Origin: a virus
Taxonomy: Duplodnaviria; Caudoviricetes
IMG/VR virus record: IMGVR_UViG_3300028591_000176
Location: 1 to 64,000 of that record
Strand: one strand, 5' to 3'
Length of the DNA stretch: 64,000 nucleotides
Shown here: positions 1 to 64,000 of the stretch, piece after piece
Numbering within the stretch: the first letter of the stretch is position 1
How the letters are laid out: each line of letters opens with the position of its first letter
The notes under the pieces: generated by a model
Told to the model about the DNA's origin: nothing
The model's database searches: none
What the model saw: the letters and a program-made list of their open reading frames with translations, nothing else
Position numbers and translations under genes: made by a program

Positions 1-587
1 TCGTCTGGAAACACCTGTCGCAATACGCGCAAGAATACCTGTACGTCACGCGATGCCTGATGCCGCTGACGTTTTGCTTCACCTCTTTCCATAGCTTCTT
101 TCTCTTTTTCTTCTTTTTCTTTTTTGTTTGCAGTTTCTTTGTATTTCTCACTTGCCGCACCAAGCTTGCAGCCCTGTGCTTTCTTGACAGCTAACGCTTT
201 CTTCGTGCGGTCACTTGTCAGCTCGCGTTCGTATTGTGCAACACTGGCAAATACGCCTAACAGCAAAGAATTCATTACTGGCATGTCCGTGAAATGAATC
301 TCTATGCCAGTATTAACAACGCGGAAGCAGAACTCTACGTCGCGTGCCAATCTGTCAAGCTTCGCAATAACCAGCGGATATTCGTTCTGTTTGCAATAAC
401 AGATGGCCTGCGCAAGACCTTTTCTGTCTCTGTGCGTACCTGACTCGACGTCAACAAACTCCTGTACGCACTTGCCGTTTGCGTTCTTTATAAAGTCCTC
501 GCACATCTTTCTTTGTGCGTCAAGACCCAAACCCGAACGCCCTTGCTTTTGCGTAGATACACGCAGGTATGTTACATATTTTTTCAT
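1..587 (-). CDS. Serine recombinase (resolvase/invertase family), 3' end runs off the window
   Basis: Hand translation from ATG at 587: MKKYVTYLRVSTQKQGRSGLGLDAQR...VESG...LVIAKLDRLARD...SVAQYERELTSDRTKKAL. Shows the YxRVST catalytic-Ser motif and the DRLxR motif. Absent from the ORF track because no stop lies inside the window. Confidence 0.9.
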   Translation of the reverse strand, partial: MKKYVTYLRVSTQKQGRSGLGLDAQRKMCEDFIKNANGKCVQEFVDVESGTHRDRKGLAQAICYCKQNEYPLVIAKLDRLARDVEFCFRVVNTGIEIHFTDMPVMNSLLLGVFASVAQYERELTSDRTKKALAVKKAQGCKLGAASEKYKETANKKEKEEKEKEAMERGEAKRQRHQASRDVQVFLRVLRQVFPD

Positions 588-589
588 GA

Positions 590-799
590 CTAGTCAACTT
601 TAAAAAGATAACATGTTTCGCCAGCCGTTGTTATAAACTCTACGTCAGGATGGATGCAGCCAAACTCATAACTCTTGAATGTCTGAATGTACGTACTACG
701 TGGGTTTATCTTGCCTTTTGTAATACTGCTGACAATTGGCATATACATAGCCCCCTTTCTGAAATGGAATGCTTCATTTAACAACTCTCTCGCTTTCAT
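590..799 (-). CDS. Hypothetical protein (69 aa)
   Basis: ORF tightly packed in the leftward gene run, with an A-rich upstream region. Confidence 0.6.
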   Translation of the reverse strand: MKARELLNEAFHFRKGAMYMPIVSSITKGKINPRSTYIQTFKSYEFGCIHPDVEFITTAGETCYLFKVD

Positions 800-800
800 A

Positions 801-1133
801 TTACTTATATCTTATAAAACCAAGTATTGTCTCCAAATCCCAGTCATCGCATATACTTTCTAGGATTTCGTGAGCGTTATCCATAGCCGTTTCGTCGCAA
901 TCAATAATAACGTCAAACTTTTCAAGAATCTCTTCTTTGTCACGGCATCCAATTGCAAAGAGAATGTCAACAAACCTGTCATGATACACTTTCTTTTTCC
1001 ATGCAGCATTAATCTTGCGCACCAACTCTGGGTTGTGACCATTGTACGTGTCCATGATGTCGCTGTAGCTATTATCTTCGATATAGCTTACCAAGTCAAC
1101 AAGATATTCTGGACGAATATCTTTCTCTTCCAT
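801..1133 (-). CDS. Hypothetical acidic protein (110 aa)
   Basis: ORF in the leftward run, stop 1 nt from the next start. Confidence 0.7.
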   Translation of the reverse strand: MEEKDIRPEYLVDLVSYIEDNSYSDIMDTYNGHNPELVRKINAAWKKKVYHDRFVDILFAIGCRDKEEILEKFDVIIDCDETAMDNAHEILESICDDWDLETILGFIRYK

Positions 1134-1170
1134 AATTTTGATTGTTTGATTTATTAATTATATTTATTAA

Positions 1171-1260
1171 TTATAACCACATGAGAAAATAACAGATAGC
1201 CATTACTACCGCCACGTAGATTGTTCCCATGAAATTTTCTTTAAAATCTTTCTTGTTCAT
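1171..1260 (-). CDS. Possible 29-aa single-TM peptide (MNKKDFKENFMGTIYVAVVMAICYFLMWL)
   Basis: Fills the gap between two genes, ATG adjacent to the upstream stop, hydrophobic C-terminal half. Confidence 0.35.
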   Translation of the reverse strand: MNKKDFKENFMGTIYVAVVMAICYFLMWL

Positions 1261-1261
1261 A

Positions 1262-1795
1262 TTAGTCGACGTAATCAAAATAATACTGCATTGCCTTCTC
1301 ATGTTTCGGATGGCTCTCGTTAAACCAGTTAAAGTACAAACATCTTGCGTCATAATACAAGTCGCTGTACATTTCAGCGTACTGACGATTACCTCTTGCC
1401 GAGTGTTCCCAAGCCTTCATATTAAGCACAATAATAATCTCGGCAAAGAACTCGATGTCGTCTCGCCAATTCTGCAAAGCATTGCGGAGGGTACTGGCAA
1501 TTGCCGACATGCCTTCGACAGGCACGCACCATTCAGCCACGCTAAAGTCAGACGTGTACGTTGTCTTGCGCTTGTAGTTTTCACGCAAGTTGGACTCGAA
1601 GTTTCTTTCGCACCACATGCCGTAAACTAGCGCTCCCTGTAAACCGCCGTATTTCTTTGCAAACGGCATCAGCTGCTCACTCAGGTTGTCGTAATTGTGT
1701 GCCTTCACATAAGCACACATTTCGCTCACTTCCTCGTTAAAATCTTTCTTTGTCATAGTTGTAATGGTTTTAAAGTTTAATAAATCCGTTTTCAT
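1262..1795 (-). CDS. Hypothetical phage protein (true start possibly 1756)
   Basis: 177-aa ORF. The TTYTSDFSVAEW...IIVLNMKAWEH pattern resembles a family I recall from gut phages; function unknown. Confidence 0.75.
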   Translation of the reverse strand: MKTDLLNFKTITTMTKKDFNEEVSEMCAYVKAHNYDNLSEQLMPFAKKYGGLQGALVYGMWCERNFESNLRENYKRKTTYTSDFSVAEWCVPVEGMSAIASTLRNALQNWRDDIEFFAEIIIVLNMKAWEHSARGNRQYAEMYSDLYYDARCLYFNWFNESHPKHEKAMQYYFDYVD

Positions 1796-2057
1796 CTAAC
1801 TCGTACCACGATGCCAACAGGTAGTGGTCGTAGCCTTCGTAGTCTTTATCATACGACACGTACTGACAATACGTAGTACCTTTTTTGTCATCGCCATCAT
1901 CTTGCACCCATTCACGGAAGCCCATAAGACTGTTTGTTAAATCAAGCACAGGCCGCTGGCCGTTAAACTCCATGAAATTAAACGGGAAGTCCTGCGAATA
2001 AACAACCATCATGTCGCTGCCGACATGTGCCGTGATTGAAAAATTAAACTTTGCCAT
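1770..2057 (-). CDS. Hypothetical protein (95 aa)
   Basis: ORF in the leftward run with an A-rich start context. Confidence 0.7.
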   Translation of the reverse strand: MAKFNFSITAHVGSDMMVVYSQDFPFNFMEFNGQRPVLDLTNSLMGFREWVQDDGDDKKGTTYCQYVSYDKDYEGYDHYLLASWYELDENGFIKL

Positions 2058-2083
2058 AATACTTAATGTTTTGTGTGTTAATA

Positions 2084-2521
2084 CTAGATGTCTATACTAC
2101 CCCAAAAGCCTTCAATGGTATCAGTCTTGTCTTCAAACAAAACTTCAATACAAGTCAAGAAATAGCTGGACGCTTCCATGTTCGCCTCATAATCTTCTAT
2201 TTGATACGTTGCCGAACGAAAGAAGCTAATGAGTGAATAGCGAAGAGTGTCCAGAGACATCCTTTCTAAACCCATGTAAATGCGCCTGCCAAGAGCCTTG
2301 TACTCGTCAAAAACATCATCGTAGCTTTCGTTGTCTTTTTCAAAGTCCTCATCGTATTGCTCAGACCACGAATACACATTGAGACAGTAAATGTGGCTAA
2401 ATTGCTTTTTTACGTTAGCGCAAAACGATGGGCTACCGCCATACCTTGAACATGATGCCACTCCGCACACAAGACCTGCGGCCTTTATGTACTCTTTCTT
2501 ACCAATAATAAAGCTACTCAT
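2084..2521 (-). CDS. Hypothetical protein (145 aa)
   Basis: ORF in the leftward run with an A-rich start context. Confidence 0.75.
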   Translation of the reverse strand: MSSFIIGKKEYIKAAGLVCGVASCSRYGGSPSFCANVKKQFSHIYCLNVYSWSEQYDEDFEKDNESYDDVFDEYKALGRRIYMGLERMSLDTLRYSLISFFRSATYQIEDYEANMEASSYFLTCIEVLFEDKTDTIEGFWGSIDI

Positions 2522-2530
2522 AACGTTTAT

Positions 2531-2707
2531 TTAAGATTTAAATTCGACACTTTGCAAGTCGATACTTGCAATTTCGTCACATGGGAAATCATCGTCACCA
2601 ATGGATGCACAGGCATCCATCAGGGCTGCGTCTTCGTTAAAGCCTTCACCAACCTGCGTGAAGGCTGTGCCACTCACTAGAGTGACAAGAAATAAATACT
2701 TTTTCAT
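2531..2707 (-). CDS. Hypothetical small acidic protein (58 aa, MKKYLFLVTLVSG...)
   Basis: Hand-translated ORF below the track cut-off that fills the gap in the leftward run. Confidence 0.5.
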   Translation of the reverse strand: MKKYLFLVTLVSGTAFTQVGEGFNEDAALMDACASIGDDDFPCDEIASIDLQSVEFKS

Positions 2708-2833
2708 TGCTGTAATGGTTTAAGTGATTAATAAATTTTGTTCCCCGCAACAATGTCAGTTTGCGTTGACGGAATCTTACCGCATCGCAGGGATGCGCGG
2801 CGCGCGGGCGGGTGTCGATAGTGGCCACCGCCC

Positions 2834-3244
2834 TTATCCTAGCCATTTAAGCCACGCCTCACACTGGTCGACACGCTCGCGCAGCATCTTCTGGTCATCG
2901 AACTCATACCCGCGCTTAATACGTGCACGCAGGCTGGCAACCTCGCGCTCAAAATACGTGCGTGCGCTTCTCTCGGCTTTCTTAATATCGCTATCTGACA
3001 CACACTTGTCGATAATATTCTGGCGCACAAGTTCGCCAGTCCAGCTATCTTTGTCACTCCAAACAAAGCCCAGCCTGTCGCCATGTACGTCGTCAATCAT
3101 TCCGTAATGGATGCCGACCTTGACAAACATTCCAATGTATTGCTCCAGCCCTTTGTCGTTTTTCACAGCGGGCGACGGTGTACTGATTGTACCTTCCTGT
3201 AAACCCAACATTTCAAGTTCGCTCTGATTTAACTTTCTTTCCAT
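2834..3244 (-). CDS. Hypothetical protein (136 aa)
   Basis: ORF with AGGAGG 8 nt upstream of the ATG (plus-strand CCTCCT 3253-3258). Confidence 0.75.
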   Translation of the reverse strand: MERKLNQSELEMLGLQEGTISTPSPAVKNDKGLEQYIGMFVKVGIHYGMIDDVHGDRLGFVWSDKDSWTGELVRQNIIDKCVSDSDIKKAERSARTYFEREVASLRARIKRGYEFDDQKMLRERVDQCEAWLKWLG

Positions 3245-3266
3245 ATCTTTTGCCTCCTATGCTTTG

Positions 3267-4061
3267 TTATTTTTTAATACACGTTGTAAATAATTTCTCT
3301 AACTCCTCGACAGTTTTGATGTCCTTTGCGTCATAAAAGCTTAAAGCGACATCGTACTTTACGTTGTTTTCCTTCAGCCAAGAGCGCAATGCGTATCCTT
3401 GCAACGAGCCGCCAACATCGCTCCAGCCACACATTTCGCGGAAACGAAAACCAAAACGTCTGTTCCACGCTGCACTTAACAGCGGAAACGCCATCTTTAG
3501 CACGTCAATATGCTGACCGCTATCCTTTAGCTTTGTAATAAAGCCCGTCCTCTTTGAGCCGCTGTCGGCTACATTGCTAGCGTACAGGTTTACCCTGTAG
3601 CCCTTGCGTTCGAGGCTCATGATACAAGACACAACCCTTGCGCTGACCTTTGCAATCTCTTCTGCCGTCTCGTCTCCGTATGTGTTGCACCCGTATATAA
3701 CGGTCAGGACTTTCTGCGCCACTTTCTTCTCTTCAACCCAAAGCATATTGTTTGGTATGCCTGTAAGAAAGTTAGGTACATGCGGTGCAAAGCCTGCAAC
3801 ACGCGTCACGATGCGCTTCTGTACACCCGTGCTCGGCATGTGTATGTCTAGCTTGTCGCTTCCGCGTAACATCTTTGCCAGCTCATCGTCACCTTTGATG
3901 ATACGCTCCTCGGCCTCCTTGTACGTCTTCGTGCCGTACCACTCTTCGTTATACTCTGAATTGCTATTATAACCGCCCTTTTCGCTCCCAAGGTGAGCGA
4001 CCATCTCCGCAATGCTATTATAGCACACAAAGTCACTTTTTTTCATTTTTCTGCTTTTCAT
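3267..4061 (-). CDS. vWA-like partner of the adjacent AAA+ ATPase (putative)
   Basis: Directly downstream of a MoxR-type ATPase. Alternating beta/alpha pattern (VLTVIYGCN, YRVNLYA) with at best a degenerate MIDAS motif. Confidence 0.55.
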   Translation of the reverse strand: MKSRKMKKSDFVCYNSIAEMVAHLGSEKGGYNSNSEYNEEWYGTKTYKEAEERIIKGDDELAKMLRGSDKLDIHMPSTGVQKRIVTRVAGFAPHVPNFLTGIPNNMLWVEEKKVAQKVLTVIYGCNTYGDETAEEIAKVSARVVSCIMSLERKGYRVNLYASNVADSGSKRTGFITKLKDSGQHIDVLKMAFPLLSAAWNRRFGFRFREMCGWSDVGGSLQGYALRSWLKENNVKYDVALSFYDAKDIKTVEELEKLFTTCIKK

Positions 4062-4114
4062 ACCTCTTGCCTCCTATGCTTTAATATCGTTGTTTTAAGG
4101 GGAGGTGCGGATAT

Positions 4115-5593
4115 TTACCACACCTCCTCAGTACGCATCTGCTCAATGCAAGCCTTCATCGCCCGTGCCCACCTGTTTGACTTGTTTTCTAGATGCTCAT
4201 ACAGGTTTAGAGCATCGTCAACGGTCTTCTCCTGCAAGACCGAACCACGCAGCAGATGCGCATCATCGTTGCGGCAGCACTCCTGTAATGTGGCGAGGTC
4301 ACTGGCCTGCCTATAGCTGAATAGCTGACTGATGCCCGTCTTGTTAGCTGCCCTGCGGAGGTCTTCACCAAAGTTCACGATTTCCTCGTCACCGCCCGTT
4401 ATGCTTAGGAACACGTTACGGTCGTACGTCACCGTCTCAAAGAAGAAACGATTCTTAAAGCTAGTGTCCTGCATCTGTCGTGCCACGTACTCCATCGTCG
4501 CACCTGTCATGCGTGTGTTGCCTGCGGCAATAACACGGAAGTTCGGATGAGCGTTGACGTTGCCGATGACAGGAAAATCAAACCGCTTGTTTGCTATCGC
4601 GTTGTTTAACACGACAAGAGCCTCGGGTGCACTTGCGTCCACCTCATCCAAGAAGAACACACCTCCGTTCGCGAATGCCTTGTAAAATGCCGTCTCCACA
4701 AACTTGCCTGCGGCATCGCCGTAGCCTTTCAATTCGTAGGCGAATATCGCCTGCGACGTCTCGTAATAGTCCAAACCTAATGCCTCGGCAATCTGCTTTG
4801 CAGTGTACGACTTGCCGCTGCCAGCTGGTCCGTACATGTACAACGGCTTGCCAGCGTTGACAAGGTTGCAGAAGATGTCAAAATTCTTGTTGACAACGCC
4901 CTCGACCTTCACGATGCCTGCGGCAGACTTCACCTCTATGACACGACATTCCTGTTTGATGCCTGCAAAATACTCCTTCACGATGCTACGTACCTGCTCC
5001 TCGTTGACGGATGCCTCCTGCTGCTCAACTACAACAGGCTTAACAAGCCCTGCGATTTTCATGACAGCCTCAAACATGTCTGCGCCCATGCTGCCGTACT
5101 TTTCGGCTAACTCACGGCGAATGACGTCAGGCTCAATAAACTCAGACGCGATTTCTGCTGCGCTGCCCAAGACCTCCCGCTTGACGGGGTGGCTTTCCTG
5201 CTCCAGCTGCTCCCACACCTTTTCAGCCGTGACGTTTTCCACCTTGGCCTGCTCGGTCACCTCATTAACGACCTCCTCGACCTTAATTACCTCGACAGGC
5301 TCGCCGCCTAATTCGCGCACTTCGACCTGTGGGTTGATGACAGGCTCCTGCTTGGGCTTGCGTGCCTTCTTCGTGCCCTTTGCGCCCTTTGTGGCGAGAC
5401 TCCAGCCTTCCGCCAGCGTATGCATGTCGCGCCCGTCCTCAGACGTGCCTGCTGGCAAGACCATCGGGTACGACTCGTAAAAACGCTTGCCCTTATTCGG
5501 CCTGCGTGCCTCGCTGACAATCTGCCCGTTTTCTACTACAACGTTCAATACGTTGACAACTTCTCCCGTTGAAAGATTCTGTACTTTAATCAT
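4115..5593 (-). CDS. MoxR/CbbQ-like (AAA_5) AAA+ ATPase with long N-terminal extension
   Basis: Walker A GPAGSGKS, Walker B FFLDEVD, sensor region VIAAGNT, and a NRF arginine-finger-like motif. Acidic Glu/Val-rich linker in the N-terminal half. Confidence 0.85.
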   Translation of the reverse strand: MIKVQNLSTGEVVNVLNVVVENGQIVSEARRPNKGKRFYESYPMVLPAGTSEDGRDMHTLAEGWSLATKGAKGTKKARKPKQEPVINPQVEVRELGGEPVEVIKVEEVVNEVTEQAKVENVTAEKVWEQLEQESHPVKREVLGSAAEIASEFIEPDVIRRELAEKYGSMGADMFEAVMKIAGLVKPVVVEQQEASVNEEQVRSIVKEYFAGIKQECRVIEVKSAAGIVKVEGVVNKNFDIFCNLVNAGKPLYMYGPAGSGKSYTAKQIAEALGLDYYETSQAIFAYELKGYGDAAGKFVETAFYKAFANGGVFFLDEVDASAPEALVVLNNAIANKRFDFPVIGNVNAHPNFRVIAAGNTRMTGATMEYVARQMQDTSFKNRFFFETVTYDRNVFLSITGGDEEIVNFGEDLRRAANKTGISQLFSYRQASDLATLQECCRNDDAHLLRGSVLQEKTVDDALNLYEHLENKSNRWARAMKACIEQMRTEEVW

Positions 5594-5687
5594 GATAAAG
5601 TCCTCCGTTTGTTTAAATGATTAATGAAAAATGATTATTGTTTGTTACGTTTGCACAGACCGCTCGCTTTGCGCCCGCTAAAAGAGT

Positions 5688-5888
5688 TTATTTTTTCGAC
5701 CTGCTTTCGGCAGACACGTCTTCAAAAACGCAGACGAAGCCTGCCAAAAATACACATGCACACACAAAAAACGCATAGTCGCACCAAGCCTGTCGCAGTG
5801 CTGCACACACACATGCAAGATAGGGCAGCACGCCCATGCCCACAATTACGCACACAATACCCAAAATGAGCAATTTTCCGCTTTTCAT
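5688..5888 (-). CDS. Small membrane protein (66 aa, two hydrophobic segments)
   Basis: AGGAGGT 7 nt upstream; hydrophobic and Cys-rich. Confidence 0.6.
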   Translation of the reverse strand: MKSGKLLILGIVCVIVGMGVLPYLACVCAALRQAWCDYAFFVCACVFLAGFVCVFEDVSAESRSKK

Positions 5889-5931
5889 GATATAGACCTC
5901 CTGCTTATTAGTTAGACCGACTCCTGCCTAA

Positions 5932-6489
5932 TTATGCCTTCTCAAAGGTGACAGTGACGCTGCCGTCTGCACCCTTTTCGGTTTTCTTGATATAGACCTC
6001 ACCCTTTTCAATTAAAGCGTTTTTGTGCTCCTCGGCTACCTTTGCCTCCTCCTGAGCGTCAACGAGCTCGGCCGACTGACACAGACCTTCCAAAATAAGA
6101 CTATCGTCCCAGAGTTTTGGCGTACCGAGGACACGTACCTTCACCGACACGAATTTTACACCTTTTTTCGTTTCGACCTTTTCGTACATATTGACCTCCT
6201 TGGGCTCGCCCTTTTCGTTTGTGATGGTGACCTTGGCCGTTTCGCTTAAATACAAGCCCATAACGGCCTTGCCGTCGACGTTGATACGCAAAGCGTCTGC
6301 CCACCCTGCGCAAACGTTTTTAAAACCGAAAGATTCAATACCGAGCGATTCTAGTACTTCGGCATGCTTCGACTCTAGACCCGACAAGGCCTTTAATGCT
6401 TGATTGAATGTACCTGCGGCAGCATGTACTGGTGAACACTTGCCACGAAGGACGTTGATTTTGCTAACTTCATTTACTTTCTTTGTCAT
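5932..6489 (-). CDS. Hypothetical protein, first gene of the leftward early run (185 aa)
   Basis: AGGAGGT 7 nt upstream of the ATG; long ORF. Confidence 0.8.
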   Translation of the reverse strand: MTKKVNEVSKINVLRGKCSPVHAAAGTFNQALKALSGLESKHAEVLESLGIESFGFKNVCAGWADALRINVDGKAVMGLYLSETAKVTITNEKGEPKEVNMYEKVETKKGVKFVSVKVRVLGTPKLWDDSLILEGLCQSAELVDAQEEAKVAEEHKNALIEKGEVYIKKTEKGADGSVTVTFEKA

Positions 6490-6636
6490 AATTTTGACCT
6501 CCTGATTTTTGGTTTTAAATTAATAATGAATGATAAATAATACTTGCGCCTTGGGGAAAAGTCGCGAAAACTCCCAAGGTCTGCACCTGCCAAACGGCCT
6601 GCGCTTTTCTGCACCTTTTTTCAGTAACAAAAATAA

Positions 6637-6652
6637 TGTTTCACGTGAAACA
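6637..6652. promoter_or_regulatory. parS: parS-like centromere site (perfect palindrome TGTTTCACGTGAAACA)
   Basis: Exact match to the bacterial chromosomal parS consensus TGTTNCACGTGAAACA. Confidence 0.85.
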
Positions 6653-6862
6653 CTGTCTTCGTATATCAAAATTCTATATTTGCGTTTTATTGTTTCTGCA
6701 CCAAGTCATCATTTGCAACCTTCCGCAGTATTGCAACCTGCGAAAATGTTTTCAATAAAAATAGGTATTGCAAGCGCAAAGTCTTGCACCTAATTAACGC
6801 AAATTAAAGTACTGATTTTTTCCTCGTTTAGAATTTTTTCGTGTCAAATTTGGTCGGCAAAA

Positions 6863-6894
6863 TGTTTCACGTGGAACATGTTTCACGTGGAACA
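6863..6894. promoter_or_regulatory. parS: Two abutting parS-like sites (TGTTTCACGTGGAACA x2)
   Basis: 6863-6878 and 6879-6894 are identical 16-mers. Their reverse complement TGTTCCACGTGAAACA fits the parS consensus. Confidence 0.85.
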
Positions 6895-7408
6895 AATAAC
6901 TGCACTTAATAGCCAAATTACATGCAAGGAGTCTTCGGCCTCCCGTTTACATGTTTAGGTAAAATATCGTTATACCTTGTCCGTGTCCTCGCTACCTAAA
7001 AAGTGTTATATACTATTTTTCTATATCATGTAACCTTCCCGAGGCTACCTTTTCAGTCACTTGCAAAGTTATATCTTTCGTTTCTCACTTAGTCTGCGCT
7101 CCTGCCTAAATTACAAGTTATAAACCTTGTGTTCAGGGTGCAAAGATTTGCAAAGCATTTATCTTTTAGCATTATTCAGTTAACAGTCTTTTCGTTACAC
7201 TTTCAAAAGTATACCTGCTGCACCTTTTCTTTTGTATGGTAAATAAGTGAAAGAACATACAACAAATTACTTCGCTTTATGCAAGCTTTTCAAATGTAGT
7301 CGGGAAGGTATCTCAAGAAAATGAATTCTTTCGAAAGAGCTTCGTCCTCGTTGGACGTTTTTTAAACGGCCGTCCTCCGTTTTATCGCGTGAATCACTTT
7401 TCACGTTG

Positions 7409-7440
7409 CAAAGGTACAACGATTTTCTCAATTACGCAAT
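7409..7440 (-). promoter_or_regulatory. Bacteroidota-type promoter, leftward
   Basis: Minus-strand TACCTTTG (7409-7416) matches the -7 TAnnTTTG consensus, with ATTG 20 nt upstream. Confidence 0.6.
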
Positions 7441-7489
7441 ACTTTGCTATCTTTTTAACAAATAACGCCTAACTAGCTGAAAATCAGCA

Positions 7490-7960
7490 AAGTTTATGTT
7501 AAAATCGTATTAAAAATATGTTAACAATACATGAAAATGTGTACTATCTTTATTTTTTTTGTTTCGCAATTAATTGATTATTAATAACATATCCAAAAAT
7601 ATATAGAAATAAAGTAATAACTTTTTACTATAGTGTTAAGTTGAAAAAATATATTTTAAATAGTGTAATAGTATGCTAGTACGCCGTTTTATAGCCGGGT
7701 TATTAAAATTGCACAAAAATAGGAAAATGTGCAATTTTGTTGTATCTGATATATTGTCTATATACATATTTAATAATATAATAATGTAATAATATTATAG
7801 TGTACTATTATATTAATACACTATATAATATAATATATAATTTACTCTTTTATTTTAGTTAGTTAGTTTTTAGTATTTATATTGTTATGTTAGTTAGTGT
7901 GTATTGTTAGTTATTTAGTTATTTGTTTAGTTAGTTAGTATATACAAGTCGATACGAAAA
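7490..7960. repeat. Extremely AT-rich low-complexity tract with many TTAG/TAGT units
   Basis: Seen directly. No ORF; TTAG repeated many times at 7855-7940. Confidence 0.8.
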
Positions 7961-8245
7961 AACAAAATAGGCATGTTTTCGGGATAACTGGATAACTGGA
8001 AAAACGCTGAAAAGTTAGTTATTTGTTGTTTGGTGTACATGTTAGTTTTAAGCTAGTTTTAGCAAATGAACAATTGTCAAAAATAGCAAATTTCCGAAAA
8101 CGCTAGAAAATAGGCTCAGTCCGTCGACGTTACTCTAAACATGTTAGGGGTGGGGGGGGTGCCCAGCCAGCCCAATTGTCTGGTACAAACCCACTTTTTT
8201 GAAAAAAAATTTTTCAAAAACGAAAAATCAAAAAACGAAAAACGC

Positions 8246-8323
8246 ATTTTAAGCCGTTTTAAGCGGTTTTTTCTTTCTTTGTGGGACTTTATCCACTTTG
8301 GGTATAAAAGCGCGCCTATGGGC
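8246..8323 (-). repeat. Dispersed ~80-bp intergenic element, copy 1
   Basis: Reverse complement shares AAAACGGCTTAAAAT (15/15) and GCCC(A/G)TAGGCGCG (12/13) with 15990-16068 at near-identical spacing (50 vs 51 nt). Confidence 0.75.
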
Positions 8324-8614
8324 TTAAAAATGGCTTTTATGGGTTTTCTTTGTGTTTTATCATCCTGCGTGTGTCTGGTATAAGCAGATTACATGTTGTT
8401 ACATATTATTTCGCATTCGTTTTACATGTTGTTACATGCCTTTACATGTGTTTTTTTAAAAATGCCATAATTTTGCGTATTCGCGCGCGTGTGTGCGTAT
8501 ATGTGTATATATATTATATTGTGTATACCTTTAAAATAGTGTACATTCATAAAAAAGTGTACCTATTTAGTATAATTTTTGTTAAAGGATTATTGTTTTT
8601 ATGTTTTTTGTGCT

Positions 8615-8622
8615 TATCTTTG
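8615..8622 (+). promoter_or_regulatory. Bacteroidota -7 promoter element for the rightward replication operon
   Basis: TATCTTTG about 36 nt before the ATG at 8659. Confidence 0.65.
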
Positions 8623-8658
8623 CACAAAATTTCATGTAAAAGTAAAAAGTAGTGTTTT

Positions 8659-8925
8659 ATGATTAAGGTAGAGGATGAAAGAAGATGGGCTTCGATATTA
8701 CAGATAGTCCAGTCAAGTCATTTAGACATTGTTATGGCGAGTTTGTCAAATGTGCTTGCAGAGATAAACAACGAATTATCGGTTACTGAAAAAGGTAGCA
8801 ATGAATATTTTCGTCTTACGCACCTTATGACGTTGTTTGGTGGTTGTTATTCTGCGATACGTGGTGCAGATGGAATAATCACAGGTATGGTCATTGACAT
8901 GTTGGATGGTTTGAAAGGAAAGTAG
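8659..8925 (+). CDS. Hypothetical protein (88 aa)
   Basis: First ORF after the promoter. Confidence 0.65.
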   Translation: MIKVEDERRWASILQIVQSSHLDIVMASLSNVLAEINNELSVTEKGSNEYFRLTHLMTLFGGCYSAIRGADGIITGMVIDMLDGLKGK

Positions 8926-8950
8926 ATGTTTCATGAAAAAATAGAATTAT

Positions 8951-9379
8951 ATGAAAGCGAATGAATTGATGATTGGCGACTGGGTATACAACACCCATAA
9001 TCGCCAGAACGAACAAGTCGCAGAAATAGGCAGCGGTCTTGTTATGCTTGCATACAATGACCTGTATGAGTATGACGAAATAGAGCCGATTCCTCTTGTT
9101 CCTGAAATACTTAAAAAAATGGGCTTTAAGGTCGAATTAGAGCCAAAGTATGACGACACTTACACGAAAGACGTGTATCTTGCCTATCTGAAATGTGTTG
9201 ATGCTAGAGGTTGCGATGTCGAGGTTAGATATGAAACTAGCGGCAATGAGTTGTCGGTGTTTAGTTCTGACAGGCGCAACATTCTTCCTTGTAAGATGGT
9301 TGACATGCAGGTTTGTTTTGCGCATGAGTTACAGCATATCTTTAATATGCTTCAAATTGACAAAGAGATTATTTTATAG
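8951..9379 (+). CDS. Hypothetical phage protein (MKANELMIGDWV...IEPIPLVPEILKKMGF type)
   Basis: N-terminal and IPL..EIL.K.GF motifs resemble a family I recall from Bacteroidota phages; function unknown. Confidence 0.75.
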   Translation: MKANELMIGDWVYNTHNRQNEQVAEIGSGLVMLAYNDLYEYDEIEPIPLVPEILKKMGFKVELEPKYDDTYTKDVYLAYLKCVDARGCDVEVRYETSGNELSVFSSDRRNILPCKMVDMQVCFAHELQHIFNMLQIDKEIIL

Positions 9380-9403
9380 ATATAGAATTTAATTTGTTTT
9401 ATT

Positions 9404-9778
9404 ATGGATTTAACATGTAAAGTAGTAAGTATTTTGCCTGAGCAGAGTTTTACTGGCAGGCAGGGTGAGTTTGTTCGTTTTGGGTTTGTCGGTGAGACTC
9501 AGGGTCAGTATCCTAAGAAGGTCAAGTTCGATGTGTTAGGTAGGGACAAGTGGGAGAAGTTATCTCCTTTCATTGTTCTTGGTTCTGACGTGCAGGTGTT
9601 CTTTGACGTGTCGAGTCGTGAGTATAATGGCAAGTGGTTTACCCAGTGTGATGCCTATAGGGTGTCTGTTATTGCTGCTGGTGCTAGTGCTACGGCGCAG
9701 GCTACTTCTGTTGCTCCTCCTGCTCCTGTTCAGCCAGCTGAATCTGCTGCCGATGCGCCTGATGCGTTGCCATTCTAG
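9404..9778 (+). CDS. Single-stranded DNA-binding protein, DUF3127-like
   Basis: OB-fold-like N-terminus (GETQGQYPKKVKFD, FDVSSREYNGKWFT), Ala/Pro linker, acidic DALPF C-terminal tip. Confidence 0.85.
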   Translation: MDLTCKVVSILPEQSFTGRQGEFVRFGFVGETQGQYPKKVKFDVLGRDKWEKLSPFIVLGSDVQVFFDVSSREYNGKWFTQCDAYRVSVIAAGASATAQATSVAPPAPVQPAESAADAPDALPF

Positions 9779-9788
9779 CTAGTTTATA

Positions 9789-10187
9789 TTGACTATCGTT
9801 CACGGAATCATGAGAAGGAAGGATATTCGCAGGGTTGCGCGTGATGCTGCTTTGCAGTCGTTATGTCGTGATTACCTTGGTCGTTTGCGTCATGTGGCTG
9901 ACAAGCATGGTCTTGGCGACTGGCTGCGTGGTTTGATAAAGAGCAACCGTCGTGGTGAGTGTCGTGGCACGGAGCATGAGGTTGCGATGTTAAGTCGTTT
10001 GTGTGATGATGAGCGTGTGCAGCGTCAGGATGTGCCGCGTGTTCTTGGTATGTCTTACCGTAAGGCTAATGATGGTGGTTTCTTTGACAAGGTAAAGCGG
10101 CTACGTCATGTAGGTGTGTACAGTAAGATTGGCGCGTTGTTGTTAGGTAGTGAGTTAAAGGCGTTGAGTGATGACAGCGAGCGTTAG
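9789..10187 (+). CDS. Hypothetical basic protein (132 aa)
   Basis: ORF packed between SSB and the first MTase. Confidence 0.65.
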   Translation: MTIVHGIMRRKDIRRVARDAALQSLCRDYLGRLRHVADKHGLGDWLRGLIKSNRRGECRGTEHEVAMLSRLCDDERVQRQDVPRVLGMSYRKANDGGFFDKVKRLRHVGVYSKIGALLLGSELKALSDDSER

Positions 10188-10818
10188 TGTCATGATGAAT
10201 TGCGACTGTATGGAGTACATGCGGCTCTTGCCTGATGGTTATTTTGCTCTTGCCGTTGCTGACCCTCCTTATGGTATTGGCATCGCGTCAAATCCTGTCA
10301 GGCAGGCTCATGTGCGTAAAGAGTGGGATAGTACCATTCCGTCTGACAAATTTTTCAGCGAGCTGTTTCGTGTCTCGAAGAATCAGATTATCTGGGGTGG
10401 TAATTATTTCGGGCTTCCTCCCAACAAGCATTTTCTTATATGGGATAAGCTACAGCCGTTTGATTTCAGTCTTGCGATGTGTGAATATGCATGGTCTAGC
10501 TTTGACAAGCCAGCTAAGATATTCAGGATGCGTGTTGTGTCTTCTAATGGAGTTAGCAAGATTCATCCGACACAGAAGCCTGTCGAGCTTTACGCTTGGA
10601 TATTACGCAACTACGCCAATGCTGGTGACGTCATTTTTGACCCAATGGTCGGTTCTGGTAGTAGTCGTATTGCTGCATATAAGCTTGGCTTTGATTTCTG
10701 CGGATGTGAGATTGACAAAGATTATTTTGACGCGCAAGAAGAAAGATTTAAGTCAGAGTGTCTTGGTGACATACAGGTGAGCAAAGAAAAAACAGTCAAA
10801 CAGCTAACTTTGTTTTAA
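10168..10818 (+). CDS. Orphan DNA amino-methyltransferase (beta class, N6/N4), ends QLTLF
   Basis: DPPY catalytic motif, HPTQKPVELY, SAM-binding DPMVGSGS, GCEID. No cognate endonuclease adjacent. Confidence 0.92.
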   Translation: MMTASVSVMMNCDCMEYMRLLPDGYFALAVADPPYGIGIASNPVRQAHVRKEWDSTIPSDKFFSELFRVSKNQIIWGGNYFGLPPNKHFLIWDKLQPFDFSLAMCEYAWSSFDKPAKIFRMRVVSSNGVSKIHPTQKPVELYAWILRNYANAGDVIFDPMVGSGSSRIAAYKLGFDFCGCEIDKDYFDAQEERFKSECLGDIQVSKEKTVKQLTLF

Positions 10819-10819
10819 T

Positions 10820-11584
10820 ATGATTGAGCTTAATAAAATATACAATGGCGATTGTCTTGATGTAATGCAGGGGATAGACGACAAAAGTGTTGATTTGATT
10901 CTTTGCGACCTGCCTTATGGCACTACGCCGCTAAAGTGGGATAGCATAATTCCTTTTGAGCCGTTGTGGGATGCCTACAAGCGCATAATAAAGCCTGATG
11001 GTGCTATTGTGCTGTTTGCCGTGCAGCCGTTCACCACGATGCTTATTTCAAGCAATATCGCCATGTGGAAATACAATTGGGTTTGGGTTAAGGACAATGG
11101 CACTAATTTTCTCAACTCTCATTTTCAGCCGTTAAAGATTACGGAGGACATTTGTGTCTTTAGTTTTAGTGCAGCATCACAGAACAGCAATCCGATGACG
11201 TATAATCCACAGATGCGTGAAGGGTTTGACTCATACGTACGTGTCAGGGGCGAGCGTAAGCCTAATGCGGTCACGCGTTCCAAATTGCAGCGTTGTACTA
11301 CAAACAACGACGGCACGCGTTATCCGACGAATATTTTGTATTTCAAAAGAGACAAAGAGAAGTTGCATCCTACGGCGAAGCCCGTTGACCTGTTACGTTA
11401 CCTCATTCGCACGTATACAGGCGAAGGCGGGCTTGTTCTTGATAATTGCGCTGGCTCTGGTAGCACTTGTATTGCTGCCATTCGTGAGAAGCGTAACTGG
11501 ATAGGCATTGAGCTTGATGAGGGTTATTTTAACCTAGCTTCCGAAAGAATTGCGCTTGAAAAACGGCAATTAACCTTATTTTAG
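10820..11584 (+). CDS. Second orphan DNA amino-methyltransferase (beta class), ends QLTLF
   Basis: DLPY catalytic variant, HPTAKPVDLL, DNCAGSGS, GIELD. Confidence 0.92.
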   Translation: MIELNKIYNGDCLDVMQGIDDKSVDLILCDLPYGTTPLKWDSIIPFEPLWDAYKRIIKPDGAIVLFAVQPFTTMLISSNIAMWKYNWVWVKDNGTNFLNSHFQPLKITEDICVFSFSAASQNSNPMTYNPQMREGFDSYVRVRGERKPNAVTRSKLQRCTTNNDGTRYPTNILYFKRDKEKLHPTAKPVDLLRYLIRTYTGEGGLVLDNCAGSGSTCIAAIREKRNWIGIELDEGYFNLASERIALEKRQLTLF

Positions 11585-11602
11585 TTAAATAACGCAAAAT
11601 AT

Positions 11603-11633
11603 TTTGTTGTATGGGATAAAATGCCTATCTTTG
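11603..11633 (+). promoter_or_regulatory. Consensus Bacteroidota promoter for the initiator/primase-helicase operon
   Basis: TTTG (11603-11606), 19-nt spacer, TATCTTTG (11626-11633). Confidence 0.8.
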
Positions 11634-11654
11634 CAAAAGAAAAAAACGATTCGA

Positions 11655-11786
11655 TGCGCTGCCAGCTACAATAGGCGCAAAGAACGAGAGATACATGTTA
11701 TAACAATCTTGCCTACGCGGGTGGTATGATGTTAGAGTAGCTGCTGACGGATTATCACCCGCAGGCTTTTAAAAACAGCTACAATG
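11655..11786 (+). ncRNA. Candidate structured 5' leader (two hairpins with complementary loops)
   Basis: Hairpin 1 loop CAGCTAC (11663-11669), hairpin 2 loop GTAGCTG (11737-11743), and a second CAGCTACAAT overlapping the start codon (11776-11785). Confidence 0.55.
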
Positions 11787-12692
11787 GATTTTAACAGAGA
11801 ATGTTTTACGTTTCATGCAGGTTGGTACAATGCCGTTGCCACGCTTGATAATAATGTCAGGCTTGAGGTGTATGATGCCATTATGCGTAAGGCGTTGTTT
11901 AACGAGCCGCCAAGCCTTTCTGTTGCGGGGCGTGTTGCTATGGCTTTCATTGAGCCGCAGTTGGAGCATGATACCGACAAATGGCTTATGGTGCGTGAGA
12001 AGCGCAAGGAGAGTGGAAAGAAGGGCGGGCTAGCAAAAGCTAGCAAATGCTACCAAATGCTACCAAATGCTAGCATTTGCCAGAACGCGCCCGCGCAAGA
12101 AAGTGTAGACACTATTATGTCTAGTCCTATCAGTAATAATTATAATATTATACACGAAGATAAAGACAAGGACGTATTAATAGAAAAAGAAAAAGAAACA
12201 CACAAAGAACAAGAAAAGGCTGCGCTTGAAGAAAAGAAAGAGAAAGACAATCTTTTTGAGAAATGCTGGGTGGCTTACAATCGCAAGGGCAGCAAGAAGA
12301 AGGCGCGTGCGCAATGGGACAAGCTCAGTCAGAAAGACCGCGAGAAGGTTATGCCGCACATAACGGCATACGTTAGCAGTCGTGAAAGACAGTTCCAGCG
12401 TGACTTTGAGCGTTACATCCGTGACAAGACTTTCTTGGATGTTATCACCAAGGGCAACAGCGTTGTCTTTGACCCGTCTTTTGATGGCGGTGCGGAGTAT
12501 CGTCCTTTGACTGACGGGAACATCCACTGGAATGACTTTCATAAGTGTTATATCTACGTCGGCATGTTCTATGATAACATCATCGACGGGTATACGGATG
12601 ACAACCGCCCTGATGGTGCTTGTATAATGTTGAACAATGCGCGTGGCACATTGGTGTGGCGTGCAGAAAGAAAAGAATGGGAGAAGATATGA
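11784..12692 (+). CDS. Putative replication initiator/organiser (DUF6291-like N-terminus)
   Basis: N-terminal FTFHAGWYNAV...RLEVYDAIM pattern, low-complexity charged linker, helical C-terminal domain. Sits upstream of the primase-helicase. Confidence 0.6.
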   Translation: MDFNRECFTFHAGWYNAVATLDNNVRLEVYDAIMRKALFNEPPSLSVAGRVAMAFIEPQLEHDTDKWLMVREKRKESGKKGGLAKASKCYQMLPNASICQNAPAQESVDTIMSSPISNNYNIIHEDKDKDVLIEKEKETHKEQEKAALEEKKEKDNLFEKCWVAYNRKGSKKKARAQWDKLSQKDREKVMPHITAYVSSRERQFQRDFERYIRDKTFLDVITKGNSVVFDPSFDGGAEYRPLTDGNIHWNDFHKCYIYVGMFYDNIIDGYTDDNRPDGACIMLNNARGTLVWRAERKEWEKI

Positions 12693-12892
12693 AGACGAAG
12701 AATTGTTTTTTCTGCGGCGAGGAGGTCAGGTGGAATAGCGATGCAATGGCAAACGAGATTCTTACTGGCTATGATAAAGATGATACGGCTGTAGTTAGCT
12801 TTTTCACCTGCCCAAGATGTGGGCGTTCGTATAGGGTTGCAGACCCTTCGCAAGAGGAACGTGAGAACGAATACCGTGAGTACTATTGTTAA
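12689..12892 (+). CDS. Small zinc-finger protein (67 aa)
   Basis: ATG at 12689 overlaps the upstream TGA; CFFC...CPRC pairs. Confidence 0.7.
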   Translation: MKTKNCFFCGEEVRWNSDAMANEILTGYDKDDTAVVSFFTCPRCGRSYRVADPSQEERENEYREYYC

Positions 12893-12901
12893 ATATAAAA
12901 T

Positions 12902-14989
12902 ATGGATGTAAACGAAATAAGAAAGTGGCACGATACGTTCAAACGCGAAGATGAATTGTTTGAAATACGTATATTGGGTGACAGAACTTGGAGCGGCTAT
13001 TTTTACGATGTAGAGAGCGCGATAAAGGCACTTGAACCATTTGATAATGCCAATATTTATTATTCTGTCAACGAAGTCAAAAAAGCATGCGCAAGCCGCG
13101 ACCAATTCAATTGCTTTAGACAGGTTAAAGGAACTGCTACAAGCAAGCAGGATATAGCGCACCGTTGGTGGTTGCCTATTGATGTGGATTGTGAGCGTCC
13201 AAGCGGCGTTAGCTCAACGGATGCAGAAAAAGCAAAGGCACACAAGAAGGCACAGGACGTATTTGTTTTTTTGCGTGACAATGGCTTTAGCACGCCAGTC
13301 GTTTGCGACTCATCAAGCGGCTATCATTTGCTTTATCCTATTGATATGGATAACACACAAGAAAGCGAAGATGTTATTAAGGCTTTTCTTGAAATCCTTG
13401 CGAACAACTTTACTGATGAGAGCGTTAAAATAGACACAGTTTTGCATGACGCAAACAGGATACTTCGTTTGTCTGGAACTTTCGGTCGCAAAGGGCGTTC
13501 AAGCGAAGAACGTCCGCATCGTCTTGCAAAGATTCTTGCAGTACCTAAAGACTTTCGTCGCATGACAGCTTCTCAGATAGAGAGTTTTAACGAGAAGTAT
13601 TCGATAAAGATAGAGCAACCTCAACGGCGGGCTTATAACGCAAACGAGGCTTGCCCTGAATTTAATTTGCGCGATTTTATTCAAAAATATGGTATAGAGA
13701 TTGCGAAAGAAGTCCCAATTAGCGGAGGAGGAACGAAATACGTTCTAGCCCATTGCCCATTTGATGAAGGACATAAAGCTCCTGATTCTGCTTTGTTTGA
13801 ACTTCCTAACGGTGCTATTGCTTTTAAATGCTATCATAATTCTTGTTCGCAATATGATTGGCGTGCGTTTAGGCTGCATTTTGACCCCCACGCATACGAC
13901 CATGAAAGTGAGCCACGGCAATACGCGAAACAAATACCGCAGCCGCGCCAATATGCCGTTCAAAAGCCTAAATATGTGATAAAGGACGAGTCGCCAGAGT
14001 TAGGCGGCAAGTGGCTTTCTTTGTCCGACATAAAAAAGGTAGACCTTTCGCAGATAGAGACCGTGAAGACAGGGTTTGCCGAACTTGACAGGGCTATCGT
14101 CGGACTGAACATGGCCGAGGTCACGTTGCTTAGTGGCAGCAATAGCTCTGGAAAATCTTCATGGCTAAATACCCTTATCCTTAATGTCATCAATCAGGGT
14201 ACAAAGGTCGCGCTGTGGTCAGGCGAGCTGCCAGACTATATTCTGAAAACGTGGATACAGATGGTTGCTGCTGGCAAACGCAACTTGCGCCTGTCTCAAT
14301 TTAAGGAAGGCAAATATTATGTGCCTGATAACATTGCTGCGCACATCGACCAATGGCTTGATGGGAAATTCTTCCTGTACAACAATGAATATGGCAACAC
14401 ATGGGAGCAGATATTCCATGACATGAATGAATTGCTAAAACTTGGAGTTAAATTGTTTGTACTTGACAACCTTTTTAGCCTTAATATCGACCTGCTTGAA
14501 GGTGACAGGAATAACAAGCAGAAAGAACTTATATTGCAGATTAAGGAGTTTGCGAAAAAGAACAAGGTACATATCATTCTGGTTGCGCATCCTAGAAAGG
14601 CGATGACATTCCTGCGCAAGAATGACATTAGTGGTACTAGCGACTTAACTAATGCCGTCGATGATGTGTTCATCATACACCGCGTTAACAATGACTTTTT
14701 GCGCACTGGCGAGGAGTTCTTTGGCAAAGGTTCTATGAGCCGCTTTGAAAGCTATGGAAATGTGGTCGAGGTTGCAAAGAACCGTATGTATGGCGTTGTA
14801 GACCTTATGGTTGGGCTGCACTATGAAATAGAAAGCAGGCGGTTTAAGAACAGCATCGATGAAGATTTAAGATACGGGTGGGAGGCAGAGCCGCAGCAAC
14901 AATCCTTTGAATACAACGAACCAGCACCGCAGGAAAGCGATGATGGCCTGCCTTTTGCTGCCTTTACTGATAGCAATGCCCCATTTTAG
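12902..14989 (+). CDS. Primase-helicase fusion: AEP-like primase, Cys/His linker, SF4 (DnaB/T7 gp4-like) helicase
   Basis: DVD and SSSGYHLLY primase motifs, HCPF...CYHNSC, Walker A GSNSSGKS, Walker B FVLDNL, LVAHPRK, DISG, VAKNR. Confidence 0.85.
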   Translation: MDVNEIRKWHDTFKREDELFEIRILGDRTWSGYFYDVESAIKALEPFDNANIYYSVNEVKKACASRDQFNCFRQVKGTATSKQDIAHRWWLPIDVDCERPSGVSSTDAEKAKAHKKAQDVFVFLRDNGFSTPVVCDSSSGYHLLYPIDMDNTQESEDVIKAFLEILANNFTDESVKIDTVLHDANRILRLSGTFGRKGRSSEERPHRLAKILAVPKDFRRMTASQIESFNEKYSIKIEQPQRRAYNANEACPEFNLRDFIQKYGIEIAKEVPISGGGTKYVLAHCPFDEGHKAPDSALFELPNGAIAFKCYHNSCSQYDWRAFRLHFDPHAYDHESEPRQYAKQIPQPRQYAVQKPKYVIKDESPELGGKWLSLSDIKKVDLSQIETVKTGFAELDRAIVGLNMAEVTLLSGSNSSGKSSWLNTLILNVINQGTKVALWSGELPDYILKTWIQMVAAGKRNLRLSQFKEGKYYVPDNIAAHIDQWLDGKFFLYNNEYGNTWEQIFHDMNELLKLGVKLFVLDNLFSLNIDLLEGDRNNKQKELILQIKEFAKKNKVHIILVAHPRKAMTFLRKNDISGTSDLTNAVDDVFIIHRVNNDFLRTGEEFFGKGSMSRFESYGNVVEVAKNRMYGVVDLMVGLHYEIESRRFKNSIDEDLRYGWEAEPQQQSFEYNEPAPQESDDGLPFAAFTDSNAPF

Positions 14990-15018
14990 CATCTTTTATA
15001 TTAAAAATCATTAAATAA

Positions 15019-15050
15019 TTTGGAACGTATCAAATAATATCCTAACTTTG
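15019..15050 (+). promoter_or_regulatory. Consensus Bacteroidota promoter
   Basis: TTTG, 20-nt spacer, TAACTTTG. Confidence 0.75.
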
Positions 15051-15091
15051 CACCACAATTCACTTAATTATTAATTAATACACCTTATCGC

Positions 15092-15568
15092 ATGAAACCA
15101 AAAATTAATGTATCAGATGAACTTGCAAAGCTTTGCGAGAAATTTAAAGAGGATTCCGATTTCCTTGCCGTGTACAAGAATGGCAATCAAGTGGAAATCG
15201 CACTTATGGGCAATGATGACGATTTGCCTGAAATGTTTTCAAGGATGATTGAGGACTATCTGAACAACACCGATGCAGAAGGTATCCAGAAGGTTGCAAA
15301 CATCATCATTACGGCTGTTGAAAAAGTTCTTTCCAAACACGGCTTGGCAAGTTTGGGGTTAACGGTGCGCCTTACCGAAGCCATTGTCAAGAGCGTAACA
15401 AAGACACCAAAGCCTAGCAAGAAAAAGGCAAAGAAAGAAGACGAAGAAGATGACAAAGACTGTGAAAGCTGCGAGTTCCTGAAAGAATGTACTCTTAGCG
15501 AAGCAGTAGCCACACGCAAGCGTCTTGGCATCCCCAGACCTAAGAAGGCAAGGAAAAACAACGAATAA
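15092..15568 (+). CDS. Hypothetical protein with CxxC..C motif near a charged C-terminus
   Basis: 158-aa ORF after the promoter. Confidence 0.75.
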   Translation: MKPKINVSDELAKLCEKFKEDSDFLAVYKNGNQVEIALMGNDDDLPEMFSRMIEDYLNNTDAEGIQKVANIIITAVEKVLSKHGLASLGLTVRLTEAIVKSVTKTPKPSKKKAKKEDEEDDKDCESCEFLKECTLSEAVATRKRLGIPRPKKARKNNE

Positions 15569-15570
15569 CG

Positions 15571-15984
15571 ATGGAAAAGCCGACGTTATACTATAAGGAT
15601 GAAAAAGGCAGGTATCGGGTTTACGAAGAACCTGAGCCTGCTTTTGACAATCGCCTGTTTAGACGTGTCGTGCGTGGAAAGAAAGTCGAGTACAAGCCTT
15701 GTTCAATGCTTATGACCAACGACCTTGAAGAAGGAGTATGGGTTGTAGTTAAGCATGAGGGCAGTAAGTCTTTCACAAGCGGAAAGTACATGAACGAACG
15801 CTACATGCTCTTAAAGGCTAGCGATATTCAGGAAGTATCTCTTTCAAAGCTCGGCGGGATGGAACGGCTTGCCAACCACCTATCTCGCCACTGGCAGGAC
15901 ATCCCAAAGGGATTGTCTATCTATGACACATGCTGCGCCATTGTCGGTCTGCTTTTTAAATACGAAAAGGAAAAGGAAGCATGA
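15571..15984 (+). CDS. Hypothetical protein (137 aa)
   Basis: Packed ORF. Confidence 0.75.
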   Translation: MEKPTLYYKDEKGRYRVYEEPEPAFDNRLFRRVVRGKKVEYKPCSMLMTNDLEEGVWVVVKHEGSKSFTSGKYMNERYMLLKASDIQEVSLSKLGGMERLANHLSRHWQDIPKGLSIYDTCCAIVGLLFKYEKEKEA

Positions 15985-15989
15985 TAAAC

Positions 15990-16068
15990 GCCCGTAGGCG
16001 CGTTAAAAACACAAAGGTGGGCAACTATACTACATCATGGGCAAAAGCCCGCCAAAACGGCTTAAAAT
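15990..16068 (+). repeat. Dispersed ~80-bp intergenic element, copy 2, with phased A-tracts
   Basis: Matches copy 1 (inverted). A4 tracts at 16043, 16054, 16064 and 16075 (spacing 11/10/11). Confidence 0.75.
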
Positions 16069-16091
16069 AGCCTTAAAACGAATTTTGAACG

Positions 16092-16493
16092 ATGGATATA
16101 AACTTTCTAGGGCATATAGATGGGATACGATACACGGAAACTGCTGCTATCGTTACCGCAAGCGAGAGAAGGAAAGGGTTCAGAAAGTCCGATGGAACTA
16201 TCGTGGATGATGAAATACTTACTTTCCGATTCTTGTTCAAGCCCTATTTCAAAAGCTATATCAGCAAACATTTCAATTCTGGCATGCTGGTAAAGATAAA
16301 AGGAGTCATGCTGCCTTATGCAAAAGACCATCAGGGCAACATCATTGATGGTTTCACGTTGCTAGGGCAGACGATTGACATGGCATCTTATCAGACGAGC
16401 AGTGTTAAAGCTGAAAAGAGAATGATGAAAGAGTCGCAAGCGGCAAGCAATGAGACGCCAGACCTAGACGGATTCCAGCAGCCAGATTTTTAA
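16092..16493 (+). CDS. Second SSB-like OB-fold protein (putative)
   Basis: INFLGHI...GMLVKIKG pattern resembles SSB strands; acidic C-terminus DLDGFQQPDF. Confidence 0.5.
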   Translation: MDINFLGHIDGIRYTETAAIVTASERRKGFRKSDGTIVDDEILTFRFLFKPYFKSYISKHFNSGMLVKIKGVMLPYAKDHQGNIIDGFTLLGQTIDMASYQTSSVKAEKRMMKESQAASNETPDLDGFQQPDF

Positions 16494-16527
16494 CGATATT
16501 TTGTTTAACAAAGATAATTGCGCAATT

Positions 16528-16878
16528 ATGAAAAAGGAAAAGACATTTGAAACGCCGCAGGAAGAGATTGCTTACCTGCGCAAACAGAATGCTGGGCTAC
16601 GCGGCTATTGCCGAAAGCTTGAACAGGAAGTTGAACGCTTCAAGCGTTTGGACAAAGAAGGTGATGAGCTGAACGAAAAACGCCTTGCAGAGTGCGAGAA
16701 CTACCTTGCTGCCCTAAGTACAAAGGACAAGGTTATTACCGAGCTGACCAAGAAGTTGCAGCGTGCAAACGAAAAGAACATTGAGCTTACTGGCGACAAT
16801 AGCCATCTTCGTGAAGAGTACGGAAAGGTCAAGGCTTTCATGGCGTTGCCGTGGTATAAAAGGATTTTTGCGAAATAG
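16528..16878 (+). CDS. Coiled-coil hypothetical protein
   Basis: Heptad-rich sequence ending LPWYKRIF; ATG at 16528 preferred over TTG at 16501. Confidence 0.7.
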   Translation: MKKEKTFETPQEEIAYLRKQNAGLRGYCRKLEQEVERFKRLDKEGDELNEKRLAECENYLAALSTKDKVITELTKKLQRANEKNIELTGDNSHLREEYGKVKAFMALPWYKRIFAK

Positions 16879-16913
16879 GATTCTGCCATAAGGTTAATTG
16901 TTTTGAGAAGGGT

Positions 16914-16952
16914 GAAGCCCGCTGTCCTCACGGATGACGGGCTTCCTTTTTA
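16914..16952. terminator. Intrinsic terminator between convergent modules
   Basis: GAAGCCCG...CGGGCTTC stem followed by a T-run. Confidence 0.7.
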
Positions 16953-16991
16953 ATCGTATAAAAAATAGAACAGAAAAGAAGTAGTACACCT

Positions 16992-17477
16992 TTATGATGA
17001 TGTTTGTGGTGCGTCTAGAGTGTGTAACGTAAGTGTTCCTAGGATATATGAATCATTTCCGCGACCGAGCTTCACCGTAGTCGGCTTGTATGCCGAAAGG
17101 CACACGCAATGAACATACTTGTTCCCCATGTATCCGCTTTGAATCCACACATCGCTGTCTGTCATGTATTTGACAAACGTGTCATGTGTCGCCTGAGCGT
17201 CAAAGTTTAGCGATGACGAATACCTATTGCCTACAATAAAGGTGATGGAAATGTCCACGTTCTCACGTACGACTACTGGCTGATTACTCTGATTTACCGT
17301 GGTTATCAGGAAATCCTCTGCCTGCTCATTCACCCATTGCGCCGTGTAGATGTTCACTGGCTTGCCTAGTTCCAGAAAGCCATCCATCTTTAGAATCCTT
17401 ACGCCGCTGAACTGTGTCTCGATGTCTTGAAAAGTCCCACTCGCACTATTCTTGACTTGATATATTGGTTTGTTCAT
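16992..17477 (-). CDS. Tail-associated protein downstream of TMP (distal-tail-like, putative)
   Basis: Position after the TMP, about 160 aa, beta-rich. Confidence 0.5.
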   Translation of the reverse strand: MNKPIYQVKNSASGTFQDIETQFSGVRILKMDGFLELGKPVNIYTAQWVNEQAEDFLITTVNQSNQPVVVRENVDISITFIVGNRYSSSLNFDAQATHDTFVKYMTDSDVWIQSGYMGNKYVHCVCLSAYKPTTVKLGRGNDSYILGTLTLHTLDAPQTSS

Positions 17478-18076
17478 AATCTCAACTCCTTTCTAAATTC
17501 CTTAACTTTGCCCATGCAATATTTTCCTATCGTAACATCACATTGGTCGCTATACTTGAAAACCGTCACATTACTCTCTTCATCAATGTCGCTTAACGTT
17601 ACCTTGCTGTCATCAAAGAGCATTATCGTAACGTTATTGTAACCTCCGCAAACGATACGCACATCAGACGAACACCCAACATAAATTTTAATGGCTTTGG
17701 TGGCTTTAATTTCCATAAGTGGTATAGTTGACCACATGATGCACAAAACATCGTCAGCGTGGCTTAAAATGCCGTTATAGCCAACATATAGCTCGCTTTT
17801 ATAACCACCCTTTACGCCATCAACATCTATGGCGGTGTATTTGCCATTGATGTAGTCGCCAAAATCATTCATCAACGATTCCATTGTCATGCCATTGCCC
17901 TCATGGGCAAACGTAAGCAAATGAGGTATCGCCTGCATCGAGAGTGCCAAATCGACAAGTTTACGCTTGTCTTTGCTAGCGGCCTGCCACAGACCCTTGT
18001 ATTCAGTACAAAGGTCTGCGAGCAGCGCGTTCTTATAATATTCCTGTATTGCTTCCATAATCCACTTAACTTGCAA
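17474..18076 (-). CDS. Hypothetical virion-module protein (200 aa)
   Basis: Overlaps the TMP stop; repetitive beta-strand C-terminus. Confidence 0.6.
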   Translation of the reverse strand: MQVKWIMEAIQEYYKNALLADLCTEYKGLWQAASKDKRKLVDLALSMQAIPHLLTFAHEGNGMTMESLMNDFGDYINGKYTAIDVDGVKGGYKSELYVGYNGILSHADDVLCIMWSTIPLMEIKATKAIKIYVGCSSDVRIVCGGYNNVTIMLFDDSKVTLSDIDEESNVTVFKYSDQCDVTIGKYCMGKVKEFRKELRL

Positions 18077-21000
18077 GTTCGACGGTAAAGGCTCGTCCCG
18101 ATGGCGTTAATACACCCTCTAGGATTCCGTGTATGGCCATCTGCGTCTGATAGCTGTATTGCAGCTGCAAGAGTATCTGGCTTATAGTCCCTAGTTGAGC
18201 ATCAAAGTTAAACCCGACAACAACGTCACGAATCTGCGTCAGGATGTCCGTATGCAGGTACATCTGCTGTGACACATTGTTCATGTACGCTTCTAATGCG
18301 CCTGCCGTGTCTTCGGTTATCCCCTGAATGCCTTGCTGCAATGCACTTAGCTGCTTGTTGGCTTCAAGCGTCTTTGGTAGTATTCCAAGACGCTCTAGGT
18401 TGCCATAGAACTCACTTAGCGCAATATTGATTTCCTCTGCCGTAACACCAGCATCTTGTGCTATCTTGCGAAGCTCGTTCGTGGTAAGGAAATGGCCTCC
18501 TTCACTGCCTTCATCGGAGAATTTTTTGATTTCAGAGTATAGTGGGTCAAGTAGAGTGCCAATAATCTCGTTTATGACACCTTTTTTGACAAGATTCTGA
18601 ATCATTTCATCCATCTTCTCATTCATAGCGTCAAGCGTGTTTTCTCCAGCGCGCCATGCCTGTACCCAAGCATCGATAAACGCCTCCGCTGCACCCTTGA
18701 TGTCCGAGCCAGTCAACATTTCAACCACACCATCTGTAAGGTCTTTTAGCTCGCGCTTTGCACTAGCCACCTCACCTTCAAGTTCTATGATTGCATCTTC
18801 GTCTTGCTTCTTTTTCTTTCTAGACTTTTCAAGTTGCAGCTGACGTTCAAGTTCTGCAAGTTGTAGCTTCTTGTTTTCAATGGCAGCTCGTCTAGCACCT
18901 ATTTCGGCAGCACCCATGCTCTTTTCGACAGCATATTCAAGTTCTTCGTAAGTATTTTGCAAGCGGTTGACCGCCCGCTTTGAACTTTCAATGTTGCGTG
19001 TGATTTTCTTGTCACTATTATCAAGCCATGTGCTTACCGCGTTCCACGTTCCCTTGATAACGTTAACCGTGCCGCCAATGAAGTCGCCAGAATATATTTG
19101 TGCCACGCCCTGTCCTGCCTGCGAAAGTCCTTCTAGTGTGTTAGCGACATCATTTATTGCCTCAACGGTATCATCACCAGCACCAAGGGCTGCAAAAATT
19201 TCACCGATGGTTTTTAAACCATCAGCAGCTTTCTTCGCCTCGTCGCCGACAAGTTCCAATGCGTGTGCCCAGTCAACCATTTTGTCCTCGTCCTTTGTGA
19301 GCGATTCTTTTATCTTCTGGAATGAAGATTGTGTCTTTAGAATTTCCTTGTTAACCTTGTCAAGCTGTGCCTCTCTGGTTCTGCGGCTTATTCGTGCAGT
19401 ACCACCTTGCGGGTCGGTAACGGTGTAACTGCCGTCGCTATTAAGGGTGGCTGTTTCAAGCATCCTCCTTAACTCCAAGGCAATCTTGCGTGTCATTGCT
19501 GCGCTATGTTCCGCTATGCCGCCAAACAATGCCTTGTACGTCGGGAGCATTTGCAGTATATCTTCTTGCAGTTTTGCAATGACCTGTTCCTGTTCCTTAA
19601 TTTCAAGTTCAAGCAACTTGCGCTTTTCTTCGTGCGTTTCTTCTGCAAGCTTCTGGCGTAGACGTTCTAGCTTTTCCGTTTCAATGGCTATCTTTTCGTC
19701 TACATCCGCAAGCTTGTATTGCAGTTCCTGTGTTTTTTTTAGCGTTTCTTTTGCATCTTTTTTACGCAGCTCCTGTATCTCTTTGTAGTTCTTTTCAATT
19801 GCATCAAACGTAGATTGGTCGAGAACACCGTCAACGACTTGATTTCTGTACGTTTCTATGTCGTCACGCGTAAGGTCTAGAGTTGGCAACCTAAAATCAA
19901 TCTTGCGCTGCTCAAAAGACTTGTTTAGTGCACTAAGAACACGCTCCGCGTACTGGTCTATGGTTTGCGGTAATGCGTTCGGGTCGATGTCAAACATATC
20001 CAAGAACATGTCGCCCATTTCTGGATTGGCATCAAGTTCTACGGCTAGTTCATATTCATCTTTCAGCTTGCCAAGTTCATTGTTCAGCCCGTCTGTGATT
20101 TTCTTGTAATCAATCTTTGTGATTTCGACATTGATGTTGGCAAGAGCCTTTTCAAGTGCCTCTACGCCCTTTGTGTTGTTCAGCGCATTAGCAACTTTTA
20201 TCTGCTCTTGGTAGAACTCACGGACTTTCTGCAATGGCAATGCCGCAAGCTCTTCGGATGACAGAGTTTGAACACCATACTTTCGTAGTGTCGCATTGTT
20301 CTTAATGATGGTGTTGCCGTACTCTTCTGTAGCTTTAGCTATAGCTGTTTGTGCATCAACACCTATCTGCTTGTATTCTTTGAAACGTTTCTGGATGTCA
20401 GTTATGAGCTGCACCTCCTTGGTAAGGGCATCACCTAGGACGTCTTTCTTTGAGCCGCCGCCTTTGCCTCCTTTTGCAAATTGCTCGTAATCAAACCCTT
20501 GATTGTCCGCAATTTCTTTTAAAACTTTATTTTGGCTAATAAGCGTATTAAGCTCGTTTTGTTTTGCATTCTTGTCAATGTCGCTTAACTTTGCACTGTT
20601 TGCAAGCTGCTTGTTTAAAGACTCGATATTTTTCGAGTTGTTTTGATATTCTTCGCCAAGACGCTTTTCCCATTCAACATTGTCTTCTTCTTCTTTTTTT
20701 ATGTAAGTACCGTACTTTCTGACATTTTCTTCTCTTTCTCTAAAATAACGGTCAGCAGTCATTAATCCAGCACCCTCTGGTTCAATGTACGTGTTTTTGT
20801 ATTTCTCTATTTGCCTGTCTATCTCTTTTTGTTCTGTTCGCTTATAGACAACGTTTATAACAATGTCTGGCGTGTTGCGCAGGTTTGCTATTTGTTCCTG
20901 AATAAGGTTGTACGACCCGATTGCTCTTTCCTGCATTAATTCCGTGGCTTTGTCCCAAAGTTTTACAAAATCCTCACTGCCAGTTTGGTTCGTCTTAACA

Positions 21001-24000
21001 AGGAAGTCCATTCGTTCTCTGTCTTTCTTGTTAAGTTGGTCAAAAAAGGTTTCCCAAGCAGAACGACTTCCTTCTACTGCAGCAATGTTGGAATTTGTTA
21101 TCACTTTGTTAGCGACACCTTGCTTTGCAACCCATTTATCTAAGGCATCGTTTAACAATGCCTGCCCTTCTGCTGTGATTTTTTGTCCCTTTTCTGTTGC
21201 AAGGAAATTGTCGCGAACAATCGACGCAAACTCCCGTATGTTCGCCAGCTGCGTAGATGGGTCGTCACCCATTATTCTTGAAATGTCGGCTTTGTCTAAA
21301 ATCCCCGTAAAACGCTCCAACTCCGAGTATGCCTCCTCTGTGTCCCTACGAAAACCAGACAACAGCTGTTTAGCACCAAGAGAATAATCTTCATTTGCCT
21401 TTGCTAGGCTACCATATTTGTTTTGAATAACGTTTAGGTGGTCTGCATAGTCTATTAGGTCTTGTGCAAGACTGTCGTCTGCATAACCGCCTCCCATATT
21501 AAACAAACCGCGTTCTGCAATCCGCTTCGCCTCTTTCTCTATTTCTTGCGTCTGCTCTAGTACTCTTTTCCCTACATTAATTCGGTTGCCTAAATCTTCT
21601 ATTTCTTCTAATATGGAAACGTATTGCTTTGCGTTTTTGTTTGTTTTTTCTATTTCCTCTTGCATCCGTTCCCACATCTTCGACTTGTCTGATGCACTAG
21701 CGTTATCTATTGTGTCTAGCTGTTTGTGGTATTCGTCAAAGAACTTATCTATGGAGTTAATGTTTTCGTCAGCTGAATCTGCAATGGACTTGTTTAGTGC
21801 CTCATTCGCTCTTAGTAAGTCTTTGTACGAAAAACTGAGATACATAATTGCAGCCGCGCCAGCCATTGCCCAATTCCACGGATTAGAAAACACTGACACT
21901 AGAGATTTTAGTACGCTCTTAGCGGTATTCCCTAAAGCACCCCACATTTTCATATTACTTGCAAGGGCTGTATTTACTTGTACAAGACCAGTACGAACCG
22001 CAACGAGTTGAGCAGCCCTTACTAAACCAAAAGCGACAACAACCCCATATAGGATGTTACCAAACTCTCTCCATCGTTCAAACAGCCATTTTAATGCGGC
22101 TAGCCCAGAGGTAATGATGCCTTGCGAGTCTTTTCCAATTTCGTTAAGCATATTATTCCACGCAAGCGTCAGGTTGGCAAGCCGAACTTTTAACGTATCT
22201 GCTGCCTTCTCTTGGAAATTAAAGAATTTTCCGCCTTCGTCAGTCATTTTGTTGACAACTTCCATTACCTCGTTGTATCCTATGGCTTTTTTCTTGATTC
22301 TGTCATAGACATCGGATACGCTGACCAAACGCCCTTCTAGCTGTGTGTAATAGTCTGATAATTCTTTGACAAGAGGAATACCAGCGTTGCTAAACATGCG
22401 CGCATCGCGTGCGTTAAGATAGCCGTAAGCTTTAATCTGACCCAGTGCGTAAGTAAGTCGTTCAATTGGTATTCCAACGGCAGCTGCCATGTCAGCCAAA
22501 CGCTTTGTCGTGTCTACAACATCTTTTGCGGCGACATCATAAGCAACAAGCTGCTTTGCAGCTGCGCCAAGCTCCATAGTCGTAAACGGCGACTTGATTG
22601 CCATAGCGTTTAACTCCGCAAAAATCCTTGTGCCGTTCTGTGCGCTGTCTATAAGAATGCCGATTGAACGTTCAAGTAATTCGTATTGCCCTCGTACCTC
22701 TATGAGCTGCTTTATAAAGCTAGTTGTTGCTCCTACTGTAAAGTAAAACGCAAGGCGATTCTTCATGTAATTCCATGAACGCGCAAGTGCTTCGTTCTGG
22801 GCTATCATGTTGTTTTGTGTCCGCATCCATTTGTCTGCCTCACGCTGTAACCTAGAAAGGGCTTCATCAACCTGCCTTATTTCGTTTGCCGCATTTTTGT
22901 TTGTAAGGTCAATGCTAAGTTTATAAGAACGCAAGCGTTGCATTTTGTATGCAATGTCGTCCAGTGTCCTTTCGTCGCCCGCTAGTGCAGCCTTTAAATT
23001 AATTGGCGTATTGAGAGTTCTTTGCATAATATGTGCAGCGCGTGTGGTCGCTTGGAATCTCTCTACAATGTGGTCGCCTTTTCCTGCATTAATTTGTGCA
23101 ACGGTTAGTCTTTCGTATTGTTCGGTAAGCTTTTTGAGGTTTTCGCGCAAACTTTTTAACGTCGATTCGTTCCCTATTTCAAATCCTTCTCTTCTTTTAA
23201 AAACAGAACTGTTGTACTCTCTGACAATCGTTATGGCTTTTTGGGCTTTCTCTATATCAGCCCTAAGTGCTTGCCCAACAGCCGACTCCCTTTCTGCTGG
23301 AGATAAGTCAAAATAAGCCCTTCGCATTTCGACCACAGCCTGCGTCAACTCTTTTATCCCCTTGATTGGTGCACTGCTCGGAACACTGGCTTGCTGATGC
23401 ATCGAGTTTATTATTTCCTTGGATGTTTGACGCGCAGCCTCGCCCGTTCTTTTTATTTCTTCTCTTCTTTGTCGTTCCCTTTCTATCGATGTTTGACTGT
23501 ATTCTTGCTCCTTTGCTGCTGCGGCTCTAGCTTGCTGTTTCTGATTTTCTATTTCACTGGTATATTGCTTTGTTGCTTGCACGGCTTCGGCTGCTGTCGC
23601 GGTTTGCTTTTGCATTTCAGACCGCCCCTGCTTGAACCTCTCGTTTAACGCTGCAAGTTCTGGGTTGGCCTTTTGAAGACTGTTAACGTAGTTTTGTATC
23701 GCATGGCCTTGCGGTGCAATAACGTCACCCATTTGCGAAATACTCGCGCGCAACGCACGAATCTGATTGATGGTGCTATGAACAATTTCTTCGTATTTGT
23801 GAACACCCGCCGTTGCCATTTGGAAATATCCTTTATCTCCAGTTGTTGATGCGTCTCTCGCCATAGCGACGTAAGCGGAATATTGAGACCTAGCATCGCG
23901 CAACTTTTGAACAAGCAAATCAAGCTGTATGTTCATGGTTTGCAGAGTGTCGGCGTTACGGATTCCATTCGGATTTGCGGTTCGTATTGCAACTTGCTGC

Positions 24001-24308
24001 GCACGCGCCATTTCATCAAGAGTCGTTTTTTGCACCTTATATGCGCGCGTCGTCTCTTTTATTGCCTCTGTTTCCTCCTTTTGTTTTGTTGTCCTACGCG
24101 TAGACCCGCCGTCAGCAGAGCCGCCCATATCGACTTTAACGCTGCCTAGTTCGTTGAGCTTGCGTTTCATGGCATCGATACTGGTATTGAAATTGTCAAC
24201 CATCTTTTTCGTGCCTTGTTCGACATGTGCCACAAGCGCATCGATGGACTTTTTCAGTTCCGCATCGTTAAGATGGCCAACTATGATTGTGGGGTTTTCC
24301 CTTGCCAT
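18066..24308 (-). CDS. Tail tape measure protein (2080 aa)
   Basis: Very long and Ala/Glu/Lys-rich helical; tape-measure-domain pattern (AIKSPFTTMELGAAAKQLVAY...LTYALGQIKA); follows the chaperone pair. Confidence 0.9.
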   Translation of the reverse strand: MARENPTIIVGHLNDAELKKSIDALVAHVEQGTKKMVDNFNTSIDAMKRKLNELGSVKVDMGGSADGGSTRRTTKQKEETEAIKETTRAYKVQKTTLDEMARAQQVAIRTANPNGIRNADTLQTMNIQLDLLVQKLRDARSQYSAYVAMARDASTTGDKGYFQMATAGVHKYEEIVHSTINQIRALRASISQMGDVIAPQGHAIQNYVNSLQKANPELAALNERFKQGRSEMQKQTATAAEAVQATKQYTSEIENQKQQARAAAAKEQEYSQTSIERERQRREEIKRTGEAARQTSKEIINSMHQQASVPSSAPIKGIKELTQAVVEMRRAYFDLSPAERESAVGQALRADIEKAQKAITIVREYNSSVFKRREGFEIGNESTLKSLRENLKKLTEQYERLTVAQINAGKGDHIVERFQATTRAAHIMQRTLNTPINLKAALAGDERTLDDIAYKMQRLRSYKLSIDLTNKNAANEIRQVDEALSRLQREADKWMRTQNNMIAQNEALARSWNYMKNRLAFYFTVGATTSFIKQLIEVRGQYELLERSIGILIDSAQNGTRIFAELNAMAIKSPFTTMELGAAAKQLVAYDVAAKDVVDTTKRLADMAAAVGIPIERLTYALGQIKAYGYLNARDARMFSNAGIPLVKELSDYYTQLEGRLVSVSDVYDRIKKKAIGYNEVMEVVNKMTDEGGKFFNFQEKAADTLKVRLANLTLAWNNMLNEIGKDSQGIITSGLAALKWLFERWREFGNILYGVVVAFGLVRAAQLVAVRTGLVQVNTALASNMKMWGALGNTAKSVLKSLVSVFSNPWNWAMAGAAAIMYLSFSYKDLLRANEALNKSIADSADENINSIDKFFDEYHKQLDTIDNASASDKSKMWERMQEEIEKTNKNAKQYVSILEEIEDLGNRINVGKRVLEQTQEIEKEAKRIAERGLFNMGGGYADDSLAQDLIDYADHLNVIQNKYGSLAKANEDYSLGAKQLLSGFRRDTEEAYSELERFTGILDKADISRIMGDDPSTQLANIREFASIVRDNFLATEKGQKITAEGQALLNDALDKWVAKQGVANKVITNSNIAAVEGSRSAWETFFDQLNKKDRERMDFLVKTNQTGSEDFVKLWDKATELMQERAIGSYNLIQEQIANLRNTPDIVINVVYKRTEQKEIDRQIEKYKNTYIEPEGAGLMTADRYFREREENVRKYGTYIKKEEEDNVEWEKRLGEEYQNNSKNIESLNKQLANSAKLSDIDKNAKQNELNTLISQNKVLKEIADNQGFDYEQFAKGGKGGGSKKDVLGDALTKEVQLITDIQKRFKEYKQIGVDAQTAIAKATEEYGNTIIKNNATLRKYGVQTLSSEELAALPLQKVREFYQEQIKVANALNNTKGVEALEKALANINVEITKIDYKKITDGLNNELGKLKDEYELAVELDANPEMGDMFLDMFDIDPNALPQTIDQYAERVLSALNKSFEQRKIDFRLPTLDLTRDDIETYRNQVVDGVLDQSTFDAIEKNYKEIQELRKKDAKETLKKTQELQYKLADVDEKIAIETEKLERLRQKLAEETHEEKRKLLELEIKEQEQVIAKLQEDILQMLPTYKALFGGIAEHSAAMTRKIALELRRMLETATLNSDGSYTVTDPQGGTARISRRTREAQLDKVNKEILKTQSSFQKIKESLTKDEDKMVDWAHALELVGDEAKKAADGLKTIGEIFAALGAGDDTVEAINDVANTLEGLSQAGQGVAQIYSGDFIGGTVNVIKGTWNAVSTWLDNSDKKITRNIESSKRAVNRLQNTYEELEYAVEKSMGAAEIGARRAAIENKKLQLAELERQLQLEKSRKKKKQDEDAIIELEGEVASAKRELKDLTDGVVEMLTGSDIKGAAEAFIDAWVQAWRAGENTLDAMNEKMDEMIQNLVKKGVINEIIGTLLDPLYSEIKKFSDEGSEGGHFLTTNELRKIAQDAGVTAEEINIALSEFYGNLERLGILPKTLEANKQLSALQQGIQGITEDTAGALEAYMNNVSQQMYLHTDILTQIRDVVVGFNFDAQLGTISQILLQLQYSYQTQMAIHGILEGVLTPSGRAFTVELAS

Positions 24309-24332
24309 AAGCGTGTTAGTATATATGTTTGT

Positions 24333-24755
24333 TTACTTTTTCTTTCTATTCCTTACGGGGATTTCGTATTCTTCGCCCTCTTTGAGTTCAGGAATCTTCA
24401 ATCCCGACATAAAGTTATCAAGTTTATCCATCGATTCGGCGGTTTTCTTGTAGTCGTTCCACGCTTTCTTGTCGCTACCTTTCAAGTATTTTGTATGCGT
24501 GTTGTCTACCGCCATGAATTGTATCTGCGCGCACGAAAGACGATATAGGTAATCATCTAACGTGTACTGCGGAAATGCTCTCAGGAAGTCGGATGCGTCT
24601 GCAATGATAGTGCTTCCATAAACTGTGATGCTGTCTCCTCCGATTTCTTCTTCCTCGTCAGAAGTGAATCCGTAAGCGTACTCACCGATTTTTTGAGTAA
24701 AAAAAAAGCGGATAGGTCTACGGATTGTATAGCACCAAGAATGATAGCTGCCCAC
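24333..24755 (-). CDS. Tail assembly chaperone, frameshift-extended C-terminal part (lambda gpT analogue)
   Basis: Lies in the -1 frame of the upstream chaperone and is entered at a T9 slippery run (24699-24707). Confidence 0.7.
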   Translation of the reverse strand: MGSYHSWCYTIRRPIRFFFTQKIGEYAYGFTSDEEEEIGGDSITVYGSTIIADASDFLRAFPQYTLDDYLYRLSCAQIQFMAVDNTHTKYLKGSDKKAWNDYKKTAESMDKLDNFMSGLKIPELKEGEEYEIPVRNRKKK

Positions 24756-25150
24756 TGGTTAGGCTCAAATGTGCTGTTCATCACCTTTGTCTTCATCTGC
24801 TTTATCAGCGCATCGTTCCTTTCATCTGCATCATCACAAGGCTTAAATAGATGGTTGCACAGGACTATTGCCATTATCTCGCACATGGCATCTAAATCGG
24901 TACACAGAGCCGTTATAACAGCATTGTCCGTGTCTAGCGTTTCATCAGCCTTACGCATATCCATCACAAGACGGCAGATGCGATACAAAGAATAGTAACG
25001 CATGTCCTTTACGCGATACTCCTTTTCGCCTAGCCTTACCAACGATGGCGCATCATTTATGATGTCTAGGATGTCTCTTTTGGTGTCTATGCTAAAATCC
25101 TGCAACTCATCCATCTTTTGTCCTTCCTCTTCTTTCTTCTTTTTTACCAT
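24581..25150 (-). CDS. Tail assembly chaperone (lambda gpG analogue)
   Basis: Between the tail tube gene and TMP; contains GCT TTT TTT TTA. Confidence 0.75.
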   Translation of the reverse strand: MVKKKKEEEGQKMDELQDFSIDTKRDILDIINDAPSLVRLGEKEYRVKDMRYYSLYRICRLVMDMRKADETLDTDNAVITALCTDLDAMCEIMAIVLCNHLFKPCDDADERNDALIKQMKTKVMNSTFEPNQWAAIILGAIQSVDLSAFFLLKKSVSTLTDSLLTRKKKSEETASQFMEALSLQTHPTS

Positions 25151-25189
25151 AATCGTGAACGTTTTTTTCTTGTTTTCGTAAAACTAAAA

Positions 25190-25228
25190 AGGAGCGTCAC
25201 AGGGGACACCCCTATAAACGCTCCCCAC
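25190..25228 (-). terminator. Probable intrinsic terminator after the major tail protein gene
   Basis: GGAGCGT...ACGCTCC stem with an inner GGGG/CCCC stem; T-run follows on the minus strand. Confidence 0.55.
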
Positions 25229-25255
25229 GTTCACGAAAACAAAAGATTTGTTGCT

Positions 25256-25768
25256 TTACGTTGTTTTGTCGCCGACAATCTTGTACATGTGGTCTACATT
25301 AGGCGTAACGGTGGTGTCGGTGTAAACCAAAGCAGTAATGGTTACGTTATAGTTCAGCGCGCCATCGGCATCCTTCTTCAAAGTGCCAATGGTAAGACCC
25401 TTGTAAAGATACAGAGTGCCAAATCCGCGACCGAACGAAAGCTCCCAAGAATGCTCGGAAGTGAAAGCACTTGGAGCACCCTCATAGGTCTCGCCAACAG
25501 AAGACGTTCCATCGGCGTGTGTTCCACCGAACAGCGGTGTAAGTTCACTAAGCTCATAGTTTGCGAGTTCAAACGTCATCGTAACAGGGTTGCCCTGATA
25601 GAAGATGTCGAACGGAGCATCGTAAAACTCGGCCTCAATCTCTGTTGATTCAGGCTCATCCTGCGCAATGGTAAGACCACGAAGCACACCCATAAGCTGC
25701 ACGGTGGCCTCAGCACCGACCTCGCCGTACTTTAGGCCAATCGGCTTCAAAGTTGTTTTCTTTGCCAT
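25256..25768 (-). CDS. Major tail (tube) protein
   Basis: 170 aa, beta-rich, with canonical position between neck genes and the chaperone. Confidence 0.75.
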   Translation of the reverse strand: MAKKTTLKPIGLKYGEVGAEATVQLMGVLRGLTIAQDEPESTEIEAEFYDAPFDIFYQGNPVTMTFELANYELSELTPLFGGTHADGTSSVGETYEGAPSAFTSEHSWELSFGRGFGTLYLYKGLTIGTLKKDADGALNYNVTITALVYTDTTVTPNVDHMYKIVGDKTT

Positions 25769-25801
25769 AGTTATGTTCCTTTCTAAATTTTAAAATTATT
25801 A

Positions 25802-26239
25802 CTAATCTTGTTCTTCGATGACAACGATAAAAGATTTGATGAAAGTGTAGTATGCATTGTTGGCGTTTGATGATTCGCCGCCGTCAGCAGAGATAACGCT
25901 ATCTGATTCGATGTAATATGTCCCGTCGCGCACTTCCATTTGCTGGTTGATGATGTCGTTAACGGCATTTTCCATCACGGCATAGATGTCGTGGTCTACG
26001 CGCCCTCTGGACATCTGTGGAACGTACGCCTCAATATAGCACCTAACACGACCGTATGCATGCCCGCGAAACTCACTCTCGTCTACGATATTGCCGACAT
26101 GGATAACAAGGAAGCCGTTTGTTGTGTCCGATTCAAGCAGCTCCTGCGGTGCGCGCATATCATATACATTCTCTGTCACCACTCCGTAAAAGAGATTGTA
26201 TAGATAGTCGTATATGTCCATTCTTGATTCGTTGTACAT
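25802..26239 (-). CDS. Tail terminator/completion protein (putative)
   Basis: Synteny and size (145 aa). Confidence 0.55.
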   Translation of the reverse strand: MYNESRMDIYDYLYNLFYGVVTENVYDMRAPQELLESDTTNGFLVIHVGNIVDESEFRGHAYGRVRCYIEAYVPQMSRGRVDHDIYAVMENAVNDIINQQMEVRDGTYYIESDSVISADGGESSNANNAYYTFIKSFIVVIEEQD

Positions 26240-26252
26240 CTTCTTATGCGTT

Positions 26253-26855
26253 TTAGAACTTTGGTACGCTTACGCGGAAACGTGTTCTTGCTGGTTTCAG
26301 GTCTTGTTTGATTTCGTCATAGAACTGCGTCATAACCATAAACCTGTAAAACCCTGCGGACTTTCCTTTGATGGTCATATTAAAACCTTCTTCCCAATAG
26401 CCCCAATATGGTGCTAGTATTGCAAAAAATACACGCCAGCCACGCGACCGTTCGTTACCTCCGTATTTCTTTACGTATCGTTCGGCTATTTCTCTGCCCA
26501 CTACTGGAATCTGTGCGCCACGCCCTTCACTCAAAGCCGAAAACTCATGCAGGAATGATTCTGCGCTGCCTCCTCCGCGTTTTGTCGGTCGTGGCTGTAC
26601 ATCACCGCTCTCGCGGTAGAATCCGTAGTCTATAAGTTTCCCCTGATAAGAAACGCCCCAGCAAAGACTATTAAGCAGATTGTGCGTGCGGTCAAAATGA
26701 TTCCCCCAATGACCCGCGCGTATGGCATCGCCGATGTATTGTATTTCCTCCTTGGCATAGGCTATCAATCGCGCATTCTGTTCATCTACAACGATTTTCA
26801 TCATTGCATCTGCCATCTTCTTTGCGTTGAGACCTATTACCTTGGACTTTATCAT
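26253..26855 (-). CDS. Neck/tail completion protein (HK97 gp10-like, putative)
   Basis: Synteny; DRTHNLLNS and APYWGYWE patterns resemble RTGxLxxS and apYa.yvE motifs of that family. Confidence 0.55.
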   Translation of the reverse strand: MIKSKVIGLNAKKMADAMMKIVVDEQNARLIAYAKEEIQYIGDAIRAGHWGNHFDRTHNLLNSLCWGVSYQGKLIDYGFYRESGDVQPRPTKRGGGSAESFLHEFSALSEGRGAQIPVVGREIAERYVKKYGGNERSRGWRVFFAILAPYWGYWEEGFNMTIKGKSAGFYRFMVMTQFYDEIKQDLKPARTRFRVSVPKF

Positions 26856-26858
26856 CTG

Positions 26859-27194
26859 CTACCAACTGCTTCTTGTCGCGTAGATGCTCACACCGCCTAG
26901 CTGTGACGGGTCTGAATTATCTACGGTTAAAGTGAATGTTTCATCATAGCGCGTGATTTCAATCTTGTCACCCTTTCTTGGAACTATCCATTTGCCGTCA
27001 GCATCCTTAACCAACGGAATGCTGATGATGTACTTGGATGTCTGCATAGTCCATCCAATTTCATCGTTTGCCATGTGTTCATCCATGACACCTTCGTATA
27101 TAAGCAGTTCTTGGTCTTTTTCCATACCCTTTCCTGCTATTACTCTGGTTATCGTTCCAGTGTAAGGATATTCAAGAATCTCGTCTCGCGTCAT
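26859..27194 (-). CDS. Head closure/stopper protein (putative)
   Basis: Synteny, 111 aa, beta-rich. Confidence 0.55.
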   Translation of the reverse strand: MTRDEILEYPYTGTITRVIAGKGMEKDQELLIYEGVMDEHMANDEIGWTMQTSKYIISIPLVKDADGKWIVPRKGDKIEITRYDETFTLTVDNSDPSQLGGVSIYATRSSW

Positions 27195-27580
27195 AGCTTT
27201 GCAACGTCCTCTATGGGGATAAACTTAATTCGCCTGTCTTGCATCAATTCCGTAAGGGTGTCACCCCTATCGTCATCATAGCGATTGTATATCCTGATTG
27301 CGTACTTAATCTTCTCGTCTTGGTAAAAGTCCTGTTCTTGGCCAATAGTCTTCTGGTATCCGTTATGCGATTGCGACAACGATGCGGTATTGGAAGGACT
27401 TAAAAGTACGGCAGTAAAGATGATGTCCGCCGTCATCAGCTCACGCTGACGCTTTGTTACAACACTCTCGTCGTAAACATCATCATCTGGATTACACTCT
27501 CTGTCAAGCGCAATCTTAATGAAATTCTGTTCCTCAAACGAATATCTCGTTGATGCTTTAAGCCATTCTAATACCGTCAT
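27191..27580 (-). CDS. Head-tail adaptor (putative)
   Basis: Immediately after the capsid gene, helical, 129 aa. Confidence 0.55.
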   Translation of the reverse strand: MTVLEWLKASTRYSFEEQNFIKIALDRECNPDDDVYDESVVTKRQRELMTADIIFTAVLLSPSNTASLSQSHNGYQKTIGQEQDFYQDEKIKYAIRIYNRYDDDRGDTLTELMQDRRIKFIPIEDVAKL

Positions 27581-27666
27581 CGCTGCTACAACTAACTAAC
27601 CAACCAAAAACTAATAAACCAAAACAAATCTTATATGAGAGATTAACTTGTAAATTGCCACAAGTT

Positions 27667-28971
27667 TTATGGACGCGGCGGGTCTACAGGTGAGTTTCCT
27701 GTGCTGGAAATGTCAACGATTACGTGATACGGCGATTCATCAAGAACCGTAGCATAACGACCAATGACATCGGTATGGTAAGACTTCAGCTTGCCGTTAG
27801 GCACAATCTGGTTGATGACATTCAGGAATCCCTGCACCTTGGCAAGAGAGAACTGAATGTTGCTGTTCACCTCACCGCTACGCATCAGCTCTACGTCGGC
27901 GACCTTTGCATGTACAAGTACACCAGCATAACCAAGAGGACGGAGAACGACAACGTTCTGCTTCCAACCCTTGACGGTATGATAGGTGGTGATGCCCTGT
28001 ACGGTCTGCTGCTCGCGGATGATGCGGATGGGCGAAATCTTGCTGATAGGCGAACGGCTATACTCAACAAGCTGCTCCCAAGTGATGCTAGCAACATCGG
28101 TGCTTCCGCCAGCGGAGGTCACGATGATAACCTTGTCGGGTGCATACAAGCGGATATAGCGGTTGACCTCTGCAACAAAGGCAGCGTTCTTCAACAGCAC
28201 GCCAATAACGGTTTCCCAAGGAATATCCCACTCAAACGGCGTTCCGTCGGGAATGGCATTTGCCTCCTTGAACTCGGTCTCGATGATGCGCATCTGTTCA
28301 GGGATGTCTGCATCGGGGTCAGTCCACACATCATTGATGGCCTTCTTGTAGTTAGCCAAGGGGATATAAGCAGCCTGACTGGTGATGACACCGCTAAAGC
28401 CCTGTGTGGTAGCAGTACCACCTGCGGGGTTGGTAAGTGCAATGGTGTTCCCATAAGCGCCGCCGCGTGAGAGCGTCATAGCAGCCATGTTGGACACTGT
28501 AAGGTTGTGAGCCTTAACAAGGTCGGCAACGCCACGGACAAAGCCAGTGACAAGATTCTGGTCGCTACCAAGCTCGCGCAGGCGTGCCTGAAGCTCCAGC
28601 TTTGACATCGAGGTCTCAAACAGTCCCTTACCATACTGGTAGATAGAGCCTGTCTTCTCGGTGAATCCCTCGGCATCGAGCTGCATGGTCTCGCTCAGCG
28701 GAGCCATTGCGTCAGCCATAGGAACGGTGCGGTTAATCTTCTGCCGTACAGTCCATGCGGGATTCTTCTTGGTGTCACCAAGGTCGATGTCATACTCATT
28801 ACCCTCTACGCGGAAATGCTCCTGCCAGAAGAAGGCGTTCTCTTCAATCTCGATGGTGTTGTCGATAAGGGTCTGCAAGAACCCAACGTTAGTACCATCC
28901 ATAAAGCCCTTCTGATACAGCTTCTCAATAGCCTCATCGGGGTTAAAAGGGTATTTCAATGCGTTTGGCAT
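27667..28971 (-). CDS. Major capsid protein
   Basis: 434 aa, strongly biased codon usage, AGGAGG upstream, positioned after scaffold and decoration genes and before the adaptor. Confidence 0.8.
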   Translation of the reverse strand: MPNALKYPFNPDEAIEKLYQKGFMDGTNVGFLQTLIDNTIEIEENAFFWQEHFRVEGNEYDIDLGDTKKNPAWTVRQKINRTVPMADAMAPLSETMQLDAEGFTEKTGSIYQYGKGLFETSMSKLELQARLRELGSDQNLVTGFVRGVADLVKAHNLTVSNMAAMTLSRGGAYGNTIALTNPAGGTATTQGFSGVITSQAAYIPLANYKKAINDVWTDPDADIPEQMRIIETEFKEANAIPDGTPFEWDIPWETVIGVLLKNAAFVAEVNRYIRLYAPDKVIIVTSAGGSTDVASITWEQLVEYSRSPISKISPIRIIREQQTVQGITTYHTVKGWKQNVVVLRPLGYAGVLVHAKVADVELMRSGEVNSNIQFSLAKVQGFLNVINQIVPNGKLKSYHTDVIGRYATVLDESPYHVIVDISSTGNSPVDPPRP

Positions 28972-28991
28972 AATTCAGTTCCTCCTATCTT

Positions 28992-29795
28992 TTAAATCCA
29001 GAAAATACCATCAATGTACGAACGGTTCTTTGCAAGGACATACTGGGGCAGCGGCTGCATACGTGCAATCCAAGCCTGCTTGTTGTATACCGTGCTGATA
29101 GAGTAGTCGGCGTTCTCGATACCGAAGCCTTCGGTAGGCATAAGGTCGCGGTCAGCCTCAATGAACGTGTTGGGGTTAGGAACGAGAACCTTGCATGCGC
29201 CAGTAGCCTCACCTGCAAGGGCAACGTCTGCGGCCGCGTCTGCCTCAACGAGAATTGCACCAGCGGCAATCTTACTTGCGCTAAGAGCTGTGTCAACGGT
29301 TAGGGTAAACTTTTCGTTAGTCTCGTCGTAAACGACGGCAGTCACCTTGGTGTAAGTACCAGTGTAGTCCTTAACGCCGCTTGCCGAAACTACAAACGTT
29401 GCATCTGCCAAGTCCACCTTGTCATTGGCAACGGCTAGTTCACTTTCGGAAGAGACACCGATGGAGTCGCTGCCGATGTTCGGAGCAAGCATTAGATACA
29501 TTCCGACCTCTGGCGCATCGCTGTAACCATCACCTTCAATAACGATGGTAGTGCCGTTGGCTGCGATGTCAGCCTTGGTCTTGAACGAACGGAAAATCAG
29601 ACAGCCCTGAGCTGGAGTATACTGTACCAACTGTGCAGCATACAAGTGGTCAAAGCCTTTCTTTGGATTCAGAATAGTACCGCCGAGCAGAACGTTGCCG
29701 CGCTGTTCACCGTTGCTGTCTTTAACCCAAACCCACTTGCCACCGCGAACCTTGCGCGATGTTTCGTAGAAATAAGCTAAATTAGTTACTTGCAT
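28992..29795 (-). CDS. Capsid decoration/cement protein (putative)
   Basis: Between scaffold and capsid genes; Ala/Val/Thr-rich beta protein with the same codon bias as the capsid gene. Confidence 0.55.
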   Translation of the reverse strand: MQVTNLAYFYETSRKVRGGKWVWVKDSNGEQRGNVLLGGTILNPKKGFDHLYAAQLVQYTPAQGCLIFRSFKTKADIAANGTTIVIEGDGYSDAPEVGMYLMLAPNIGSDSIGVSSESELAVANDKVDLADATFVVSASGVKDYTGTYTKVTAVVYDETNEKFTLTVDTALSASKIAAGAILVEADAAADVALAGEATGACKVLVPNPNTFIEADRDLMPTEGFGIENADYSISTVYNKQAWIARMQPLPQYVLAKNRSYIDGIFWI

Positions 29796-29813
29796 AATTT
29801 TTTGAATTAAGTA

Positions 29814-30449
29814 TTACTTTACTTTTACTTTCGGTATTGAGGCAAGGAACTCTTCATCACGTTTCTGAATCTGCTTTGGCGCAAGCGGCTTTATGTCACC
29901 AATGCTGTCCTGAAAGATTTCTTGGAACTGTGCTACCAATGCCTTGGCCTGTTCCTTATCCTCTTTTTCAAGCTCTACGTTGAAAGACTTTGCGTATGTC
30001 TCAAAAGACTTGTGCAAGTCCTCACGTATGCTTTCCTTGGCAATGTCGATGATGCTCTTGAATTTATTCTTCTTCGCCTCCGCGTTTTTGAACTCCTTCA
30101 ATTCATCAAGCTGTTCTTGCAGCTCCTTCGGGATTTTCGGTTCGTCATCCTTGTCTTTCTTCTTGCCAAGTTTTCTTGTCAGCTCTGCAATCTGATTCTT
30201 GTACTCGTTCTCTTTTTCCTCAAAGGCTTTTTGCTTTGATGTAAGACCCTTTGATGTCGCGCTGAATGCTGTGTCAAGGTCGAACTTTAATGCAGCAATG
30301 GCATCTTCATCATCAGGTTCTACGTCTGGGTATCTTTTCGCAAAGAACTCCGAGAACTTTTCCTTAAAATCATCTGTGAGAGTTTCCGTTGTGTACGCTT
30401 TCTCCGTACAATAGTCGTTTGCTTTCTGCAAAACATCTTCCTTAGTCAT
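29814..30449 (-). CDS. Capsid scaffolding protein (putative)
   Basis: Highly charged, helical/coiled-coil, first gene of the head operon. Confidence 0.7.
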   Translation of the reverse strand: MTKEDVLQKANDYCTEKAYTTETLTDDFKEKFSEFFAKRYPDVEPDDEDAIAALKFDLDTAFSATSKGLTSKQKAFEEKENEYKNQIAELTRKLGKKKDKDDEPKIPKELQEQLDELKEFKNAEAKKNKFKSIIDIAKESIREDLHKSFETYAKSFNVELEKEDKEQAKALVAQFQEIFQDSIGDIKPLAPKQIQKRDEEFLASIPKVKVK

Positions 30450-30491
30450 AGTTTTCTCCTATTACGTTTGGTTAATAAAAAAAGTACGATG

Positions 30492-30524
30492 CAAAAATAC
30501 GAACAAAGTTAAGATGCCCACAAA
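30492..30524 (-). promoter_or_regulatory. Leftward promoter of the head/tail operon
   Basis: Minus-strand TTTG, 21-nt spacer, TATTTTTG. Confidence 0.65.
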
Positions 30525-30528
30525 AGAC

Positions 30529-30549
30529 TTATCGCAAAGTTATCGCAAA
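30529..30549. repeat. Tandem direct repeat TTATCGCAAA x2 (11-bp period) in the divergent promoter region
   Basis: 30529-30538 and 30540-30549 are identical. Confidence 0.7.
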
Positions 30550-30608
30550 TAACACAAAAAGCTATGGACTTTCTAATAATATAGAACAACACATATCGAA
30601 ATAATGTC

Positions 30609-30616
30609 TACTTTTG
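30609..30616 (+). promoter_or_regulatory. Rightward -7 element for the terminase operon
   Basis: TACTTTTG about 28 nt before the ATG; no clear -33 box. Confidence 0.5.
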
Positions 30617-30644
30617 CAAAAAGAAACCTGTTAAGAGATACGCA

Positions 30645-32420
30645 ATGGCCAGAAAGAGAAACGACATAGTATTATCCCCTTTGGAGGATGGCAACCAAAA
30701 GTACGCCATTCGCTCCAACGCAGATATTGTCGTGCTTACTGGCGGTACTGGCGGCGGAAAATCATACGCTTTGTATTATGCTCCAATGGAATATCTTGCC
30801 ATGAACGACAATGCGAAAATTGTCTGCTTTATGCGTAACGTTTCGGATTTCTGGGGGGCAGGAAAAGTGAATGATACGCTGAAAACAATGTACCCCTTGA
30901 TAGACCGCTCTGTAAAGAAACAGCCGCATGACCCAATCGGTGAGATAATACGAAACCAGACGGACATGGGTTTGAAGCTTTACAATGGCAGCGAGATAAA
31001 GTTTCAGCAGCTTGACAACGAAAGCCCTATCATCATAGATAAAATCGCCAAAGGTTTACAGGCTAAAAAGCTAATCTTTGACGAGAGCAACAAGTTTCTT
31101 TGGAGAACAATCACAGCCTTTATGCCTCGCTTGCGTAGTGATTCAAGCGGCAAAGCACAGATATTCCTTGCGCAAAACCCTGAACGTGAATGTTTTCTTC
31201 GCAAACTATGCGGGAAAGGAGAACATGGCGGCGGGTGGATAAATGATGACGGCACTGTTGATAAGTCAATGGATGGTGTCGTTATGTATTTCAATATGCA
31301 AGAGGGTGACGTGGAAAAGACCTACTTTGGTCGCACAAAGCGCGAGGTGTACGAAAAATGCAAAGACCATATTGATTCTCTTGTTGCACAAGACCCCGAT
31401 ATGACCTACGAAGATTTTATTCTTTCGATGGTGTTCTACACGTTCAGCGTCCGTGATAACAAAAGGATGCTGGCAAAGAACAAGGGATATAGGGGACTTG
31501 CTGCAAACGCTTCAACGGCAGCATCGGCATACAATGAGAACTGGAACTATAGCATCACGGACGACGAGAACAAAGATGAAGACCTGACAAATGTTCAGCT
31601 TAGTCAGATGGATGTCGAGCGCATGTTCCGTCCGATGGAAGTTCCGCGTGACTCTGTTGTTGTAAAGCGTTTTATGACGATGGATATGGCTACAACAGGC
31701 TTTGATAATCTCACACTAAAGTATTGGGAGTTATGGTCTCATTACGGCTTTATTTGTAGGGACATAAAGTATTCCACACAGAATAGCAACCGTGAAGCAG
31801 TAATGATGGCAATACATTTCCGCGACAAGCACAACTTGCAGGAGCGTGACATGATTCTTGATGTTCAGGGATTCGGATTCCTGCGCGACTGTTTCCCACG
31901 CGCAATATTTGTTTCTGGTGCTGGGCAAACCTCAAATAGGGGAAAGGCACAGTTCCGCACAATGAAAGACGAGGCTGGCCATGTGGCACTTGAAATGATT
32001 CAAAGCGGGCTTATACACTACGAGCCGCGCCTTGCTCAAATGCACTATGACCACAAGAACATGAAACGCGAAGGAGGCACGACGATACTGCGCCACATGA
32101 TTTTTGAAAGCAGAATATTCCAATTCGGGAAGACACCCAATGGGCGCATCCTTATGATGGATAAGGAAAAGATGAAAACCCTATTGAAAGGAATGTCACC
32201 CGACCTTATGGATAACATTATACTGCTTTGTGCGGGAACAATCTACGACTGCCATAGAATGCTGCGAGAGGATGCTGGCGTGATGAAGAAGAAAGCTGAA
32301 TCGAGCGACATGCTCGCGCTGTTAAACGTCAATGGCGAACAAAATGTTGATACGCGTATTAATCGCGTGAAGAAGATAAGAAACGCAACTGACATACTTA
32401 AAGTACTTAGTACAATATGA
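30645..32420 (+). CDS. terL: Terminase large subunit
   Basis: Walker A GGTGGGKS, Walker B LIFDES, C-terminal RNase H-like acidic residues (MDMATTGFD, SPDLMD); followed by portal. Confidence 0.88.
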   Translation: MARKRNDIVLSPLEDGNQKYAIRSNADIVVLTGGTGGGKSYALYYAPMEYLAMNDNAKIVCFMRNVSDFWGAGKVNDTLKTMYPLIDRSVKKQPHDPIGEIIRNQTDMGLKLYNGSEIKFQQLDNESPIIIDKIAKGLQAKKLIFDESNKFLWRTITAFMPRLRSDSSGKAQIFLAQNPERECFLRKLCGKGEHGGGWINDDGTVDKSMDGVVMYFNMQEGDVEKTYFGRTKREVYEKCKDHIDSLVAQDPDMTYEDFILSMVFYTFSVRDNKRMLAKNKGYRGLAANASTAASAYNENWNYSITDDENKDEDLTNVQLSQMDVERMFRPMEVPRDSVVVKRFMTMDMATTGFDNLTLKYWELWSHYGFICRDIKYSTQNSNREAVMMAIHFRDKHNLQERDMILDVQGFGFLRDCFPRAIFVSGAGQTSNRGKAQFRTMKDEAGHVALEMIQSGLIHYEPRLAQMHYDHKNMKREGGTTILRHMIFESRIFQFGKTPNGRILMMDKEKMKTLLKGMSPDLMDNIILLCAGTIYDCHRMLREDAGVMKKKAESSDMLALLNVNGEQNVDTRINRVKKIRNATDILKVLSTI

Positions 32421-33949
32421 TAAGAGAAAAGAGTATAAGCTGGTATATGGAAGACCCGACGCGGTTGATGCAAATGAAACCTTTCACGCGCGGCGGTCAC
32501 ATAAACTTACATGGCTACGAAGGGAACGAAATCCTGAATAACAGCACGCTAGCGACTGGCTTTGCCAATCTTAGTCTGAATCCCATTTCACAGGACACCT
32601 ACATCACGGAATACGACCCGTCGCTCCATCACATAATCCTCAACCGCATTATCCCACACATTGAGATTGTCATTGATGGATGCCCATTGCCGCAAGGTAC
32701 GATGGAGCTTACACAGACGGCCGCATTTCAGAAGTTGATTCATTCCGCTCATGTTCGCAATCTTGCAGCAAACAAGCTAGAGTTCAACCTTTGCAGCGAT
32801 GAGCCTGATGACAACGAAAGGAAGGTCTTTGGCGAAATCAAAAAGGAATGGATGTGGCGCGAATGTGAGTGGTTTAAGTACAAGGCTATAAGCACATGCA
32901 AAAAGCTTGGAAACTGCGCTACGTTATTCAGTTTCGACAAGAGTACCAATAGGTATACTATTGACAACTTTAGCTACAAGGACGGCTACCAGATAGTTCC
33001 AAATTATGATGAATACGGAACTGAAATAGCACGTTCTTTGTGCTATGAGATTGATGGAAAGGTCGTTATCGACACTTATGACGCAACCAAGCATTACCGC
33101 TGCACACAGACAAGTGAGGGATGGAGCATTCAAGTCGAGAAACATGGCTTTAGCCGTTGCCCGTTGCTTACCAATCGCGGTGCTGTAGCATGGGAATATG
33201 CAGAGAGCAACATTGAAATGTGGGAGCTTATGGCAAATATTCAGGCCATAGCACTAAAGCGTTTTGGAACGTTTGCCCTTGTGTTTACTGGCGAAATGGA
33301 CACCGACTCCTTTAAGCGCGATTCAAGCACTTTGATTATCAATCTTTCTAGCGACACCACAAACGGCAAGCAGTCGGCCGAGGTGCTAAAGTTCCCAGAG
33401 CCGCAAACAATGGACGGGTACTTAAAGACACTTGAAGAAAAGATTTCCCTTTTTAGTTCAACATCGTTCATCACTCCGAAAGACATCACCACATCGAACA
33501 GCGGAGGCAATGGCATAGCACTTGCGATGTCAAACGACTATTCTCTTGCCGTCCAATCCTCGCTTTCATGGCAACGCTATGTTAATGACATGGTGTACCT
33601 GCATCAAGAAGGTCTTGACCTAGAAAATGGCGGACAAAGAAAGTACGCAAAGGTAAGGATAGGTGCTGAGATTGTTCCTTGGTCACTTGAAACGAACAAT
33701 ACGAAGCTTATAAACTTGATGATGGAAGCTCCGTATCTCTCCACACAGACCGTAGTCGAACGCTGCCCAGATGCAGCACCTGACGAGGTTGAACGTGTCA
33801 AATCGGAACGTGGCGCACTTATTAGCCGCAATGACCAGACGGCACAGCAGGCGGCAGAAAAAGCTAATAGCATAGGCAATAACCGCAATGACATCATACG
33901 TGATAACGAAGAGAAAATTGAGGTAGAAGTGCCTGAAATAAACAACTAG
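32417..33949 (+). CDS. Portal protein
   Basis: 510 aa directly after TerL (4-nt overlap); SNSGGNGIAL and acidic C-terminus typical of SPP1-like portals. Confidence 0.8.
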   Translation: MIREKSISWYMEDPTRLMQMKPFTRGGHINLHGYEGNEILNNSTLATGFANLSLNPISQDTYITEYDPSLHHIILNRIIPHIEIVIDGCPLPQGTMELTQTAAFQKLIHSAHVRNLAANKLEFNLCSDEPDDNERKVFGEIKKEWMWRECEWFKYKAISTCKKLGNCATLFSFDKSTNRYTIDNFSYKDGYQIVPNYDEYGTEIARSLCYEIDGKVVIDTYDATKHYRCTQTSEGWSIQVEKHGFSRCPLLTNRGAVAWEYAESNIEMWELMANIQAIALKRFGTFALVFTGEMDTDSFKRDSSTLIINLSSDTTNGKQSAEVLKFPEPQTMDGYLKTLEEKISLFSSTSFITPKDITTSNSGGNGIALAMSNDYSLAVQSSLSWQRYVNDMVYLHQEGLDLENGGQRKYAKVRIGAEIVPWSLETNNTKLINLMMEAPYLSTQTVVERCPDAAPDEVERVKSERGALISRNDQTAQQAAEKANSIGNNRNDIIRDNEEKIEVEVPEINN

Positions 33950-33953
33950 CGTT

Positions 33954-34337
33954 ATGGGGTGGATGGAATTTATATTATCAATATCAACGCTTCTGCTTGG
34001 CACGGGATGGTTGTTCACTTATCGCGCCTATCGTAGAAAGGCAAATGGTGAGGCCACACAAGCAGAAGCGGACGGATGGAAATCACAACAGGAGGTGTAT
34101 CAAACAACAATAAAAGACCTCAAAGAGTCTTGCGAATACATCCGTAATGACAGGAATCTTCTTAGGGAAGAGAACACAAAGCTGCGTGCCGAAAATGACA
34201 TGCTGCGTGCAAAGATTAACAAGTTTGAGGACATAATTGCCGAGCTACGCGAAAAAGTGGCAAGGCAAGGCCGTCAGCTAGATGCAATTACTGGTAAACG
34301 CAAAAAGGAACAAAATGCAGATATTGAAAAAAGGTAG
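33954..34337 (+). CDS. Lysis-cassette membrane protein (N-terminal TM plus coiled coil; holin- or spanin-like)
   Basis: One N-terminal hydrophobic helix, long heptad region, directly upstream of the endolysin. Confidence 0.55.
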   Translation: MGWMEFILSISTLLLGTGWLFTYRAYRRKANGEATQAEADGWKSQQEVYQTTIKDLKESCEYIRNDRNLLREENTKLRAENDMLRAKINKFEDIIAELREKVARQGRQLDAITGKRKKEQNADIEKR

Positions 34338-34938
34338 CCGTGGCGAAGACGTAAAGAAGTTGCAGTTTGCGCTCAATCTTTTTGCCGATGGAATCTTTGG
34401 CGAACTCACGGAAGAGGGTGTTCGTACGTTCCAACGTGAGAACGGTCTTAAAGAGGATGGTATCGTGGGTGAAAAGACTTGGGATAAGATATTCAACAGA
34501 CCCGCTGGAACATCTTACCCAAAGTCACGTCGTACAATAAAAGAAATTATTGTGCATTGCAGCGCGACACCAGAAGGCAAGGACTTTACCGTTTCTGACA
34601 TTACGAATTGGCACAAGGCGCGTGGTTTCACCACGATAGGCTATCACTACGTAGTGTATCGTGACGGCAGCGTTCATAAAGGGCGCAATGTAAACATTAG
34701 CGGTGCGCACTGCACGGGGCACAATGCACATTCAATTGGCATTTGCTACATAGGTGGGTGTGCCGCTGATGGCAAAACCGCAAAAGATACGCGCACAAAC
34801 GCGCAGAGAGCCGCCCTAGAGATTACTTTACGCAAGCTGCGTACACTTTATCCAACGGCAAAGATTTATGGGCACAGGGACTTTGCAAATAAGGAATGCC
34901 CTAGCTTTGATGCAACAAAGGAATATCGGTCGATATGA
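34315..34938 (+). CDS. Endolysin: PG-binding domain plus N-acetylmuramoyl-L-alanine amidase (T7 lysozyme-like)
   Basis: LKKGSRGEDVKKLQ...DGIFG/DGIVG PG-binding repeats; IIVHCSAT, IGYHY, SIGICYIGG, GHRDF, CPSF Zn-amidase motifs. ATG 34315 is the likely start. Confidence 0.93.
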   Translation: MQILKKGSRGEDVKKLQFALNLFADGIFGELTEEGVRTFQRENGLKEDGIVGEKTWDKIFNRPAGTSYPKSRRTIKEIIVHCSATPEGKDFTVSDITNWHKARGFTTIGYHYVVYRDGSVHKGRNVNISGAHCTGHNAHSIGICYIGGCAADGKTAKDTRTNAQRAALEITLRKLRTLYPTAKIYGHRDFANKECPSFDATKEYRSI

Positions 34939-35387
34939 TGGGCGCAGAAGAATACAAGAAGATAAAAGACGAAGGCGAGAAATATCGCCTTGGGTGTGGC
35001 ACTATGATGTTCATCATCATTGCCATGTGCTTTTTGCTTTCTTCTTGCGCCACAAAATCAAAGATAGAATATGTTGACAGGGAAGTTGTAAAGTACGTAC
35101 ACTCCGTGCAACACGACACATTAATAAATAATGTCCATGACAGCATCTATCATACAATATTCCAAAAAGGCGATACTGTCTATGATACCAAGTATGTGGA
35201 GAAGACGGTATATAAGGACAGGATTGTTCACCATACCGACACGGTGTTGCGCGACTCGATACACAAAGAGATAAAAGAAGTGACCGTAGTAAAGAAAGAG
35301 ACACCCAAATGGTGTTATCTATCGCTGCTATGCGCTCCTTTCTTGATTTTTATATATAAAATTAAAAATAAGATATGGAAAAAATAA
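34935..35387 (+). CDS. Lipoprotein with C-terminal TM (unimolecular-spanin-like)
   Basis: Lipobox-like LLSSC after a hydrophobic stretch; C-terminal hydrophobic segment followed by a basic tail. Confidence 0.6.
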   Translation: MMGAEEYKKIKDEGEKYRLGCGTMMFIIIAMCFLLSSCATKSKIEYVDREVVKYVHSVQHDTLINNVHDSIYHTIFQKGDTVYDTKYVEKTVYKDRIVHHTDTVLRDSIHKEIKEVTVVKKETPKWCYLSLLCAPFLIFIYKIKNKIWKK

Positions 35388-35983
35388 GACATGTGTATGG
35401 CAACGTAATGAAGCTTGCAATACCTCTGACGATAAGAATAAGAACAATTTCCGACGGAAGAGAAACGGAAACAGAAAGCGACTTTTACCCGAATATGAAT
35501 TATCCGACAAAAGTTATTCTTGTCGGAGTTGGATTTATAAGATACGAATATGACGCGCTGATTGAAGACAATGTTGCTCTAATAAAAACAGGGACGGATG
35601 TTAGGGTGGGTACGTACCATATAGAAGTTCTTGCACATGACGAAAATTTAGAGCCAGTTAGGTTTAAAGAGCGGAATGTTATAGAAATTGTAGATGCAAC
35701 CGCAGATGCTGACATTGAAGCAGGCGTTGAGTTTAATGCAGAAACATATACGCTCGATGCGGCTGTTTTTTTCTACGCAAAAGGAGATAAGGGAGACAAA
35801 GGAGACAAGGGGGATGATGGGGTAGGAATCACGTCAGTCGAACAAGTACAGACATCTGGCATAAGCGGAGGCGTGAATGTAGTACGCATTACTCTCTCTA
35901 ACGGTGATGCAAGCGAATTTGAAATAAGAAACGGAAACAACCCAGCGATTTCCGTCGAAAACGAAACATTAATTTTTAAATAA
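35375..35983 (+). CDS. Baseplate/fibre-attachment protein with short collagen-like repeat
   Basis: GDKGDKGDKGDDG followed by GITSVEQ...LSNG..SEFEIRNG. Confidence 0.6.
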   Translation: MEKIRHVYGNVMKLAIPLTIRIRTISDGRETETESDFYPNMNYPTKVILVGVGFIRYEYDALIEDNVALIKTGTDVRVGTYHIEVLAHDENLEPVRFKERNVIEIVDATADADIEAGVEFNAETYTLDAAVFFYAKGDKGDKGDKGDDGVGITSVEQVQTSGISGGVNVVRITLSNGDASEFEIRNGNNPAISVENETLIFK

Positions 35984-35988
35984 AAACT

Positions 35989-38900
35989 ATGGATATAAGT
36001 AAGATACAAATCAACAACGTAAACTACAATCTAAAAGACGCAAGTGCAATAGCAAGCGGCATTTACGACTCTTCTAGCCAAAAGATTGTGTTTAAGAACA
36101 AAGACAACGTGGTCGTTTGTCAGATTGATGCTACACCGTTTATTGTGGATGGCATGGTTAGCAATGTAGCAGTATCCAATGGAAACCTTGTTATCACGTT
36201 TAATACAGACGCAGGGAAGTCGCCGATTAGCATTCCGCTGACTGATATATTTAATCCAGCTGAATACTACACGAAGATAGGCTATTTTGTATGCGACACA
36301 GCCGCAAATACAGCAGCAAAGACGATAAATGCGGCAGGTTTTGTGCTTTCGACTGGGGGTAGTATTAAGATAAAAATGACAAATGACAATACTGCTAATA
36401 ATGCCACTCTGAACATTAATAGCACTGGTGCAAAACCGCTTTACTACGCTGGATTGAGAGCTTCTTCCGATAACACTTGGGAATCAGGAGAGACCATCGA
36501 AGTTTACTATGACGGAACTAATTACATGGCCAATAATGTAGCAGGCGGAGGTGGCGATGGCGTTTTTGATGTTAGCGCTAAAACTGGCGATACCTATGAA
36601 AGTCTTAGCGCAGCACTGACTGCAATGGATGCTCTTCCTTCTGCTTATAAGAAAGGCGGAATGAGCATTAAATACATACAGAGTTCTGACAATAACTCTG
36701 TATATGTGCAGTATAGATTAATGACTCAGAACTTTACTACTGATACTTCCAAGTGGCAGGGCGTGGATGATAAGCCTACTAATGGGAGTGTGAATCTTGT
36801 GCAGAGTGGTGGTGTGGCTGAATCTACAGGAAGACTTGTCAGGCATTATACAATAAATAGTGGCAGCACTCATTCATCGCAAGCTGATAAGATTGACGTA
36901 GACATCAAGACTGGGGAATTGTTCTTTGTCATGGTTAGTGTATCTGGTACTGTGTATGCAAATCCAGGTACTTCAGATGTTAATCTAGGCAATGTAAGTG
37001 CTAACAGATATTACAGGTTTACTGCTGCGCAGGACATAACAAGTATAGGTGTTTACAACCCTCAGCAGTCAAGTACTGTGACGGTTACTTTTGAGGTGCT
37101 TGTTGGTCTTGCTGCTATTGCCTATAACACTACTATCAAGGACACTGAGCCTATTGTCGGCAGCAATAACTTTATTACTAGCGGCGGTGTTGCTAAAATG
37201 AAGATGCACATGCCTTATATTTCCTTTGTCGGGATAGGAGATACTTTTAAACCTGGAGATGTGTTTAGTGACCTGCTACCTGGACATAAAGTCAGGATTT
37301 ACATGGGTAGTACATCATGGAACTATGGTACTACTAACACAGTTGCGTTTGTATTTAGAATAATACTTACGATTAATGGTGCTGAACAATATCCTCTTGG
37401 TAATAATTACTATTATAGGTCAGGGTTGGTACTTCCTGAGTATTTTGATGTTGACATACCCTCGACATTTGTTAATGGCAGGGATAGCCTGCATATTGGT
37501 GGCAGGGCTGCACAGGGTGTTGAAGTAGGAGCTATTATAGAGGACACGACATACTATAATACTTCTATCGTGCCTGTACAAAACAATATATCTGCACTGC
37601 AGGGTAAAACTACCAATTGCATTAATGACGCTGTGCATACTATACCAAGCTGGGCTTCTAACAAGTCTTATGCTCTTGGTGACTTCGTGGTATATGACAA
37701 TAATTTCTACTCTTGTCATGTTGCTCATACGAGTGGAAGTACATTTGAGTCGGCAAATTTCTTCAAGTGGAACCTGCGGGATATTATAGAGAAGGATGCC
37801 CCTATGGCTCAGATATGTAAGAAGACATCATCATCAAACTATTATCTGCATAGGATTGGCAGCTATGCTATTCCCTTTAATTTCCACAAGAACCATACTT
37901 ACAGGTTTATTATAGAGGGTCTAAATGGTGAAAGGCAGGTGGCTCAGATTCAGGCCAGGACAAAGTATGACCAGAGTAGCGATGGAGGTATTGTCACCTT
38001 GCTTAGCAACAAGGGAGACGGCACTTATGATGTCAAGTATACGAATGATGTAGAGGGAATATTTATCAATGTTGTTCTGTCTGCCCAGTCTAATACTGAA
38101 ATCCCCGCTGTCTGTCCTACTATTTTCATGTATGACATAACTGCTGTTGCTGATGTCGTAAGCAGTGTCCAATCCATTGAAGCAGACATGCCTGATGTCA
38201 TGGAGCAGGTAGACAAGACTATTGATGTATATACTTTTATTGGTAATATACCGACACAAGGTGGTACTGCCACTGTGAATCGTGATATTACAGTAGAACA
38301 GGGTAAGCGATATGCTGTCAAGCTGACTGATGTTGTGTGGACTGCAGATAATTTGTCTACTGCATACAATGTGTTCTACATTGTGGACATGAATGGTACT
38401 ACACCAGCAAGTTCGGCTATACCTGGCACTACCTTTAACAGACCTTCTGATGTTCCATCTGACGGTATAATCAGGTTTGTCCCAGGTACAAATAAGGTAA
38501 GGATATGTTATAGGGGAGATGTTGGTTCCTCTATGGTCGCTGCTACTGTCAAACGTGGAAGCCTGACAAATACTGTTGACGATATAGATGATGCTGTAGA
38601 TGATATTGAAAAGGATATGCAGTATGTTTCAAATCAAGTAGGCGGCTCTATTGATGTATATGATTTCAAAGGTAACATAGTACAAAGTAGCTATGAACCA
38701 ACTGTAGACCATGATATTACAGTAGAACAAGGTAAGGAGTATGTGGTTATGCTTGCTATCAATACATGGACAACGGATAACATGAAGTCAAGTACAAATG
38801 TGTTCTATATCCGAAACATGAATGGCACAACTCAAGGCTCTGCTATTGCAGGTACTACTTTCAACAGACCTTCAAACATTCCTTCTGATGGCATCAGGTT

Positions 38901-40032
38901 TGTTCCTGGTACTAACAAAATAAGGATGTGTTTCAGGGGTGACGTCGGTTCTTTGGTGACTGCCAATACTATTAAATGTGGCCCTATTGCAAGTTTTGTG
39001 AATGCTGCCAGTAATCAGGATGTGGTTTCTCTTAATGGCGGTTTGCAGGTGCTGACTAATAAGTTCAAGAATCTGTCGAAGAGAAGGGGTTCTAATGGTG
39101 ATTCCAATGCTGGCAATAAGATTCTGAACTTGCTTTATTTCTCAGACTTGCATAATGGTCAGTCTAGCTTGCAGCGTCTGCTTGGCTTTGCAGATACTTT
39201 TGACACTTATATTGATGATGTGGTACATGGCGGTGATATGGTGAGTAACCTCTTTAGTGATACTAACCCATTCGCTGTCCTTGGAGGCAGTAAAGTGCTT
39301 ACTGTCATAGGCAATCATGACAACTGGCTTGGCAGTAGCAGCATGGCTCCTCAGCTGGATGTGTTCAACAAGTTTATAAAGCCTTACTATCAGGCATGGG
39401 GTGTTACTGTTCCAAGTGATGCTGAGACTGAGGGTTACTGCTATTGGTATAAGGACTATGACGAAAGCAAGCTGAGACTTATTGGTCTTGACTGCATGAA
39501 TTGGGACAGCACTCAGGCTGCATGGCTTAGTGATGTACTTGATGATGCTTATGCTGACGGCTATTCTGTGATTATTCTAAATCACTACTGTCCTCACACT
39601 TCCTTCAAGTCTGACAGGCAGTGTACTTTCTCTACTGTCTATGTAAATGGCTGCAGTAATTTCCTTAACTCTGAGGCAGCAGGTATTGTGCACTCCAAGA
39701 TTGAGGGAGGATTGAAGTTTGTGGTATGGCTCTTTGGCCATGAACACAAGGACTTCTTTGGTAATATTGAGACTTATCCTGAGCAGTATGCTCTTGCCAT
39801 TGATAAGACCTCGCCTACTTCTGACTGGACATCTGCTAATCCTGACTGGGAAAGAGACTCTATAAGAGTGTCTACGGGCAGGTCTCAGGATGCCTTTGAT
39901 GTTATCTCTGTTGACACTACTGCAGGTATTCTTACTGTTATGAGGATTGGCAATAATACAGATAAGTTTATGCGCCAGAAGAACTATCTGACATTTGACT
40001 ATGTAAATCATAAGATTGTTGGAAACTCTTAG
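35989..40032 (+). CDS. Mosaic tail fibre/spike with CBM-like module, tandem internal repeat and C-terminal metallophosphoesterase
   Basis: Fibre-type N-terminus; W...Y..GD.V.Y...Y.C..AH (CBM5/12-like) near 37650; two ~140-aa repeats starting 38221 and 38650; calcineurin-like motifs DLH, GD, GNHD, GHEH. Confidence 0.8.
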   Translation: MDISKIQINNVNYNLKDASAIASGIYDSSSQKIVFKNKDNVVVCQIDATPFIVDGMVSNVAVSNGNLVITFNTDAGKSPISIPLTDIFNPAEYYTKIGYFVCDTAANTAAKTINAAGFVLSTGGSIKIKMTNDNTANNATLNINSTGAKPLYYAGLRASSDNTWESGETIEVYYDGTNYMANNVAGGGGDGVFDVSAKTGDTYESLSAALTAMDALPSAYKKGGMSIKYIQSSDNNSVYVQYRLMTQNFTTDTSKWQGVDDKPTNGSVNLVQSGGVAESTGRLVRHYTINSGSTHSSQADKIDVDIKTGELFFVMVSVSGTVYANPGTSDVNLGNVSANRYYRFTAAQDITSIGVYNPQQSSTVTVTFEVLVGLAAIAYNTTIKDTEPIVGSNNFITSGGVAKMKMHMPYISFVGIGDTFKPGDVFSDLLPGHKVRIYMGSTSWNYGTTNTVAFVFRIILTINGAEQYPLGNNYYYRSGLVLPEYFDVDIPSTFVNGRDSLHIGGRAAQGVEVGAIIEDTTYYNTSIVPVQNNISALQGKTTNCINDAVHTIPSWASNKSYALGDFVVYDNNFYSCHVAHTSGSTFESANFFKWNLRDIIEKDAPMAQICKKTSSSNYYLHRIGSYAIPFNFHKNHTYRFIIEGLNGERQVAQIQARTKYDQSSDGGIVTLLSNKGDGTYDVKYTNDVEGIFINVVLSAQSNTEIPAVCPTIFMYDITAVADVVSSVQSIEADMPDVMEQVDKTIDVYTFIGNIPTQGGTATVNRDITVEQGKRYAVKLTDVVWTADNLSTAYNVFYIVDMNGTTPASSAIPGTTFNRPSDVPSDGIIRFVPGTNKVRICYRGDVGSSMVAATVKRGSLTNTVDDIDDAVDDIEKDMQYVSNQVGGSIDVYDFKGNIVQSSYEPTVDHDITVEQGKEYVVMLAINTWTTDNMKSSTNVFYIRNMNGTTQGSAIAGTTFNRPSNIPSDGIRFVPGTNKIRMCFRGDVGSLVTANTIKCGPIASFVNAASNQDVVSLNGGLQVLTNKFKNLSKRRGSNGDSNAGNKILNLLYFSDLHNGQSSLQRLLGFADTFDTYIDDVVHGGDMVSNLFSDTNPFAVLGGSKVLTVIGNHDNWLGSSSMAPQLDVFNKFIKPYYQAWGVTVPSDAETEGYCYWYKDYDESKLRLIGLDCMNWDSTQAAWLSDVLDDAYADGYSVIILNHYCPHTSFKSDRQCTFSTVYVNGCSNFLNSEAAGIVHSKIEGGLKFVVWLFGHEHKDFFGNIETYPEQYALAIDKTSPTSDWTSANPDWERDSIRVSTGRSQDAFDVISVDTTAGILTVMRIGNNTDKFMRQKNYLTFDYVNHKIVGNS

Positions 40033-40035
40033 GTT

Positions 40036-40119
40036 ATGAGCAGCTGGTTTATAAGACGTGCTAATGTGGTTAACTCGGCGGGAGGGAGGCTTCCTGCTGA
40101 GTTTACTGAGTTATTGTAA
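40036..40119 (+). pseudogene. Truncated remnant of a tail accessory gene (MSSWFIRRANVVNSAGGRLPAEFTELL*)
   Basis: Ends just inside the LPxxFxEL motif that begins the repeated domain of 47272..48564. Confidence 0.55.
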
Positions 40120-40237
40120 TAAGTAGGTACGTAATGGTAGGCCGTTTGGTTAGTCTCTATAGATATGGAATATGTTGTAGTAATAATGATTGGTAATGAA
40201 CATCTGTTCTACGATGATGCTACGAGCTAACAGATAG

Positions 40238-40270
40238 ATAAAAGAGGAGCACCAGAAAGCTCCTCTTTAT
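40238..40270 (+). terminator. Intrinsic terminator
   Basis: AAAGAGGAGC...GCTCCTCTTT stem. Confidence 0.75.
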
Positions 40271-40304
40271 AAAAAACATATTAGTAAATTTAAACAAAAA
40301 AACA

Positions 40305-43300
40305 ATGGCGGTAAAAAAAACTGGGCTAAATATAGCATTTCCAATATACAATGCAGATGGCACTTCTTTTCATAACCTTGTAATACGCAAGGCATCTTAT
40401 GAAAGTGTTGTCATGTCGCTCGGAGACAAGATAACTGGTGATGTTTATTACAAGGACAACACTCTTGTTGTGACGATGCAAGAGTATATTGTTTACGAAG
40501 GCGTACACTACCAACTTGTAAGCCCGCCGACAATAGTACGCGAAGGCATGGTCTCCGACAACGGAGACCTCAAAGGAATGACCAAATATTCCTTTGTGTT
40601 CCATCATCCGATGTACATCCTTTCAAACCTCCCTTTTTCTGACATAGCTGTTAATAATAGCGAAGAAAAATACCTTTCGCAGAGCAAGACTTTTAGTTGG
40701 ATAGGCAGACTACAAGACTTTATCGCAAAGATAAATGCAAACCTTGAAGGTACACAGTGGCATGCCATGTATAAGCCTAGTTCGGCAACATCTAAGGCAA
40801 GCGAGTTAAGCGAGGTGCTTTCTTTTGATAAAAACACTATTGCAGATGCTTTGAAAAATGCGTATGACACTTGGGAAGTTCCATTCATAATAATAAACTA
40901 CGATGGCATGCTTCCAATGGCATACAAAAGGCTTGAATATGTCAAGATAGAGGAAATAAGACAACTTGTGTCTGGTGAAGAATCCCCGTTGTTTTTGTTT
41001 TTGAACAACTTGCCGTCAGTCATTGCAGATGACAATAGGATATATTATAGCAAGATATACAACGGAGACGAACTTGTTCTTCATCTTATTCCTTGCATGA
41101 ATAGTACTAATGATGTTGGTCTTTACGATGCTGTGTCTGGCAACGCTTTTTGGAGCAACACAGACGTTACATTTTCTGCTGGAAACGTAATTGGTTACGG
41201 GAAAAACTATGAAATAATCTTTGGTTTACCGTCTAATGAAATTTATGGCGAAAACGGAGAAGTGTTTGTTTTTAAGTTCGGAAAGGGAGTCGGTTTAAAA
41301 AATAATTCGCGCACACCGAGAAACAACAAGATAGTAACGCGCATTGTCGGTGCTGGTGCTGAAAGAAATGTGCCTTATGGCTATCCTCAAATTTTGTGGA
41401 CTGGCAACCAAGCATGGAACTACACCATTGATAACGATTCTACAAATCCCAATTCATACCCTATCTACAATGGTATTGTCGGCGGTGTAAAAGTGCGGCT
41501 TATCAAGCATCCTTTCACACGCTCTAGGCTTATGCCGTCTGTGTATGTAGATACTGTAAACAAAAAGGTAAACCCACGGGCAACAGGCTACAATCCACAA
41601 ATAGAGATTATAGACTACTATGATGCGCCGCAGTCATATCCCAATCCGTTCAATGCTCTTACGCCTAGTGTAGAGATTCATGAGTTTGATGACATATATC
41701 CAGAGCTTGGTGAAGCAATGATTGTAGATGCCGTTCCTTGGGATGAGCCAAAGAATGCTAGCGGGGAGTCTTATGGTCAGTATATATCATGGAACGACTT
41801 TGTTAACGTGATGCTCGGGTATATGGATAACAACCGCACACAGCGTGAATATGATGCACTGAACAACATGTTAGCCAATATGACACTTGGTGATGCAAGC
41901 GGGCAAGATGCATTCAATGGCGGTTCTTACACCTACCAATGGTACTTTAGCAGCGATGCTGATTTCTTCTATGCAAAGTACATATCGGATAATGTCAACT
42001 TTGAATATGCCATCCTGAAAGATGAGCATGTGATGCCGACTCCGACATGGAATGATGACATGGACGAGAATGGCAATTATATTCAAAATTACTTTAAGAT
42101 GACATTGCCCGTGTTGTCGTTTGACTTGTATGCAAGCGCATCGATAACAGAGAAGATGGATATCTATATGCGTGGTGGCGCATGCATGGGGTGTACATTC
42201 CCGATAGAAGTGGATTGGGAAGATTATAAGGCAAATTTCTACGATAGCGATGGAAACTTTGACCCAGTTATAGGACAAGGCCATCCGCGTGACGAAGAAA
42301 AGTATCCTGACACATCACAACAGAGTGTTACGTTTATCGTCAAGAAAGAGATAGACACCTTTGGTACGCTCATGCCTAATATCTATCAACAACCGCATGC
42401 TGGCGATGAGTTTGTTATCCTTGGCATATCCTTGCCGACGACATACATCAGTGACGCAGAGTCGCGGCTGGATGATGCCATGATGGAGTATATGCTTGAA
42501 AACAACGTTCATTACTATGACTACCCGTTAAAGTTTGACGAGCATTTCCTTGCCACGCACACGGATATACTAGAACAGATACACAACAATACCATTGTTC
42601 GTTTTAAGTACGCAAACACAAACATGACATTGTATGTAAAGCAGATTTCCATTAAGTATGGTGAACAACCTCTGCCTAAGTACGACATAACACTTACGGA
42701 CGATGTTGAGATTGTTCTTAATCAAATAGGGCAGGTTACTGATGATGTTAGCCGTATTCGCGTCCAGATGTCTGAGTTGCAAAAGTACTATGGAGAGAAT
42801 GTTGTTGAAGAGATAAATTCCAAACTCAGCCGCATCAGTGATGATGTTGCGCAAGGCAGGATAACATTCCAGCAGGGGCTAAACGCCATCGGCAATGTTA
42901 TCTTGAACGATGAGATAAAAAGTGATGTCTATGATACAGGCTTGTACACGGGGCGCGGCTGGAGAATAGACCATTTGGGTAATGCCGAAATGGAATCATT
43001 AAAAGTACGTTCTTACCTTGAAGTGGTCGAGCTGCTTGTCAATAGGATGCGGGCACAAGAAGGCGATACGATGTTTACTGATAACGACCAGATAGACAAG
43101 GTTGAGCCGTTTTACGAACATGTGTTAATGCATCAGGGGGATAACCCAAAATTGAATAATTGGTATGAACGCAGCTTGGTTGACGGAGATTACGTTTATA
43201 CACTAACAGATGACACCACCATAGAGGTCGGCAAAGAATATTTTTATATTTCATCATACATACTATCTCTTAAAGAAAAATATGATGGATATGTCACTCC

Positions 43301-46300
43301 GCAGCAATTCGGCAATATCCTCAAAGGAACGATAAATACGCTAGCAGCAAAACAGGCTGGAATAAGCAATGTTACTGGCGGTGATGGCACGGATGCAGGC
43401 GGCAACAAATATTTCACATCATGGATGCGTGTCGTTGACACACACACCACAAGCCCAAGTTCTCTTGCCGTTAACCAAATAAAAGTCGTTCTTTATGGCG
43501 ACAATGATGTTCCAGCAGACACAAACTTTGTCCCATGTGAGCTGATGACTATTGCCCGTTGGGGGTGCGCTCTTGACCCGAGCGAAGAAGGCATTAGTAA
43601 TGCCGAAAAAGAAAGTCGCAGAAGCAGGCAGAATAGCTTTTATATAAGCACAAGCGAAGGCCGTATCGTCAAGCTTGTCGGTGTTAACAAGCCCATTTTG
43701 GAGAACTGGAACTATGGCACTACACTTGGCTTACTGCCAGACTTTGTTAAGAACTATGGTAATGTTCGTGAACGCATTATCGAAGGGCGTGACTATCTGT
43801 ATGCACAAGGTGTTGTTGTTGGAGATTTTATAAAGGTAAACGTTCAAGGCCAACCAATATCTACTATTGTTGATTGCGGCGACTGGGTGAACGGAAGTAC
43901 CGCACAAAACCCGACGGTAGGTAACGGGATATACTTATGCAATGAATACAACGAAAATACACTTCAATATGAAACACATAGGGTAAGACATAATAATGCT
44001 ATATGGCAATGCCTTCAACACCAACCAGTAAGTAATGGCGGTGTAAGCACGTATTATGAACCAAAGTCTGGTAGCCCATATTGGCAGCTTGTTGATGGCG
44101 TTGTAAGGTATAGCCTATTGCCTAGTGTTTCAGGCGTTGTATACAACCCCAATAATCAAACTTATAGTCCAACTACTGTTTATTGCTCGTATAGTAAATT
44201 TGTAGGAGAAGAAGAAATTGTTTCGCAAGATGATGCTAAAATTTACTATACAAAAGATAATGATACGCAGGAGTTTGAGTACACTTCTAGTGGTGTAAGT
44301 GCTGGCTCTGACGGTTTTACTACTAAAGTTACCTTTTTGTTAAAGGTTGGTAATAGTATTTTAGATAAGAAGAGCGTATCTGTTGTGCGTGACGGAACGA
44401 ATGGCGGTAGCGGAGACAACTCTACATGGTATGAAATTCGTACGTCTGTAGAAACAATTAAAATTACCAAGCCGCAAACAAGTGTTACAACATCGGTAGT
44501 TGCCACATTTTTCTGTCACGACGGCAGGAATGCACCACAAACTGTGGAAAAGTATTATGGAGTTTACAAGCGGAAGGGGAATGTATACGTCCAATTAAGC
44601 CACAATATAGATGATGGCGTGAATCAGCAAGCAACTTTTTCTGTTGTTGACTATGACGCGCTTGTATTTGTTATTGCGGATAGTACTTTTGCTCCATACG
44701 GAAGCGAAATTCCTAGCACGTATCTTGCTAAAAAAGAAGTTCCAGTTGTTGCAGATGGAGAGGATGGCGATGGCGCACACTCTATTCGCCGTTGGCTGCA
44801 AGTAACTCCTGAATCAATCAATGTTCTTGCCAATGGTAAAACTGAAGAATCCATGCGCCTAAGAATAGAAGCATGGGAACAGGTCGATGACAACACACCA
44901 ACAAGAAAGTCAGAAAGTGATTACTCTGATTTGCACGTTTATTACACTGGTGTAATTAAAAACGCTAATGGCGGGGATGTAATTTCAGCACCAAAGGCTT
45001 ATGGAGCGTATAAGATTGACGCAGACCAAGGAGACAACGAGTTTGTTTGGTATAATTGGGGGTGGCAAGCAAACGAGACAGGGGGGATTGTCGCCGCAAA
45101 CGCAAACATCATTGAAACATTAGAAGTAACTTGGTATGTAGATAGCTCTCTTACTGCTTACTATGATAAAAAAGAAATTGTTGTCAACAGAAAAGGCGAC
45201 ATGGGGCGTAACTACTATTATGCGGGCGAGTATGACCAAAACGAAGATTATTTGCTTACTGATTACGAAGCACCTTTTGTTAGCTATGACATTAACAACA
45301 TTACAAGGTATTATGTTCGCGTGGGTGCTAGTGGAACTATAAGCACTATTGACCCGTGGAATGACAATGATGGCGTTTACTGGGAGTTGATGACATCAGA
45401 CTTTAAGTATGTCATTGCAGAGGCTGTGTTTAGCAACTTTGCAAAGCTAGGCTCTTCTATTTTCAACAAGGACTATATGTTCTCACAGTACTGCTACGCC
45501 AAAGGCTTGGGCGGTATCAAAATGGATATACCATCGCTGTCATATAGCAGCATAACTTACTACAATAAAATCGACCCCAATGATGTTTTTGGCGAAGGTG
45601 ATATGTATATGCCAACGTCAGTATTTAATATCTACGACATCCAAACGGCTATTGGTTCTAGAACTGAAAATTATGAAGTAGATAATGATAATTGGGACGC
45701 AAGCAAATGCTCCGTTGCGACAAACCCAGAGATTAATGCTGGAGAATACTACACATTACAAATAAATGCATCGGTCGTTGACGGCACTCTTGATTTTTCA
45801 GTTGCAAAAGAGATTAGCGGCAGCGCGTTGTCTGACTCTATTTACGACGGGAGCATACAAGCAACCGCACAAGCATCGTTCTTTAGCTTTTATTATATAT
45901 TTAGAGCTTCGTCAAGCGGCGTGTTCAGCGTATATTTTAGGCGGCAGAATTCAACATCAATATCCCAAATAAAAGACATCTATTTAAGACCATGTAAGTA
46001 TGTGCCACAAATGGCAATGAACTTGTTGACGGGAAAAGCGGCATTCAACGACATTGATGCCCATGGAACATTACATGCCGATAGCTTGTCTTACGACAAC
46101 GTACTTTCTAACAACAATAACGACACGTTAAGGGTAGATGGCGAATCTATTGTTACGTTAGGCTCTGCTGCCGTAGGCACACGTATAATTTTACCAACGC
46201 CAGCAACATGCAAAGGAAGAAAGATAGAAATATATAGCATAATCCCAACATCTTCACAATGGTACGTAACATGGGATGGTGCTAATAGTTCAGCACAGTT

Positions 46301-46484
46301 TTATTCCATGCCTACGACGTCTGGGTACAACGGTTACGTGGAGTCACACCGTGTGGTGGATGGTTTTGGAGGGACATCATACTTGTTGGTGTATTCAGAT
46401 GGCGATAAATGGATAATACTAAAGCAAGAAACAGTATTCTCGTCTGATGGTAAACGATGGATTCTTAATGCGTTATTTCCTTAA
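40305..46484 (+). CDS. Tail hub/central fibre protein (2059 aa)
   Basis: N-terminal hub-like region (KIVTRIVGAGAERNVP), central coiled segment, beta-rich distal domains; position in the tail module. Confidence 0.75.
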   Translation: MAVKKTGLNIAFPIYNADGTSFHNLVIRKASYESVVMSLGDKITGDVYYKDNTLVVTMQEYIVYEGVHYQLVSPPTIVREGMVSDNGDLKGMTKYSFVFHHPMYILSNLPFSDIAVNNSEEKYLSQSKTFSWIGRLQDFIAKINANLEGTQWHAMYKPSSATSKASELSEVLSFDKNTIADALKNAYDTWEVPFIIINYDGMLPMAYKRLEYVKIEEIRQLVSGEESPLFLFLNNLPSVIADDNRIYYSKIYNGDELVLHLIPCMNSTNDVGLYDAVSGNAFWSNTDVTFSAGNVIGYGKNYEIIFGLPSNEIYGENGEVFVFKFGKGVGLKNNSRTPRNNKIVTRIVGAGAERNVPYGYPQILWTGNQAWNYTIDNDSTNPNSYPIYNGIVGGVKVRLIKHPFTRSRLMPSVYVDTVNKKVNPRATGYNPQIEIIDYYDAPQSYPNPFNALTPSVEIHEFDDIYPELGEAMIVDAVPWDEPKNASGESYGQYISWNDFVNVMLGYMDNNRTQREYDALNNMLANMTLGDASGQDAFNGGSYTYQWYFSSDADFFYAKYISDNVNFEYAILKDEHVMPTPTWNDDMDENGNYIQNYFKMTLPVLSFDLYASASITEKMDIYMRGGACMGCTFPIEVDWEDYKANFYDSDGNFDPVIGQGHPRDEEKYPDTSQQSVTFIVKKEIDTFGTLMPNIYQQPHAGDEFVILGISLPTTYISDAESRLDDAMMEYMLENNVHYYDYPLKFDEHFLATHTDILEQIHNNTIVRFKYANTNMTLYVKQISIKYGEQPLPKYDITLTDDVEIVLNQIGQVTDDVSRIRVQMSELQKYYGENVVEEINSKLSRISDDVAQGRITFQQGLNAIGNVILNDEIKSDVYDTGLYTGRGWRIDHLGNAEMESLKVRSYLEVVELLVNRMRAQEGDTMFTDNDQIDKVEPFYEHVLMHQGDNPKLNNWYERSLVDGDYVYTLTDDTTIEVGKEYFYISSYILSLKEKYDGYVTPQQFGNILKGTINTLAAKQAGISNVTGGDGTDAGGNKYFTSWMRVVDTHTTSPSSLAVNQIKVVLYGDNDVPADTNFVPCELMTIARWGCALDPSEEGISNAEKESRRSRQNSFYISTSEGRIVKLVGVNKPILENWNYGTTLGLLPDFVKNYGNVRERIIEGRDYLYAQGVVVGDFIKVNVQGQPISTIVDCGDWVNGSTAQNPTVGNGIYLCNEYNENTLQYETHRVRHNNAIWQCLQHQPVSNGGVSTYYEPKSGSPYWQLVDGVVRYSLLPSVSGVVYNPNNQTYSPTTVYCSYSKFVGEEEIVSQDDAKIYYTKDNDTQEFEYTSSGVSAGSDGFTTKVTFLLKVGNSILDKKSVSVVRDGTNGGSGDNSTWYEIRTSVETIKITKPQTSVTTSVVATFFCHDGRNAPQTVEKYYGVYKRKGNVYVQLSHNIDDGVNQQATFSVVDYDALVFVIADSTFAPYGSEIPSTYLAKKEVPVVADGEDGDGAHSIRRWLQVTPESINVLANGKTEESMRLRIEAWEQVDDNTPTRKSESDYSDLHVYYTGVIKNANGGDVISAPKAYGAYKIDADQGDNEFVWYNWGWQANETGGIVAANANIIETLEVTWYVDSSLTAYYDKKEIVVNRKGDMGRNYYYAGEYDQNEDYLLTDYEAPFVSYDINNITRYYVRVGASGTISTIDPWNDNDGVYWELMTSDFKYVIAEAVFSNFAKLGSSIFNKDYMFSQYCYAKGLGGIKMDIPSLSYSSITYYNKIDPNDVFGEGDMYMPTSVFNIYDIQTAIGSRTENYEVDNDNWDASKCSVATNPEINAGEYYTLQINASVVDGTLDFSVAKEISGSALSDSIYDGSIQATAQASFFSFYYIFRASSSGVFSVYFRRQNSTSISQIKDIYLRPCKYVPQMAMNLLTGKAAFNDIDAHGTLHADSLSYDNVLSNNNNDTLRVDGESIVTLGSAAVGTRIILPTPATCKGRKIEIYSIIPTSSQWYVTWDGANSSAQFYSMPTTSGYNGYVESHRVVDGFGGTSYLLVYSDGDKWIILKQETVFSSDGKRWILNALFP

Positions 46485-46500
46485 TATAATTGTATAAGAC

Positions 46501-46845
46501 ATGAAAATAGTGTATAATAACATCTTTCCAGCCCGTGGCTATATAGCAATGACTATATGGCCGTGGGTTTTTGTCCGCAAAAAAGACAAGTATACGGACG
46601 TTGTGGATAATCACGAAAAGATTCATGGCGAGCAGCAAAAGGAAATGCTATTGGTGCTTTACTATTTGCTATACGTTGTTGAATATATCATACGTTTCCT
46701 AATATGCTTTGACCACAAGACGGCATATCGCAGCATAAGCTTTGAGCGTGAAGCGAGGATAAACCAATCGGATATGGCATACGTCTATAACAGGAAACAT
46801 TATGCTTGGGCAAAATATCTATTTACTAAAAACAAAAAGATATGA
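46501..46845 (+). CDS. Small HExxH-motif protein (putative zinc metalloprotease-like)
   Basis: NHEKIH followed by ISFEREA. Confidence 0.55.
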   Translation: MKIVYNNIFPARGYIAMTIWPWVFVRKKDKYTDVVDNHEKIHGEQQKEMLLVLYYLLYVVEYIIRFLICFDHKTAYRSISFEREARINQSDMAYVYNRKHYAWAKYLFTKNKKI

Positions 46846-47108
46846 AGAAACTATTTGAGAACTTGACAGATGGTAGCGTGTGTGCTATCCTGTGTGTATT
46901 GAACTTTGTTATCGTGCTTACAACGGCATTGATTACAAAGGCTTTTAATAATGAGGTGTCTACTTTTGCTGGCGTTGGATTCCTTGTTGGGTTCTTTGCC
47001 ATGTGCGTTGAGTGGGCAACGGTGGGAAACAAACGCGAAAATGCACCCATGTGGTGCGTTGTAGGTGTTATAGTAGGTAGTGTTTACGCTTATTTACTTG
47101 GAGTATAA
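46842..47108 (+). CDS. Small three-TM membrane protein (holin candidate)
   Basis: 88 aa with three hydrophobic segments. Confidence 0.55.
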   Translation: MKKLFENLTDGSVCAILCVLNFVIVLTTALITKAFNNEVSTFAGVGFLVGFFAMCVEWATVGNKRENAPMWCVVGVIVGSVYAYLLGV

Positions 47109-47112
47109 GATT

Positions 47113-47256
47113 ATGGAGAAAGCACTTCTGGAAAACGCGCTGAAAGAGCTGTGCGCGGTCGATACGGTAAGCCTTGCCAATGCGGGCTACCTTGCCTTGG
47201 TGACGGCTGACGGCGTTCCTAGCGGTCATGTTAACGCATCGGTATTAACAACTTAA
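47113..47256 (+). CDS. 47-aa protein resembling the N-terminus of the next gene
   Basis: Hand translation MEKALLENALKELCAVDTVSLANAGYLALVTADGVPSGHVNASVLTT; LVTADGVPSGHV aligns with LVDKDGTPAGHI. Confidence 0.55.
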   Translation: MEKALLENALKELCAVDTVSLANAGYLALVTADGVPSGHVNASVLTT

Positions 47257-47271
47257 ACGGTATATAGAGAT

Positions 47272-48564
47272 ATGGAATTACAGAATTGTATGACTGATAT
47301 GTTGTCCACCTTGGCATCGGGCTTTGGTGACAAGGCTTTGATGCTCGTTGACAAGGACGGCACTCCTGCTGGGCATATCCTTGGAACGGAAATGGTGGGG
47401 GCGATGGAGTATGAAAAGTACAAGAGAAAGTTTGAACATCTGCCGATGGGTTTCGTTGAGTTGGAGTATTTGGAAAGTACGGGTACGCAGTACATTAACA
47501 CTGGGTATGAAATGACGGAAGGAAGTTCTTATAAAATGGAAGTAGACTTGCTACCGTCCGATTATAATACCAACTATTTCTTTAGTTTGGGTGCAGATTA
47601 CATTGGGTATTTCGCAGGTGTCTATAGCGGTGAAATAGGGCTTAATACTGGCGTTACTTTCCCTTCTTCTGGGAGGACTACACTGACGCTCTCTGTTGCA
47701 TCTAATGGCATGGACTGTTCTTTGACCGATGGTACTAACACTGTCACTTATACAAGGTCTAGTGGCAACTATAGCTATAGCCCAATTCTGTTTGGCAGAT
47801 ATACTTCTGCTGCAAACCTTGGAAGGTGTAAGATTTTCTCTGCGAAGATATACAAAGGGGCTACGATGTTGTTTGATTTAGTTCCCGCCATGCGTTCATC
47901 TGATGGCGAGGTGGGCATGTTCGACTTGATTACAGGCGCGTTCTTGACTAATGCTGGTGCTGGTTATTTCAGCTACAAGATTAAAGACTTCCCGCAAGGG
48001 TATACGCAGTTGGCATATATTGGCACGGATGGTTCTTCATGGATTAACACGGGAGTTTCTGGAGGCTCTGACACGCTATCTATAACTTGCGACTTCAAAT
48101 GGAGTACTATGGCAAATTACGCATATATATATGGCAACTATGTTAACGAAAACACGAACACGACCAGACTGCTCTTGTCTAATACTGACAACCGAATGTA
48201 TGCGACCAACAATGCAAAGGCGAACGGAGGTTCCGTCGGCTTTAATTGCGCACGGGGCATTAGGCATAGGATTGTTTCTTCATTCGATAGGGTTATCATC
48301 GATGGGACATCAATGGCTACAAGCGGAACAAAAGGAACGAACAACTCTGGAATTATTGCTTTTTTTAAGAGCAACGTAAATACAGGCGTAATAAATATAG
48401 GGGCGATAATTTACTCTTTTAACATTAAAAGCAATGGTGCTGATGTGCTTAATCTTGTCCCCGCTATGAGAGACTCTGACTCCGAAGTCGGCATGTACGA
48501 CCTTGTGAGCAACACGTTCCTTACCAACGCAGGCACGGGCACTTTCAGTTATGGCGAACTATAA
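47272..48564 (+). CDS. Tail accessory/receptor-binding protein with two tandem beta-sandwich (lectin-like) domains
   Basis: Repeats start at 47440 (LPMGFVELEYLESTGTQYINTG) and 47989 (FPQGYTQLAYIGTDGSSWINTG); both end LVPAMRxSDxEVGMxDL...FLTNAG.G.FSY. Confidence 0.7.
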   Translation: MELQNCMTDMLSTLASGFGDKALMLVDKDGTPAGHILGTEMVGAMEYEKYKRKFEHLPMGFVELEYLESTGTQYINTGYEMTEGSSYKMEVDLLPSDYNTNYFFSLGADYIGYFAGVYSGEIGLNTGVTFPSSGRTTLTLSVASNGMDCSLTDGTNTVTYTRSSGNYSYSPILFGRYTSAANLGRCKIFSAKIYKGATMLFDLVPAMRSSDGEVGMFDLITGAFLTNAGAGYFSYKIKDFPQGYTQLAYIGTDGSSWINTGVSGGSDTLSITCDFKWSTMANYAYIYGNYVNENTNTTRLLLSNTDNRMYATNNAKANGGSVGFNCARGIRHRIVSSFDRVIIDGTSMATSGTKGTNNSGIIAFFKSNVNTGVINIGAIIYSFNIKSNGADVLNLVPAMRDSDSEVGMYDLVSNTFLTNAGTGTFSYGEL

Positions 48565-48579
48565 AAAATCGGAATAAAT

Positions 48580-49971
48580 ATGGCAACACTACAAGCAGGC
48601 TTAAAGCCTCTCTTTAACAAGACATACAACAGGTACTCAAAAGACCTGAAGGACAAGTACATCATCACCACGGACAACAGCGGGAACATCACTGGCAAGG
48701 TCAGCGTAGGCTCGCTGCTCTCCAAGGCGAAGTACTCTGGCGGGTATATCGCCGATGGTGTCATCGTGACGCAGAACCCGCAGGCAGGGGATATTCTCTT
48801 CCTTGATGAGGAGGGCATCCGTGTATTCGTCAAGAATGCCAACGACGAGCTTATCAAGGCTAACCTGCCCGAAAGCTGGACGCTGGTGGGATATGTGTTC
48901 CACCGTGGCAAGACGGACATCATCACGGGCGAGACCGATGACCTGAATCAGGTGTGGGTGATAAACAAGGACGGTGCTAACTATAAGTACATTGATGTGT
49001 GGCAATTTGCCATCACTGCTATTGCTTCGACAAGCATCACGATAACGCTGCGGTTGAGTACGGACTACACCGTTGGTACTGCCGTGCCTATTACGCTTTC
49101 ATCTACCGCTCTTAACGCTACCACAGCCTCGGAAATTAGCACGGCTATCAGGGCAAAGGCGGCAGAGGTGAGCAGCGCAGGCACTTGGTGGGCATACTAC
49201 GACGAGGCGAACGATAGAATCATTGTGCAGAATGATGTGAATAATGACTATCGCCAGTATCAGGTAAGCGGAACGGGGTGTACTATTGCTCTTTCCGTAT
49301 GGGATGACATGCCAGCAAACTCGACGAGCGGAGTAAGGCAAGATAACGGCTCTGGAGGTGTAATGAACGCTACGCGCGGCACTACCTACTATTCAACCAA
49401 CGGGACTGCCGATACAAGCCTCGGTCTCACCAATGGACTGATGAACAAGGCGAGCTTTGACAACTCTGCCAATGCTGACGTGATAGCGTACAAGAACGGC
49501 GGCAAGACATACGATGATTATATCCGCGAGTATAAGATGCTGGCTCTGCCGCAGCCTCGCAGACAGGGATTGTTTACGCTACCTGTAGCACAGCAGCTAT
49601 CGTTGAAATATGCTCTCAGCGTCGCTCCTACCTATGCGGGTGGCGAGAAATACAAGTTCCCTGCCTTGAATGCTGGGTACAACGTAAGCTACGGTGGCGA
49701 CCTTGACTTCGGCGACTGGTGGACTCCAGGCGTTCAGGAGGCTCTGTACTTTATGCGTGACATAGAGGACGGCGACAATGCTTTCACCAAACTGGCGGCA
49801 AGTGCGACGAAGATGGGCACGCTGTCGTTTGCCAATAACGTCTACCGATGGTTAGCCCAGAGGTACCACGCCAACAGCAGTTGGATTTTCTATGGCGACG
49901 GCGGCTACCTCGGCAGCGGCTACGTAGCTTACAGCCTTCGCTGTCAGGCGGTCACCTGCCTCTACCTGTAA
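48580..49971 (+). CDS. Receptor-binding protein with DGR-type C-terminal variable region (C-type-lectin-like fold, putative)
   Basis: Ends WLAQRYHANSSWIFYGDGGYLGSGYVAYSLRCQAVT, matching the W..QRY....W.F.G..G.L......R.QAV pattern I recall for Bacteroidota DGR targets. Confidence 0.7.
   Translation: MATLQAGLKPLFNKTYNRYSKDLKDKYIITTDNSGNITGKVSVGSLLSKAKYSGGYIADGVIVTQNPQAGDILFLDEEGIRVFVKNANDELIKANLPESWTLVGYVFHRGKTDIITGETDDLNQVWVINKDGANYKYIDVWQFAITAIASTSITITLRLSTDYTVGTAVPITLSSTALNATTASEISTAIRAKAAEVSSAGTWWAYYDEANDRIIVQNDVNNDYRQYQVSGTGCTIALSVWDDMPANSTSGVRQDNGSGGVMNATRGTTYYSTNGTADTSLGLTNGLMNKASFDNSANADVIAYKNGGKTYDDYIREYKMLALPQPRRQGLFTLPVAQQLSLKYALSVAPTYAGGEKYKFPALNAGYNVSYGGDLDFGDWWTPGVQEALYFMRDIEDGDNAFTKLAASATKMGTLSFANNVYRWLAQRYHANSSWIFYGDGGYLGSGYVAYSLRCQAVTCLYL
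49849..49971 (+). other. Putative DGR variable repeat (VR)
   Basis: Variable-looking positions are nearly all NNC/NNT codons (TAT, GAC, GGC, TAC, AGC, GCT, CTT), as expected from AAC/AAT template codons. No TR copy found in the window. Confidence 0.6.
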
Positions 49972-49998
49972 AAAAATATCTCTTTTAGGGTTTGTCTT

Positions 49999-50040
49999 GT
50001 TGTAACGTGCTAACTTTTAGTGCGTTACAACTTTGTTTAT
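49999..50040 (+). terminator. Hairpin/terminator after the DGR target gene
   Basis: GTTGTAACG...CGTTACAAC stem extended by G:U pairs, followed by a T-rich tail. Confidence 0.65.
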
Positions 50041-50059
50041 GGACTTGAAAAAGTCCTCT

Positions 50060-50090
50060 ATTGTTTAATCCTTTTTAGGTTGTATCTTTG
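50060..50090 (+). promoter_or_regulatory. Promoter of the CCCE operon
   Basis: ATTG, 19-nt spacer, TATCTTTG (50083-50090); followed by hairpin ACGACAA...TTGTCGT at 50093-50118. Confidence 0.7.
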
Positions 50091-50152
50091 CAACGACAAA
50101 TGATGCGCATCTTGTCGTAAACAGAGTAATAACAACTTTAAAAAGGATTTTT

Positions 50153-51091
50153 ATGAGTGAGATTTATCAATTGCCAGACACTTCTGGCAACAACAACGGT
50201 GGCCTAGGCAACATTCCTTTCTCTATACCCATTGGTGGTTTTGGAATGGGCGGCGGCTTGTTTGGCGGCAACTACGGAATGAATGGGATTGCTGACCTAT
50301 TTGGACTGGCTATCATTGCTTCAATGTTCGGCTGGAACAATGGCGGATTTGGCAATGGCGGCTTTGGAGGAAATGGTTCAGGCGCAGCTTTTTTGGCTAA
50401 TCAGCTCTCGAACGACTCTGGGCGTGAACTCATTATGAACGCTATCACCAATCAGGGCGAGGCATCACGTACGGCCATTCAGACATTAAGCACTATGCTT
50501 GGTCAGGATTTCAATCTTGTCAATGGTGCTGTGACTAATGTGCAGAATGCATTGCAGACTCTTGCTTTGCAGCAGGCTGTGAGCGTGCCTCAGATTATCA
50601 ACTCTATCCAGTCGGGTGATGCAAGCATCATCAGTAGCTTCGAGAAGTGTTGTTGCGAGAACAAGCTCCTTGTCACACAACAGGGCTACGAGTCGCAGAT
50701 TGCAACCTTGAACCAAACCAACCAGCTTGGTTCGCAGGCAGACCGCAACACCAACGCTTTGCTTAATGCCATCAACGCCCAGACCGTTGCCATGAACGAC
50801 CAGTTCTGTGCAGCCCGCGAGCGCGACATGCAGGCAAAGATTGATACGCAGTCCGACATCATCACTCAGCTGCGTGGTCGGATTGACAATGCCAACCAGA
50901 CGGCTCAGATTACGGGATATGTCAATTCCCTGATTGCTCCCTTGCAGGCAAAGGTTACGGAGATTGCCGACAAGCAGCTTCCTACTGTTCCTGTTCAGTG
51001 GCCGCAGATTCAGGCCGTGAACACCACGCCTTACATGGGTGGTTGGAATGGTTTCTACGGCAACGGCTTTGGTAATAACATCGTGTTTTAA
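50153..51091 (+). CDS. Gly/Asn-rich protein with hydrophobic segment, CCCE motif and Gln/Asn-rich coiled coil; function unknown
   Basis: GGFGMGGGLFGG, a TM-like LFGLAIIASMFGW, KCCCENK, heptads, aromatic-Gly C-terminal tail. Confidence 0.85.
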   Translation: MSEIYQLPDTSGNNNGGLGNIPFSIPIGGFGMGGGLFGGNYGMNGIADLFGLAIIASMFGWNNGGFGNGGFGGNGSGAAFLANQLSNDSGRELIMNAITNQGEASRTAIQTLSTMLGQDFNLVNGAVTNVQNALQTLALQQAVSVPQIINSIQSGDASIISSFEKCCCENKLLVTQQGYESQIATLNQTNQLGSQADRNTNALLNAINAQTVAMNDQFCAARERDMQAKIDTQSDIITQLRGRIDNANQTAQITGYVNSLIAPLQAKVTEIADKQLPTVPVQWPQIQAVNTTPYMGGWNGFYGNGFGNNIVF

Positions 51092-51115
51092 GTAGGCGAA
51101 AGGAGGGTACGAAGT

Positions 51116-51451
51116 ATGTGTTTTAACAACATTACAACGAACGCGGGTGGTATCGCCTACCTACCTTCAACCAATGTTACCGTAGGTACTGATGCAGTTG
51201 ATATTGCACTAGGCTTCCGTCGTATTCAGCCAGTAGGCTATTTCACCGTTCGCCTGACCGATGCGATACCAGCAGGCACTACGACAACGCTGCCTATTAC
51301 GCTTACGCTCAATGGAACGACACGCGCCCTGACTCTGTTTGACGGCACACCTGTTACCGTTGCGGAGCTTATCGGTGGCACGGGAGCATTCCTTGTGTTC
51401 AACAATCGTTTCGATGGCATTCTTCAACTGATGTCACGTACTACGGTATAA
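51116..51451 (+). CDS. Small beta-sandwich-like protein of the CCCE operon
   Basis: Thr/Val/Gly-rich alternating pattern; AGGAGG 9 nt upstream. Confidence 0.8.
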   Translation: MCFNNITTNAGGIAYLPSTNVTVGTDAVDIALGFRRIQPVGYFTVRLTDAIPAGTTTTLPITLTLNGTTRALTLFDGTPVTVAELIGGTGAFLVFNNRFDGILQLMSRTTV

Positions 51452-51481
51452 GCAAGAGTAATTAACAAGTAAATAGTAACA

Positions 51482-52006
51482 ATGATGGATTTTAATAGTC
51501 TTGGGAACGGCAACCCTTTTTATATCCTTAGACAAGGAGAAAAGCCGATTTTAGAGGTAGGCACGGTAAAGTCAAAGACACAGCCACATGTCAAGTTTCC
51601 AACGCAAACGCCCAACCTTATGACTGGATTGCAGACACAGCAGGTTATTGATGTGACGGCAACCATCAATGGTAAGGATGAGACTTTTATGGATATTCCA
51701 ATAGGAGTTGAAATTGCGCAAAAAGGAAACGTGACATTCAGCGGTAGTCGTGAAGCGATGTTGCAGGCGGTAGATTCAATGCTACAGACTAGCAAGAAAG
51801 CCATCGACCAAGTGCCATATCATAAGACGGTTATTGCAGAAAGCGAGAAGATGATGGAGGTGCTTAACCCGCAATATGCGGAAAACAAGAAACAGGCACG
51901 CACCATCAGCGACCTTGAACGCCGACAGGCTGACACTGACAAGAAGCTTGATGCAATATTGGGTATCCTGCAAAAGCTGGATTCGCCCGCCACAAGTACC
52001 GTTTAG
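51482..52006 (+). CDS. Hypothetical protein of the CCCE operon (beta N-terminus, coiled-coil C-terminus)
   Basis: 174-aa ORF in the operon. Confidence 0.8.
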   Translation: MMDFNSLGNGNPFYILRQGEKPILEVGTVKSKTQPHVKFPTQTPNLMTGLQTQQVIDVTATINGKDETFMDIPIGVEIAQKGNVTFSGSREAMLQAVDSMLQTSKKAIDQVPYHKTVIAESEKMMEVLNPQYAENKKQARTISDLERRQADTDKKLDAILGILQKLDSPATSTV

Positions 52007-52035
52007 TCCATTAAACTATAGAAAGGAACAATCAA

Positions 52036-52278
52036 ATGGGATGGATTTTTATAGACAAGGATGACGAGCAGAGCCAGCAGAAGATGCGGCAGCAGATGCG
52101 TCGTAACATGCGTGGCGGTGGCTATAGTAGCGGTGGCTATAGCGGTGATGGTAATTATCGTGATGGCTATCGTCAGGGCTACAAGCACGGCTGGGAGGAC
52201 AAGTCCGACGAATGGATGGATAACGATGAGGAAATGGATTCCCGTCGCCGTCGTGACAGCCGTGGAAGATACATGTAA
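52036..52278 (+). CDS. Small low-complexity protein ending RRRRDSRGRYM
   Basis: Q/R/M-rich, GGY repeats, GYRQGYKHG, acidic stretch, then a basic RDSRGRY tail. Confidence 0.75.
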   Translation: MGWIFIDKDDEQSQQKMRQQMRRNMRGGGYSSGGYSGDGNYRDGYRQGYKHGWEDKSDEWMDNDEEMDSRRRRDSRGRYM

Positions 52279-52363
52279 AAATGGAACAGAAAGCGAAGGG
52301 ATTGGTGGATATACTCTGCCAATCCTTTCCAATGTTTAAAACATTAAAATAAATTGGAAAGTT

Positions 52364-52762
52364 ATGAAGCAATATATATCCGAAGGAAGGGCAATGTACG
52401 AAGACCAAAATCATGGTCTTTTCAGCAAGAGACTTGCAGAGTGGGCTATTGGTAAGATGCGTATGCAGGACGCATCCAATGGCGCGTTGAAAAAGATAGC
52501 TGCAAGAAAGCTTGATGATGTCAAGGAAGTGTTGAAAGAGAACAAGGTCGAGCTGCCAGAAGAGTTTTGCTATACGGCATGGTATTTGTTCAACATGGCT
52601 ATTGCCGACTACCCGAAGACATTAAAGACTGACGAGCAGCGTGCAATGTTCGTTGAGGAAACGTTGTGCGACCCTGATGGTATGCCAGAGAATGTTCTTG
52701 ACTGCTTTGTCGTTAAGATGTGCAATGCTGGCGTTCCGATATATTGGGAGTCATTTTTGTAA
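52364..52762 (+). CDS. Helical hypothetical protein of the CCCE operon
   Basis: 132-aa ORF; FSKRLAEWAIGKM, NMAIADY and DPDG motifs. Confidence 0.8.
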   Translation: MKQYISEGRAMYEDQNHGLFSKRLAEWAIGKMRMQDASNGALKKIAARKLDDVKEVLKENKVELPEEFCYTAWYLFNMAIADYPKTLKTDEQRAMFVEETLCDPDGMPENVLDCFVVKMCNAGVPIYWESFL

Positions 52763-52782
52763 TAGCAATACTCTTTAGGCTT

Positions 52783-53172
52783 ATGAAAACAGCGTACATA
52801 GACGTTGACGGTTACTGGGGTATAGCAATATGCTATGATTACGATGTTTCTAACCACGAAGATGAACACACTCTATGGGGGTATATGCGTTCATTTGGTA
52901 TGAAAGAAAGAAGTATCAATAAAGCGTTAAACATTCTCTCGAATTACAACACAGGAATGTGCGTATCAAACAATGATGTGCGGATGAGTGGCATATTTAT
53001 AAGCAAGGCAACAAGTCCGAGTGAATGGTGGTCATCGTGCTTGCATGAACTTAGACATTCAGCACAAGCAATCATTGATTACTACGGCGCTGATTGGAAT
53101 GAAGATGATGCTTATCTAACAGGCTTTCTTACTAAACGTGCTGTTGAGATATTGGGAGAACCTTGCAGATAG
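52783..53172 (+). CDS. HExxH-motif protein (putative metallopeptidase)
   Basis: LHELRH followed by EDDAYLTGF; ATG at 52783 preferred. Confidence 0.65.
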   Translation: MKTAYIDVDGYWGIAICYDYDVSNHEDEHTLWGYMRSFGMKERSINKALNILSNYNTGMCVSNNDVRMSGIFISKATSPSEWWSSCLHELRHSAQAIIDYYGADWNEDDAYLTGFLTKRAVEILGEPCR

Positions 53173-53195
53173 AGCCTCACTGTTGAGGTTCTATC
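53168..53195. terminator. Probable bidirectional terminator between convergent genes
   Basis: GATAGAGCCTCA...TGAGGTTCTATC stem followed by a T-run. Confidence 0.7.
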
Positions 53196-53797
53196 TTTTC
53201 AAGATACCAAAGAACCCCTTTTCCGTAATGACTTTTACTTCTCGTTGCTGCACTAATGCTCCCGCAATTTATGCCTGTTTCTTTTGACGCTTCCAAAATA
53301 GAATCAAAAGATTTAATAAAGTTTTTGTTTAAGTCATACATATAAACAGCATGAGGGCTATTTACTGTTTTGTTTTTGACAAGCGTTGCGTGCCTCTTAA
53401 TCTTTGTTTGTTCTAACCTTATTCTGTTTAATTGTCTTTCTCTCGTTATGGGGTTATTGCTGTTTTCCTTTGGAGTACACCACCTAAGATTACTTGATTT
53501 GTTGTTTTTGGGATTTCCATCAATGTGGTCAACTTGAATATCATTGTCTCCTTTCTCACAAAAACACATTGCAACAAGTCTATGAACTGCAATTTGTTTT
53601 CTTGTGTTATTTCGACAAAGAAGCACAAAAGGATAACCTTTTGGGTCACAAGCAAGTGCAAGAACCCTTTCTTTCGCATGTACATGTGTTCCTTTTTTAG
53701 AATAATACCATCTATCCAAAGATTTTACACGCCCAAGGTTACTAACTTGATAAAAGCCTTCCCATCCTTTGATGTCTTTCCAAATTTCTTGTTCCAT
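53177..53797 (-). mobile_element. Free-standing NUMOD4-HNH-NUMOD1 homing endonuclease
   Basis: EIWKDIKGWEGFYQVSNLGRVKS (NUMOD4), VDHIDGNPKNNKSSNLRW (HNH), VYMYDL...FDSILEASKETG (NUMOD1-like). Start at ATG 53797. Confidence 0.9.
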
Positions 53798-53892
53798 TAC
53801 TATTAAAAACGGAAATGCCCCGAAAGAGCCACCACGCATCTAACGGGACAAATCCATTTAGTCGTATATATTCGCTTAGTGGTGGATAAGCG
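53798..53892 (-). ncRNA. Candidate kissing-loop 5' leader of the HNH gene
   Basis: Minus strand: CGCTTA-tCCACCAC-TAAGCG hairpin, then a long hairpin whose loop contains GTGGTGG. Confidence 0.55.
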
Positions 53893-53905
53893 TTTATTTC
53901 TTTTG

Positions 53906-53937
53906 CAAAGATACAAAGAAAGTTTGGAACTTCCAAA
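53906..53937 (-). promoter_or_regulatory. Consensus Bacteroidota promoter for the HNH gene
   Basis: Minus-strand TTTG, 20-nt spacer, TATCTTTG. Confidence 0.8.
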
Positions 53938-53959
53938 TATATTAAGAATATTTAGCAAC

Positions 53960-54050
53960 TTAAAATAAAGCCGAATAAGCGCATTTCTTTTGTTCGGTGG
54001 GCAACTATCAAGGAAAGGTAAAGAAAATGCCGTGACTGGCTTAAAAACAA
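53960..54050 (+). repeat. Dispersed intergenic element, degenerate copy 3
   Basis: GGTGGGCAACTAT at 53996-54008 is identical to 16016-16028; GGCTTAAAA lies downstream as in copy 2. Confidence 0.55.
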
Positions 54051-54068
54051 GCAAATCACGGCTTTCTA

Positions 54069-54245
54069 TTATTTTATCATGTCCATATTCAGTCGTTTGT
54101 AACTAAATCTTAGTTTTTTAATGTCCCAACCATGCTTGCACATATTGGTCTTAAAACGTTTCTTAACCTTACGAGGCAGACGGTAGCGTTTGCCAGCAAT
54201 TTTCTTGTGCATCTTGCCTACTGGTCTAAATGCTTTTTGTTCCAT
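54069..54245 (-). CDS. Small basic protein (58 aa, RYRLPRKVKKRFK)
   Basis: Hand-translated; ATG 1 nt from the upstream stop. Confidence 0.55.
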   Translation of the reverse strand: MEQKAFRPVGKMHKKIAGKRYRLPRKVKKRFKTNMCKHGWDIKKLRFSYKRLNMDMIK

Positions 54246-54246
54246 A

Positions 54247-54711
54247 TTATTTCATTATATACGCAATTAGTTGTACAACCCAAGCCACAAACATAATGCC
54301 GAACGCCCACCAAAGGTTGCGAATGACTTTCTTTTGGTTTGATATAACTTCTTGGTAAAGCCCAAAGGCGGCTTTATGGTCTTTAACCCTCTTAGCGTTT
54401 CCTTCCTTTGCGTTGTCTTTCAAAACATCATTGCGGTCATAAGACGCTCCAGAACGTACAGAAGCAAGCATATCAGCATCTTCTTTTCTTATGAAATTAC
54501 AGACGCCATCTTCTGATAAATCGCAACCCATTATTTCGGCATAGCCTTTGTCCTTTACCCAAAGTAATTTTACAAGATTACCTTTTATAGCATCTTCCAA
54601 TCCTTTCTTGAACGTCTCCTTGTTTTCTTTAACTTTGTCATCAAAGTTCTTTTCGAGTTTAATAAGGCGTTCGTAGTCTTTCTGACTGATAATAATTCCT
54701 TTTGTTTCCAT
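54247..54711 (-). CDS. Hypothetical protein with C-terminal TM
   Basis: 154 aa; LWWAFGIMFVAWVVQLIAYIM. Confidence 0.7.
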   Translation of the reverse strand: METKGIIISQKDYERLIKLEKNFDDKVKENKETFKKGLEDAIKGNLVKLLWVKDKGYAEIMGCDLSEDGVCNFIRKEDADMLASVRSGASYDRNDVLKDNAKEGNAKRVKDHKAAFGLYQEVISNQKKVIRNLWWAFGIMFVAWVVQLIAYIMK

Positions 54712-54723
54712 AAGCGTTAAAGT

Positions 54724-55356
54724 TTAAAGGTGTCCTAAGTTTGGAAAGTAACGTCTTTGACTCTCGTCCCATTTTGCTATGCAACCACAGTGTTGACAGC
54801 GAAAATCAAGTCCTTCTACCGCATAGCCCTCACGATTGCATTGAGGGCAGATAGTATTATACTTTCTTGGTATCGTAATAAAATGCTTTGTGAAGCTATC
54901 TCCTGAATCCAAAGCCCCGCTGTCATACATCGATTTGATAAGTGAGAGAATATCACGTACGGAGGCTTCTGAAAGGTCTGCTGAACGGTCATGCAGTAAG
55001 TTGTTCAGTAGCTTTTGCACATCAGAGCCAGTGAACTTATAGTCTTCAAGTGTGCTAGCCTTTTCTTGCACATCAGACTGATACAACGATTCAAACTCGT
55101 CTTTCAGCTGTTGGCATTCCTGCGTTTCAAACATTACCTGCGCATCTTTCCTTACCGTCGAAAGGTACTCTTCTTCATCTTCGCTAGGTATATTACGCTT
55201 GAACTCTGCCGTGTCGTACACGTTGGCATAGGCTATCTCTAGCCTTTCTCCCAGCACTACCTGCAAGACAAACAGGTATTGTTGCGGCGTAAAATCTACA
55301 AGCCGCGTGTGTAGTTGGTTTTGTGAATCTAGATAATTAAGCATGCTATTTGTCAA
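54724..55356 (-). CDS. Hypothetical protein with C-terminal zinc finger; terminase-small-subunit-like candidate
   Basis: CPQC...CQHC. FTPQQYLFVLQVVLGERLEIAYANVY loosely resembles a TerS N-terminal HTH. Confidence 0.4.
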   Translation of the reverse strand: MTNSMLNYLDSQNQLHTRLVDFTPQQYLFVLQVVLGERLEIAYANVYDTAEFKRNIPSEDEEEYLSTVRKDAQVMFETQECQQLKDEFESLYQSDVQEKASTLEDYKFTGSDVQKLLNNLLHDRSADLSEASVRDILSLIKSMYDSGALDSGDSFTKHFITIPRKYNTICPQCNREGYAVEGLDFRCQHCGCIAKWDESQRRYFPNLGHL

Positions 55357-55750
55357 ATAGTTCTGGTTGTTTGCTATCCCTGACCTCTATGTCTTTAACC
55401 TCAACGAGCGTAAACTCAATTCGAGGCGTGTGCTTATCTATGTATTTGTTGGCTACAATCTTTACACAGTTGCGGTCGTTCTTAATGGCTTTACATGACT
55501 GCAAACAATCAAGCAAGCCTTTTAATGAGTTGTCGAGGTCTGGCTGGTTGCTTTGAAAATAAACATCTGCATAGAGTTCAAAGAAGCCTTGTATATTGCG
55601 GTTGCGATAACCACATTGCAAGTAGAAACGTTTCTCAAACTCTTTCATTGCCGATGTCTTTGCAAGGCTTGCATGCCCGCCTATCGTAATAATCTTGTAC
55701 GAATTGGACTTACTCGGCACGACCCCGTAAATCACCTGTTCGTGTTTCAT
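55346..55750 (-). CDS. RusA-like Holliday junction resolvase
   Basis: GVVPSKSN, PDLDNSLKGLLDCLQ...IKNDRN; ends QPELFDK. Confidence 0.8.
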   Translation of the reverse strand: MKHEQVIYGVVPSKSNSYKIITIGGHASLAKTSAMKEFEKRFYLQCGYRNRNIQGFFELYADVYFQSNQPDLDNSLKGLLDCLQSCKAIKNDRNCVKIVANKYIDKHTPRIEFTLVEVKDIEVRDSKQPELFDK

Positions 55751-56175
55751 TTCAGGACATCAAGGAATTTTGTTTCTTTCAGTTGTTTCATTTCCATATC
55801 TTCCAAGCCCTGTTCCATGTACTGCTTGGTAATCATGTGTGCTTCGTTAATGTCACGCGCAAACAATGCCACAACGTACTTTATCTCCTTTACCTCGTCT
55901 TTCTCTTCATCATAAAACCTGTCGGCAATGGTGGCAAAGTATATCTTATAGTTCTCGACAACGCTATAAACACTCTCGTCGTTTACTATTTCTTTTAGCT
56001 TTGACTTTCTTATTGCGCAAACCTCAAAATTCGTTTCTGAACCAAACACTTCAAACAGCTTGTTTTCAACGCCCTCAAAGCTTTCATGTCCTTTCAAGAT
56101 GTATGAGCGTTTCAATGTCTTGTCATTACCATTCTTGTCAATAATGGTAGATGATATTGTTGCTTCAAAAATCAT
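55747..56175 (-). CDS. DUF4494-like protein
   Basis: Duplicated beta-alpha pattern ending KETKFLDV, recalled as the Bacteroidota DUF4494 family. Confidence 0.65.
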   Translation of the reverse strand: MIFEATISSTIIDKNGNDKTLKRSYILKGHESFEGVENKLFEVFGSETNFEVCAIRKSKLKEIVNDESVYSVVENYKIYFATIADRFYDEEKDEVKEIKYVVALFARDINEAHMITKQYMEQGLEDMEMKQLKETKFLDVLK

Positions 56176-56178
56176 GTT

Positions 56179-56670
56179 TTATTTTTCTTTTATTGTTATG
56201 TTTACCTTGTCTCTAAGATGTCTTGGCACTTGTATGACAATAGTATTGTCTACTGCTGCATTAACATCATTTCTCTCACTTAACTTTATGATTCTTTTGA
56301 TAACCATCCAGCGTTTGTTCCATGCGGGATTGGTGTCAATGAGCATCGTCATTTTCGTAACGCCACTCTGTATAGTCCTATAGGCAAAAGGATACCCCAT
56401 CACTTCTAATGCTCTGGCCATCTTCTCATAGCTATCCTGCGTCATATAACGGTATGCGTACCAGAAAAGCCAGCGTGCGTGCGCATTCCAGATGTAGTTG
56501 TTATCATCAAGCATGTCCTTTACCGTTGTTTCGCACACGGATGCCACACATTCGGCTAGGTATTCATACACGCCATGTTCGCTTTTCTTTAGGCAGAGCA
56601 GGGCTTGTTCGATATTATCATCTACATGCTCTTTCCAGTCCTGCCTTATCTCTTCATCATTCTTTATCAT
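56179..56670 (-). CDS. DnaA-C-terminal-like helix-turn-helix protein (putative)
   Basis: VASVCETTVKDML...AHARWLFWYAYRYMTQDSYEKMARAL resembles the Bac_DnaA_C pattern. Confidence 0.5.
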   Translation of the reverse strand: MIKNDEEIRQDWKEHVDDNIEQALLCLKKSEHGVYEYLAECVASVCETTVKDMLDDNNYIWNAHARWLFWYAYRYMTQDSYEKMARALEVMGYPFAYRTIQSGVTKMTMLIDTNPAWNKRWMVIKRIIKLSERNDVNAAVDNTIVIQVPRHLRDKVNITIKEK

Positions 56671-57098
56671 CCTTTTTTCTTCCTCATTTCATTTATACCG
56701 TTTATAATCGACTGTTCTGCAAGTGGCATGCGTTCGACGTAGAGGTTTAATCGGTGCTTGTCTTTTCCAAGAATAGCATCCCACACGCCGATGATGGAAT
56801 ATTTGATTCGCAAGAAAAAGAACTCGCCTCTATATGCAACAACGTTGTCATCAGCGGTCTTTTTCATGTACACTTCCCATTGTGGTGTACGCTTTCTTGT
56901 GTAATAGCTTTGCGTGTTGATGTCGTATTGCATAATATCATTACGCTTTAGCCACAGGTAGCTATTCCCGTCATCTTTAAAGTAGACGGCGTTAATAGGC
57001 GATATATCAACGCCATCTACTGCAAGCCTGCCTTCATACTGACCGCCAGACTTGCGCTCTACGAAACCATTTATATAGCCATACTCGTCATTACTCAT
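56667..57098 (-). CDS. Hypothetical protein
   Basis: Packed ORF; ATG at 57098 preferred. Confidence 0.7.
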   Translation of the reverse strand: MSNDEYGYINGFVERKSGGQYEGRLAVDGVDISPINAVYFKDDGNSYLWLKRNDIMQYDINTQSYYTRKRTPQWEVYMKKTADDNVVAYRGEFFFLRIKYSIIGVWDAILGKDKHRLNLYVERMPLAEQSIINGINEMRKKKG

Positions 57099-57486
57099 AG
57101 TCCTCTTCCGTAAGCTCCCAGTTGTCGCAGCATTCAAGCAACCATTTTAGTCGTTCTGGGACTTTAGTGCCGCCTTTCTCGCGCGACTCAATATCCTTCT
57201 CGACATAGCTCTTTAGCTCTGCAATAAGCTCCAATGGTGTCATGTACTGGTTATGGAACTCTTCCTTCCAGACCGTTTGTGACGTGTCATCCCATTTGTC
57301 GCAATAACCAACGCCATCATCATCTCCACAATCGCAACACGGAATATAATTATCCGTTGTAATGGTCGTCTCTCTTTGTAGTCCAAACGAAGCTAGAATT
57401 TCAAAGTCATGTTCTGGTATTACAGGTTCGTTCCAAGGAGCATCAGGCGTGTCTGCTCCGTACGGGTAATCATAATTGTTGTACAT
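57091..57486 (-). CDS. Hypothetical acidic protein
   Basis: YPYGADTPDAPWNE motif; A-rich start context at 57486. Confidence 0.7.
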   Translation of the reverse strand: MYNNYDYPYGADTPDAPWNEPVIPEHDFEILASFGLQRETTITTDNYIPCCDCGDDDGVGYCDKWDDTSQTVWKEEFHNQYMTPLELIAELKSYVEKDIESREKGGTKVPERLKWLLECCDNWELTEEDYE

Positions 57487-57512
57487 AATATTGTTGTTTT
57501 TATGGTTAGAAA

Positions 57513-58637
57513 TCAATTTATAAGCATTGGCATGATTAGCGAGAGATATTCGTCTTTATTGTCGCCATAGCATACGGCTGCACGGCTAGGCTCTGTCATT
57601 TCGATGGTCACATACGTTGCATCTATGCTTTGCAGAAGCAGGAGAAGAATAGACCCCTTAAAGCCAATCAAAAGGTCTTCACCCCTATACGAACACAAGA
57701 CTGTTTCATGTGCCGACTTGCTGAAATCGAAATCCTCTGCGCTGACAACGACTTTTTGGTCACCAAACTGCAAAGCCACAAGCTCGCTCTTTTCATTTCC
57801 CATAGGAAGCACACGGCGCAGGGCGGCAATCATATCACCACGGCTGATAGTAGCCACAGCCTTACATTCTTTCGGGATAACACGATTATAGTCAGGATAA
57901 CGACCTTCAATAAGCCTTGCCGTAAGCTTGAAAGACTCATTGCTTATAACAACAGCCTTGTCCGTGAACTCAATCTTTACGTCACCATCCGTTGTGCTTA
58001 ACACCGACATTGCAATGTTTGCGGGTTTCTTTGGCAGCGTAAACGACGACTGTCCTTCGGCAGTAATGCTAACAGCCGAATCACAATACCGTGCAAGCTT
58101 CTGCCCATCGCTAGAGGCTGTTATAATAGCATTAGGCATAATATCGAAATGAATGCCGTTCATTACAGGACGAAGCTCATCATTAGCCGTAGCAAACCCA
58201 ACCTTCTCAATGTCACGAAGAAGATTTTTGCTATAGATAATATAGATAATCTGTGTGGTTGAATTTTCCATCGTCGCCATTGACATAGGAAATTCATCTG
58301 CGTTTTCATACGGCATGGAGAAACGACCGTTGTTGTAATGGCATGTGATGGTGTTGTTTTCGTTGATAACCATCCTTACGCTGTCATCATCAAGGTTACG
58401 TAATGCCAGAAGGAAATCATGCGCGTTGATACAAATCTTTGCTTCACCTTCCTGCTCTTTGATTGGGCATTTCACGCTAAGCCACACCTCACTGTCGCTT
58501 GTCGTAAGAATAGCCTTATCGGGATAGATGTGCATAAGCACATTATCGAGGATAGGCAATGCGTTTTTGTTACTCACCACCTTTGCGACCAGTGCCAACC
58601 GTGGTGTCATTTCTTTTGCTTCAAATATTACTTCCAT
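57513..58637 (-). CDS. dnaN: DNA polymerase III beta sliding clamp (phage-encoded)
   Basis: 374 aa; NALPILDNVL, RPVMNGI, SSDGQKL, LIEGRYPDYNRVIP, IGFK and C-terminal LIMPM are DnaN signatures. Confidence 0.92.
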   Translation of the reverse strand: MEVIFEAKEMTPRLALVAKVVSNKNALPILDNVLMHIYPDKAILTTSDSEVWLSVKCPIKEQEGEAKICINAHDFLLALRNLDDDSVRMVINENNTITCHYNNGRFSMPYENADEFPMSMATMENSTTQIIYIIYSKNLLRDIEKVGFATANDELRPVMNGIHFDIMPNAIITASSDGQKLARYCDSAVSITAEGQSSFTLPKKPANIAMSVLSTTDGDVKIEFTDKAVVISNESFKLTARLIEGRYPDYNRVIPKECKAVATISRGDMIAALRRVLPMGNEKSELVALQFGDQKVVVSAEDFDFSKSAHETVLCSYRGEDLLIGFKGSILLLLLQSIDATYVTIEMTEPSRAAVCYGDNKDEYLSLIMPMLIN

Positions 58638-58774
58638 AATTCTTTTGTTTATGTTGAACGTAAAAAGTGTCTTTTAAAAAGCCTACTACTTTCGCAAGCC
58701 TCGGCTTCGGAAAAAATGTGTACTGAAAAATCCTAAACTTAAAACAACAATAATATAATAAGATGAAATGGCAT

Positions 58775-59056
58775 TTAGCTCTTTCCTCCGCGCGCCCTGC
58801 GGTCGCCAGCAGTGTCCGACTTACTACCACGGTTTGTAGAAGACTTCTTGTACACAAGTCCATGCTTCGTGTGCGACAAGTCTTTTCCTTTCCGTGATGC
58901 TTTTCCGTACTTGCGGTCGTGCTGACGATTCTTAACCGTAAGCTCTGAACGCTTTTTGCGCTGTTCCGCTTTTTTATTAAACTTCCTATTGTACGCATTC
59001 TTCTTTGCTCTTGCTCTTGGATGCGTGCGATAGTATCTTGCAGACCTGCTGACCAT
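58775..59056 (-). CDS. Very basic small protein, possibly degenerate HNH-like
   Basis: Arg/Lys-rich; GKDLSH...NRG resembles minimal His-Me finger proteins. Confidence 0.5.
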   Translation of the reverse strand: MVSRSARYYRTHPRARAKKNAYNRKFNKKAEQRKKRSELTVKNRQHDRKYGKASRKGKDLSHTKHGLVYKKSSTNRGSKSDTAGDRRARGGKS

Positions 59057-59061
59057 TGCTA

Positions 59062-59454
59062 TTAGAATTTTTGATGTTTAAACTCTTCTACTTTTTCATT
59101 AAGCTCGCTTTTCAGCGAACCAAGATGTTCAAAGCTTTCTTTCGGCATCCGTGGCGCACCTGCATGCCATGCTTTTAAGTTCATACCGCGCAAGTTGTAT
59201 TCTGTACACTTGCTATTATATTCTAGCCATTCGGTATATTCATTTTTTGTGACATCATTCTTTACGCAAAAGATAATGTCATCCATGCTGATGAATAGCC
59301 AGTCTATGCAAGCATACAGCCCGCCAATCTCGTCGCCAACCCAATAGCCATATTCGCTATCTAGTTCCCAATTCTGCAAGAGGGCGTTAAGGTAGTTTGT
59401 TACCGACCTTTCGTATTCCTCTTGCAGCAGTGCTTTATGTGCTTTGGTTATCAT
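59062..59454 (-). CDS. Hypothetical protein
   Basis: ATG at 59454 adjacent to the dUTPase stop. Confidence 0.7.
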   Translation of the reverse strand: MITKAHKALLQEEYERSVTNYLNALLQNWELDSEYGYWVGDEIGGLYACIDWLFISMDDIIFCVKNDVTKNEYTEWLEYNSKCTEYNLRGMNLKAWHAGAPRMPKESFEHLGSLKSELNEKVEEFKHQKF

Positions 59455-59455
59455 A

Positions 59456-59920
59456 TTACTTTCCGCTAGAACCATACGAATCCAATCCCCTATCTGAGCC
59501 AGAAAGACTATCAGACTCAACAAACTCAATCTCTGGGTATGGCATAATTACTATCTGACCAATGCGCTCTCCGACACGATAGTCCCTGTCTTCATTTCGC
59601 CTTAGATACACAGAAGGCTCCCACATGGTGGCAAAAGACCAATGTTGTTTAAACTTGAAAGAAATCTCGCCCCTAAAACCACTGTCCACGACTCCAACCG
59701 AGTTGCTTAAAAGCAAATCTTTTTGTGCGTTGCTTGAACGCGGGAATACAAGACCAACGTAGCCTTTAGGTATCTCGAACGCGATGCCACAACCATAGAC
59801 AATATTTCCGTCATTATCATGGCTCATGGAATGAGCGTACAAATCGTAGCCAGCATCGGTATCATGAGCCTTTGTCGGCAATATCGAATCGTTATATAAC
59901 TTTTTAATTCTTACCTTCAT
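59456..59920 (-). CDS. dut: Trimeric dUTPase
   Basis: AGYDL, PRSS, GVVDSGFRGE, RIGQ and RG..SYGSSG motifs; start MKVRIKKL at 59920. Confidence 0.93.
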   Translation of the reverse strand: MKVRIKKLYNDSILPTKAHDTDAGYDLYAHSMSHDNDGNIVYGCGIAFEIPKGYVGLVFPRSSNAQKDLLLSNSVGVVDSGFRGEISFKFKQHWSFATMWEPSVYLRRNEDRDYRVGERIGQIVIMPYPEIEFVESDSLSGSDRGLDSYGSSGK

Positions 59921-60572
59921 CTGCCTGCTCCTCCATTGCACTTTCAAGTTCCTGTTCCTGAATGGCATTGATGTTCTCTTGCATGACCTGTTCGTCAGTC
60001 TTCTTTTCAAACAACGTACGCTCATTCATGTTGGCGGTAAACTCTTGCATCAGTTCGCCAATGCGATTGATGAATGACTTGTTTGTGACATCATCCGTTT
60101 TCTCTGACAGAACGATGCTGTTACGCGCGATGTTATGCAGGTAGTCCTCATACACAAGGAATGATTCAACTTCCGACTCGCCGATAAGGAATAGCGGCTG
60201 GAAGATGTTAAAGAGCCACCAGTCAACAAACGTGGCAATATTATATTCTGCTTGCTCCGCCTTATCCTTTAGCGTTGCCAATAGCTTTGAAAACGAAAGG
60301 CCGTTTTCGGTAAGGCAATCGTTATCTAACGTAATATCCACAAGCCTACTTATATACAAGTACGGGCGACTAATGCCAGTATTTGTGATGTGTGAAAACA
60401 GGTGGCGGTGGTATCCAGTTTCGACAACCGCCGTGTCGCTCGTTACAGTAAGGCGCAAGCCTTTGTCGCTAAAGAACACAGACTTGGTATCCTTGTCTTT
60501 TTCAACAAAGACGACGGCCTGCTTGATTCGTCTTTCAAGCTGTGCCTTTGTCTCTTTCTTTTGTTCTCGCAT
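59904..60572 (-). CDS. Hypothetical protein
   Basis: Long ORF; ATG at 60572 follows the stop of the upstream small ORF. Confidence 0.75.
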   Translation of the reverse strand: MREQKKETKAQLERRIKQAVVFVEKDKDTKSVFFSDKGLRLTVTSDTAVVETGYHRHLFSHITNTGISRPYLYISRLVDITLDNDCLTENGLSFSKLLATLKDKAEQAEYNIATFVDWWLFNIFQPLFLIGESEVESFLVYEDYLHNIARNSIVLSEKTDDVTNKSFINRIGELMQEFTANMNERTLFEKKTDEQVMQENINAIQEQELESAMEEQADEGKN

Positions 60573-60573
60573 T

Positions 60574-60720
60574 TTAACTTCCATGACTTTCAAGTTCTTT
60601 AATTCTTGCTTCTATTTGTTTTATCGCATTTTCTATCGTGCAGGTAGGATAGCTCTTTATTACATCTTTCAGCACGGACACCTGTGCCCGAAGCCTTAAT
60701 AATCCATAGTCCATCGTCAT
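60574..60720 (-). CDS. Small hypothetical protein (48 aa)
   Basis: Hand-translated MTMDYGLLRLRAQVSVLKDVIKSYPTCTIENAIKQIEARIKELESHGS; fills the gap exactly. Confidence 0.6.
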   Translation of the reverse strand: MTMDYGLLRLRAQVSVLKDVIKSYPTCTIENAIKQIEARIKELESHGS

Positions 60721-61247
60721 ACCTGTTTGTTCGTGTCCGAGTAAATAACTGACAAGCGCATAAGCAACCCTTCGTGTGTCGTTGGTATTCTTCCGCGAAT
60801 CTTATTCTTCTTGTTGTGTGCCTCGATAAAAGCGCGTGCTTCGCTATCGTTGTTGATGAAATCAAAATAGTACTCATGCTCTGGCATTACAACACCATCA
60901 TCGACTCCTTCGTTGACAATATCATTTACCTCGTTCAGGATTTGCTGCGCACGTTTCTTGGACTCTTCATCCAAGTCTAGCGTATCAATGTCCTCTACCT
61001 GTGTCATATAGTTTGGTACTACATACACTTGGCTAATGCTAACAAAAGGCTCTAGACCGAACGTTTTCTTTATACGTACGCTATCGTCCTTTTCCGCATT
61101 GAATGTAGCCACGGCATAAGCCTGCTTCCCGCTATACAGATTTACAACAGCAACACCGCGTTCAAACGATGTCACTCCGTCGTGTATCTTTTTGGGTATG
61201 CTAGGCAAACCTAGATATTCAAGTATTTCTTTTTCGTATACTATCAT
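60717..61247 (-). CDS. Hypothetical protein (176 aa)
   Basis: First ORF after the promoter at 61339-61370. Confidence 0.75.
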   Translation of the reverse strand: MIVYEKEILEYLGLPSIPKKIHDGVTSFERGVAVVNLYSGKQAYAVATFNAEKDDSVRIKKTFGLEPFVSISQVYVVPNYMTQVEDIDTLDLDEESKKRAQQILNEVNDIVNEGVDDGVVMPEHEYYFDFINNDSEARAFIEAHNKKNKIRGRIPTTHEGLLMRLSVIYSDTNKQV

Positions 61248-61338
61248 TGTTTTTTTTCTTTTATTAAAACGCTACTACGTTTCGCAACGGTTCGCGCAAC
61301 TATTCCAATTAAAAAAATATATGAGATATAAAACGATG

Positions 61339-61370
61339 CAAAGATACTAATAATATCTTTAAGTTCCAAA
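61339..61370 (-). promoter_or_regulatory. Consensus Bacteroidota promoter, leftward
   Basis: Minus-strand TTTG, 20-nt spacer, TATCTTTG. Confidence 0.8.
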
Positions 61371-61388
61371 TTTTTAACCTTTTTTATG

Positions 61389-61613
61389 TCATAAAACGCT
61401 TTTTAGCTTTTTTATTCTAGCCAATCCTTCATTTGTCGGCTTGCCTCTATCATCACAAGGAACAAGCACTTCGGTTCTGTCGTTTACTTTTACCCAGCGG
61501 TATCCTTTGCTGAGTTTTTCTTTTTCTTGGCGTTTAGCTTTTTCTAGCGCGCGTCTGTCTGCATCTGTCACGGTTCTATTGACATGTGTTGCAATCCAAT
61601 TTGTTTCGTTCAT
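61389..61613 (-). CDS. Hypothetical basic protein (74 aa)
   Basis: ORF at the end of the upstream leftward run. Confidence 0.65.
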   Translation of the reverse strand: MNETNWIATHVNRTVTDADRRALEKAKRQEKEKLSKGYRWVKVNDRTEVLVPCDDRGKPTNEGLARIKKLKSVL

Positions 61614-61641
61614 TTTCTTGTCGGTTTAATGTTGTTGTGTT

Positions 61642-62763
61642 TTACACTCTGTCTTTTAGGGATTTGAGCCAGTCAAGAAATTTGTCATAAGTTTTCCACT
61701 CATATTCTTTAGCATCGTGTTTGTTTGCTAAAATTTCATCCCGAATACCTTGCAAAGTTCTTTCATCCTCTTCACTCCACTCAGCAGGCTTCTTTCTAAC
61801 AGGTTCATAAAGTTCCCATTCATCTTGTTTTGTAATATCACAGATAATTCTGTCTTTGTACCAATACTTTCCACCTGTAATATTAGTAATTATAAATGAG
61901 CCAAAATCGTTAATATCAGAATTATGCTTTTTAATAATAGTATTACCAATATGGAAAATAGGAACAACAATCTTCTTCAACTCTTTCTTCTCGGAATCCC
62001 ACTCATATCCTGCTTCTTTCATTCTTTGGAACAAAAGTTCACGTTGTTCTTTGGTGGCTGGATGAATATCCATTTTATCTTGTTCTGTTAGTGAATAAAG
62101 ACTATCCATTATAAATCTTTTACCATCATAGCAACAATGATAAACAAAACCGCCAAAGGTTGGCTCTTGTTTAGTGCAATTTTTAATATCGTGCTTATAT
62201 AGTGAAATTTCATCTTTATAAAAAAGCACATCACCATCCTTTGCATCTTCGATAGCCCAATAACGGAAATAGTCAGATGCTTTACCATCATGCCTATTAA
62301 TAAATCGACACCCATCTTCGCCTTTTATAACATTATCTTTTTCTGCTTGATATGTTTTGCCTTTAATCGCAATAATTTTACCTCTTAAAGTATATGTCTG
62401 AGTGCATACATACCACTTCCCTTCTTCAATTTCAAATTTTGGTTCAACCTTATTAATAGATTTTCCGAAATATGGATCAATACTATTGTAATCCTTAACG
62501 TCAGAGTCATTCTGCTCACCTTGCCTTTCAAGCCAAGCAATACTTTTTAGAATCATCAATTCTAAATCATGTGGGTTGTTAACATCTGATTTAAGTTCAA
62601 GTTGAGTGACAATCCACTTTCTTATCTTCTCATCCTCAGACTCAGCAAGTTCGGGAAACATTTCTTCTTTCAAAGACTGTGAAAACATTATGTTTTCGCC
62701 ATCATATTTATGTAAAACTTTTAAAGCCTCGTCATAGGCTTTTGCTTTTTGTTCTTGTGTCAT
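61642..62763 (-). CDS. Mosaic hypothetical protein (373 aa)
   Basis: Short modules ESEDEKIRK, WAIEDAKDGDVL, IHPATKEQRELLF and WSEEDE; AT-rich. Confidence 0.75.
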   Translation of the reverse strand: MTQEQKAKAYDEALKVLHKYDGENIMFSQSLKEEMFPELAESEDEKIRKWIVTQLELKSDVNNPHDLELMILKSIAWLERQGEQNDSDVKDYNSIDPYFGKSINKVEPKFEIEEGKWYVCTQTYTLRGKIIAIKGKTYQAEKDNVIKGEDGCRFINRHDGKASDYFRYWAIEDAKDGDVLFYKDEISLYKHDIKNCTKQEPTFGGFVYHCCYDGKRFIMDSLYSLTEQDKMDIHPATKEQRELLFQRMKEAGYEWDSEKKELKKIVVPIFHIGNTIIKKHNSDINDFGSFIITNITGGKYWYKDRIICDITKQDEWELYEPVRKKPAEWSEEDERTLQGIRDEILANKHDAKEYEWKTYDKFLDWLKSLKDRV

Positions 62764-62775
62764 AATTACAAATAT

Positions 62776-63000
62776 TTAATCTAAATCGTAAATTTCATCA
62801 TTTGGTAATACCATAACGCCAAAGAATCTGAATGGATAGGAATTAATTCTTTGCCACCATACATTTTTAGTTGTGGTCATAAAACTATACCATCTAAACC
62901 AATGATATTTTTTTGCCCATATTAATTTAAAGCACCACGCTTTTGCTCCGAAACATAAAGCTGGCCATTCATGTATATATGCAAAACCGAATAGTTTCAT
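62776..63000 (-). CDS. Small aromatic-rich hypothetical protein
   Basis: Packed ORF. Confidence 0.5.
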   Translation of the reverse strand: MKLFGFAYIHEWPALCFGAKAWCFKLIWAKKYHWFRWYSFMTTTKNVWWQRINSYPFRFFGVMVLPNDEIYDLD

Positions 63001-63002
63001 AA

Positions 63003-63374
63003 TTACAATAATTTTCGTTCATGTAATTTTATTATCATCTCATAACAAGCATCAACAAAATAATCACACATATCAGTTTCTATACTTTCAAAATCCCTAT
63101 AAGGGTCTGTATATACAAGTTGGTACACATTGTCCTCTTTGTAAATTTGCAAGTACGATGAATTACCATCATTATCGAACAACTCATAAGGAAGTTGCTC
63201 AAGCAATGCTGCAAGACTCCAAGCCCTAACACAAGTATCATCAAATTGTTCATCCATAACCATTGGATAATACTCATGCTTCTGAACATCATAGTCCCAA
63301 TACATATCCGCACTTTCAAGTGGCAGTATCTCTGCCAGCTTCTTTGACTGTTCTAAATCTGTATAACTCTTCAT
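63003..63374 (-). CDS. Hypothetical protein, paralogue A
   Basis: MKSYTDLEQS...LPLESAD...AWSLAALL. Confidence 0.75.
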   Translation of the reverse strand: MKSYTDLEQSKKLAEILPLESADMYWDYDVQKHEYYPMVMDEQFDDTCVRAWSLAALLEQLPYELFDNDGNSSYLQIYKEDNVYQLVYTDPYRDFESIETDMCDYFVDACYEMIIKLHERKLL

Positions 63375-63769
63375 AATAAGTTCTGTTCTTTAAGCCAAAT
63401 AATCATATTTACGCAAGCATCAATAGGATTGTCTGCTGGTATTGTCTCGATGATGTAGTCATCAGTAGATTCTCCCTCTTTCTCATAGCAGCAGAGCCAT
63501 GAGCTTGTATAGTTGCCTTTTACATCGTAATAGCCAAAGCTAAGGCTGACGCAAGAGCCTTCTTTTTTGGGGAAGGTGTTCATTAGTGCTGCCAAAGACC
63601 ATGCTGGAATCACGACCTCTGGACTTGCCCATTCTGTGCCAGTTACCAAGATGTCATCCCATTCCTTTGTTGTCGGGTTTAAGATGGATTCGTAAAATCC
63701 ATCCGCACTTTCAAGTGGGAGGAACTTTCCCAAGGTTATGGACTGAGAGAGTGATGTGTATGCTTTCAT
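63371..63769 (-). CDS. Hypothetical protein, paralogue B
   Basis: MKAYTSLSQS...LPLESAD...AWSLAALM. Confidence 0.75.
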   Translation of the reverse strand: MKAYTSLSQSITLGKFLPLESADGFYESILNPTTKEWDDILVTGTEWASPEVVIPAWSLAALMNTFPKKEGSCVSLSFGYYDVKGNYTSSWLCCYEKEGESTDDYIIETIPADNPIDACVNMIIWLKEQNLL

Positions 63770-63957
63770 CTTATTGCTCTTTTAAGTTGGGTTATAAATA
63801 TCTCCGTTGATTCAAGGGCTTTGTAGATAGTAGCCCAGTCTCCTTCTGCCTCTGCTGTGTGTATGGCAGCAAGGCATTCTAGGTTTTCATCGTATATCTT
63901 GGCAAGCAGTTTAACAGCCATCTTGCGTTTGTTGTTGCGTGTCTCTTCTGTTGTCAT
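63766..63957 (-). CDS. Hypothetical protein (63 aa)
   Basis: Packed ORF with 4-nt overlap. Confidence 0.6.
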   Translation of the reverse strand: MTTEETRNNKRKMAVKLLAKIYDENLECLAAIHTAEAEGDWATIYKALESTEIFITQLKRAIR

Positions 63958-64000
63958 AGCTTTCCTTTCTTATTTCAATTTTCAAAATATCATCCTTATA

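What the first reader, a model, noticed from the sequence alone, without database searches (positions are those of the whole stretch)
6637..6894. Three host-type parS centromere sites in a phage control region, with no ParB/ParA gene in the window
Seen: a perfect palindrome TGTTTCACGTGAAACA (6637-6652) and two head-to-tail copies of TGTTTCACGTGGAACA (6863-6894), clustered in 260 bp of non-coding DNA just upstream of the early genes. Three 16-mers of this form together by chance is very unlikely. Established: this is the conserved chromosomal parS bound by ParB (CTP clamp, SMC loading), normally confined to the oriC region; plasmid-prophages such as P1 and N15 use their own distinct par systems. 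Inference: the phage borrows host ParB, either to segregate as an extrachromosomal or carrier-state genome, to load SMC, to silence or time the early promoter by ParB spreading, or to titrate ParB and disturb host segregation. None of the window's ORFs looks like ParA or ParB.
Basis: partly seen in the sequence, partly recalled or inferred. Interest (0 to 1): 0.9.

Follow-up and report, generated by a model that had tools for sequence, protein, structure and literature searches.

The report
Host parS centromeres on a Bacteroidales phage
A roughly 77-kb gut or rumen phage of Bacteroidales carries three exact copies of its host's chromosome "centromere" (parS) in its control region but no ParB of its own, so it most likely borrows the host's ParB, as Bacillus phage phi29 is known to do.

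Summary
TGTTTCACGTGAAACA (6637-6652) and two tandem TGTTTCACGTGGAACA (6863-6894) are the only matches in the 76.8-kb circularly permuted genome, against none in 100 shuffles. The whole genome has no ParB_N, HTH_ParB, AAA_31 or CbiA hit.

Both variants are the chromosomal parS of the likely host family: 85 of 151 genomes have an exact match and the control pattern has none. In 6 of 6 genomes examined the pair flanks a phosphoribosyltransferase gene between gidA and uvrC. The closest cultured relative is a Bacteroides uniformis phage.

The sites sit in two fixed slots upstream of a conserved 185-aa gene. They recur in 8 of 20 related lineages, including relatives at 48% identity, with at least 4-6 gains or losses. 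CACGTG is otherwise purged from the genome.

Most likely host ParB-CTP loads here. The favoured payoff, inferred only, is positioning and inheritance of the unintegrated genome; promoter control or ParB titration are not excluded.

This scan has flagged ParB-less phages with host parS many times on other DNA. I class it as a new variant, not a new principle.

The parts
6637..6652 (.). parS-1, a perfect 16-bp palindrome TGTTTCACGTGAAACA (the 'proximal slot', 148 bp upstream of the ATG at 6489)
   Evidence: The same slot holds a parS in L019 (one mismatch) and in L146.
6863..6878 (.). parS-2, TGTTTCACGTGGAACA (the 'distal slot', first of a tandem pair)
   Evidence: The reverse complement, TGTTCCACGTGAAACA, is a common chromosomal variant in the host family.
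6879..6894 (.). parS-3, TGTTTCACGTGGAACA, directly abutting parS-2
   Evidence: The distal slot holds 2 copies in L143, 1 in L019, L020 and L145, and 0 in L146 and L007, within conserved flanks.
7383..7412 (.). Possible decayed tandem parS pair (CGCGTGAATCACTTTTCACGTTG). It overlaps a candidate leftward -7 box at 7409-7416. Weak.
   Evidence: Repeat family D1/D4. It lies in an 18-bp indel versus L004.
6490..8140 (.). 1.65-kb non-coding control region between divergent early and replication gene blocks. It is AT-rich, GC skew changes sign here, and the right half carries short repeat arrays (TTAG x21 at 7855-7939, GGATAACT x2.4 at 7982-8000). It is a candidate origin, not shown.
   Evidence: DnaA boxes are not enriched.
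6628..6635 (-). Candidate Bacteroidota-type -7 box TATTTTTG for the leftward operon, one base from parS-1
   Evidence: Pattern scan. The box is kept in relatives with or without parS. Promoter activity is not shown.
6675..6682 (+). Candidate rightward -7 box TATATTTG; parS-1 would lie over its -33 region
   Evidence: It is not strictly conserved in relatives.
5932..6489 (-). A conserved 185-aa gene of unknown function. This is the gene that parS sites always lie upstream of, even in relatives at 48% identity.
   Evidence: 67 homologues, no Pfam or PHROG hit. AF2 model with pLDDT 91 and no PDB fold match. parS positions are.
3..587 (-). Small serine recombinase (Resolvase domain; the ORF is about 270 aa across the circular junction). 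It may resolve episome multimers (inference only).
   Evidence: No tyrosine integrase was found.

Best explanation
The three 16-mers are genuine host-type parS sites. After the circularly permuted genome enters a Bacteroidales cell and circularises, the host's ParB (a CTP-dependent clamp) loads at this 260-bp cluster. It spreads over the adjacent control and origin region and builds a partition complex on phage DNA without any phage-encoded ParA or ParB. The most likely payoff is that host ParA/ParB (and possibly SMC) position unintegrated phage genomes and pass them to daughter cells, giving a carrier or pseudolysogenic state. This would be the non-sporulating counterpart of phi29's Spo0J-dependent entrapment in the spore. 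Shown here: sequence identity to the host sites, absence of phage Par proteins, and recurrence at fixed slots in relatives. Inferred: ParB binding itself, and the segregation payoff.
For: (1) There are three exact matches, against 0.00 expected.
(2) Both variants are the chromosomal sites of the probable host family. 85 of 151 genomes have an exact match and none has a control hit, usually with 1-2 sites per genome. In 6 of 6 genomes looked at, the pair flanks a phosphoribosyltransferase gene between gidA/mnmG and uvrC. ParB_N is present in 3 of 3 such genomes.
(3) The host assignment rests on TerL being 51% identical to Bacteroides uniformis phage C3_41T2LP.
(4) The whole phage genome has no ParB_N, HTH_ParB, AAA_31 or CbiA.
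(5) parS recurs upstream of the same 185-aa gene in 8 of 20 related lineages, with 1-3 copies. This includes L149 and L150 at 48% protein identity, where apart from one weak 89-bp block (73% identity) farther upstream, only the 16-mers are still similar between the upstream regions.
(6) CACGTG occurs only inside the three parS sites (0 elsewhere against 7.6 expected), in a genome generally purged of 6-bp palindromes. The sites are therefore kept against a genome-wide trend.
(7) An unrelated pig-gut Microviridae genome has the identical 32-bp tandem pair next to VP4. More than 109 IMG/VR contigs carry paired parS, and only 2 of 50 tested have ParB_N.
(8) There is a published precedent: phi29 has five parS sites and Spo0J-dependent genome segregation (PMC2731898; sequence hits).
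(9) There is no tyrosine integrase, and there is a small serine recombinase that could resolve multimers.
Against: No binding data exist, and the actual host is unknown. The sites are dispensable: 12 of 20 related lineages lack them, including the nearest complete genome (G241) and the cultured relative. On the neighbouring gene's tree the trait needs at least 4-6 gains or losses. parS-1 sits directly against candidate promoter elements, which would suit a regulatory role as well as a centromere role. In parS-less relatives the distal slot holds another palindrome (1-2 copies) that is not a host site, so the slot may simply favour palindromes. A carrier state has not been shown for this phage group. 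ParABS function and an ori-proximal position of parS are not established for these hosts: the sites lie 0.5-0.8 Mb from the dnaA gene in 3 complete genomes.
Confidence: 0.6

Rival explanations
1. ParB as a borrowed regulator. Host ParB bound at parS-1 (between two candidate divergent promoters) and at the tandem pair (inside the long leader or non-coding transcript) represses or times early transcription. Phage development would then be tied to the host's ParB/CTP state, as ParB or KorB spreading silences nearby genes on plasmids.
For: parS-1 abuts a conserved leftward -7 box (6635-6628) and overlaps the -33 zone of a rightward one. All sites lie within the control region, not elsewhere in the genome. 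The degenerate pair overlaps a further -7 box.
Against: The promoters are only consensus matches. In distant relatives the sites lie 228-389 bp upstream in unrelated sequence. Unrelated phages place parS in non-promoter contexts, such as after VP4 or within phi29 genes. This reading is compatible with the main explanation rather than exclusive of it.
Confidence: 0.12
2. ParB sink. Replicating phage DNA, with three strong sites per copy, titrates host ParB away from the one or two chromosomal sites. This disturbs host segregation, SMC loading or division to the phage's benefit.
For: Host genomes usually carry only 1-2 exact sites, while the phage carries three per copy. The phage looks lytic-capable and has no integrase.
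Against: No known benefit has been demonstrated for any phage. One site is enough in several relatives. In the phi29 precedent the sites serve phage-genome segregation, not host damage.
Confidence: 0.12
3. An ordinary operator or hairpin slot. The palindromes are bound by a phage-encoded (or other host) dimeric regulator, or act as RNA/DNA hairpins, and the resemblance to parS is incidental.
For: In parS-less relatives the distal slot holds a different palindrome, AATCTAANNTTAGATT, also in 1 or 2 tandem copies. That palindrome is not a host chromosomal site (2 of 151 genomes). The small early ORFs at 8141-9379 are unique to this phage and unannotated.
Against: A 16/16 identity to the host's two commonest parS variants at three sites is not plausibly incidental, and it recurs in distant relatives and in unrelated phages. 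No ORF in the +/-4 kb flanks co-varies with parS presence. No HTH_ParB-like protein is present.
Confidence: 0.08
4. A non-functional passenger: the 16-mers spread by recombination among co-circulating phages, or are relics without present function.
For: The phylogenetic distribution is patchy, with as many changes as random labels would give. The sites appear as precise indels.
Against: The copies are perfect or near-perfect in many lineages, and they are kept although CACGTG is otherwise purged. The expectation of the motif by chance is essentially zero.
Confidence: 0.05

Closest known systems
Host-type parS sites of virulent Bacillus phages phi29 and Nf (Meijer et al. 2005, EMBO J, as summarised in PMC2731898)
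   Same: A phage without its own ParA or ParB carries several copies of the host chromosomal parS consensus and uses the host's ParB (Spo0J). The same 16-mer is retrieved in phi29-family genomes by BLAST with this window's tandem pair.
   Different: phi29 is a 19-kb protein-primed podovirus of a spore former, and the shown payoff is entrapment of the genome in the prespore. Here the phage is a 76.8-kb circularly permuted phage of non-sporulating Bacteroidales. The sites are clustered in 260 bp of the control region instead of being dispersed, and they are gained and lost among close relatives.
Chromosomal ParABS/parS of bacteria (B. subtilis Spo0J, Caulobacter ParB; CTP-dependent clamp, SMC loading)
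   Same: The 16-bp sequence is identical, and both variants are found at the conserved gidA-apt-uvrC locus of the probable host family.
   Different: The sites are on a virus, with three in 260 bp against the usual 1-2 per host chromosome, and there is no linked parAB.
Plasmid-prophage partition cassettes (P1 parABS, N15 sopABC; mycobacteriophage parABS)
   Same: A centromere-like site on an extrachromosomal phage genome, with a possible multimer-resolving recombinase in the same genome.
   Different: Those elements encode their own ParA and ParB with private centromeres. This genome has neither and uses the host's sequence.

Membership tests
Chromosomal-type parS (ParB/Spo0J loading site, consensus TGTTNCACGTGNAACA) | 16-bp inverted repeat matching the consensus | tested here: met
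   Three exact matches, none in 100 shuffles.
Chromosomal-type parS (ParB/Spo0J loading site, consensus TGTTNCACGTGNAACA) | The same sequence is used at the (probable) host's chromosomal centromere locus | tested here: met
   85 of 151 genomes of the Segatella/Prevotella/Bacteroides family have an exact match and none has a control hit. The pairs flank apt between gidA and uvrC in 6 of 6 genomes. The true host is not known.
Chromosomal-type parS (ParB/Spo0J loading site, consensus TGTTNCACGTGNAACA) | Bound by ParB, with CTP-dependent loading | not testable with these tools
   This needs EMSA or ChIP. Candidate hosts do encode ParB_N proteins (3 of 3).
phi29-type piracy of host parS | The phage lacks its own ParA and ParB | tested here: met
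   PF02195, PF17762, PF13614 and PF01656 give no hit at E<=1 in the 97-100% complete genome, and the controls are positive.
phi29-type piracy of host parS | Several host-type parS sites on the phage genome | tested here: met
   Three sites. phi29-family records show 2-4 matching places each.
phi29-type piracy of host parS | Host-ParB-dependent segregation of the phage genome (into the prespore in phi29) | not testable with these tools
From established knowledge, Bacteroidales do not sporulate, so the end use must differ.
Plasmid-prophage partition cassette (P1 parABS, N15 sopABC) | Phage-encoded ParA ATPase and ParB adaptor next to a private centromere | tested here: not met
   No ParA or ParB family hit anywhere in the genome.
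Operator of a phage-encoded repressor | A cognate DNA-binding gene that co-varies with the site, and sites repeated at regulated promoters | tested here: inconclusive
   No ORF in the +/-4 kb flanks is shared by parS+ loci and absent from parS- loci. The sites occur only in this one region. Only flanks, not whole genomes, were available for most relatives.

The most novel reading that the evidence does not exclude
Host-parS cassettes are a rapidly gained and lost accessory module. Through it, non-integrating phages of gut and rumen Bacteroidales, and co-resident microviruses carrying the identical tandem pair, would ride the host ParABS machinery for stable carrier-state inheritance. 'Centromere piracy' would then be a general, phylum-spanning phage strategy rather than a phi29 curiosity, and one molecular basis for the long-term persistence of apparently virulent gut phages.
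Probability: 0.3. Interest if true: 0.75.

Novelty: new variant of a known kind. Interest (0 to 1): 0.5.

Why it matters
Many abundant gut and rumen Bacteroidales phages persist for long periods without integrating, and how they do so is poorly understood. A phage that loads the host's ParB on its own DNA would have a ready-made inheritance or positioning device at a cost of only 48 bp.

This clade offers natural parS-plus and parS-minus relatives with otherwise homologous control regions. That is an unusually clean comparative system for testing what host ParB does for a phage.

The other results here show that the phi29 case is one instance of a widespread, largely undescribed habit: an identical tandem pair in pig-gut microviruses, more than 109 IMG/VR contigs with paired parS of which 48 of 50 tested lack ParB_N, and 331 GenBank phage records with matches.

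Tried and rejected
- Rfam scan of 6000-8600: only sub-threshold chance hits.
- tRNA scan: none.
- DnaA boxes (TTATCCACA, up to 1 mismatch): 22 against 17 expected in the window and only one in the control region, so no oriC mimicry is claimed.
- The alternative palindrome AATCTAANNTTAGATT of parS-less relatives was tested as a second 'host site'. It occurs in 2 of 151 host-family genomes and once in G241, so this idea was rejected.
- The 185-aa neighbouring protein was tested as a possible ParB-like or DNA-binding factor. It has no Pfam or PHROG hit. Its AF2 model is confident, but Foldseek-PDB gave no match at E<=0.001 and VIA-align wide gave a best Z of 2.4. Its function remains unknown.
- Exact search for the 32-bp tandem pair, and for a conserved non-coding 22-mer, in IMG/VR: only the known relative.
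- The cultured relative C3_41T2LP (no site within 2 mismatches) and the nearest complete genome G241 (none within 2 mismatches of the N-containing pattern) have no parS anywhere.
- A gene co-varying with parS in the +/-4 kb flanks: none.
- Literature searches for natural host-type parS on phages other than phi29/Nf, and for the cultured relative's host strain: nothing relevant.
- Host flanks of parS show no evident similarity to the phage flanks (by eye), so capture of a host fragment is not supported.

Full report
**1. Observation**

The window holds TGTTTCACGTGAAACA at 6637-6652. It also holds two head-to-tail copies of TGTTTCACGTGGAACA at 6863-6894.
- With no mismatch allowed to TGTTNCACGTGNAACA, the window has three matches against 0.00 in 100 dinucleotide-preserving shuffles.
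- These are the only copies in the whole 76,969-bp virus record of which the window is bases 1-64000.
- The record's ends overlap by 140 bp (139/140 identical), so the genome is a complete 76,829-bp circularly permuted unit.

The sites lie in a 1.65-kb ORF-free stretch (6490-8140). It is 35% GC, and GC skew changes sign here.
- To the left are minus-strand genes: a 185-aa unknown, an AAA_5 ATPase and DUF7192.
- To the right is a plus-strand replication block: an SSB, two N6/N4 methyltransferases, a DUF6291 initiator-like protein and a DnaB-like primase/helicase.

A degenerate tandem-like remnant sits at about 7383-7412.

**2. No partition proteins**

ParB_N (PF02195), HTH_ParB (PF17762), AAA_31 (PF13614) and CbiA (PF01656) give no hit at E<=1 anywhere in the genome, while the control genomes ring. 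There is no tyrosine integrase. There is one small serine recombinase with a Resolvase domain, an ORF of about 270 aa across the circular junction.

**3. Whose parS is it?**

The large terminase is 51% identical to that of Bacteroides phage C3_41T2LP, isolated on Bacteroides uniformis. The next hits are other Bacteroides and Phocaeicola phages.

I obtained named Bacteroidales genomes through a 16S primer scan and searched them.
- In the family around Segatella copri, 85 of 151 genomes have an exact match to the pattern, and none matches the reversed control pattern.
- These genomes usually have 1-2 sites.
- The two commonest variants are exactly the phage's two sequences.
- In six genomes examined, the pair flanks a phosphoribosyltransferase gene between gidA/mnmG and uvrC. 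This is a conserved intergenic position, as expected of a real chromosomal site.
- ParB_N proteins are present in 3 of 3 genomes.

One caveat applies. In three complete genomes the sites lie 0.5-0.8 Mb from the dnaA gene, and I could not locate oriC.

**4. Relatives**

The 185-aa gene has 67 metagenomic homologues. I fetched their upstream DNA.
- Eight of 20 distinct lineages carry 1-3 parS sites within 160-560 bp upstream of this gene: the window, L019, L020, L143, L145, L146, L149/L150 and L277.
- Twelve lineages have none. These include the nearest complete genome, which has no site anywhere, and the cultured relative.

Alignments show two fixed slots.
- The proximal slot is occupied in the window, L019 and L146.
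- The distal slot holds 2 copies in the window and L143, 1 copy in L019, L020 and L145, and 0 in L146 and L007. The flanks are conserved in all of these.
- In L004 and L147 the distal slot instead holds one or two copies of a different palindrome, AATCTAANNTTAGATT. That palindrome is not a host site (2 of 151 genomes).

L149 and L150 are only 48% identical in the protein and have three sites. Apart from one weak 89-bp block (73% identity) farther upstream, only the 16-mers are still similar to the window in their upstream DNA.

On a maximum-likelihood tree of the neighbouring protein, the trait needs six changes, with at least four forced by well-supported branches. It is no more clustered than shuffled labels. 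The sites are therefore an accessory, fast-turning-over feature that is nevertheless repeatedly kept in perfect form.

**5. Selection signal within the genome**

CACGTG occurs three times in 76.8 kb, and all three are the parS cores. Outside them it occurs 0 times against 7.6 expected under a Markov model. The genome is generally depleted of 6-bp palindromes, for example CTTAAG 0 against 13 and GATATC 1 against 20. The parS sites are exceptions to a genome-wide purge, which argues that they are maintained.

**6. Local context**

Candidate Bacteroidota -7 boxes (TAnnTTTG) were found by pattern scan.
- One lies on the minus strand at 6635-6628, a single base from parS-1. It is kept in relatives.
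- One lies on the plus strand at 6675-6682.
- A plus-strand terminator-like hairpin lies at 7343-7357.
- Blocks of 6930-7250 are about 95% identical to L004, more conserved than the neighbouring coding sequence. This suggests a structured leader or non-coding RNA.
- The right half of the region carries short repeat arrays and may be the origin. DnaA boxes are not enriched.

None of these elements is experimentally defined.

**7. Other phages and the precedent**
- An unrelated Microviridae genome from pig faeces (MG945337.1) has the identical 32-bp tandem pair directly after VP4. Twelve Microviridae records match in all.
Only 2 of 50 tested have ParB_N, and only 1 of the 19 near-complete ones does.
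- A BLAST with the tandem pair against GenBank phages finds 331 records. The top hits are the phi29 family (phi29, Nf, PZA, B103), with 2-4 places each.
- phi29 is the published precedent. It carries five parS sites, and host Spo0J is involved in segregating its genome into the prespore (PMC2731898, citing Meijer et al. 2005). I found no paper on such sites in Bacteroidales phages.
- This scan has reported host-type parS on ParB-less phages repeatedly on other DNA, including a rumen T4-like clade. These are unchecked AI notes that agree with my reading.

**8. Interpretation**

The best-supported reading is that host ParB-CTP loads on this cluster. Taking what ParB is known to do together with the phi29 case, I favour positioning and inheritance of unintegrated genomes as the payoff. 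The absence of an integrase and the presence of a possible resolvase point the same way. This step is inference.

The other readings stand as follows.
- Promoter control by ParB and ParB titration remain open and are not mutually exclusive with the main reading.
- A private phage operator is unlikely. The sites are 16/16 identical to the host variants, they recur in unrelated phages, and no gene in the flanks co-varies with them.
- The patchy distribution shows the sites are dispensable and probably host- or niche-dependent.

**9. Verdict**

The interpretation 'borrows host ParB' is reasonable but not new in principle. I class this as a new variant of the phi29-type strategy, in a different phylum and phage type. 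Its useful feature is the set of natural parS-plus and parS-minus relatives.

Noticed in passing
window 6900-7480 (and L004 4950-5640): Non-coding blocks are about 95% identical to a relative whose neighbouring protein is only 79% identical. They include a cUUCGg-capped hairpin (6938-6975) and a plus-strand terminator-like hairpin at 7343-7357. This is probably a structured leader or a roughly 0.5-0.7-kb non-coding RNA. There is no Rfam match.
   Followed up: partly
whole genome (window 1-64000 plus 13 kb beyond): Six-bp palindromes are strongly avoided (CTTAAG 0 against 13 expected, GATATC 1 against 20, CATATG 1 against 19, CACGTG 0 against 7.6 outside parS). This is a restriction-avoidance signature, in a phage that also carries two orphan N6/N4 methyltransferases (10168-11584).
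   Followed up: partly
L004 about 5628-5647, L147 about 1370-1410: parS-less relatives carry one or two tandem copies of another palindrome (ATAATCTAAAATTAGATTAT) at exactly the distal parS slot. It is not a host chromosomal site (2 of 151 genomes), and what binds it is unknown.
   Followed up: partly
window 5932-6489 (-): The 185-aa protein is conserved in all relatives. Its AF2 model is confident (pLDDT 91; helices plus an eight-stranded beta unit), but it has no Pfam or PHROG family and no PDB fold match (best Z 2.4). It is always the first gene downstream of the parS slots.
   Followed up: partly
MG945337.1 1444-1475 (L263 4001-4032) and 11 other Microviridae records: Pig-gut microviruses of 6.5 kb carry host-type parS, in one case the identical 32-bp tandem pair, next to or within the VP4 replication-initiator gene.
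   Followed up: partly
IMG/VR loci L154-L262: Many 11-14-kb viral contigs with inverted terminal repeats carry paired parS inside both terminal repeats and lack ParB_N. They look like small phi29-like or ITR phages with centromere sites at their ends.
   Followed up: no
host genomes, e.g. L268-L273: In the Segatella/Prevotella/Bacteroides family the chromosomal parS pair sits at a fixed locus (gidA/mnmG - parS - phosphoribosyltransferase - parS - uvrC). It is far from parB and 0.5-0.8 Mb from the dnaA gene in three complete genomes.
   Followed up: partly
window 8141-9379 (+): The first four small rightward ORFs have no homologue in the corresponding flanks of any fetched relative. The relatives instead start with a 192-194-aa gene. 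This is a swapped early-gene cassette.
   Followed up: no
window 3-587 (-), continuing across the circular junction: A small serine recombinase (Resolvase domain, ORF of about 270 aa). The cultured relative annotates a similar 271-aa 'integrase'. Whether it is an invertase, a resolvase or an integrase is open.
   Followed up: partly

Follow-up and report, generated by a model that had tools for sequence, protein, structure and literature searches.

The window, i.e. the whole stretch of 64,000 nucleotides that was analysed, contains two adjacent genes for beta-class N6/N4 DNA methyltransferases, here called MTase A and MTase B (Table 1). MTase A comprises 216 amino acids when counted from a GTG codon, even though an ATG a few codons further on may be the start instead, and its C-terminus reads ...TVKQLTLF directly before the stop codon. 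MTase B comprises 254 amino acids and ends correspondingly in ...EKRQLTLF. Both exceeded the Pfam cut-off of PF01555 (26.7) with bit scores of 63.7 and 92.4, respectively. Motif IV precedes the SAM-binding motif I in both enzymes, the order being DPPYG and then FDPMVGSGSS in MTase A, and DLPYG and then LDNCAGSGST in MTase B. MTase A, with its DPPY motif, is likely adenine-specific. Its closest solved relatives were CcrM and DpnA, and MTase B matched M.MboIIA (1g60; E 1e-16). Methyltransferases of other classes were not found in the phage genome.

Both genes are situated within a replication gene block, where they are surrounded by the gene of an SSB-like DUF3127 protein, an ORF of 132 amino acids without a family match (9789–10187) and a gene of an initiator-like DUF6291 protein. 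The SSB-like protein has an acidic C-terminal tip, ...DAPDALPF. The unit from the SSB-like gene through both methyltransferases is headed by a promoter-like element, TATCTTTG, which is thus common to the methyltransferases and the SSB-like gene. Elements of this type, which we take to be the Bacteroidota promoter consensus, occurred nine times in the window, where 3.0 were expected, a number of copies that none of the shuffles reached, and the copies at 8615 and 11626 flank the block 8659–11584. Megablast of positions 9000–15000 against GenBank phages gave no match, and no close relative of the phage is in culture. It is a gut-type phage.

Table 1. Features of the window that are referred to in the text, with the family matches or sequence details on which they are based.
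Feature	Position	Strand	Basis
Promoter-like element TATCTTTG (Bacteroidota -7 type)	8615..8622	+	heads the unit from the SSB-like gene through both methyltransferases
DUF3127 / SSB-like protein	9404..9778	+	PF11325 E 8e-21; phrog_4932 single-strand DNA binding protein
MTase A, beta-class N6/N4 DNA methyltransferase	10168..10818	+	PF01555 E 3e-17; phrog_67 E 8e-42
QLTLF, candidate clamp-binding pentapeptide of MTase A	10801..10815	+	CAG CTA ACT TTG TTT
MTase B, beta-class N6/N4 DNA methyltransferase, M.MboIIA-like	10820..11584	+	PF01555 E 5e-26 full length; phrog_67 E 6e-77
QLTLF, candidate clamp-binding pentapeptide of MTase B	11567..11581	+	CAA TTA ACC TTA TTT
RusA-like Holliday-junction resolvase	55346..55750	-	PF05866
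QPELF of RusA, two residues (DK) before the stop codon	55355..55369	-	motif scan
Phage DnaN, full-length beta sliding clamp, 374 aa	57513..58637	-	PF00712, PF02767, PF02768

The initial annotation had described both methyltransferases as ending in QLTLF written with different codons, and the coordinates and codons proved correct: the two genes have just one of the five codons in common. In both enzymes the pentapeptide fits the pattern Q-x-x-[L/M/I]-F, with the consensus QL[S/D]LF. In MTase A, a linker of roughly 20 residues, with poor conservation across the homologues, precedes the tail. The AlphaFold2 model of MTase B (pLDDT 88.7, pTM 0.86) places the tail directly after the last helix, formed by residues 234–249, and residues 250–254 are modelled as coil. 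Residues 251–254 have a mean pLDDT of only 52, and the pentapeptide of MTase B is accordingly predicted, with low confidence, to be an exposed and unstructured tip.

Within the whole genome of 76,969 bp, the motif Q[LP]xLF was found exactly three times and always C-terminally, in MTase A, MTase B and the RusA-like resolvase. When the proteome (about 120 ORFs, 24,137 amino acids) was scanned, the three observed C-terminal QxxLF motifs compared with 0.044 expected per proteome, and three were reached in none of 20,000 composition-matched simulations. A chance origin of the tails was therefore rejected. Recent duplication was likewise rejected as the source of the common tail, because the two adjacent methyltransferases are only 23% identical; moreover, each of the two families carries the tail independently.

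The third carrier, RusA, had been stated to end in QPELF. The motif is indeed present, but not at the exact end, as the C-terminus reads ...KQPELFDK with two residues beyond it. Among 150 representatives of the RusA family, Qxx[LMI]F was located at the N- or the C-terminus in 11, against about 0.65 by chance according to our own estimate from typical residue frequencies. Independence of position is a hallmark of short linear motifs, and the presence of the motif at either terminus in the RusA family thus agrees with this kind of motif.

The tail was conserved in the relatives of both methyltransferases, being present in roughly 70% of the nearest homologues in either family. In the MTase A family, the strict motif, Qxx[LMI]F, was found at most three residues from the end in 86 of the 120 best homologues, and 57 of the 80 relatives in IMG/VR had the motif within six residues of the end. 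The MTase A homologues ending in F (n = 63) had Q in 60 and L in 53 sequences, with an information content of 4.0 bits at Q(-5) and 3.5 bits at L(-2); the linker before the motif was low in information (1.2–2.2 bits at positions -6 to -12). A C-terminal F was present in 84 of the 120 best homologues of MTase B, and the logo of these 84 sequences included Q in 62, L in 44 or P in 30, T in 51 or S in 11, and L in 83, followed by the F. The homologues thus share Q-[L/P]-[T/S]-L-F at the extreme C-terminus behind variable linkers. This is how a selected short linear motif of the beta-clamp-binding type behaves.

Not all close homologues have the tail: between about one quarter and one third of them end without it, and it is therefore dispensable for catalysis. 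The same tail is also borne by fused methyltransferases of 650–750 amino acids in related phages, and it recurs on unrelated linkers in relatives from Cyanobacteria, Acinetobacter, Pseudomonas and Thiothrix. A motif that was gained time and again for a partner present in all bacteria typically shows such a spread.

The phage also encodes a sliding clamp of its own. The full-length DnaN with a C-terminal LIMPM noted in the initial annotation was confirmed: the three DnaN Pfam domains were all above the cut-off and span residues 1–371 in one chain, and the protein ends in ...SLIMPMLIN. It matched 55 clamps in the PDB, the top match being 8dt6 (E 8e-44). The closest matches in GenBank phages were uncultured human-faecal contigs with 38% identity. 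Conservation of the client-binding cleft applies to subsite 1 only, the pocket residues G178, K180, L181, P248, Y250, V253, I254, P255, M369 and P370 being invariant in 60 phage clamps, while subsite 2 is partly diverged, with K327 and I330 against N320 and Y323 of Escherichia coli. The segments SDGQKLA, GRYPDYNRVIP and IMPML correspond to TDGHRLA, GRFPDYRRVLP and VMPMRL of the E. coli clamp. Genes of Pol A, Pol B or Pol III alpha were not recognised in the phage genome, and neither was a clamp loader recognisable. The AAA_5 ATPase at 4115–5593 had only a weak match to a clamp-loader PHROG and looks MoxR/CobS-like.

A genome with a clamp but without these polymerases or a recognisable clamp loader, in which the motif is confined to two methyltransferases and RusA, would be in agreement with tails made for the phage's own clamp, DnaN then being a dedicated tool-belt and the host clamp not a relevant partner. 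Also the distribution of the clamp among the MTase B relatives points in this direction. A clamp-like gene was present in 16 of the 19 records with tailed relatives, the other three records being 32–78% complete, and in one of the 31 records with tail-less relatives; among complete genomes, the corresponding figures were 10/10 and 1/12. In 11 related phages encoding DnaN, about 14 of the 21 PF01555 enzymes ended in the strict motif. These counts, however, shrink to approximately three independent lineages, and the raw Fisher p-values of the association between tail and clamp (3e-9 and 3e-5) overstate the evidence. The MTase B tree includes four changes of tail state and two to four independent pairs, with which a sign test has no statistical power.

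Furthermore, tailed enzymes occur where the phage has no clamp to offer. None of the 12 records of the MTase A family contained a clamp gene, including four complete phages of 31–54 kb with tailed enzymes, and the clamp gene is absent also from the cultured Bacteroides phages BF486P1 and BI-TP1 and the Cellulophaga phage Nekkels_1, all of which have tailed MTase A relatives. Tailed MTase B relatives were present in five bacterial genomes holding host dnaN only, which indicates that the host clamp suffices. The proposition that the tail requires a phage clamp was therefore rejected, and tails dedicated to the phage's own clamp appear unlikely. The emphasis that the initial annotation had laid on this clamp was thus not upheld, and the co-occurrence of QLxLF tails with phage dnaN which it had raised was found for MTase B, in about three lineages, but not for MTase A.

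In the light of the sequence evidence, we consider it rather probable that the QLTLF tails are beta-clamp-binding motifs by which both methyltransferases are held on the sliding clamps of replicating DNA. Since the tails have the form of the peptide with which bacterial proteins dock on the sliding clamp, and are kept in most relatives, both enzymes probably methylate new phage DNA during copying. We infer that the pentapeptide, a motif of the Dalrymple QL[S/D]LF type carried on a flexible tip behind the catalytic domain, would enter the hydrophobic cleft between domains II and III of a DnaN-type clamp. Clamps are loaded at primer ends and then stay on the newly made duplex DNA, and a tethered methyltransferase would thus become concentrated on nascent phage DNA, along which it could slide. 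In this way each copy might be methylated ahead of packaging and of restriction enzymes, even with fast phage replication. The partner need not be the phage clamp, and in many relatives the host clamp would be enough. In the present phage, DnaN is likely to be a second platform or the preferred one, because its pocket is kept and there is no phage polymerase to serve; its candidate clients would be the two methyltransferases and RusA, the sole phage proteins with the motif.

Docking of the tail on some partner other than a clamp is quite improbable. Such a partner might be an SSB or recombination protein of the phage or the host, a partner methyltransferase subunit, or a protease adaptor, in which last case the tail would be a degron limiting the methyltransferase levels. 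The tail has been linked to DnaN through its residue pattern, and a QxxLF tip could serve another partner as well; other proteins of the replication block have tips of other kinds (acidic, ending in PF or DF), which shows that this phage employs several terminal docking peptides. The logo nevertheless agrees with the clamp consensus at each position, the recurrence across phyla, on varied linkers and at either terminus, points to a universal bacterial partner instead of a phage-specific one, and in one family, that of MTase B, the tail is associated with clamp genes. Moreover, degrons or SSB-docking motifs with the pattern QL[ST]LF are not known to us. It is very improbable that the tails mainly compete for the pocket of the host clamp in a host takeover, in which abundant phage proteins with the motif would displace repair or regulatory clients of the host such as Hda, MutS or translesion polymerases and the methyltransferase would be only a carrier. 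The motif is selectively on DNA-acting enzymes (two methyltransferases and RusA) among about 120 ORFs, and competition could be had at lower cost with a free peptide or a small protein made in abundance, even though over-produced MuC does deplete the clamp and disturb the regulatory inactivation of DnaA via its clamp-binding motif (10.1101/2025.01.04.631326).

If the tethering of methyltransferases to clamps is correct, it would explain how the orphan methyltransferases of phages match very fast phage replication, and DNA methylation and Holliday-junction resolution would join the processes organised by the bacterial clamp. A C-terminal Qxx[L/M]F could then be used as a sequence marker distinguishing replication-coupled phage methyltransferases from the tail-less members of the family, and clamp-pocket inhibitors or tail deletions would be expected to render such phages sensitive to restriction. 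The same tail is present in cultured systems, namely the two Bacteroides phages and the Cellulophaga phage mentioned above. As to the wider generalisation, in which orphan methyltransferases of phages and prophages together with some RusA proteins would form a large unrecognised class of beta-clamp clients, the clamps remaining on new DNA would be landing pads for methylation coupled to replication and the clamps of polymerase-less phages would partly be tool-belts, we regard the arguments for and against it as evenly balanced.

The described clients with the Dalrymple motif QL[S/D]LF are Pol II, Pol III alpha, Pol IV, UmuC, MutS, MutL, Hda and some transposases. The phage proteins resemble them in the form of the pentapeptide (Q, hydrophobic, small or polar, L, F) and its location on a flexible end of the protein; in addition, the phage clamp has retained the residues of the cleft that take up the L-F pair. 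They differ in that the carriers, putative clients by their sequence, are DNA methyltransferases and a RusA resolvase, neither of which was found among the described clamp clients in the literature search. Also in the full text, no paper was found that connects the beta clamp with a DNA methyltransferase of bacteria or phages, in line with the earlier remark that clamp coupling of phage methyltransferases had not been characterised. In a paper on a plasmid ssDNA methyltransferase, the clamp appears only in a speculation, as an intermediary for Pol I (PMC7736820).

In comparison to the solved relatives in PF01555 and phrog_67 (M.MboIIA 1g60, M.RsrI, CcrM and DpnA), the two enzymes are alike in the catalytic domain and in the order of motif IV before motif I. 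They may also resemble the orphan beta-class methyltransferases of phages in their context, as no cognate nuclease was recognised beside them, although the neighbouring ORF of 132 amino acids might be one. To our knowledge, no solved or characterised beta-class relative has been described with a clamp-docking tail. CcrM has a C-terminal DNA-binding domain where MTase A and MTase B bear the tail.

Other non-polymerase proteins of phages use a clamp as a mobile platform through a terminal motif, as the methyltransferases with their candidate clamp-binding peptides may do: MuC of phage Mu (PMC12867686), and gp33 and gp55 of T4 with the gp45 clamp (PMC9690074). These are transcription factors coupling late transcription to replication, whereas the carriers here are DNA-modifying and DNA-processing enzymes. 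The proposed tethering would, if true, also be a prokaryotic parallel to the maintenance methyltransferase DNMT1 of eukaryotes, which is tethered to PCNA by a PIP box so that new DNA is methylated preferentially (PMC9690074), and it would keep new copies of the phage genome protected from restriction. The logic of a methyltransferase held on a sliding clamp by a short peptide, as proposed here, is the same, but the two systems would be analogues and not homologues. The clamp of DNMT1 is PCNA and here it would be DnaN; DNMT1 is a C5-cytosine enzyme with the PIP box QxxLxxFF that serves epigenetic inheritance, while the phage tails are not PIP boxes for PCNA and instead have the bacterial pentapeptide, with protection from restriction as the proposed role.

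The full IMG/VR virus record comprises 76,969 bp and is estimated to be 97% complete, the window being its first 64 kb. The adjacent plus-strand genes MTase A and MTase B encode the only methyltransferases of the genome, and no C5 or Dam-type enzyme was found in it. The motif order of both is that of the beta class, DPPYG or DLPYG followed by a glycine-rich SAM motif, and the closest solved relatives are M.MboIIA, M.RsrI, CcrM and DpnA. The two share only 23% identity. The initial annotation had stated that both terminate in QLTLF written with different codons, which was confirmed from the sequence at both loci. In the AlphaFold2 model of MTase B (pLDDT 88.7) the final helix stops at residue 249 and QLTLF is a low-confidence coil, the tail (the C-terminal Q-x-x-L-F-type pentapeptide) being exposed.

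Positions of the methyltransferase, clamp, resolvase and acidic-ended proteins in the window
Feature	Position	Strand	Description
DUF3127 SSB-like protein	9404-9778	+	ends ...DAPDALPF
MTase A	10168-10818	+	Pfam PF01555 (N6_N4_Mtase) above cut-off; PHROG 67
MTase A tail QLTLF	10801-10815	+	CAG CTA ACT TTG TTT, stop codon directly after
MTase B	10820-11584	+	Pfam PF01555 (N6_N4_Mtase) above cut-off; PHROG 67
MTase B tail QLTLF	11567-11581	+	CAA TTA ACC TTA TTT, stop codon directly after
primase-helicase	12902-14989	+	ends ...DDGLPFAAFTDSNAPF
unannotated 133-aa protein	16092-16493	+	ends ...DLDGFQQPDF
RusA-like protein	55346-55750	-	C-terminus ...KQPELFDK
DnaN	57513-58637	-	complete three-domain beta clamp

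The motif Q[LP]xLF occurs three times in the approximately 120 ORFs of the whole genome (24,137 residues), in each case at the C-terminus of MTase A, MTase B or RusA. A chance origin of these three was rejected: the expectation for C-terminal QxxLF is 0.044, and three were not reached in any of 20,000 simulations with matched composition. A terminal F is present in 84 of the 120 MTase B homologues that rank best in the database (56-98% identity), and the last five positions of these 84 are Q (62), L (44) or P (30), T (51) or S (11), L (83) and F. The best 120 database homologues of MTase A (59-96% identity) include 86 with Qxx[LMI]F at most three residues from the end; in the 63 F-ending ones the Q position holds 4.0 bits and the penultimate L 3.5 bits, against 1.2-2.2 in the preceding linker. 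The tail was also present on 57 of 80 IMG/VR relatives of MTase A and on fused methyltransferases of 650-750 aa in related phages. Bacteria encode more distant relatives of MTase B that bear it on quite different linkers, for example in Phormidium (...GQLTLFDG), Acinetobacter (...QPDLFGEAV), Pseudomonas (...PQIDLFATA) and Thiothrix (...QEPMF).

The RusA-like protein had been described as ending in QPELF; the pentapeptide is present, but it lies two residues inside the actual end. Qxx[LMI]F is carried by 11 of the 150 representatives of the RusA family (P0361-P0510), C-terminally in six and N-terminally in five, and the chance expectation is about 0.65 in 150, by our own estimate from typical residue frequencies. 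The N-terminal examples include MKKQRSLFD..., MSKQEKLFD... and MKKASQVSMF.... This suggests that some RusA-like resolvases may likewise be clamp-recruited. As the pentapeptide is kept while its flanks drift, and as it stands on unrelated scaffolds and at either end, it shows the features typical of short linear docking motifs.

The claim that the phage encodes a full DnaN was borne out. In its clamp the hydrophobic subsite accepting the L-F pair is kept, and G178, L181, P248, V253, M369 and P370 are invariant across 60 related phage clamps, while the second subsite is partly diverged (K327 and I330). The phage segments SDGQKLA, GRYPDYNRVIP and IMPML correspond in the alignment to TDGHRLA, GRFPDYRRVLP and VMPMRL in the clamps of Escherichia coli and Pseudomonas aeruginosa. 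Neither Pol A, Pol B or Pol III alpha nor a convincing clamp loader candidate was found in the genome, so host proteins must be what the phage clamp works with. The only motif-bearing proteins encoded by the phage are MTase A, MTase B and RusA. Besides RusA, the replication set of the genome comprises a primase-helicase, RecT, an SSB-like protein, RNase H, a RecE-like exonuclease and two HNH endonucleases. The stretch 3267-5593 (-) holds a 492-aa ATPase of the AAA_5 type (MoxR/CobS-like) beside a DUF7192 protein; the ATPase has only a weak match (E 9.5e-8) to a PHROG with the annotation clamp loader.

The replication block that holds the methyltransferase genes also contains those for the SSB-like DUF3127 protein, a DUF6291 initiator-like protein and the primase-helicase. 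A promoter-like site, TATCTTTG, precedes the methyltransferase genes at 8615, its next copy being at 11626. The window holds nine copies against 3.0 expected, including also 50083, 53906 and 61339, and several stand just upstream of gene blocks. We take TATCTTTG to fit the Bacteroidota -7 promoter element, which indicates a Bacteroidota host; likewise, the closest cultured relatives of the methyltransferases are in Bacteroides phages. Three proteins of the replication block have SSB-tip-like acidic ends with a terminal aromatic residue (see table), which seem to be a docking code of their own at the termini, in addition to the clamp motif.

Co-occurrence of the tail with a phage clamp gene differed between the two families. 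MTase B relatives were examined in 50 IMG/VR records, each 30 kb or longer: a clamp-like gene was present in 16 of the 19 tailed records, the other three being 32-78% complete, but in only one of the 31 tail-less ones. When the comparison is limited to a completeness of 90% or more, the counts are 10/10 and 1/12. In the MTase B tree, however, there are only four changes of tail state; the evidence comes down to three tailed clades, each with a clamp, and the sign test is powerless. No clamp gene was found in the 12 MTase A records of at least 25 kb, including four complete phages (31-54 kb) with tailed enzymes, and none in the cultured Bacteroides phages BF486P1 (...VQTSLFGV) and BI-TP1 (...VQTNLFDK) or Cellulophaga phage Nekkels_1 (...SQTTLF), all of which carry the tail. 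In five bacterial genomes that hold a tailed relative of MTase B, the only dnaN is the bacterium's own. The co-occurrence proposed for survey in the initial annotation is seen in the MTase B family, in three clades, but not in the MTase A family, and the specific tie to the phage's own clamp finds support only in part. Since tailed enzymes occur in clamp-less phages and in bacteria with only their own dnaN, the tail can do without a phage clamp. The host clamp would be the putative general partner of the tails, and the phage clamp, with its host-like cleft, an optional extra platform.

G006 and G007 (the records behind loci L011 and L013) are complete phages of 83-87 kb whose methyltransferases bear a QPSLF tail, and neither has a stand-alone dnaN; weak matches to the central clamp domain, G006:C1:30217-30618 (-) and G007:C1:11209-11616 (-) (E 3e-11 and 5.5e-5), lie inside ORFs of 656-686 aa and may represent a fused or very divergent clamp. 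In the IMG/VR relatives L011-L014 the MTase B match covers approximately 1137 bases instead of some 770, which points to an insertion of about 120 codons within the methyltransferase gene. A third PF01555 methyltransferase is present in two related clamp-encoding phages, G059:C1:70592-71230 (-) and G063:C1:72502-73128 (-); one in-frame TAA separates its two halves. The half upstream of the TAA ends ...QN[IV]LMFKK..., and MAQQGLDLFG is the start of the G063 copy. This gene may be defective, phase-variable or expressed by readthrough. The cultured Rhizobium phage 16-3 (L290, NC_011103.1) has DnaN (p081) and two adjacent methyltransferases (p096, p097), of which p097 ends ...VGNLFGDAA, a degenerate tail without Q.

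The bacterial clamp-binding pentapeptide, reportedly described by Dalrymple et al. 2001, is QL[S/D]LF. It is reviewed in PMC9690074, and the tail logo matches it. Judged from sequence, the interpretation of the QLTLF tails as a beta-clamp-binding motif is well supported, though unproven. The tail would tether the methyltransferase to clamps on freshly made duplex DNA, raising the local enzyme concentration and allowing the nascent DNA to be scanned, and every progeny genome could so be methylated ahead of packaging or restriction. The initial annotation knew of no characterised clamp coupling of phage methyltransferases, and a full-text literature search of limited coverage agrees, with no report found in which a DNA methyltransferase of bacteria or phages is a client of the clamp. 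The docking system would be a known one and the methyltransferases its new clients: they share the motif with the classical clamp clients, but the enzymes differ. DNMT1-PCNA follows the same logic and is an analogue only, with its own clamp, motif and enzyme class. Mu MuC (PMC12867686) and T4 gp33/gp55 (PMC9690074) are phage proteins exploiting the clamp via a terminal peptide, as proposed here, but these are transcription factors whereas the present carriers are DNA-modifying enzymes.

What the first reader, a model, noticed from the sequence alone, without database searches (positions are those of the whole stretch)
11655..11786. Kissing-loop leader that can switch onto the start codon of the replication initiator
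Seen: after a consensus promoter, hairpin 1 (TGCGCT/GGCGCA) displays CAGCTAC, and hairpin 2 (GCCT..GCGGGTG/CACCCGCAGGC) displays the complement GTAGCTG. A second exact CAGCTACAAT overlaps the initiator ATG (11776-11785). The GTAGCTG loop can therefore pair either upstream, leaving the start free, or with the start region, blocking it. Established: plasmid rep genes (IncI/IncB) use leader pseudoknots and antisense RNAs for copy control. Inference: a translational switch governing phage replication or copy number.
Basis: partly seen in the sequence, partly recalled or inferred. Interest (0 to 1): 0.7.

Follow-up and report, generated by a model that had tools for sequence, protein, structure and literature searches.

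The report
Three-site kissing-loop leader RNA before rep
The untranslated leader of this uncultured Bacteroidota phage's replication operon is a real, uncatalogued folded RNA in which a 7-letter hairpin tip can pair either with an upstream hairpin loop or with the letters touching the start codon, and all three sites change together in 40-odd related phages, so it very probably gates replication-gene expression.

Summary
Comparative data show it is not chance. A covariance model built here finds the same ~145-nt leader in 42 distinct phage or metagenome loci, always on the sense strand. Its stems covary and contain many G-U pairs.

The loop-loop pairing (A1 with A') is 7/7 in 42/42 leaders across 11 heptamer alleles. 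A third copy (A2) lies 0-6 nt before the ATG in 34/42 exactly, and in 3 more at 6/7.

The allele does not follow the N-terminal domain of the downstream protein. The first gene can even be an HNH endonuclease. This argues against initiator-binding DNA sites.

Leaders 95% identical in their flanks differ at 4 of 7 heptamer positions at all three sites. That is the behaviour of a specificity determinant.

A second, unrelated leader class before the same gene family uses the same loop-to-start-codon logic.

Best reading: a riboregulatory leader controlling translation of the first replication gene. It is built like the seqA/seqB/seqC immunity RNA of phage P4, though not homologous to it. Whether it acts in cis, in trans or both is untested.

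It is absent from Rfam and from the papers searched. Other agents of this scan noted the same kind of element on other genomes.

The parts
11602..11633 (+). Bacteroidota-type promoter: -33 TTTG (11602-11605), 20-nt spacer, -7 TAtcTTTG (11626-11633). The inferred transcription start is near 11640.
   Evidence: Sequence. TAnnTTTG lies 11-27 nt upstream of the model match in 30 of 40 homologues (31 within 60 nt).
11641..11791 (+). Leader RNA family match (model R1, 118.7 bits, E about 1e-18). It occurs once in the 77-kb phage genome.
11647..11686 (+). P1 domain. The lower helix is 11647-11652 / 11682-11686. P1 is 11655-11660 / 11674-11679, with a 13-nt loop.
   Evidence: Fold. P1 pairs covary in 4 of 5 positions.
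11663..11669 (+). A1: heptamer CAGCUAC displayed in the P1 loop.
11696..11705 (+). 10-nt perfect palindrome TGTTATAACA in the P1-P2 linker. It cannot form a hairpin. Its self-duplex is about -9 kcal/mol.
   Evidence: 34 of 42 homologues have a 10-nt palindrome at this position, in 5 alleles that stay symmetric, plus a sixth seen.
11711..11766 (+). P2: a long hairpin made of an outer 4 bp, a 10-bp stem, an internal loop and a 6-bp inner stem.
   Evidence: all 15 P2 pairs in the model show compensatory changes, and G-U pairs are frequent.
11737..11743 (+). A': GUAGCUG in the 8-nt apical loop of P2. It is complementary to both A1 and A2.
11767..11775 (+). UUUU then AAAAA. This looks like a terminator tail, but the U-run is only 2-5 nt in 39 of 42 homologues.
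   Evidence: The terminator scan was negative.
11776..11782 (+). A2: the second CAGCUAC, ending 1 nt before the start codon.
   Evidence: A2 ends 0-6 nt before the ATG in 37 homologues.
11784..12692 (+). First gene of the operon: a 302-aa protein with an N-terminal DUF6291 domain and a conserved C-terminal domain. It is a putative replication initiator or replisome organiser.
   Evidence: Pfam. Weak PHROG matches to replication initiation and primosomal proteins, E 1e-6 to 1e-7. Modular homologues.
12902..14989 (+). DnaB-like primase/helicase, in the same operon.

Best explanation
The roughly 145 nt between a Bacteroidota-type promoter and the first replication gene are transcribed as a structured leader RNA.

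The 8-nt apical loop of hairpin P2 carries a heptamer, A'. It is Watson-Crick complementary to two identical heptamers:
- A1, presented in the loop of the upstream hairpin P1. Pairing here gives a 7-bp kissing complex.
- A2, lying 0-6 nt before the AUG.

Bacteroidota ribosomes rely on an unstructured, A-rich start region rather than a Shine-Dalgarno sequence (established knowledge). A'-A2 pairing would therefore block initiation of the initiator-like gene. A'-A1 pairing would leave the start free.

The heptamer behaves as a fast-switching specificity code. I therefore infer that the leader, or a processed or terminated fragment of it, also recognises its targets between molecules. That would give allele-specific control of replication-gene expression among co-resident phage genomes, as the CI RNA of phage P4 does through seqA and seqC.

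Shown: the fold, the strand, the three-site complementarity and its covariation, and the position of A2 at the start codon.

Inferred: that pairing blocks translation, that the RNA toggles, and that it acts in trans.
For: Family and fold:
- Model R1 finds 42 distinct homologous leaders, all on the sense strand.
- 99.2% of cells are paired, and 25 of 27 pairs show double changes.
- G-U pairs are common in the stems, which fits RNA read from this strand.

Kissing helix:
- It was not part of the model, so its covariation is independent of the fit.
- It is 100% paired in 42/42 leaders, and 6 of 7 positions covary across 11 alleles.
- One natural G.U pair occurs, in L113.

A2:
- It is exact in 34/42 leaders and 6/7 in 3 more.
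- It ends 0-6 nt before the ATG whichever gene follows, including an inserted HNH endonuclease gene.
- An exact triple at these positions occurs in about 1% of shuffled leaders.

Geometry and energy are held constant:
- A' to A2 is 39-43 nt.
- The P2 end to A2 is 12-16 nt.
- Duplex energy is -7 to -10.5 kcal/mol for every allele.

Independence from the protein:
- At least 7 unrelated N-terminal domain classes each carry several alleles, and the same allele occurs with several classes.
- L165 has the window's DUF6291 type of N-terminus but carries CGGTCAT.

Hypervariability:
- Leaders with 95% identical flanks differ at 4 of 7 positions at all three sites.
- Heptamer divergence does not depend on flank divergence.
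- At least 20 allele changes are needed on the flank tree.

Convergence:
- An unrelated class-2 leader occurs before the same gene family (12 distinct leaders, plus L003, L035 and L038).
- Its hairpin loop pairs 6-9 nt with the sequence ending 1-6 nt before the ATG, with covariation and G.U pairs.

P4 precedent: the CI RNA pairs with seqA and seqC, which lie upstream and downstream of it in the leader of the replication operon (PMC4825925).
Against: - There is no experimental or transcript data. Switching, its direction and any trans action are all inferred.
- Five of the 42 leaders keep A1-A' but have no A2: L029, L099, L154, L156 and the second copy in L166. Two further leaders below the model's detection, L062 and L045, do the same. 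Most of these carry longer U-runs after P2. The kissing pair therefore has a role that does not need A2, perhaps in termination.
- L034 has an A2 that does not match its own A'.
- The kissing helix has almost no G.U pairs (1 in 294 cells), although the stems have many. Exact DNA repeats would also give this.
- With the P2 outer helix closed, only about 9-10 nt link P2 to A2, so pairing in cis would be strained. This is my geometric estimate, not a computation.
- The phage has no integrase or ParB, and no relative is found in 185,000 host genomes. Classical lysogenic immunity is therefore unlikely.
Confidence: 0.6

Rival explanations
1. Kissing-loop fold that works without A2. The P1-P2 loop-loop complex is the functional unit. 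It could be a transcription attenuator or terminator module, a processing or stability element, or a stand-alone small RNA. The heptamer at the start codon would then be a secondary or lineage-specific addition.
For: - A1-A' is paired in 42/42 leaders, whereas A2 is absent or mismatched in 5 of 42 and imperfect in 3.
- A2-less members mostly have 6-8 U after P2, so P2 looks like a true intrinsic terminator there.
- L166 carries a second, A2-less copy in front of a homing-endonuclease gene.
- In this window P2 is followed by UUUU.
Against: - A2 is exact in 34/42 leaders. It keeps a fixed distance to the ATG and co-varies with A1 and A'. It also follows the start codon when another gene is inserted. 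This cannot be incidental.
- The U-run is only 2-5 nt in 39 of 42 leaders and is missing in some.
- Class-2 leaders independently target the start region.
Confidence: 0.2
2. DNA-level sites. The three heptamers (two direct, one inverted) and the 10-bp palindrome are binding sites on double-stranded DNA for a phage protein. This could be an operator for autoregulation, or origin iterons next to the initiator gene. The hairpins would then be incidental.
For: - The heptamers are exact repeats with almost no wobble.
- A limited set of alleles recurs.
- The AT-rich palindrome has symmetric allele changes, including central positions that a hairpin cannot explain. That is typical of sites bound by dimeric proteins.
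- Origins often lie next to rep genes (general knowledge).
Against: - The allele does not track the N-terminal, putative DNA-binding domain of the downstream protein, and the first gene can be an HNH endonuclease.
- The heptamers always sit in the loops of two hairpins whose stems covary with strand-specific G-U pairs.
- L113 has a G.U pair in the kissing helix.
- In class-2 leaders the two targets pair with different registers of the loop and include G.U pairs. That makes no sense for a DNA site.
- A2 follows the start codon rather than a fixed distance from the promoter.
Confidence: 0.08
3. Antisense-RNA copy control of the IncI/IncB or R1 type. A countertranscript from the minus strand binds the P2 loop and prevents an activating pseudoknot with the start region.
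For:
- There is a faint Rfam match to ctRNA_p42d on the minus strand at 11633-11667.
Against: - That match scores 14 bits against a threshold of 50, with E = 2.7.
- No conserved Bacteroidota -7 motif lies on the minus strand in or after the leader: 3 scattered hits in 40 loci.
- There is no conserved leader peptide. An ATG before P1 is present in about half of the members, and the frames differ.
- G-U pairs in the stems would be C-A mismatches in an antisense RNA.
Confidence: 0.05

Closest known systems
Satellite phage-plasmid P4 immunity: CI RNA (seqB) with targets seqA and seqC. The related c4 RNA of phages P1/P7 is Rfam family C4.
   Same: - A structured RNA is encoded on the sense strand in the leader of the operon that carries the replication genes.
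- It holds a short sequence complementary to two copies in the same transcript, one upstream and one downstream (PMC4825925).
- The order A1 - A' - A2 matches seqA - seqB - seqC.
- The downstream operon encodes a primase/helicase in both cases.
- Variation in the complementary sequence defines specificity. For P1/P7 and P4/phiR73 this is from my own knowledge.
   Different: - There is no homology: no Rfam C4 match even at E <= 10.
- The fold is different: two hairpins that kiss, with a 7-nt loop.
- The host phylum is Bacteroidota.
- The phage has no integrase and looks virulent.
- Processing into a small RNA and termination control are not shown here.
- The downstream target abuts the start codon, so translational control is the more likely output.
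IncI-alpha (ColIb-P9 repZ) / IncB (pMU720 repA) rep-mRNA pseudoknot with antisense Inc RNA
   Same: A hairpin loop in the rep leader pairs with a sequence next to the rep translation start, and this controls initiator synthesis.
   Different: - In those plasmids the pseudoknot activates translation, needs a translated leader peptide, and is blocked by a countertranscript (own knowledge).
- Here there is no conserved leader ORF and no antisense promoter.
- Here a second cis copy of the target sits in another hairpin loop.
ColE1 RNA I/RNA II and R1 CopA/CopT kissing complexes; HIV-1 dimerisation initiation site
   Same: - Fully paired loop-loop helices of about 7 bp act as fast, specific recognition devices. 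Single loop changes create new specificity groups.
- The 10-nt self-complementary linker resembles a dimerisation site.
   Different: - Those complexes form between two transcripts of opposite strands, or between two genomes.
- Here both loops are in one sense-strand leader.
- Dimerisation is only predicted.

Membership tests
P4 CI RNA / P1-P7 c4 RNA (Rfam C4) | Sequence and structure homology to the C4 covariance model | tested here: not met
   No Rfam match at gathering thresholds over the whole window. None at E <= 10 over 11560-11830.
P4 CI RNA / P1-P7 c4 RNA (Rfam C4) | A sense-strand RNA in the operon leader whose short sequence is complementary to two sites, one upstream and one downstream, in the same transcript | tested here: met
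   A1 (11663-11669), A' (11737-11743) and A2 (11776-11782). The arrangement is conserved and covaries in homologues.
P4 CI RNA / P1-P7 c4 RNA (Rfam C4) | The RNA is processed to a stable small RNA that acts in trans and causes premature termination or immunity | not testable with these tools
   No transcript data are available. Only indirect support exists: hypervariable heptamers.
IncI/IncB rep leader pseudoknot system | A leader hairpin loop complementary to the sequence adjoining the rep start | tested here: met
   A'-A2 gives 7 bp ending 1 nt before the ATG. Conserved in 37/42 leaders.
IncI/IncB rep leader pseudoknot system | An antisense countertranscript that targets the same loop | tested here: not met
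   No conserved minus-strand TAnnTTTG promoter. The ctRNA_p42d match scores 14 bits against a threshold of 50. Promoters of another type cannot be excluded.
IncI/IncB rep leader pseudoknot system | A translated leader peptide coupled to rep translation | tested here: not met
   A 6-codon ORF starts at 11654 in the window. The ATG is absent in about half of the homologues, and the frames and lengths differ.
Intrinsic-terminator attenuator | A GC-rich hairpin followed directly by a conserved U-tract between promoter and gene | tested here: inconclusive
   P2 is followed by UUUU here. The longest U-run is 2-5 nt in 39/42 homologues and 6-8 nt in 3; A2-less members mostly have the longer runs. The terminator scan was negative.
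Riboswitch or other catalogued cis-regulatory RNA | A match to a described family | tested here: not met
   Searches gave none. Literature searches found no description.

The most novel reading that the evidence does not exclude
The leader is an RNA 'barcode' system. Its heptamer is an allele-specific recognition code through which co-infecting or co-resident Bacteroidota phage genomes sense and repress each other's replication genes. This would be RNA-based immunity or incompatibility in apparently virulent phages. The 10-nt palindrome would serve as an RNA dimerisation site that makes the switch depend on concentration, that is, on copy number. The same cassette would be reused in front of homing-endonuclease genes.
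Probability: 0.3. Interest if true: 0.85.

Novelty: new variant of a known kind. Interest (0 to 1): 0.72.

Why it matters
Very little is known about RNA-level gene control in Bacteroidota and their phages. These organisms initiate translation without Shine-Dalgarno pairing.

This leader is a compact natural device with three co-varying sites and at least 11 natural orthogonal alleles. It shows how start-codon access can be gated in that setting.

If the heptamer acts between molecules, P4/P1-type RNA immunity would extend to a different phylum, a different fold and apparently lytic gut and rumen phages. That would explain why the code diversifies so quickly.

The allele series is also a ready-made set of orthogonal RNA switches for Bacteroides engineering.

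Tried and rejected
- Rfam, at both gathering and permissive thresholds: nothing.
- blastn and tblastn against GenBank phages and PLSDB plasmids: no relative. There is therefore no cultured model phage.
- Protein-pattern and DNA-pattern scans of 185,000 species genomes: no true copy. The 5 pattern hits fail the covariance model and match the number expected by chance.
- Leader peptide: rejected because it is not conserved.
- Antisense promoter: none is conserved.
- Initiator iterons: rejected because the allele and the N-terminal domain are uncoupled.
- Canonical terminator: the U-tract is not conserved.
- The palindrome as a hairpin: rejected. Its MFE is 0, and its central positions covary.
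- A first pattern scan returned nothing because I miscounted one N. It was corrected.
- Sabbattini et al. 1995 (PMC176756) could not be opened. Details of P4 beyond PMC4825925 rest on my own knowledge.

Full report
**1. The observation**

The window is part of a 76,969-bp, 97%-complete IMG/VR virus record. Between a DNA methyltransferase gene (10820-11584) and a 302-aa ORF (11784-12692) lies a 199-nt gap.

- P1 is 11655-11660 / 11674-11679, and its 13-nt loop displays CAGCTAC (11663-11669).
- P2 spans 11711-11766, and its 8-nt apical loop AGUAGCUG holds GTAGCTG (11737-11743).
- A second CAGCTAC (11776-11782) ends one base before the ATG.

The heptamer or its complement occurs 4 times in 64 kb, and three of these are here. 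The leader folds better than shuffles (z = -2.9), and the three sites are largely unpaired in the nested ensemble.

The promoter is the Bacteroidota consensus (TTTG, N20, TAtcTTTG at 11602-11633). It is not sigma-70.

**2. Homologues**

Two near-identical loci (L001, L002) have the same leader and tell us nothing.

The downstream protein has an N-terminal DUF6291 domain and a C-terminal domain shared by more than 100 metagenomic proteins with unrelated N-termini. PHROG matches to replication-initiation and primosomal proteins are weak. The next large gene is a DnaB-like primase/helicase. "Initiator" is therefore plausible but not proven.

Protein-guided retrieval gave 69 viral and 80 metagenome loci. 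A covariance model built from 15 upstream regions (A3, R1) then found 42 distinct leaders, every one on the gene's strand.

On that alignment:
- 99.2% of cells are paired.
- 25 of 27 pairs have compensatory changes.
- G-U pairs are frequent in P1 and P2.

This is an RNA, read from the plus strand.

**3. The three sites**

The model did not include the loop-loop helix, yet A1-A' is complementary in 42/42 leaders. Six of seven positions covary over 11 alleles: CAGCTAC, CTGCTAC, CTGCTAT, CGGTCAT, CGGTCAC, CAACCAC, CAGTCAC, CTATCAC, CTTCCAC, CATCCAC and TGTGCAG. One G.U pair occurs, in L113.

A2 is exact in 34 leaders and 6/7 in 3. It always ends 0-6 nt before the ATG. Shuffled leaders give such a triple in about 1% of cases.

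Spacing (A' to A2 39-43 nt) and duplex energy (about -9 kcal/mol) are held constant.

**4. RNA or DNA?**

The heptamer allele is uncoupled from the N-terminal domain of the downstream protein. At least seven domain classes each carry several alleles. L165 has the window's domain type but carries CGGTCAT.

In seven loci (L011, L026, L034, L054, L084, L113, L156) an HNH endonuclease gene is the first gene. In six of them A2 (exact or 6/7) sits at the HNH start. In L156 there is no A2.

These facts, the loop presentation and the strand-specific G-U pairs argue against initiator iterons. The near absence of G.U in the kissing helix, and the palindrome described in section 7, keep a DNA-site rival alive at low probability.

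**5. A specificity code**

Leaders 95% identical in their flanks differ at 4 of 7 heptamer positions at all three sites, which is 12 coordinated changes. Heptamer divergence (about 0.35-0.42 per site) does not depend on flank identity.

On a tree built from the flanks, 11 alleles need at least 20 changes. The tree is weakly resolved.

Several alleles coexist in one metagenome. L017, L026 and L071 all come from sample 3300021387.

A purely cis switch gives no reason for such turnover. Recognition between molecules does.

**6. Convergent evidence**

A structurally unrelated class-2 leader, a three-way junction beginning GGCGTGAG, occurs in 12 distinct forms, with variants in L003, L035 and L038. 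It precedes the same gene family.

Its hairpin loop pairs 6-9 nt with the sequence ending 1-6 nt before the ATG, and more weakly with a second site upstream of that. The pairing shows covariation and G.U pairs.

**7. Complications**

- Five of the 42 leaders keep the kissing pair but have no A2: L029, L099, L154, L156 and a second copy in L166. Two further leaders that the model did not detect, L062 and L045, do the same. Most have 6-8 U after P2.
- In L099 the 5' flank pairs with the start region instead.
- L034 is a recombinant with a mismatched A2.
- The U-run after P2 is 2-5 nt in 39 of 42 leaders, so P2 is not a universal terminator.
- A perfect 10-nt palindrome lies between P1 and P2 in 34/42 leaders, in symmetric alleles (here TGTTATAACA, 11696-11705). 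It cannot form a hairpin, but it has a -9 kcal/mol self-duplex and favours a predicted homodimer by about 12 kcal/mol. It is either an RNA dimerisation site or a site for a dimeric DNA-binding protein.

**8. Comparison with known systems**

Nothing matches in Rfam or in the papers searched.

The closest logic is P4 immunity. There the CI RNA, made from the leader of the replication operon, pairs with seqA upstream and seqC downstream (PMC4825925). The layout is the same, but there is no homology and the fold is different.

The IncI/IncB pseudoknot shares the loop-to-start pairing. Its antisense RNA and leader peptide are absent here.

The phage has no integrase or ParB. No relative is found in cultured phages, plasmids or host genomes.

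**9. Verdict**

This is a real, widespread, uncatalogued leader RNA. The hypervariable code points to an immunity-like or copy-control-like role, which remains to be tested.

Other agents of this scan reported the same kind of element on other genomes. Those are notes, not independent evidence. I reached the P4 comparison before reading them (note).

Noticed in passing
window 11696-11705; homologous position in A4 columns 68-77: A perfect 10-nt palindrome lies between P1 and P2 in 34/42 leaders. Its alleles stay symmetric: AGTAATTACT, AGTTATAACT, TGTAATTACA, TGTTATAACA, TTAACGTTAA and AGTATATACT. It cannot form a hairpin. Every allele has a self-duplex of -8.1 to -9.6 kcal/mol (about -9). The palindrome allele is independent of the heptamer allele.
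   Followed up: partly
L010, L013, L020, L023, L039, L042, L046, L053, L110, L111, L118, L133 (also L003:2400-2503, L035, L038): A second, unrelated leader class precedes the same rep-like genes. It is a three-way junction whose hairpin loop is complementary to two downstream sites, and the second site abuts the ATG. It has at least 4 loop alleles and includes G.U pairs.
   Followed up: partly
L011, L026, L034, L054, L084, L113, L156; L166:1527-2054(-): HNH or NUMOD4-type homing-endonuclease genes sit directly after the leader, between it and the rep gene. L034's A2 matches the L011-type HNH cassette rather than its own loops, which indicates recombination at the leader-gene junction.
   Followed up: partly
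L166:538-687(-) and L166:2042-2178(-): One phage carries two leader copies 1.4 kb apart with different alleles. CGGTCAT comes with an A2. GCTCTAC has no A2 and is followed by UUUUU. The second copy precedes a homing endonuclease lying between two methyltransferase genes.
   Followed up: partly
window 11784-12692 and alignment A2: The rep-like protein family is modular. A conserved C-terminal domain of about 150 aa (motifs DGYTDDNRPDGA and QKDFERYLRD) is joined through a low-complexity linker to at least seven unrelated N-terminal domains, including DUF6291 and HTH_36.
   Followed up: partly
A4 columns 105-108 and 125-129 (P2 internal loop): Most homologues have a conserved internal loop, 5'-GAAA / 5'-GAGUA(G), which resembles the bulged-G (sarcin-ricin or loop E) motif. 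The window itself has a variant, UGAU / GGAU, at 11727-11729 / 11750-11752.
   Followed up: no
L024, L058, L075, L155 (about 60-100 nt upstream of the R1 match): In these loci the promoter lies further upstream, and an extra 9-10-bp hairpin (GUGGCGUAG...CUACGCCAC) precedes the leader.
   Followed up: no
L099:924-1076: In this A2-less leader the 5' flank ATTGTTCTTT is exactly complementary to AAAGAACAAT, which overlaps the start codon. This is a different way of closing the start site.
   Followed up: no
window 11654-11674: A six-codon ORF (ATG CGC TGC CAG CTA CAA TAG) spans P1 in this window. It is not conserved in the family.
   Followed up: yes
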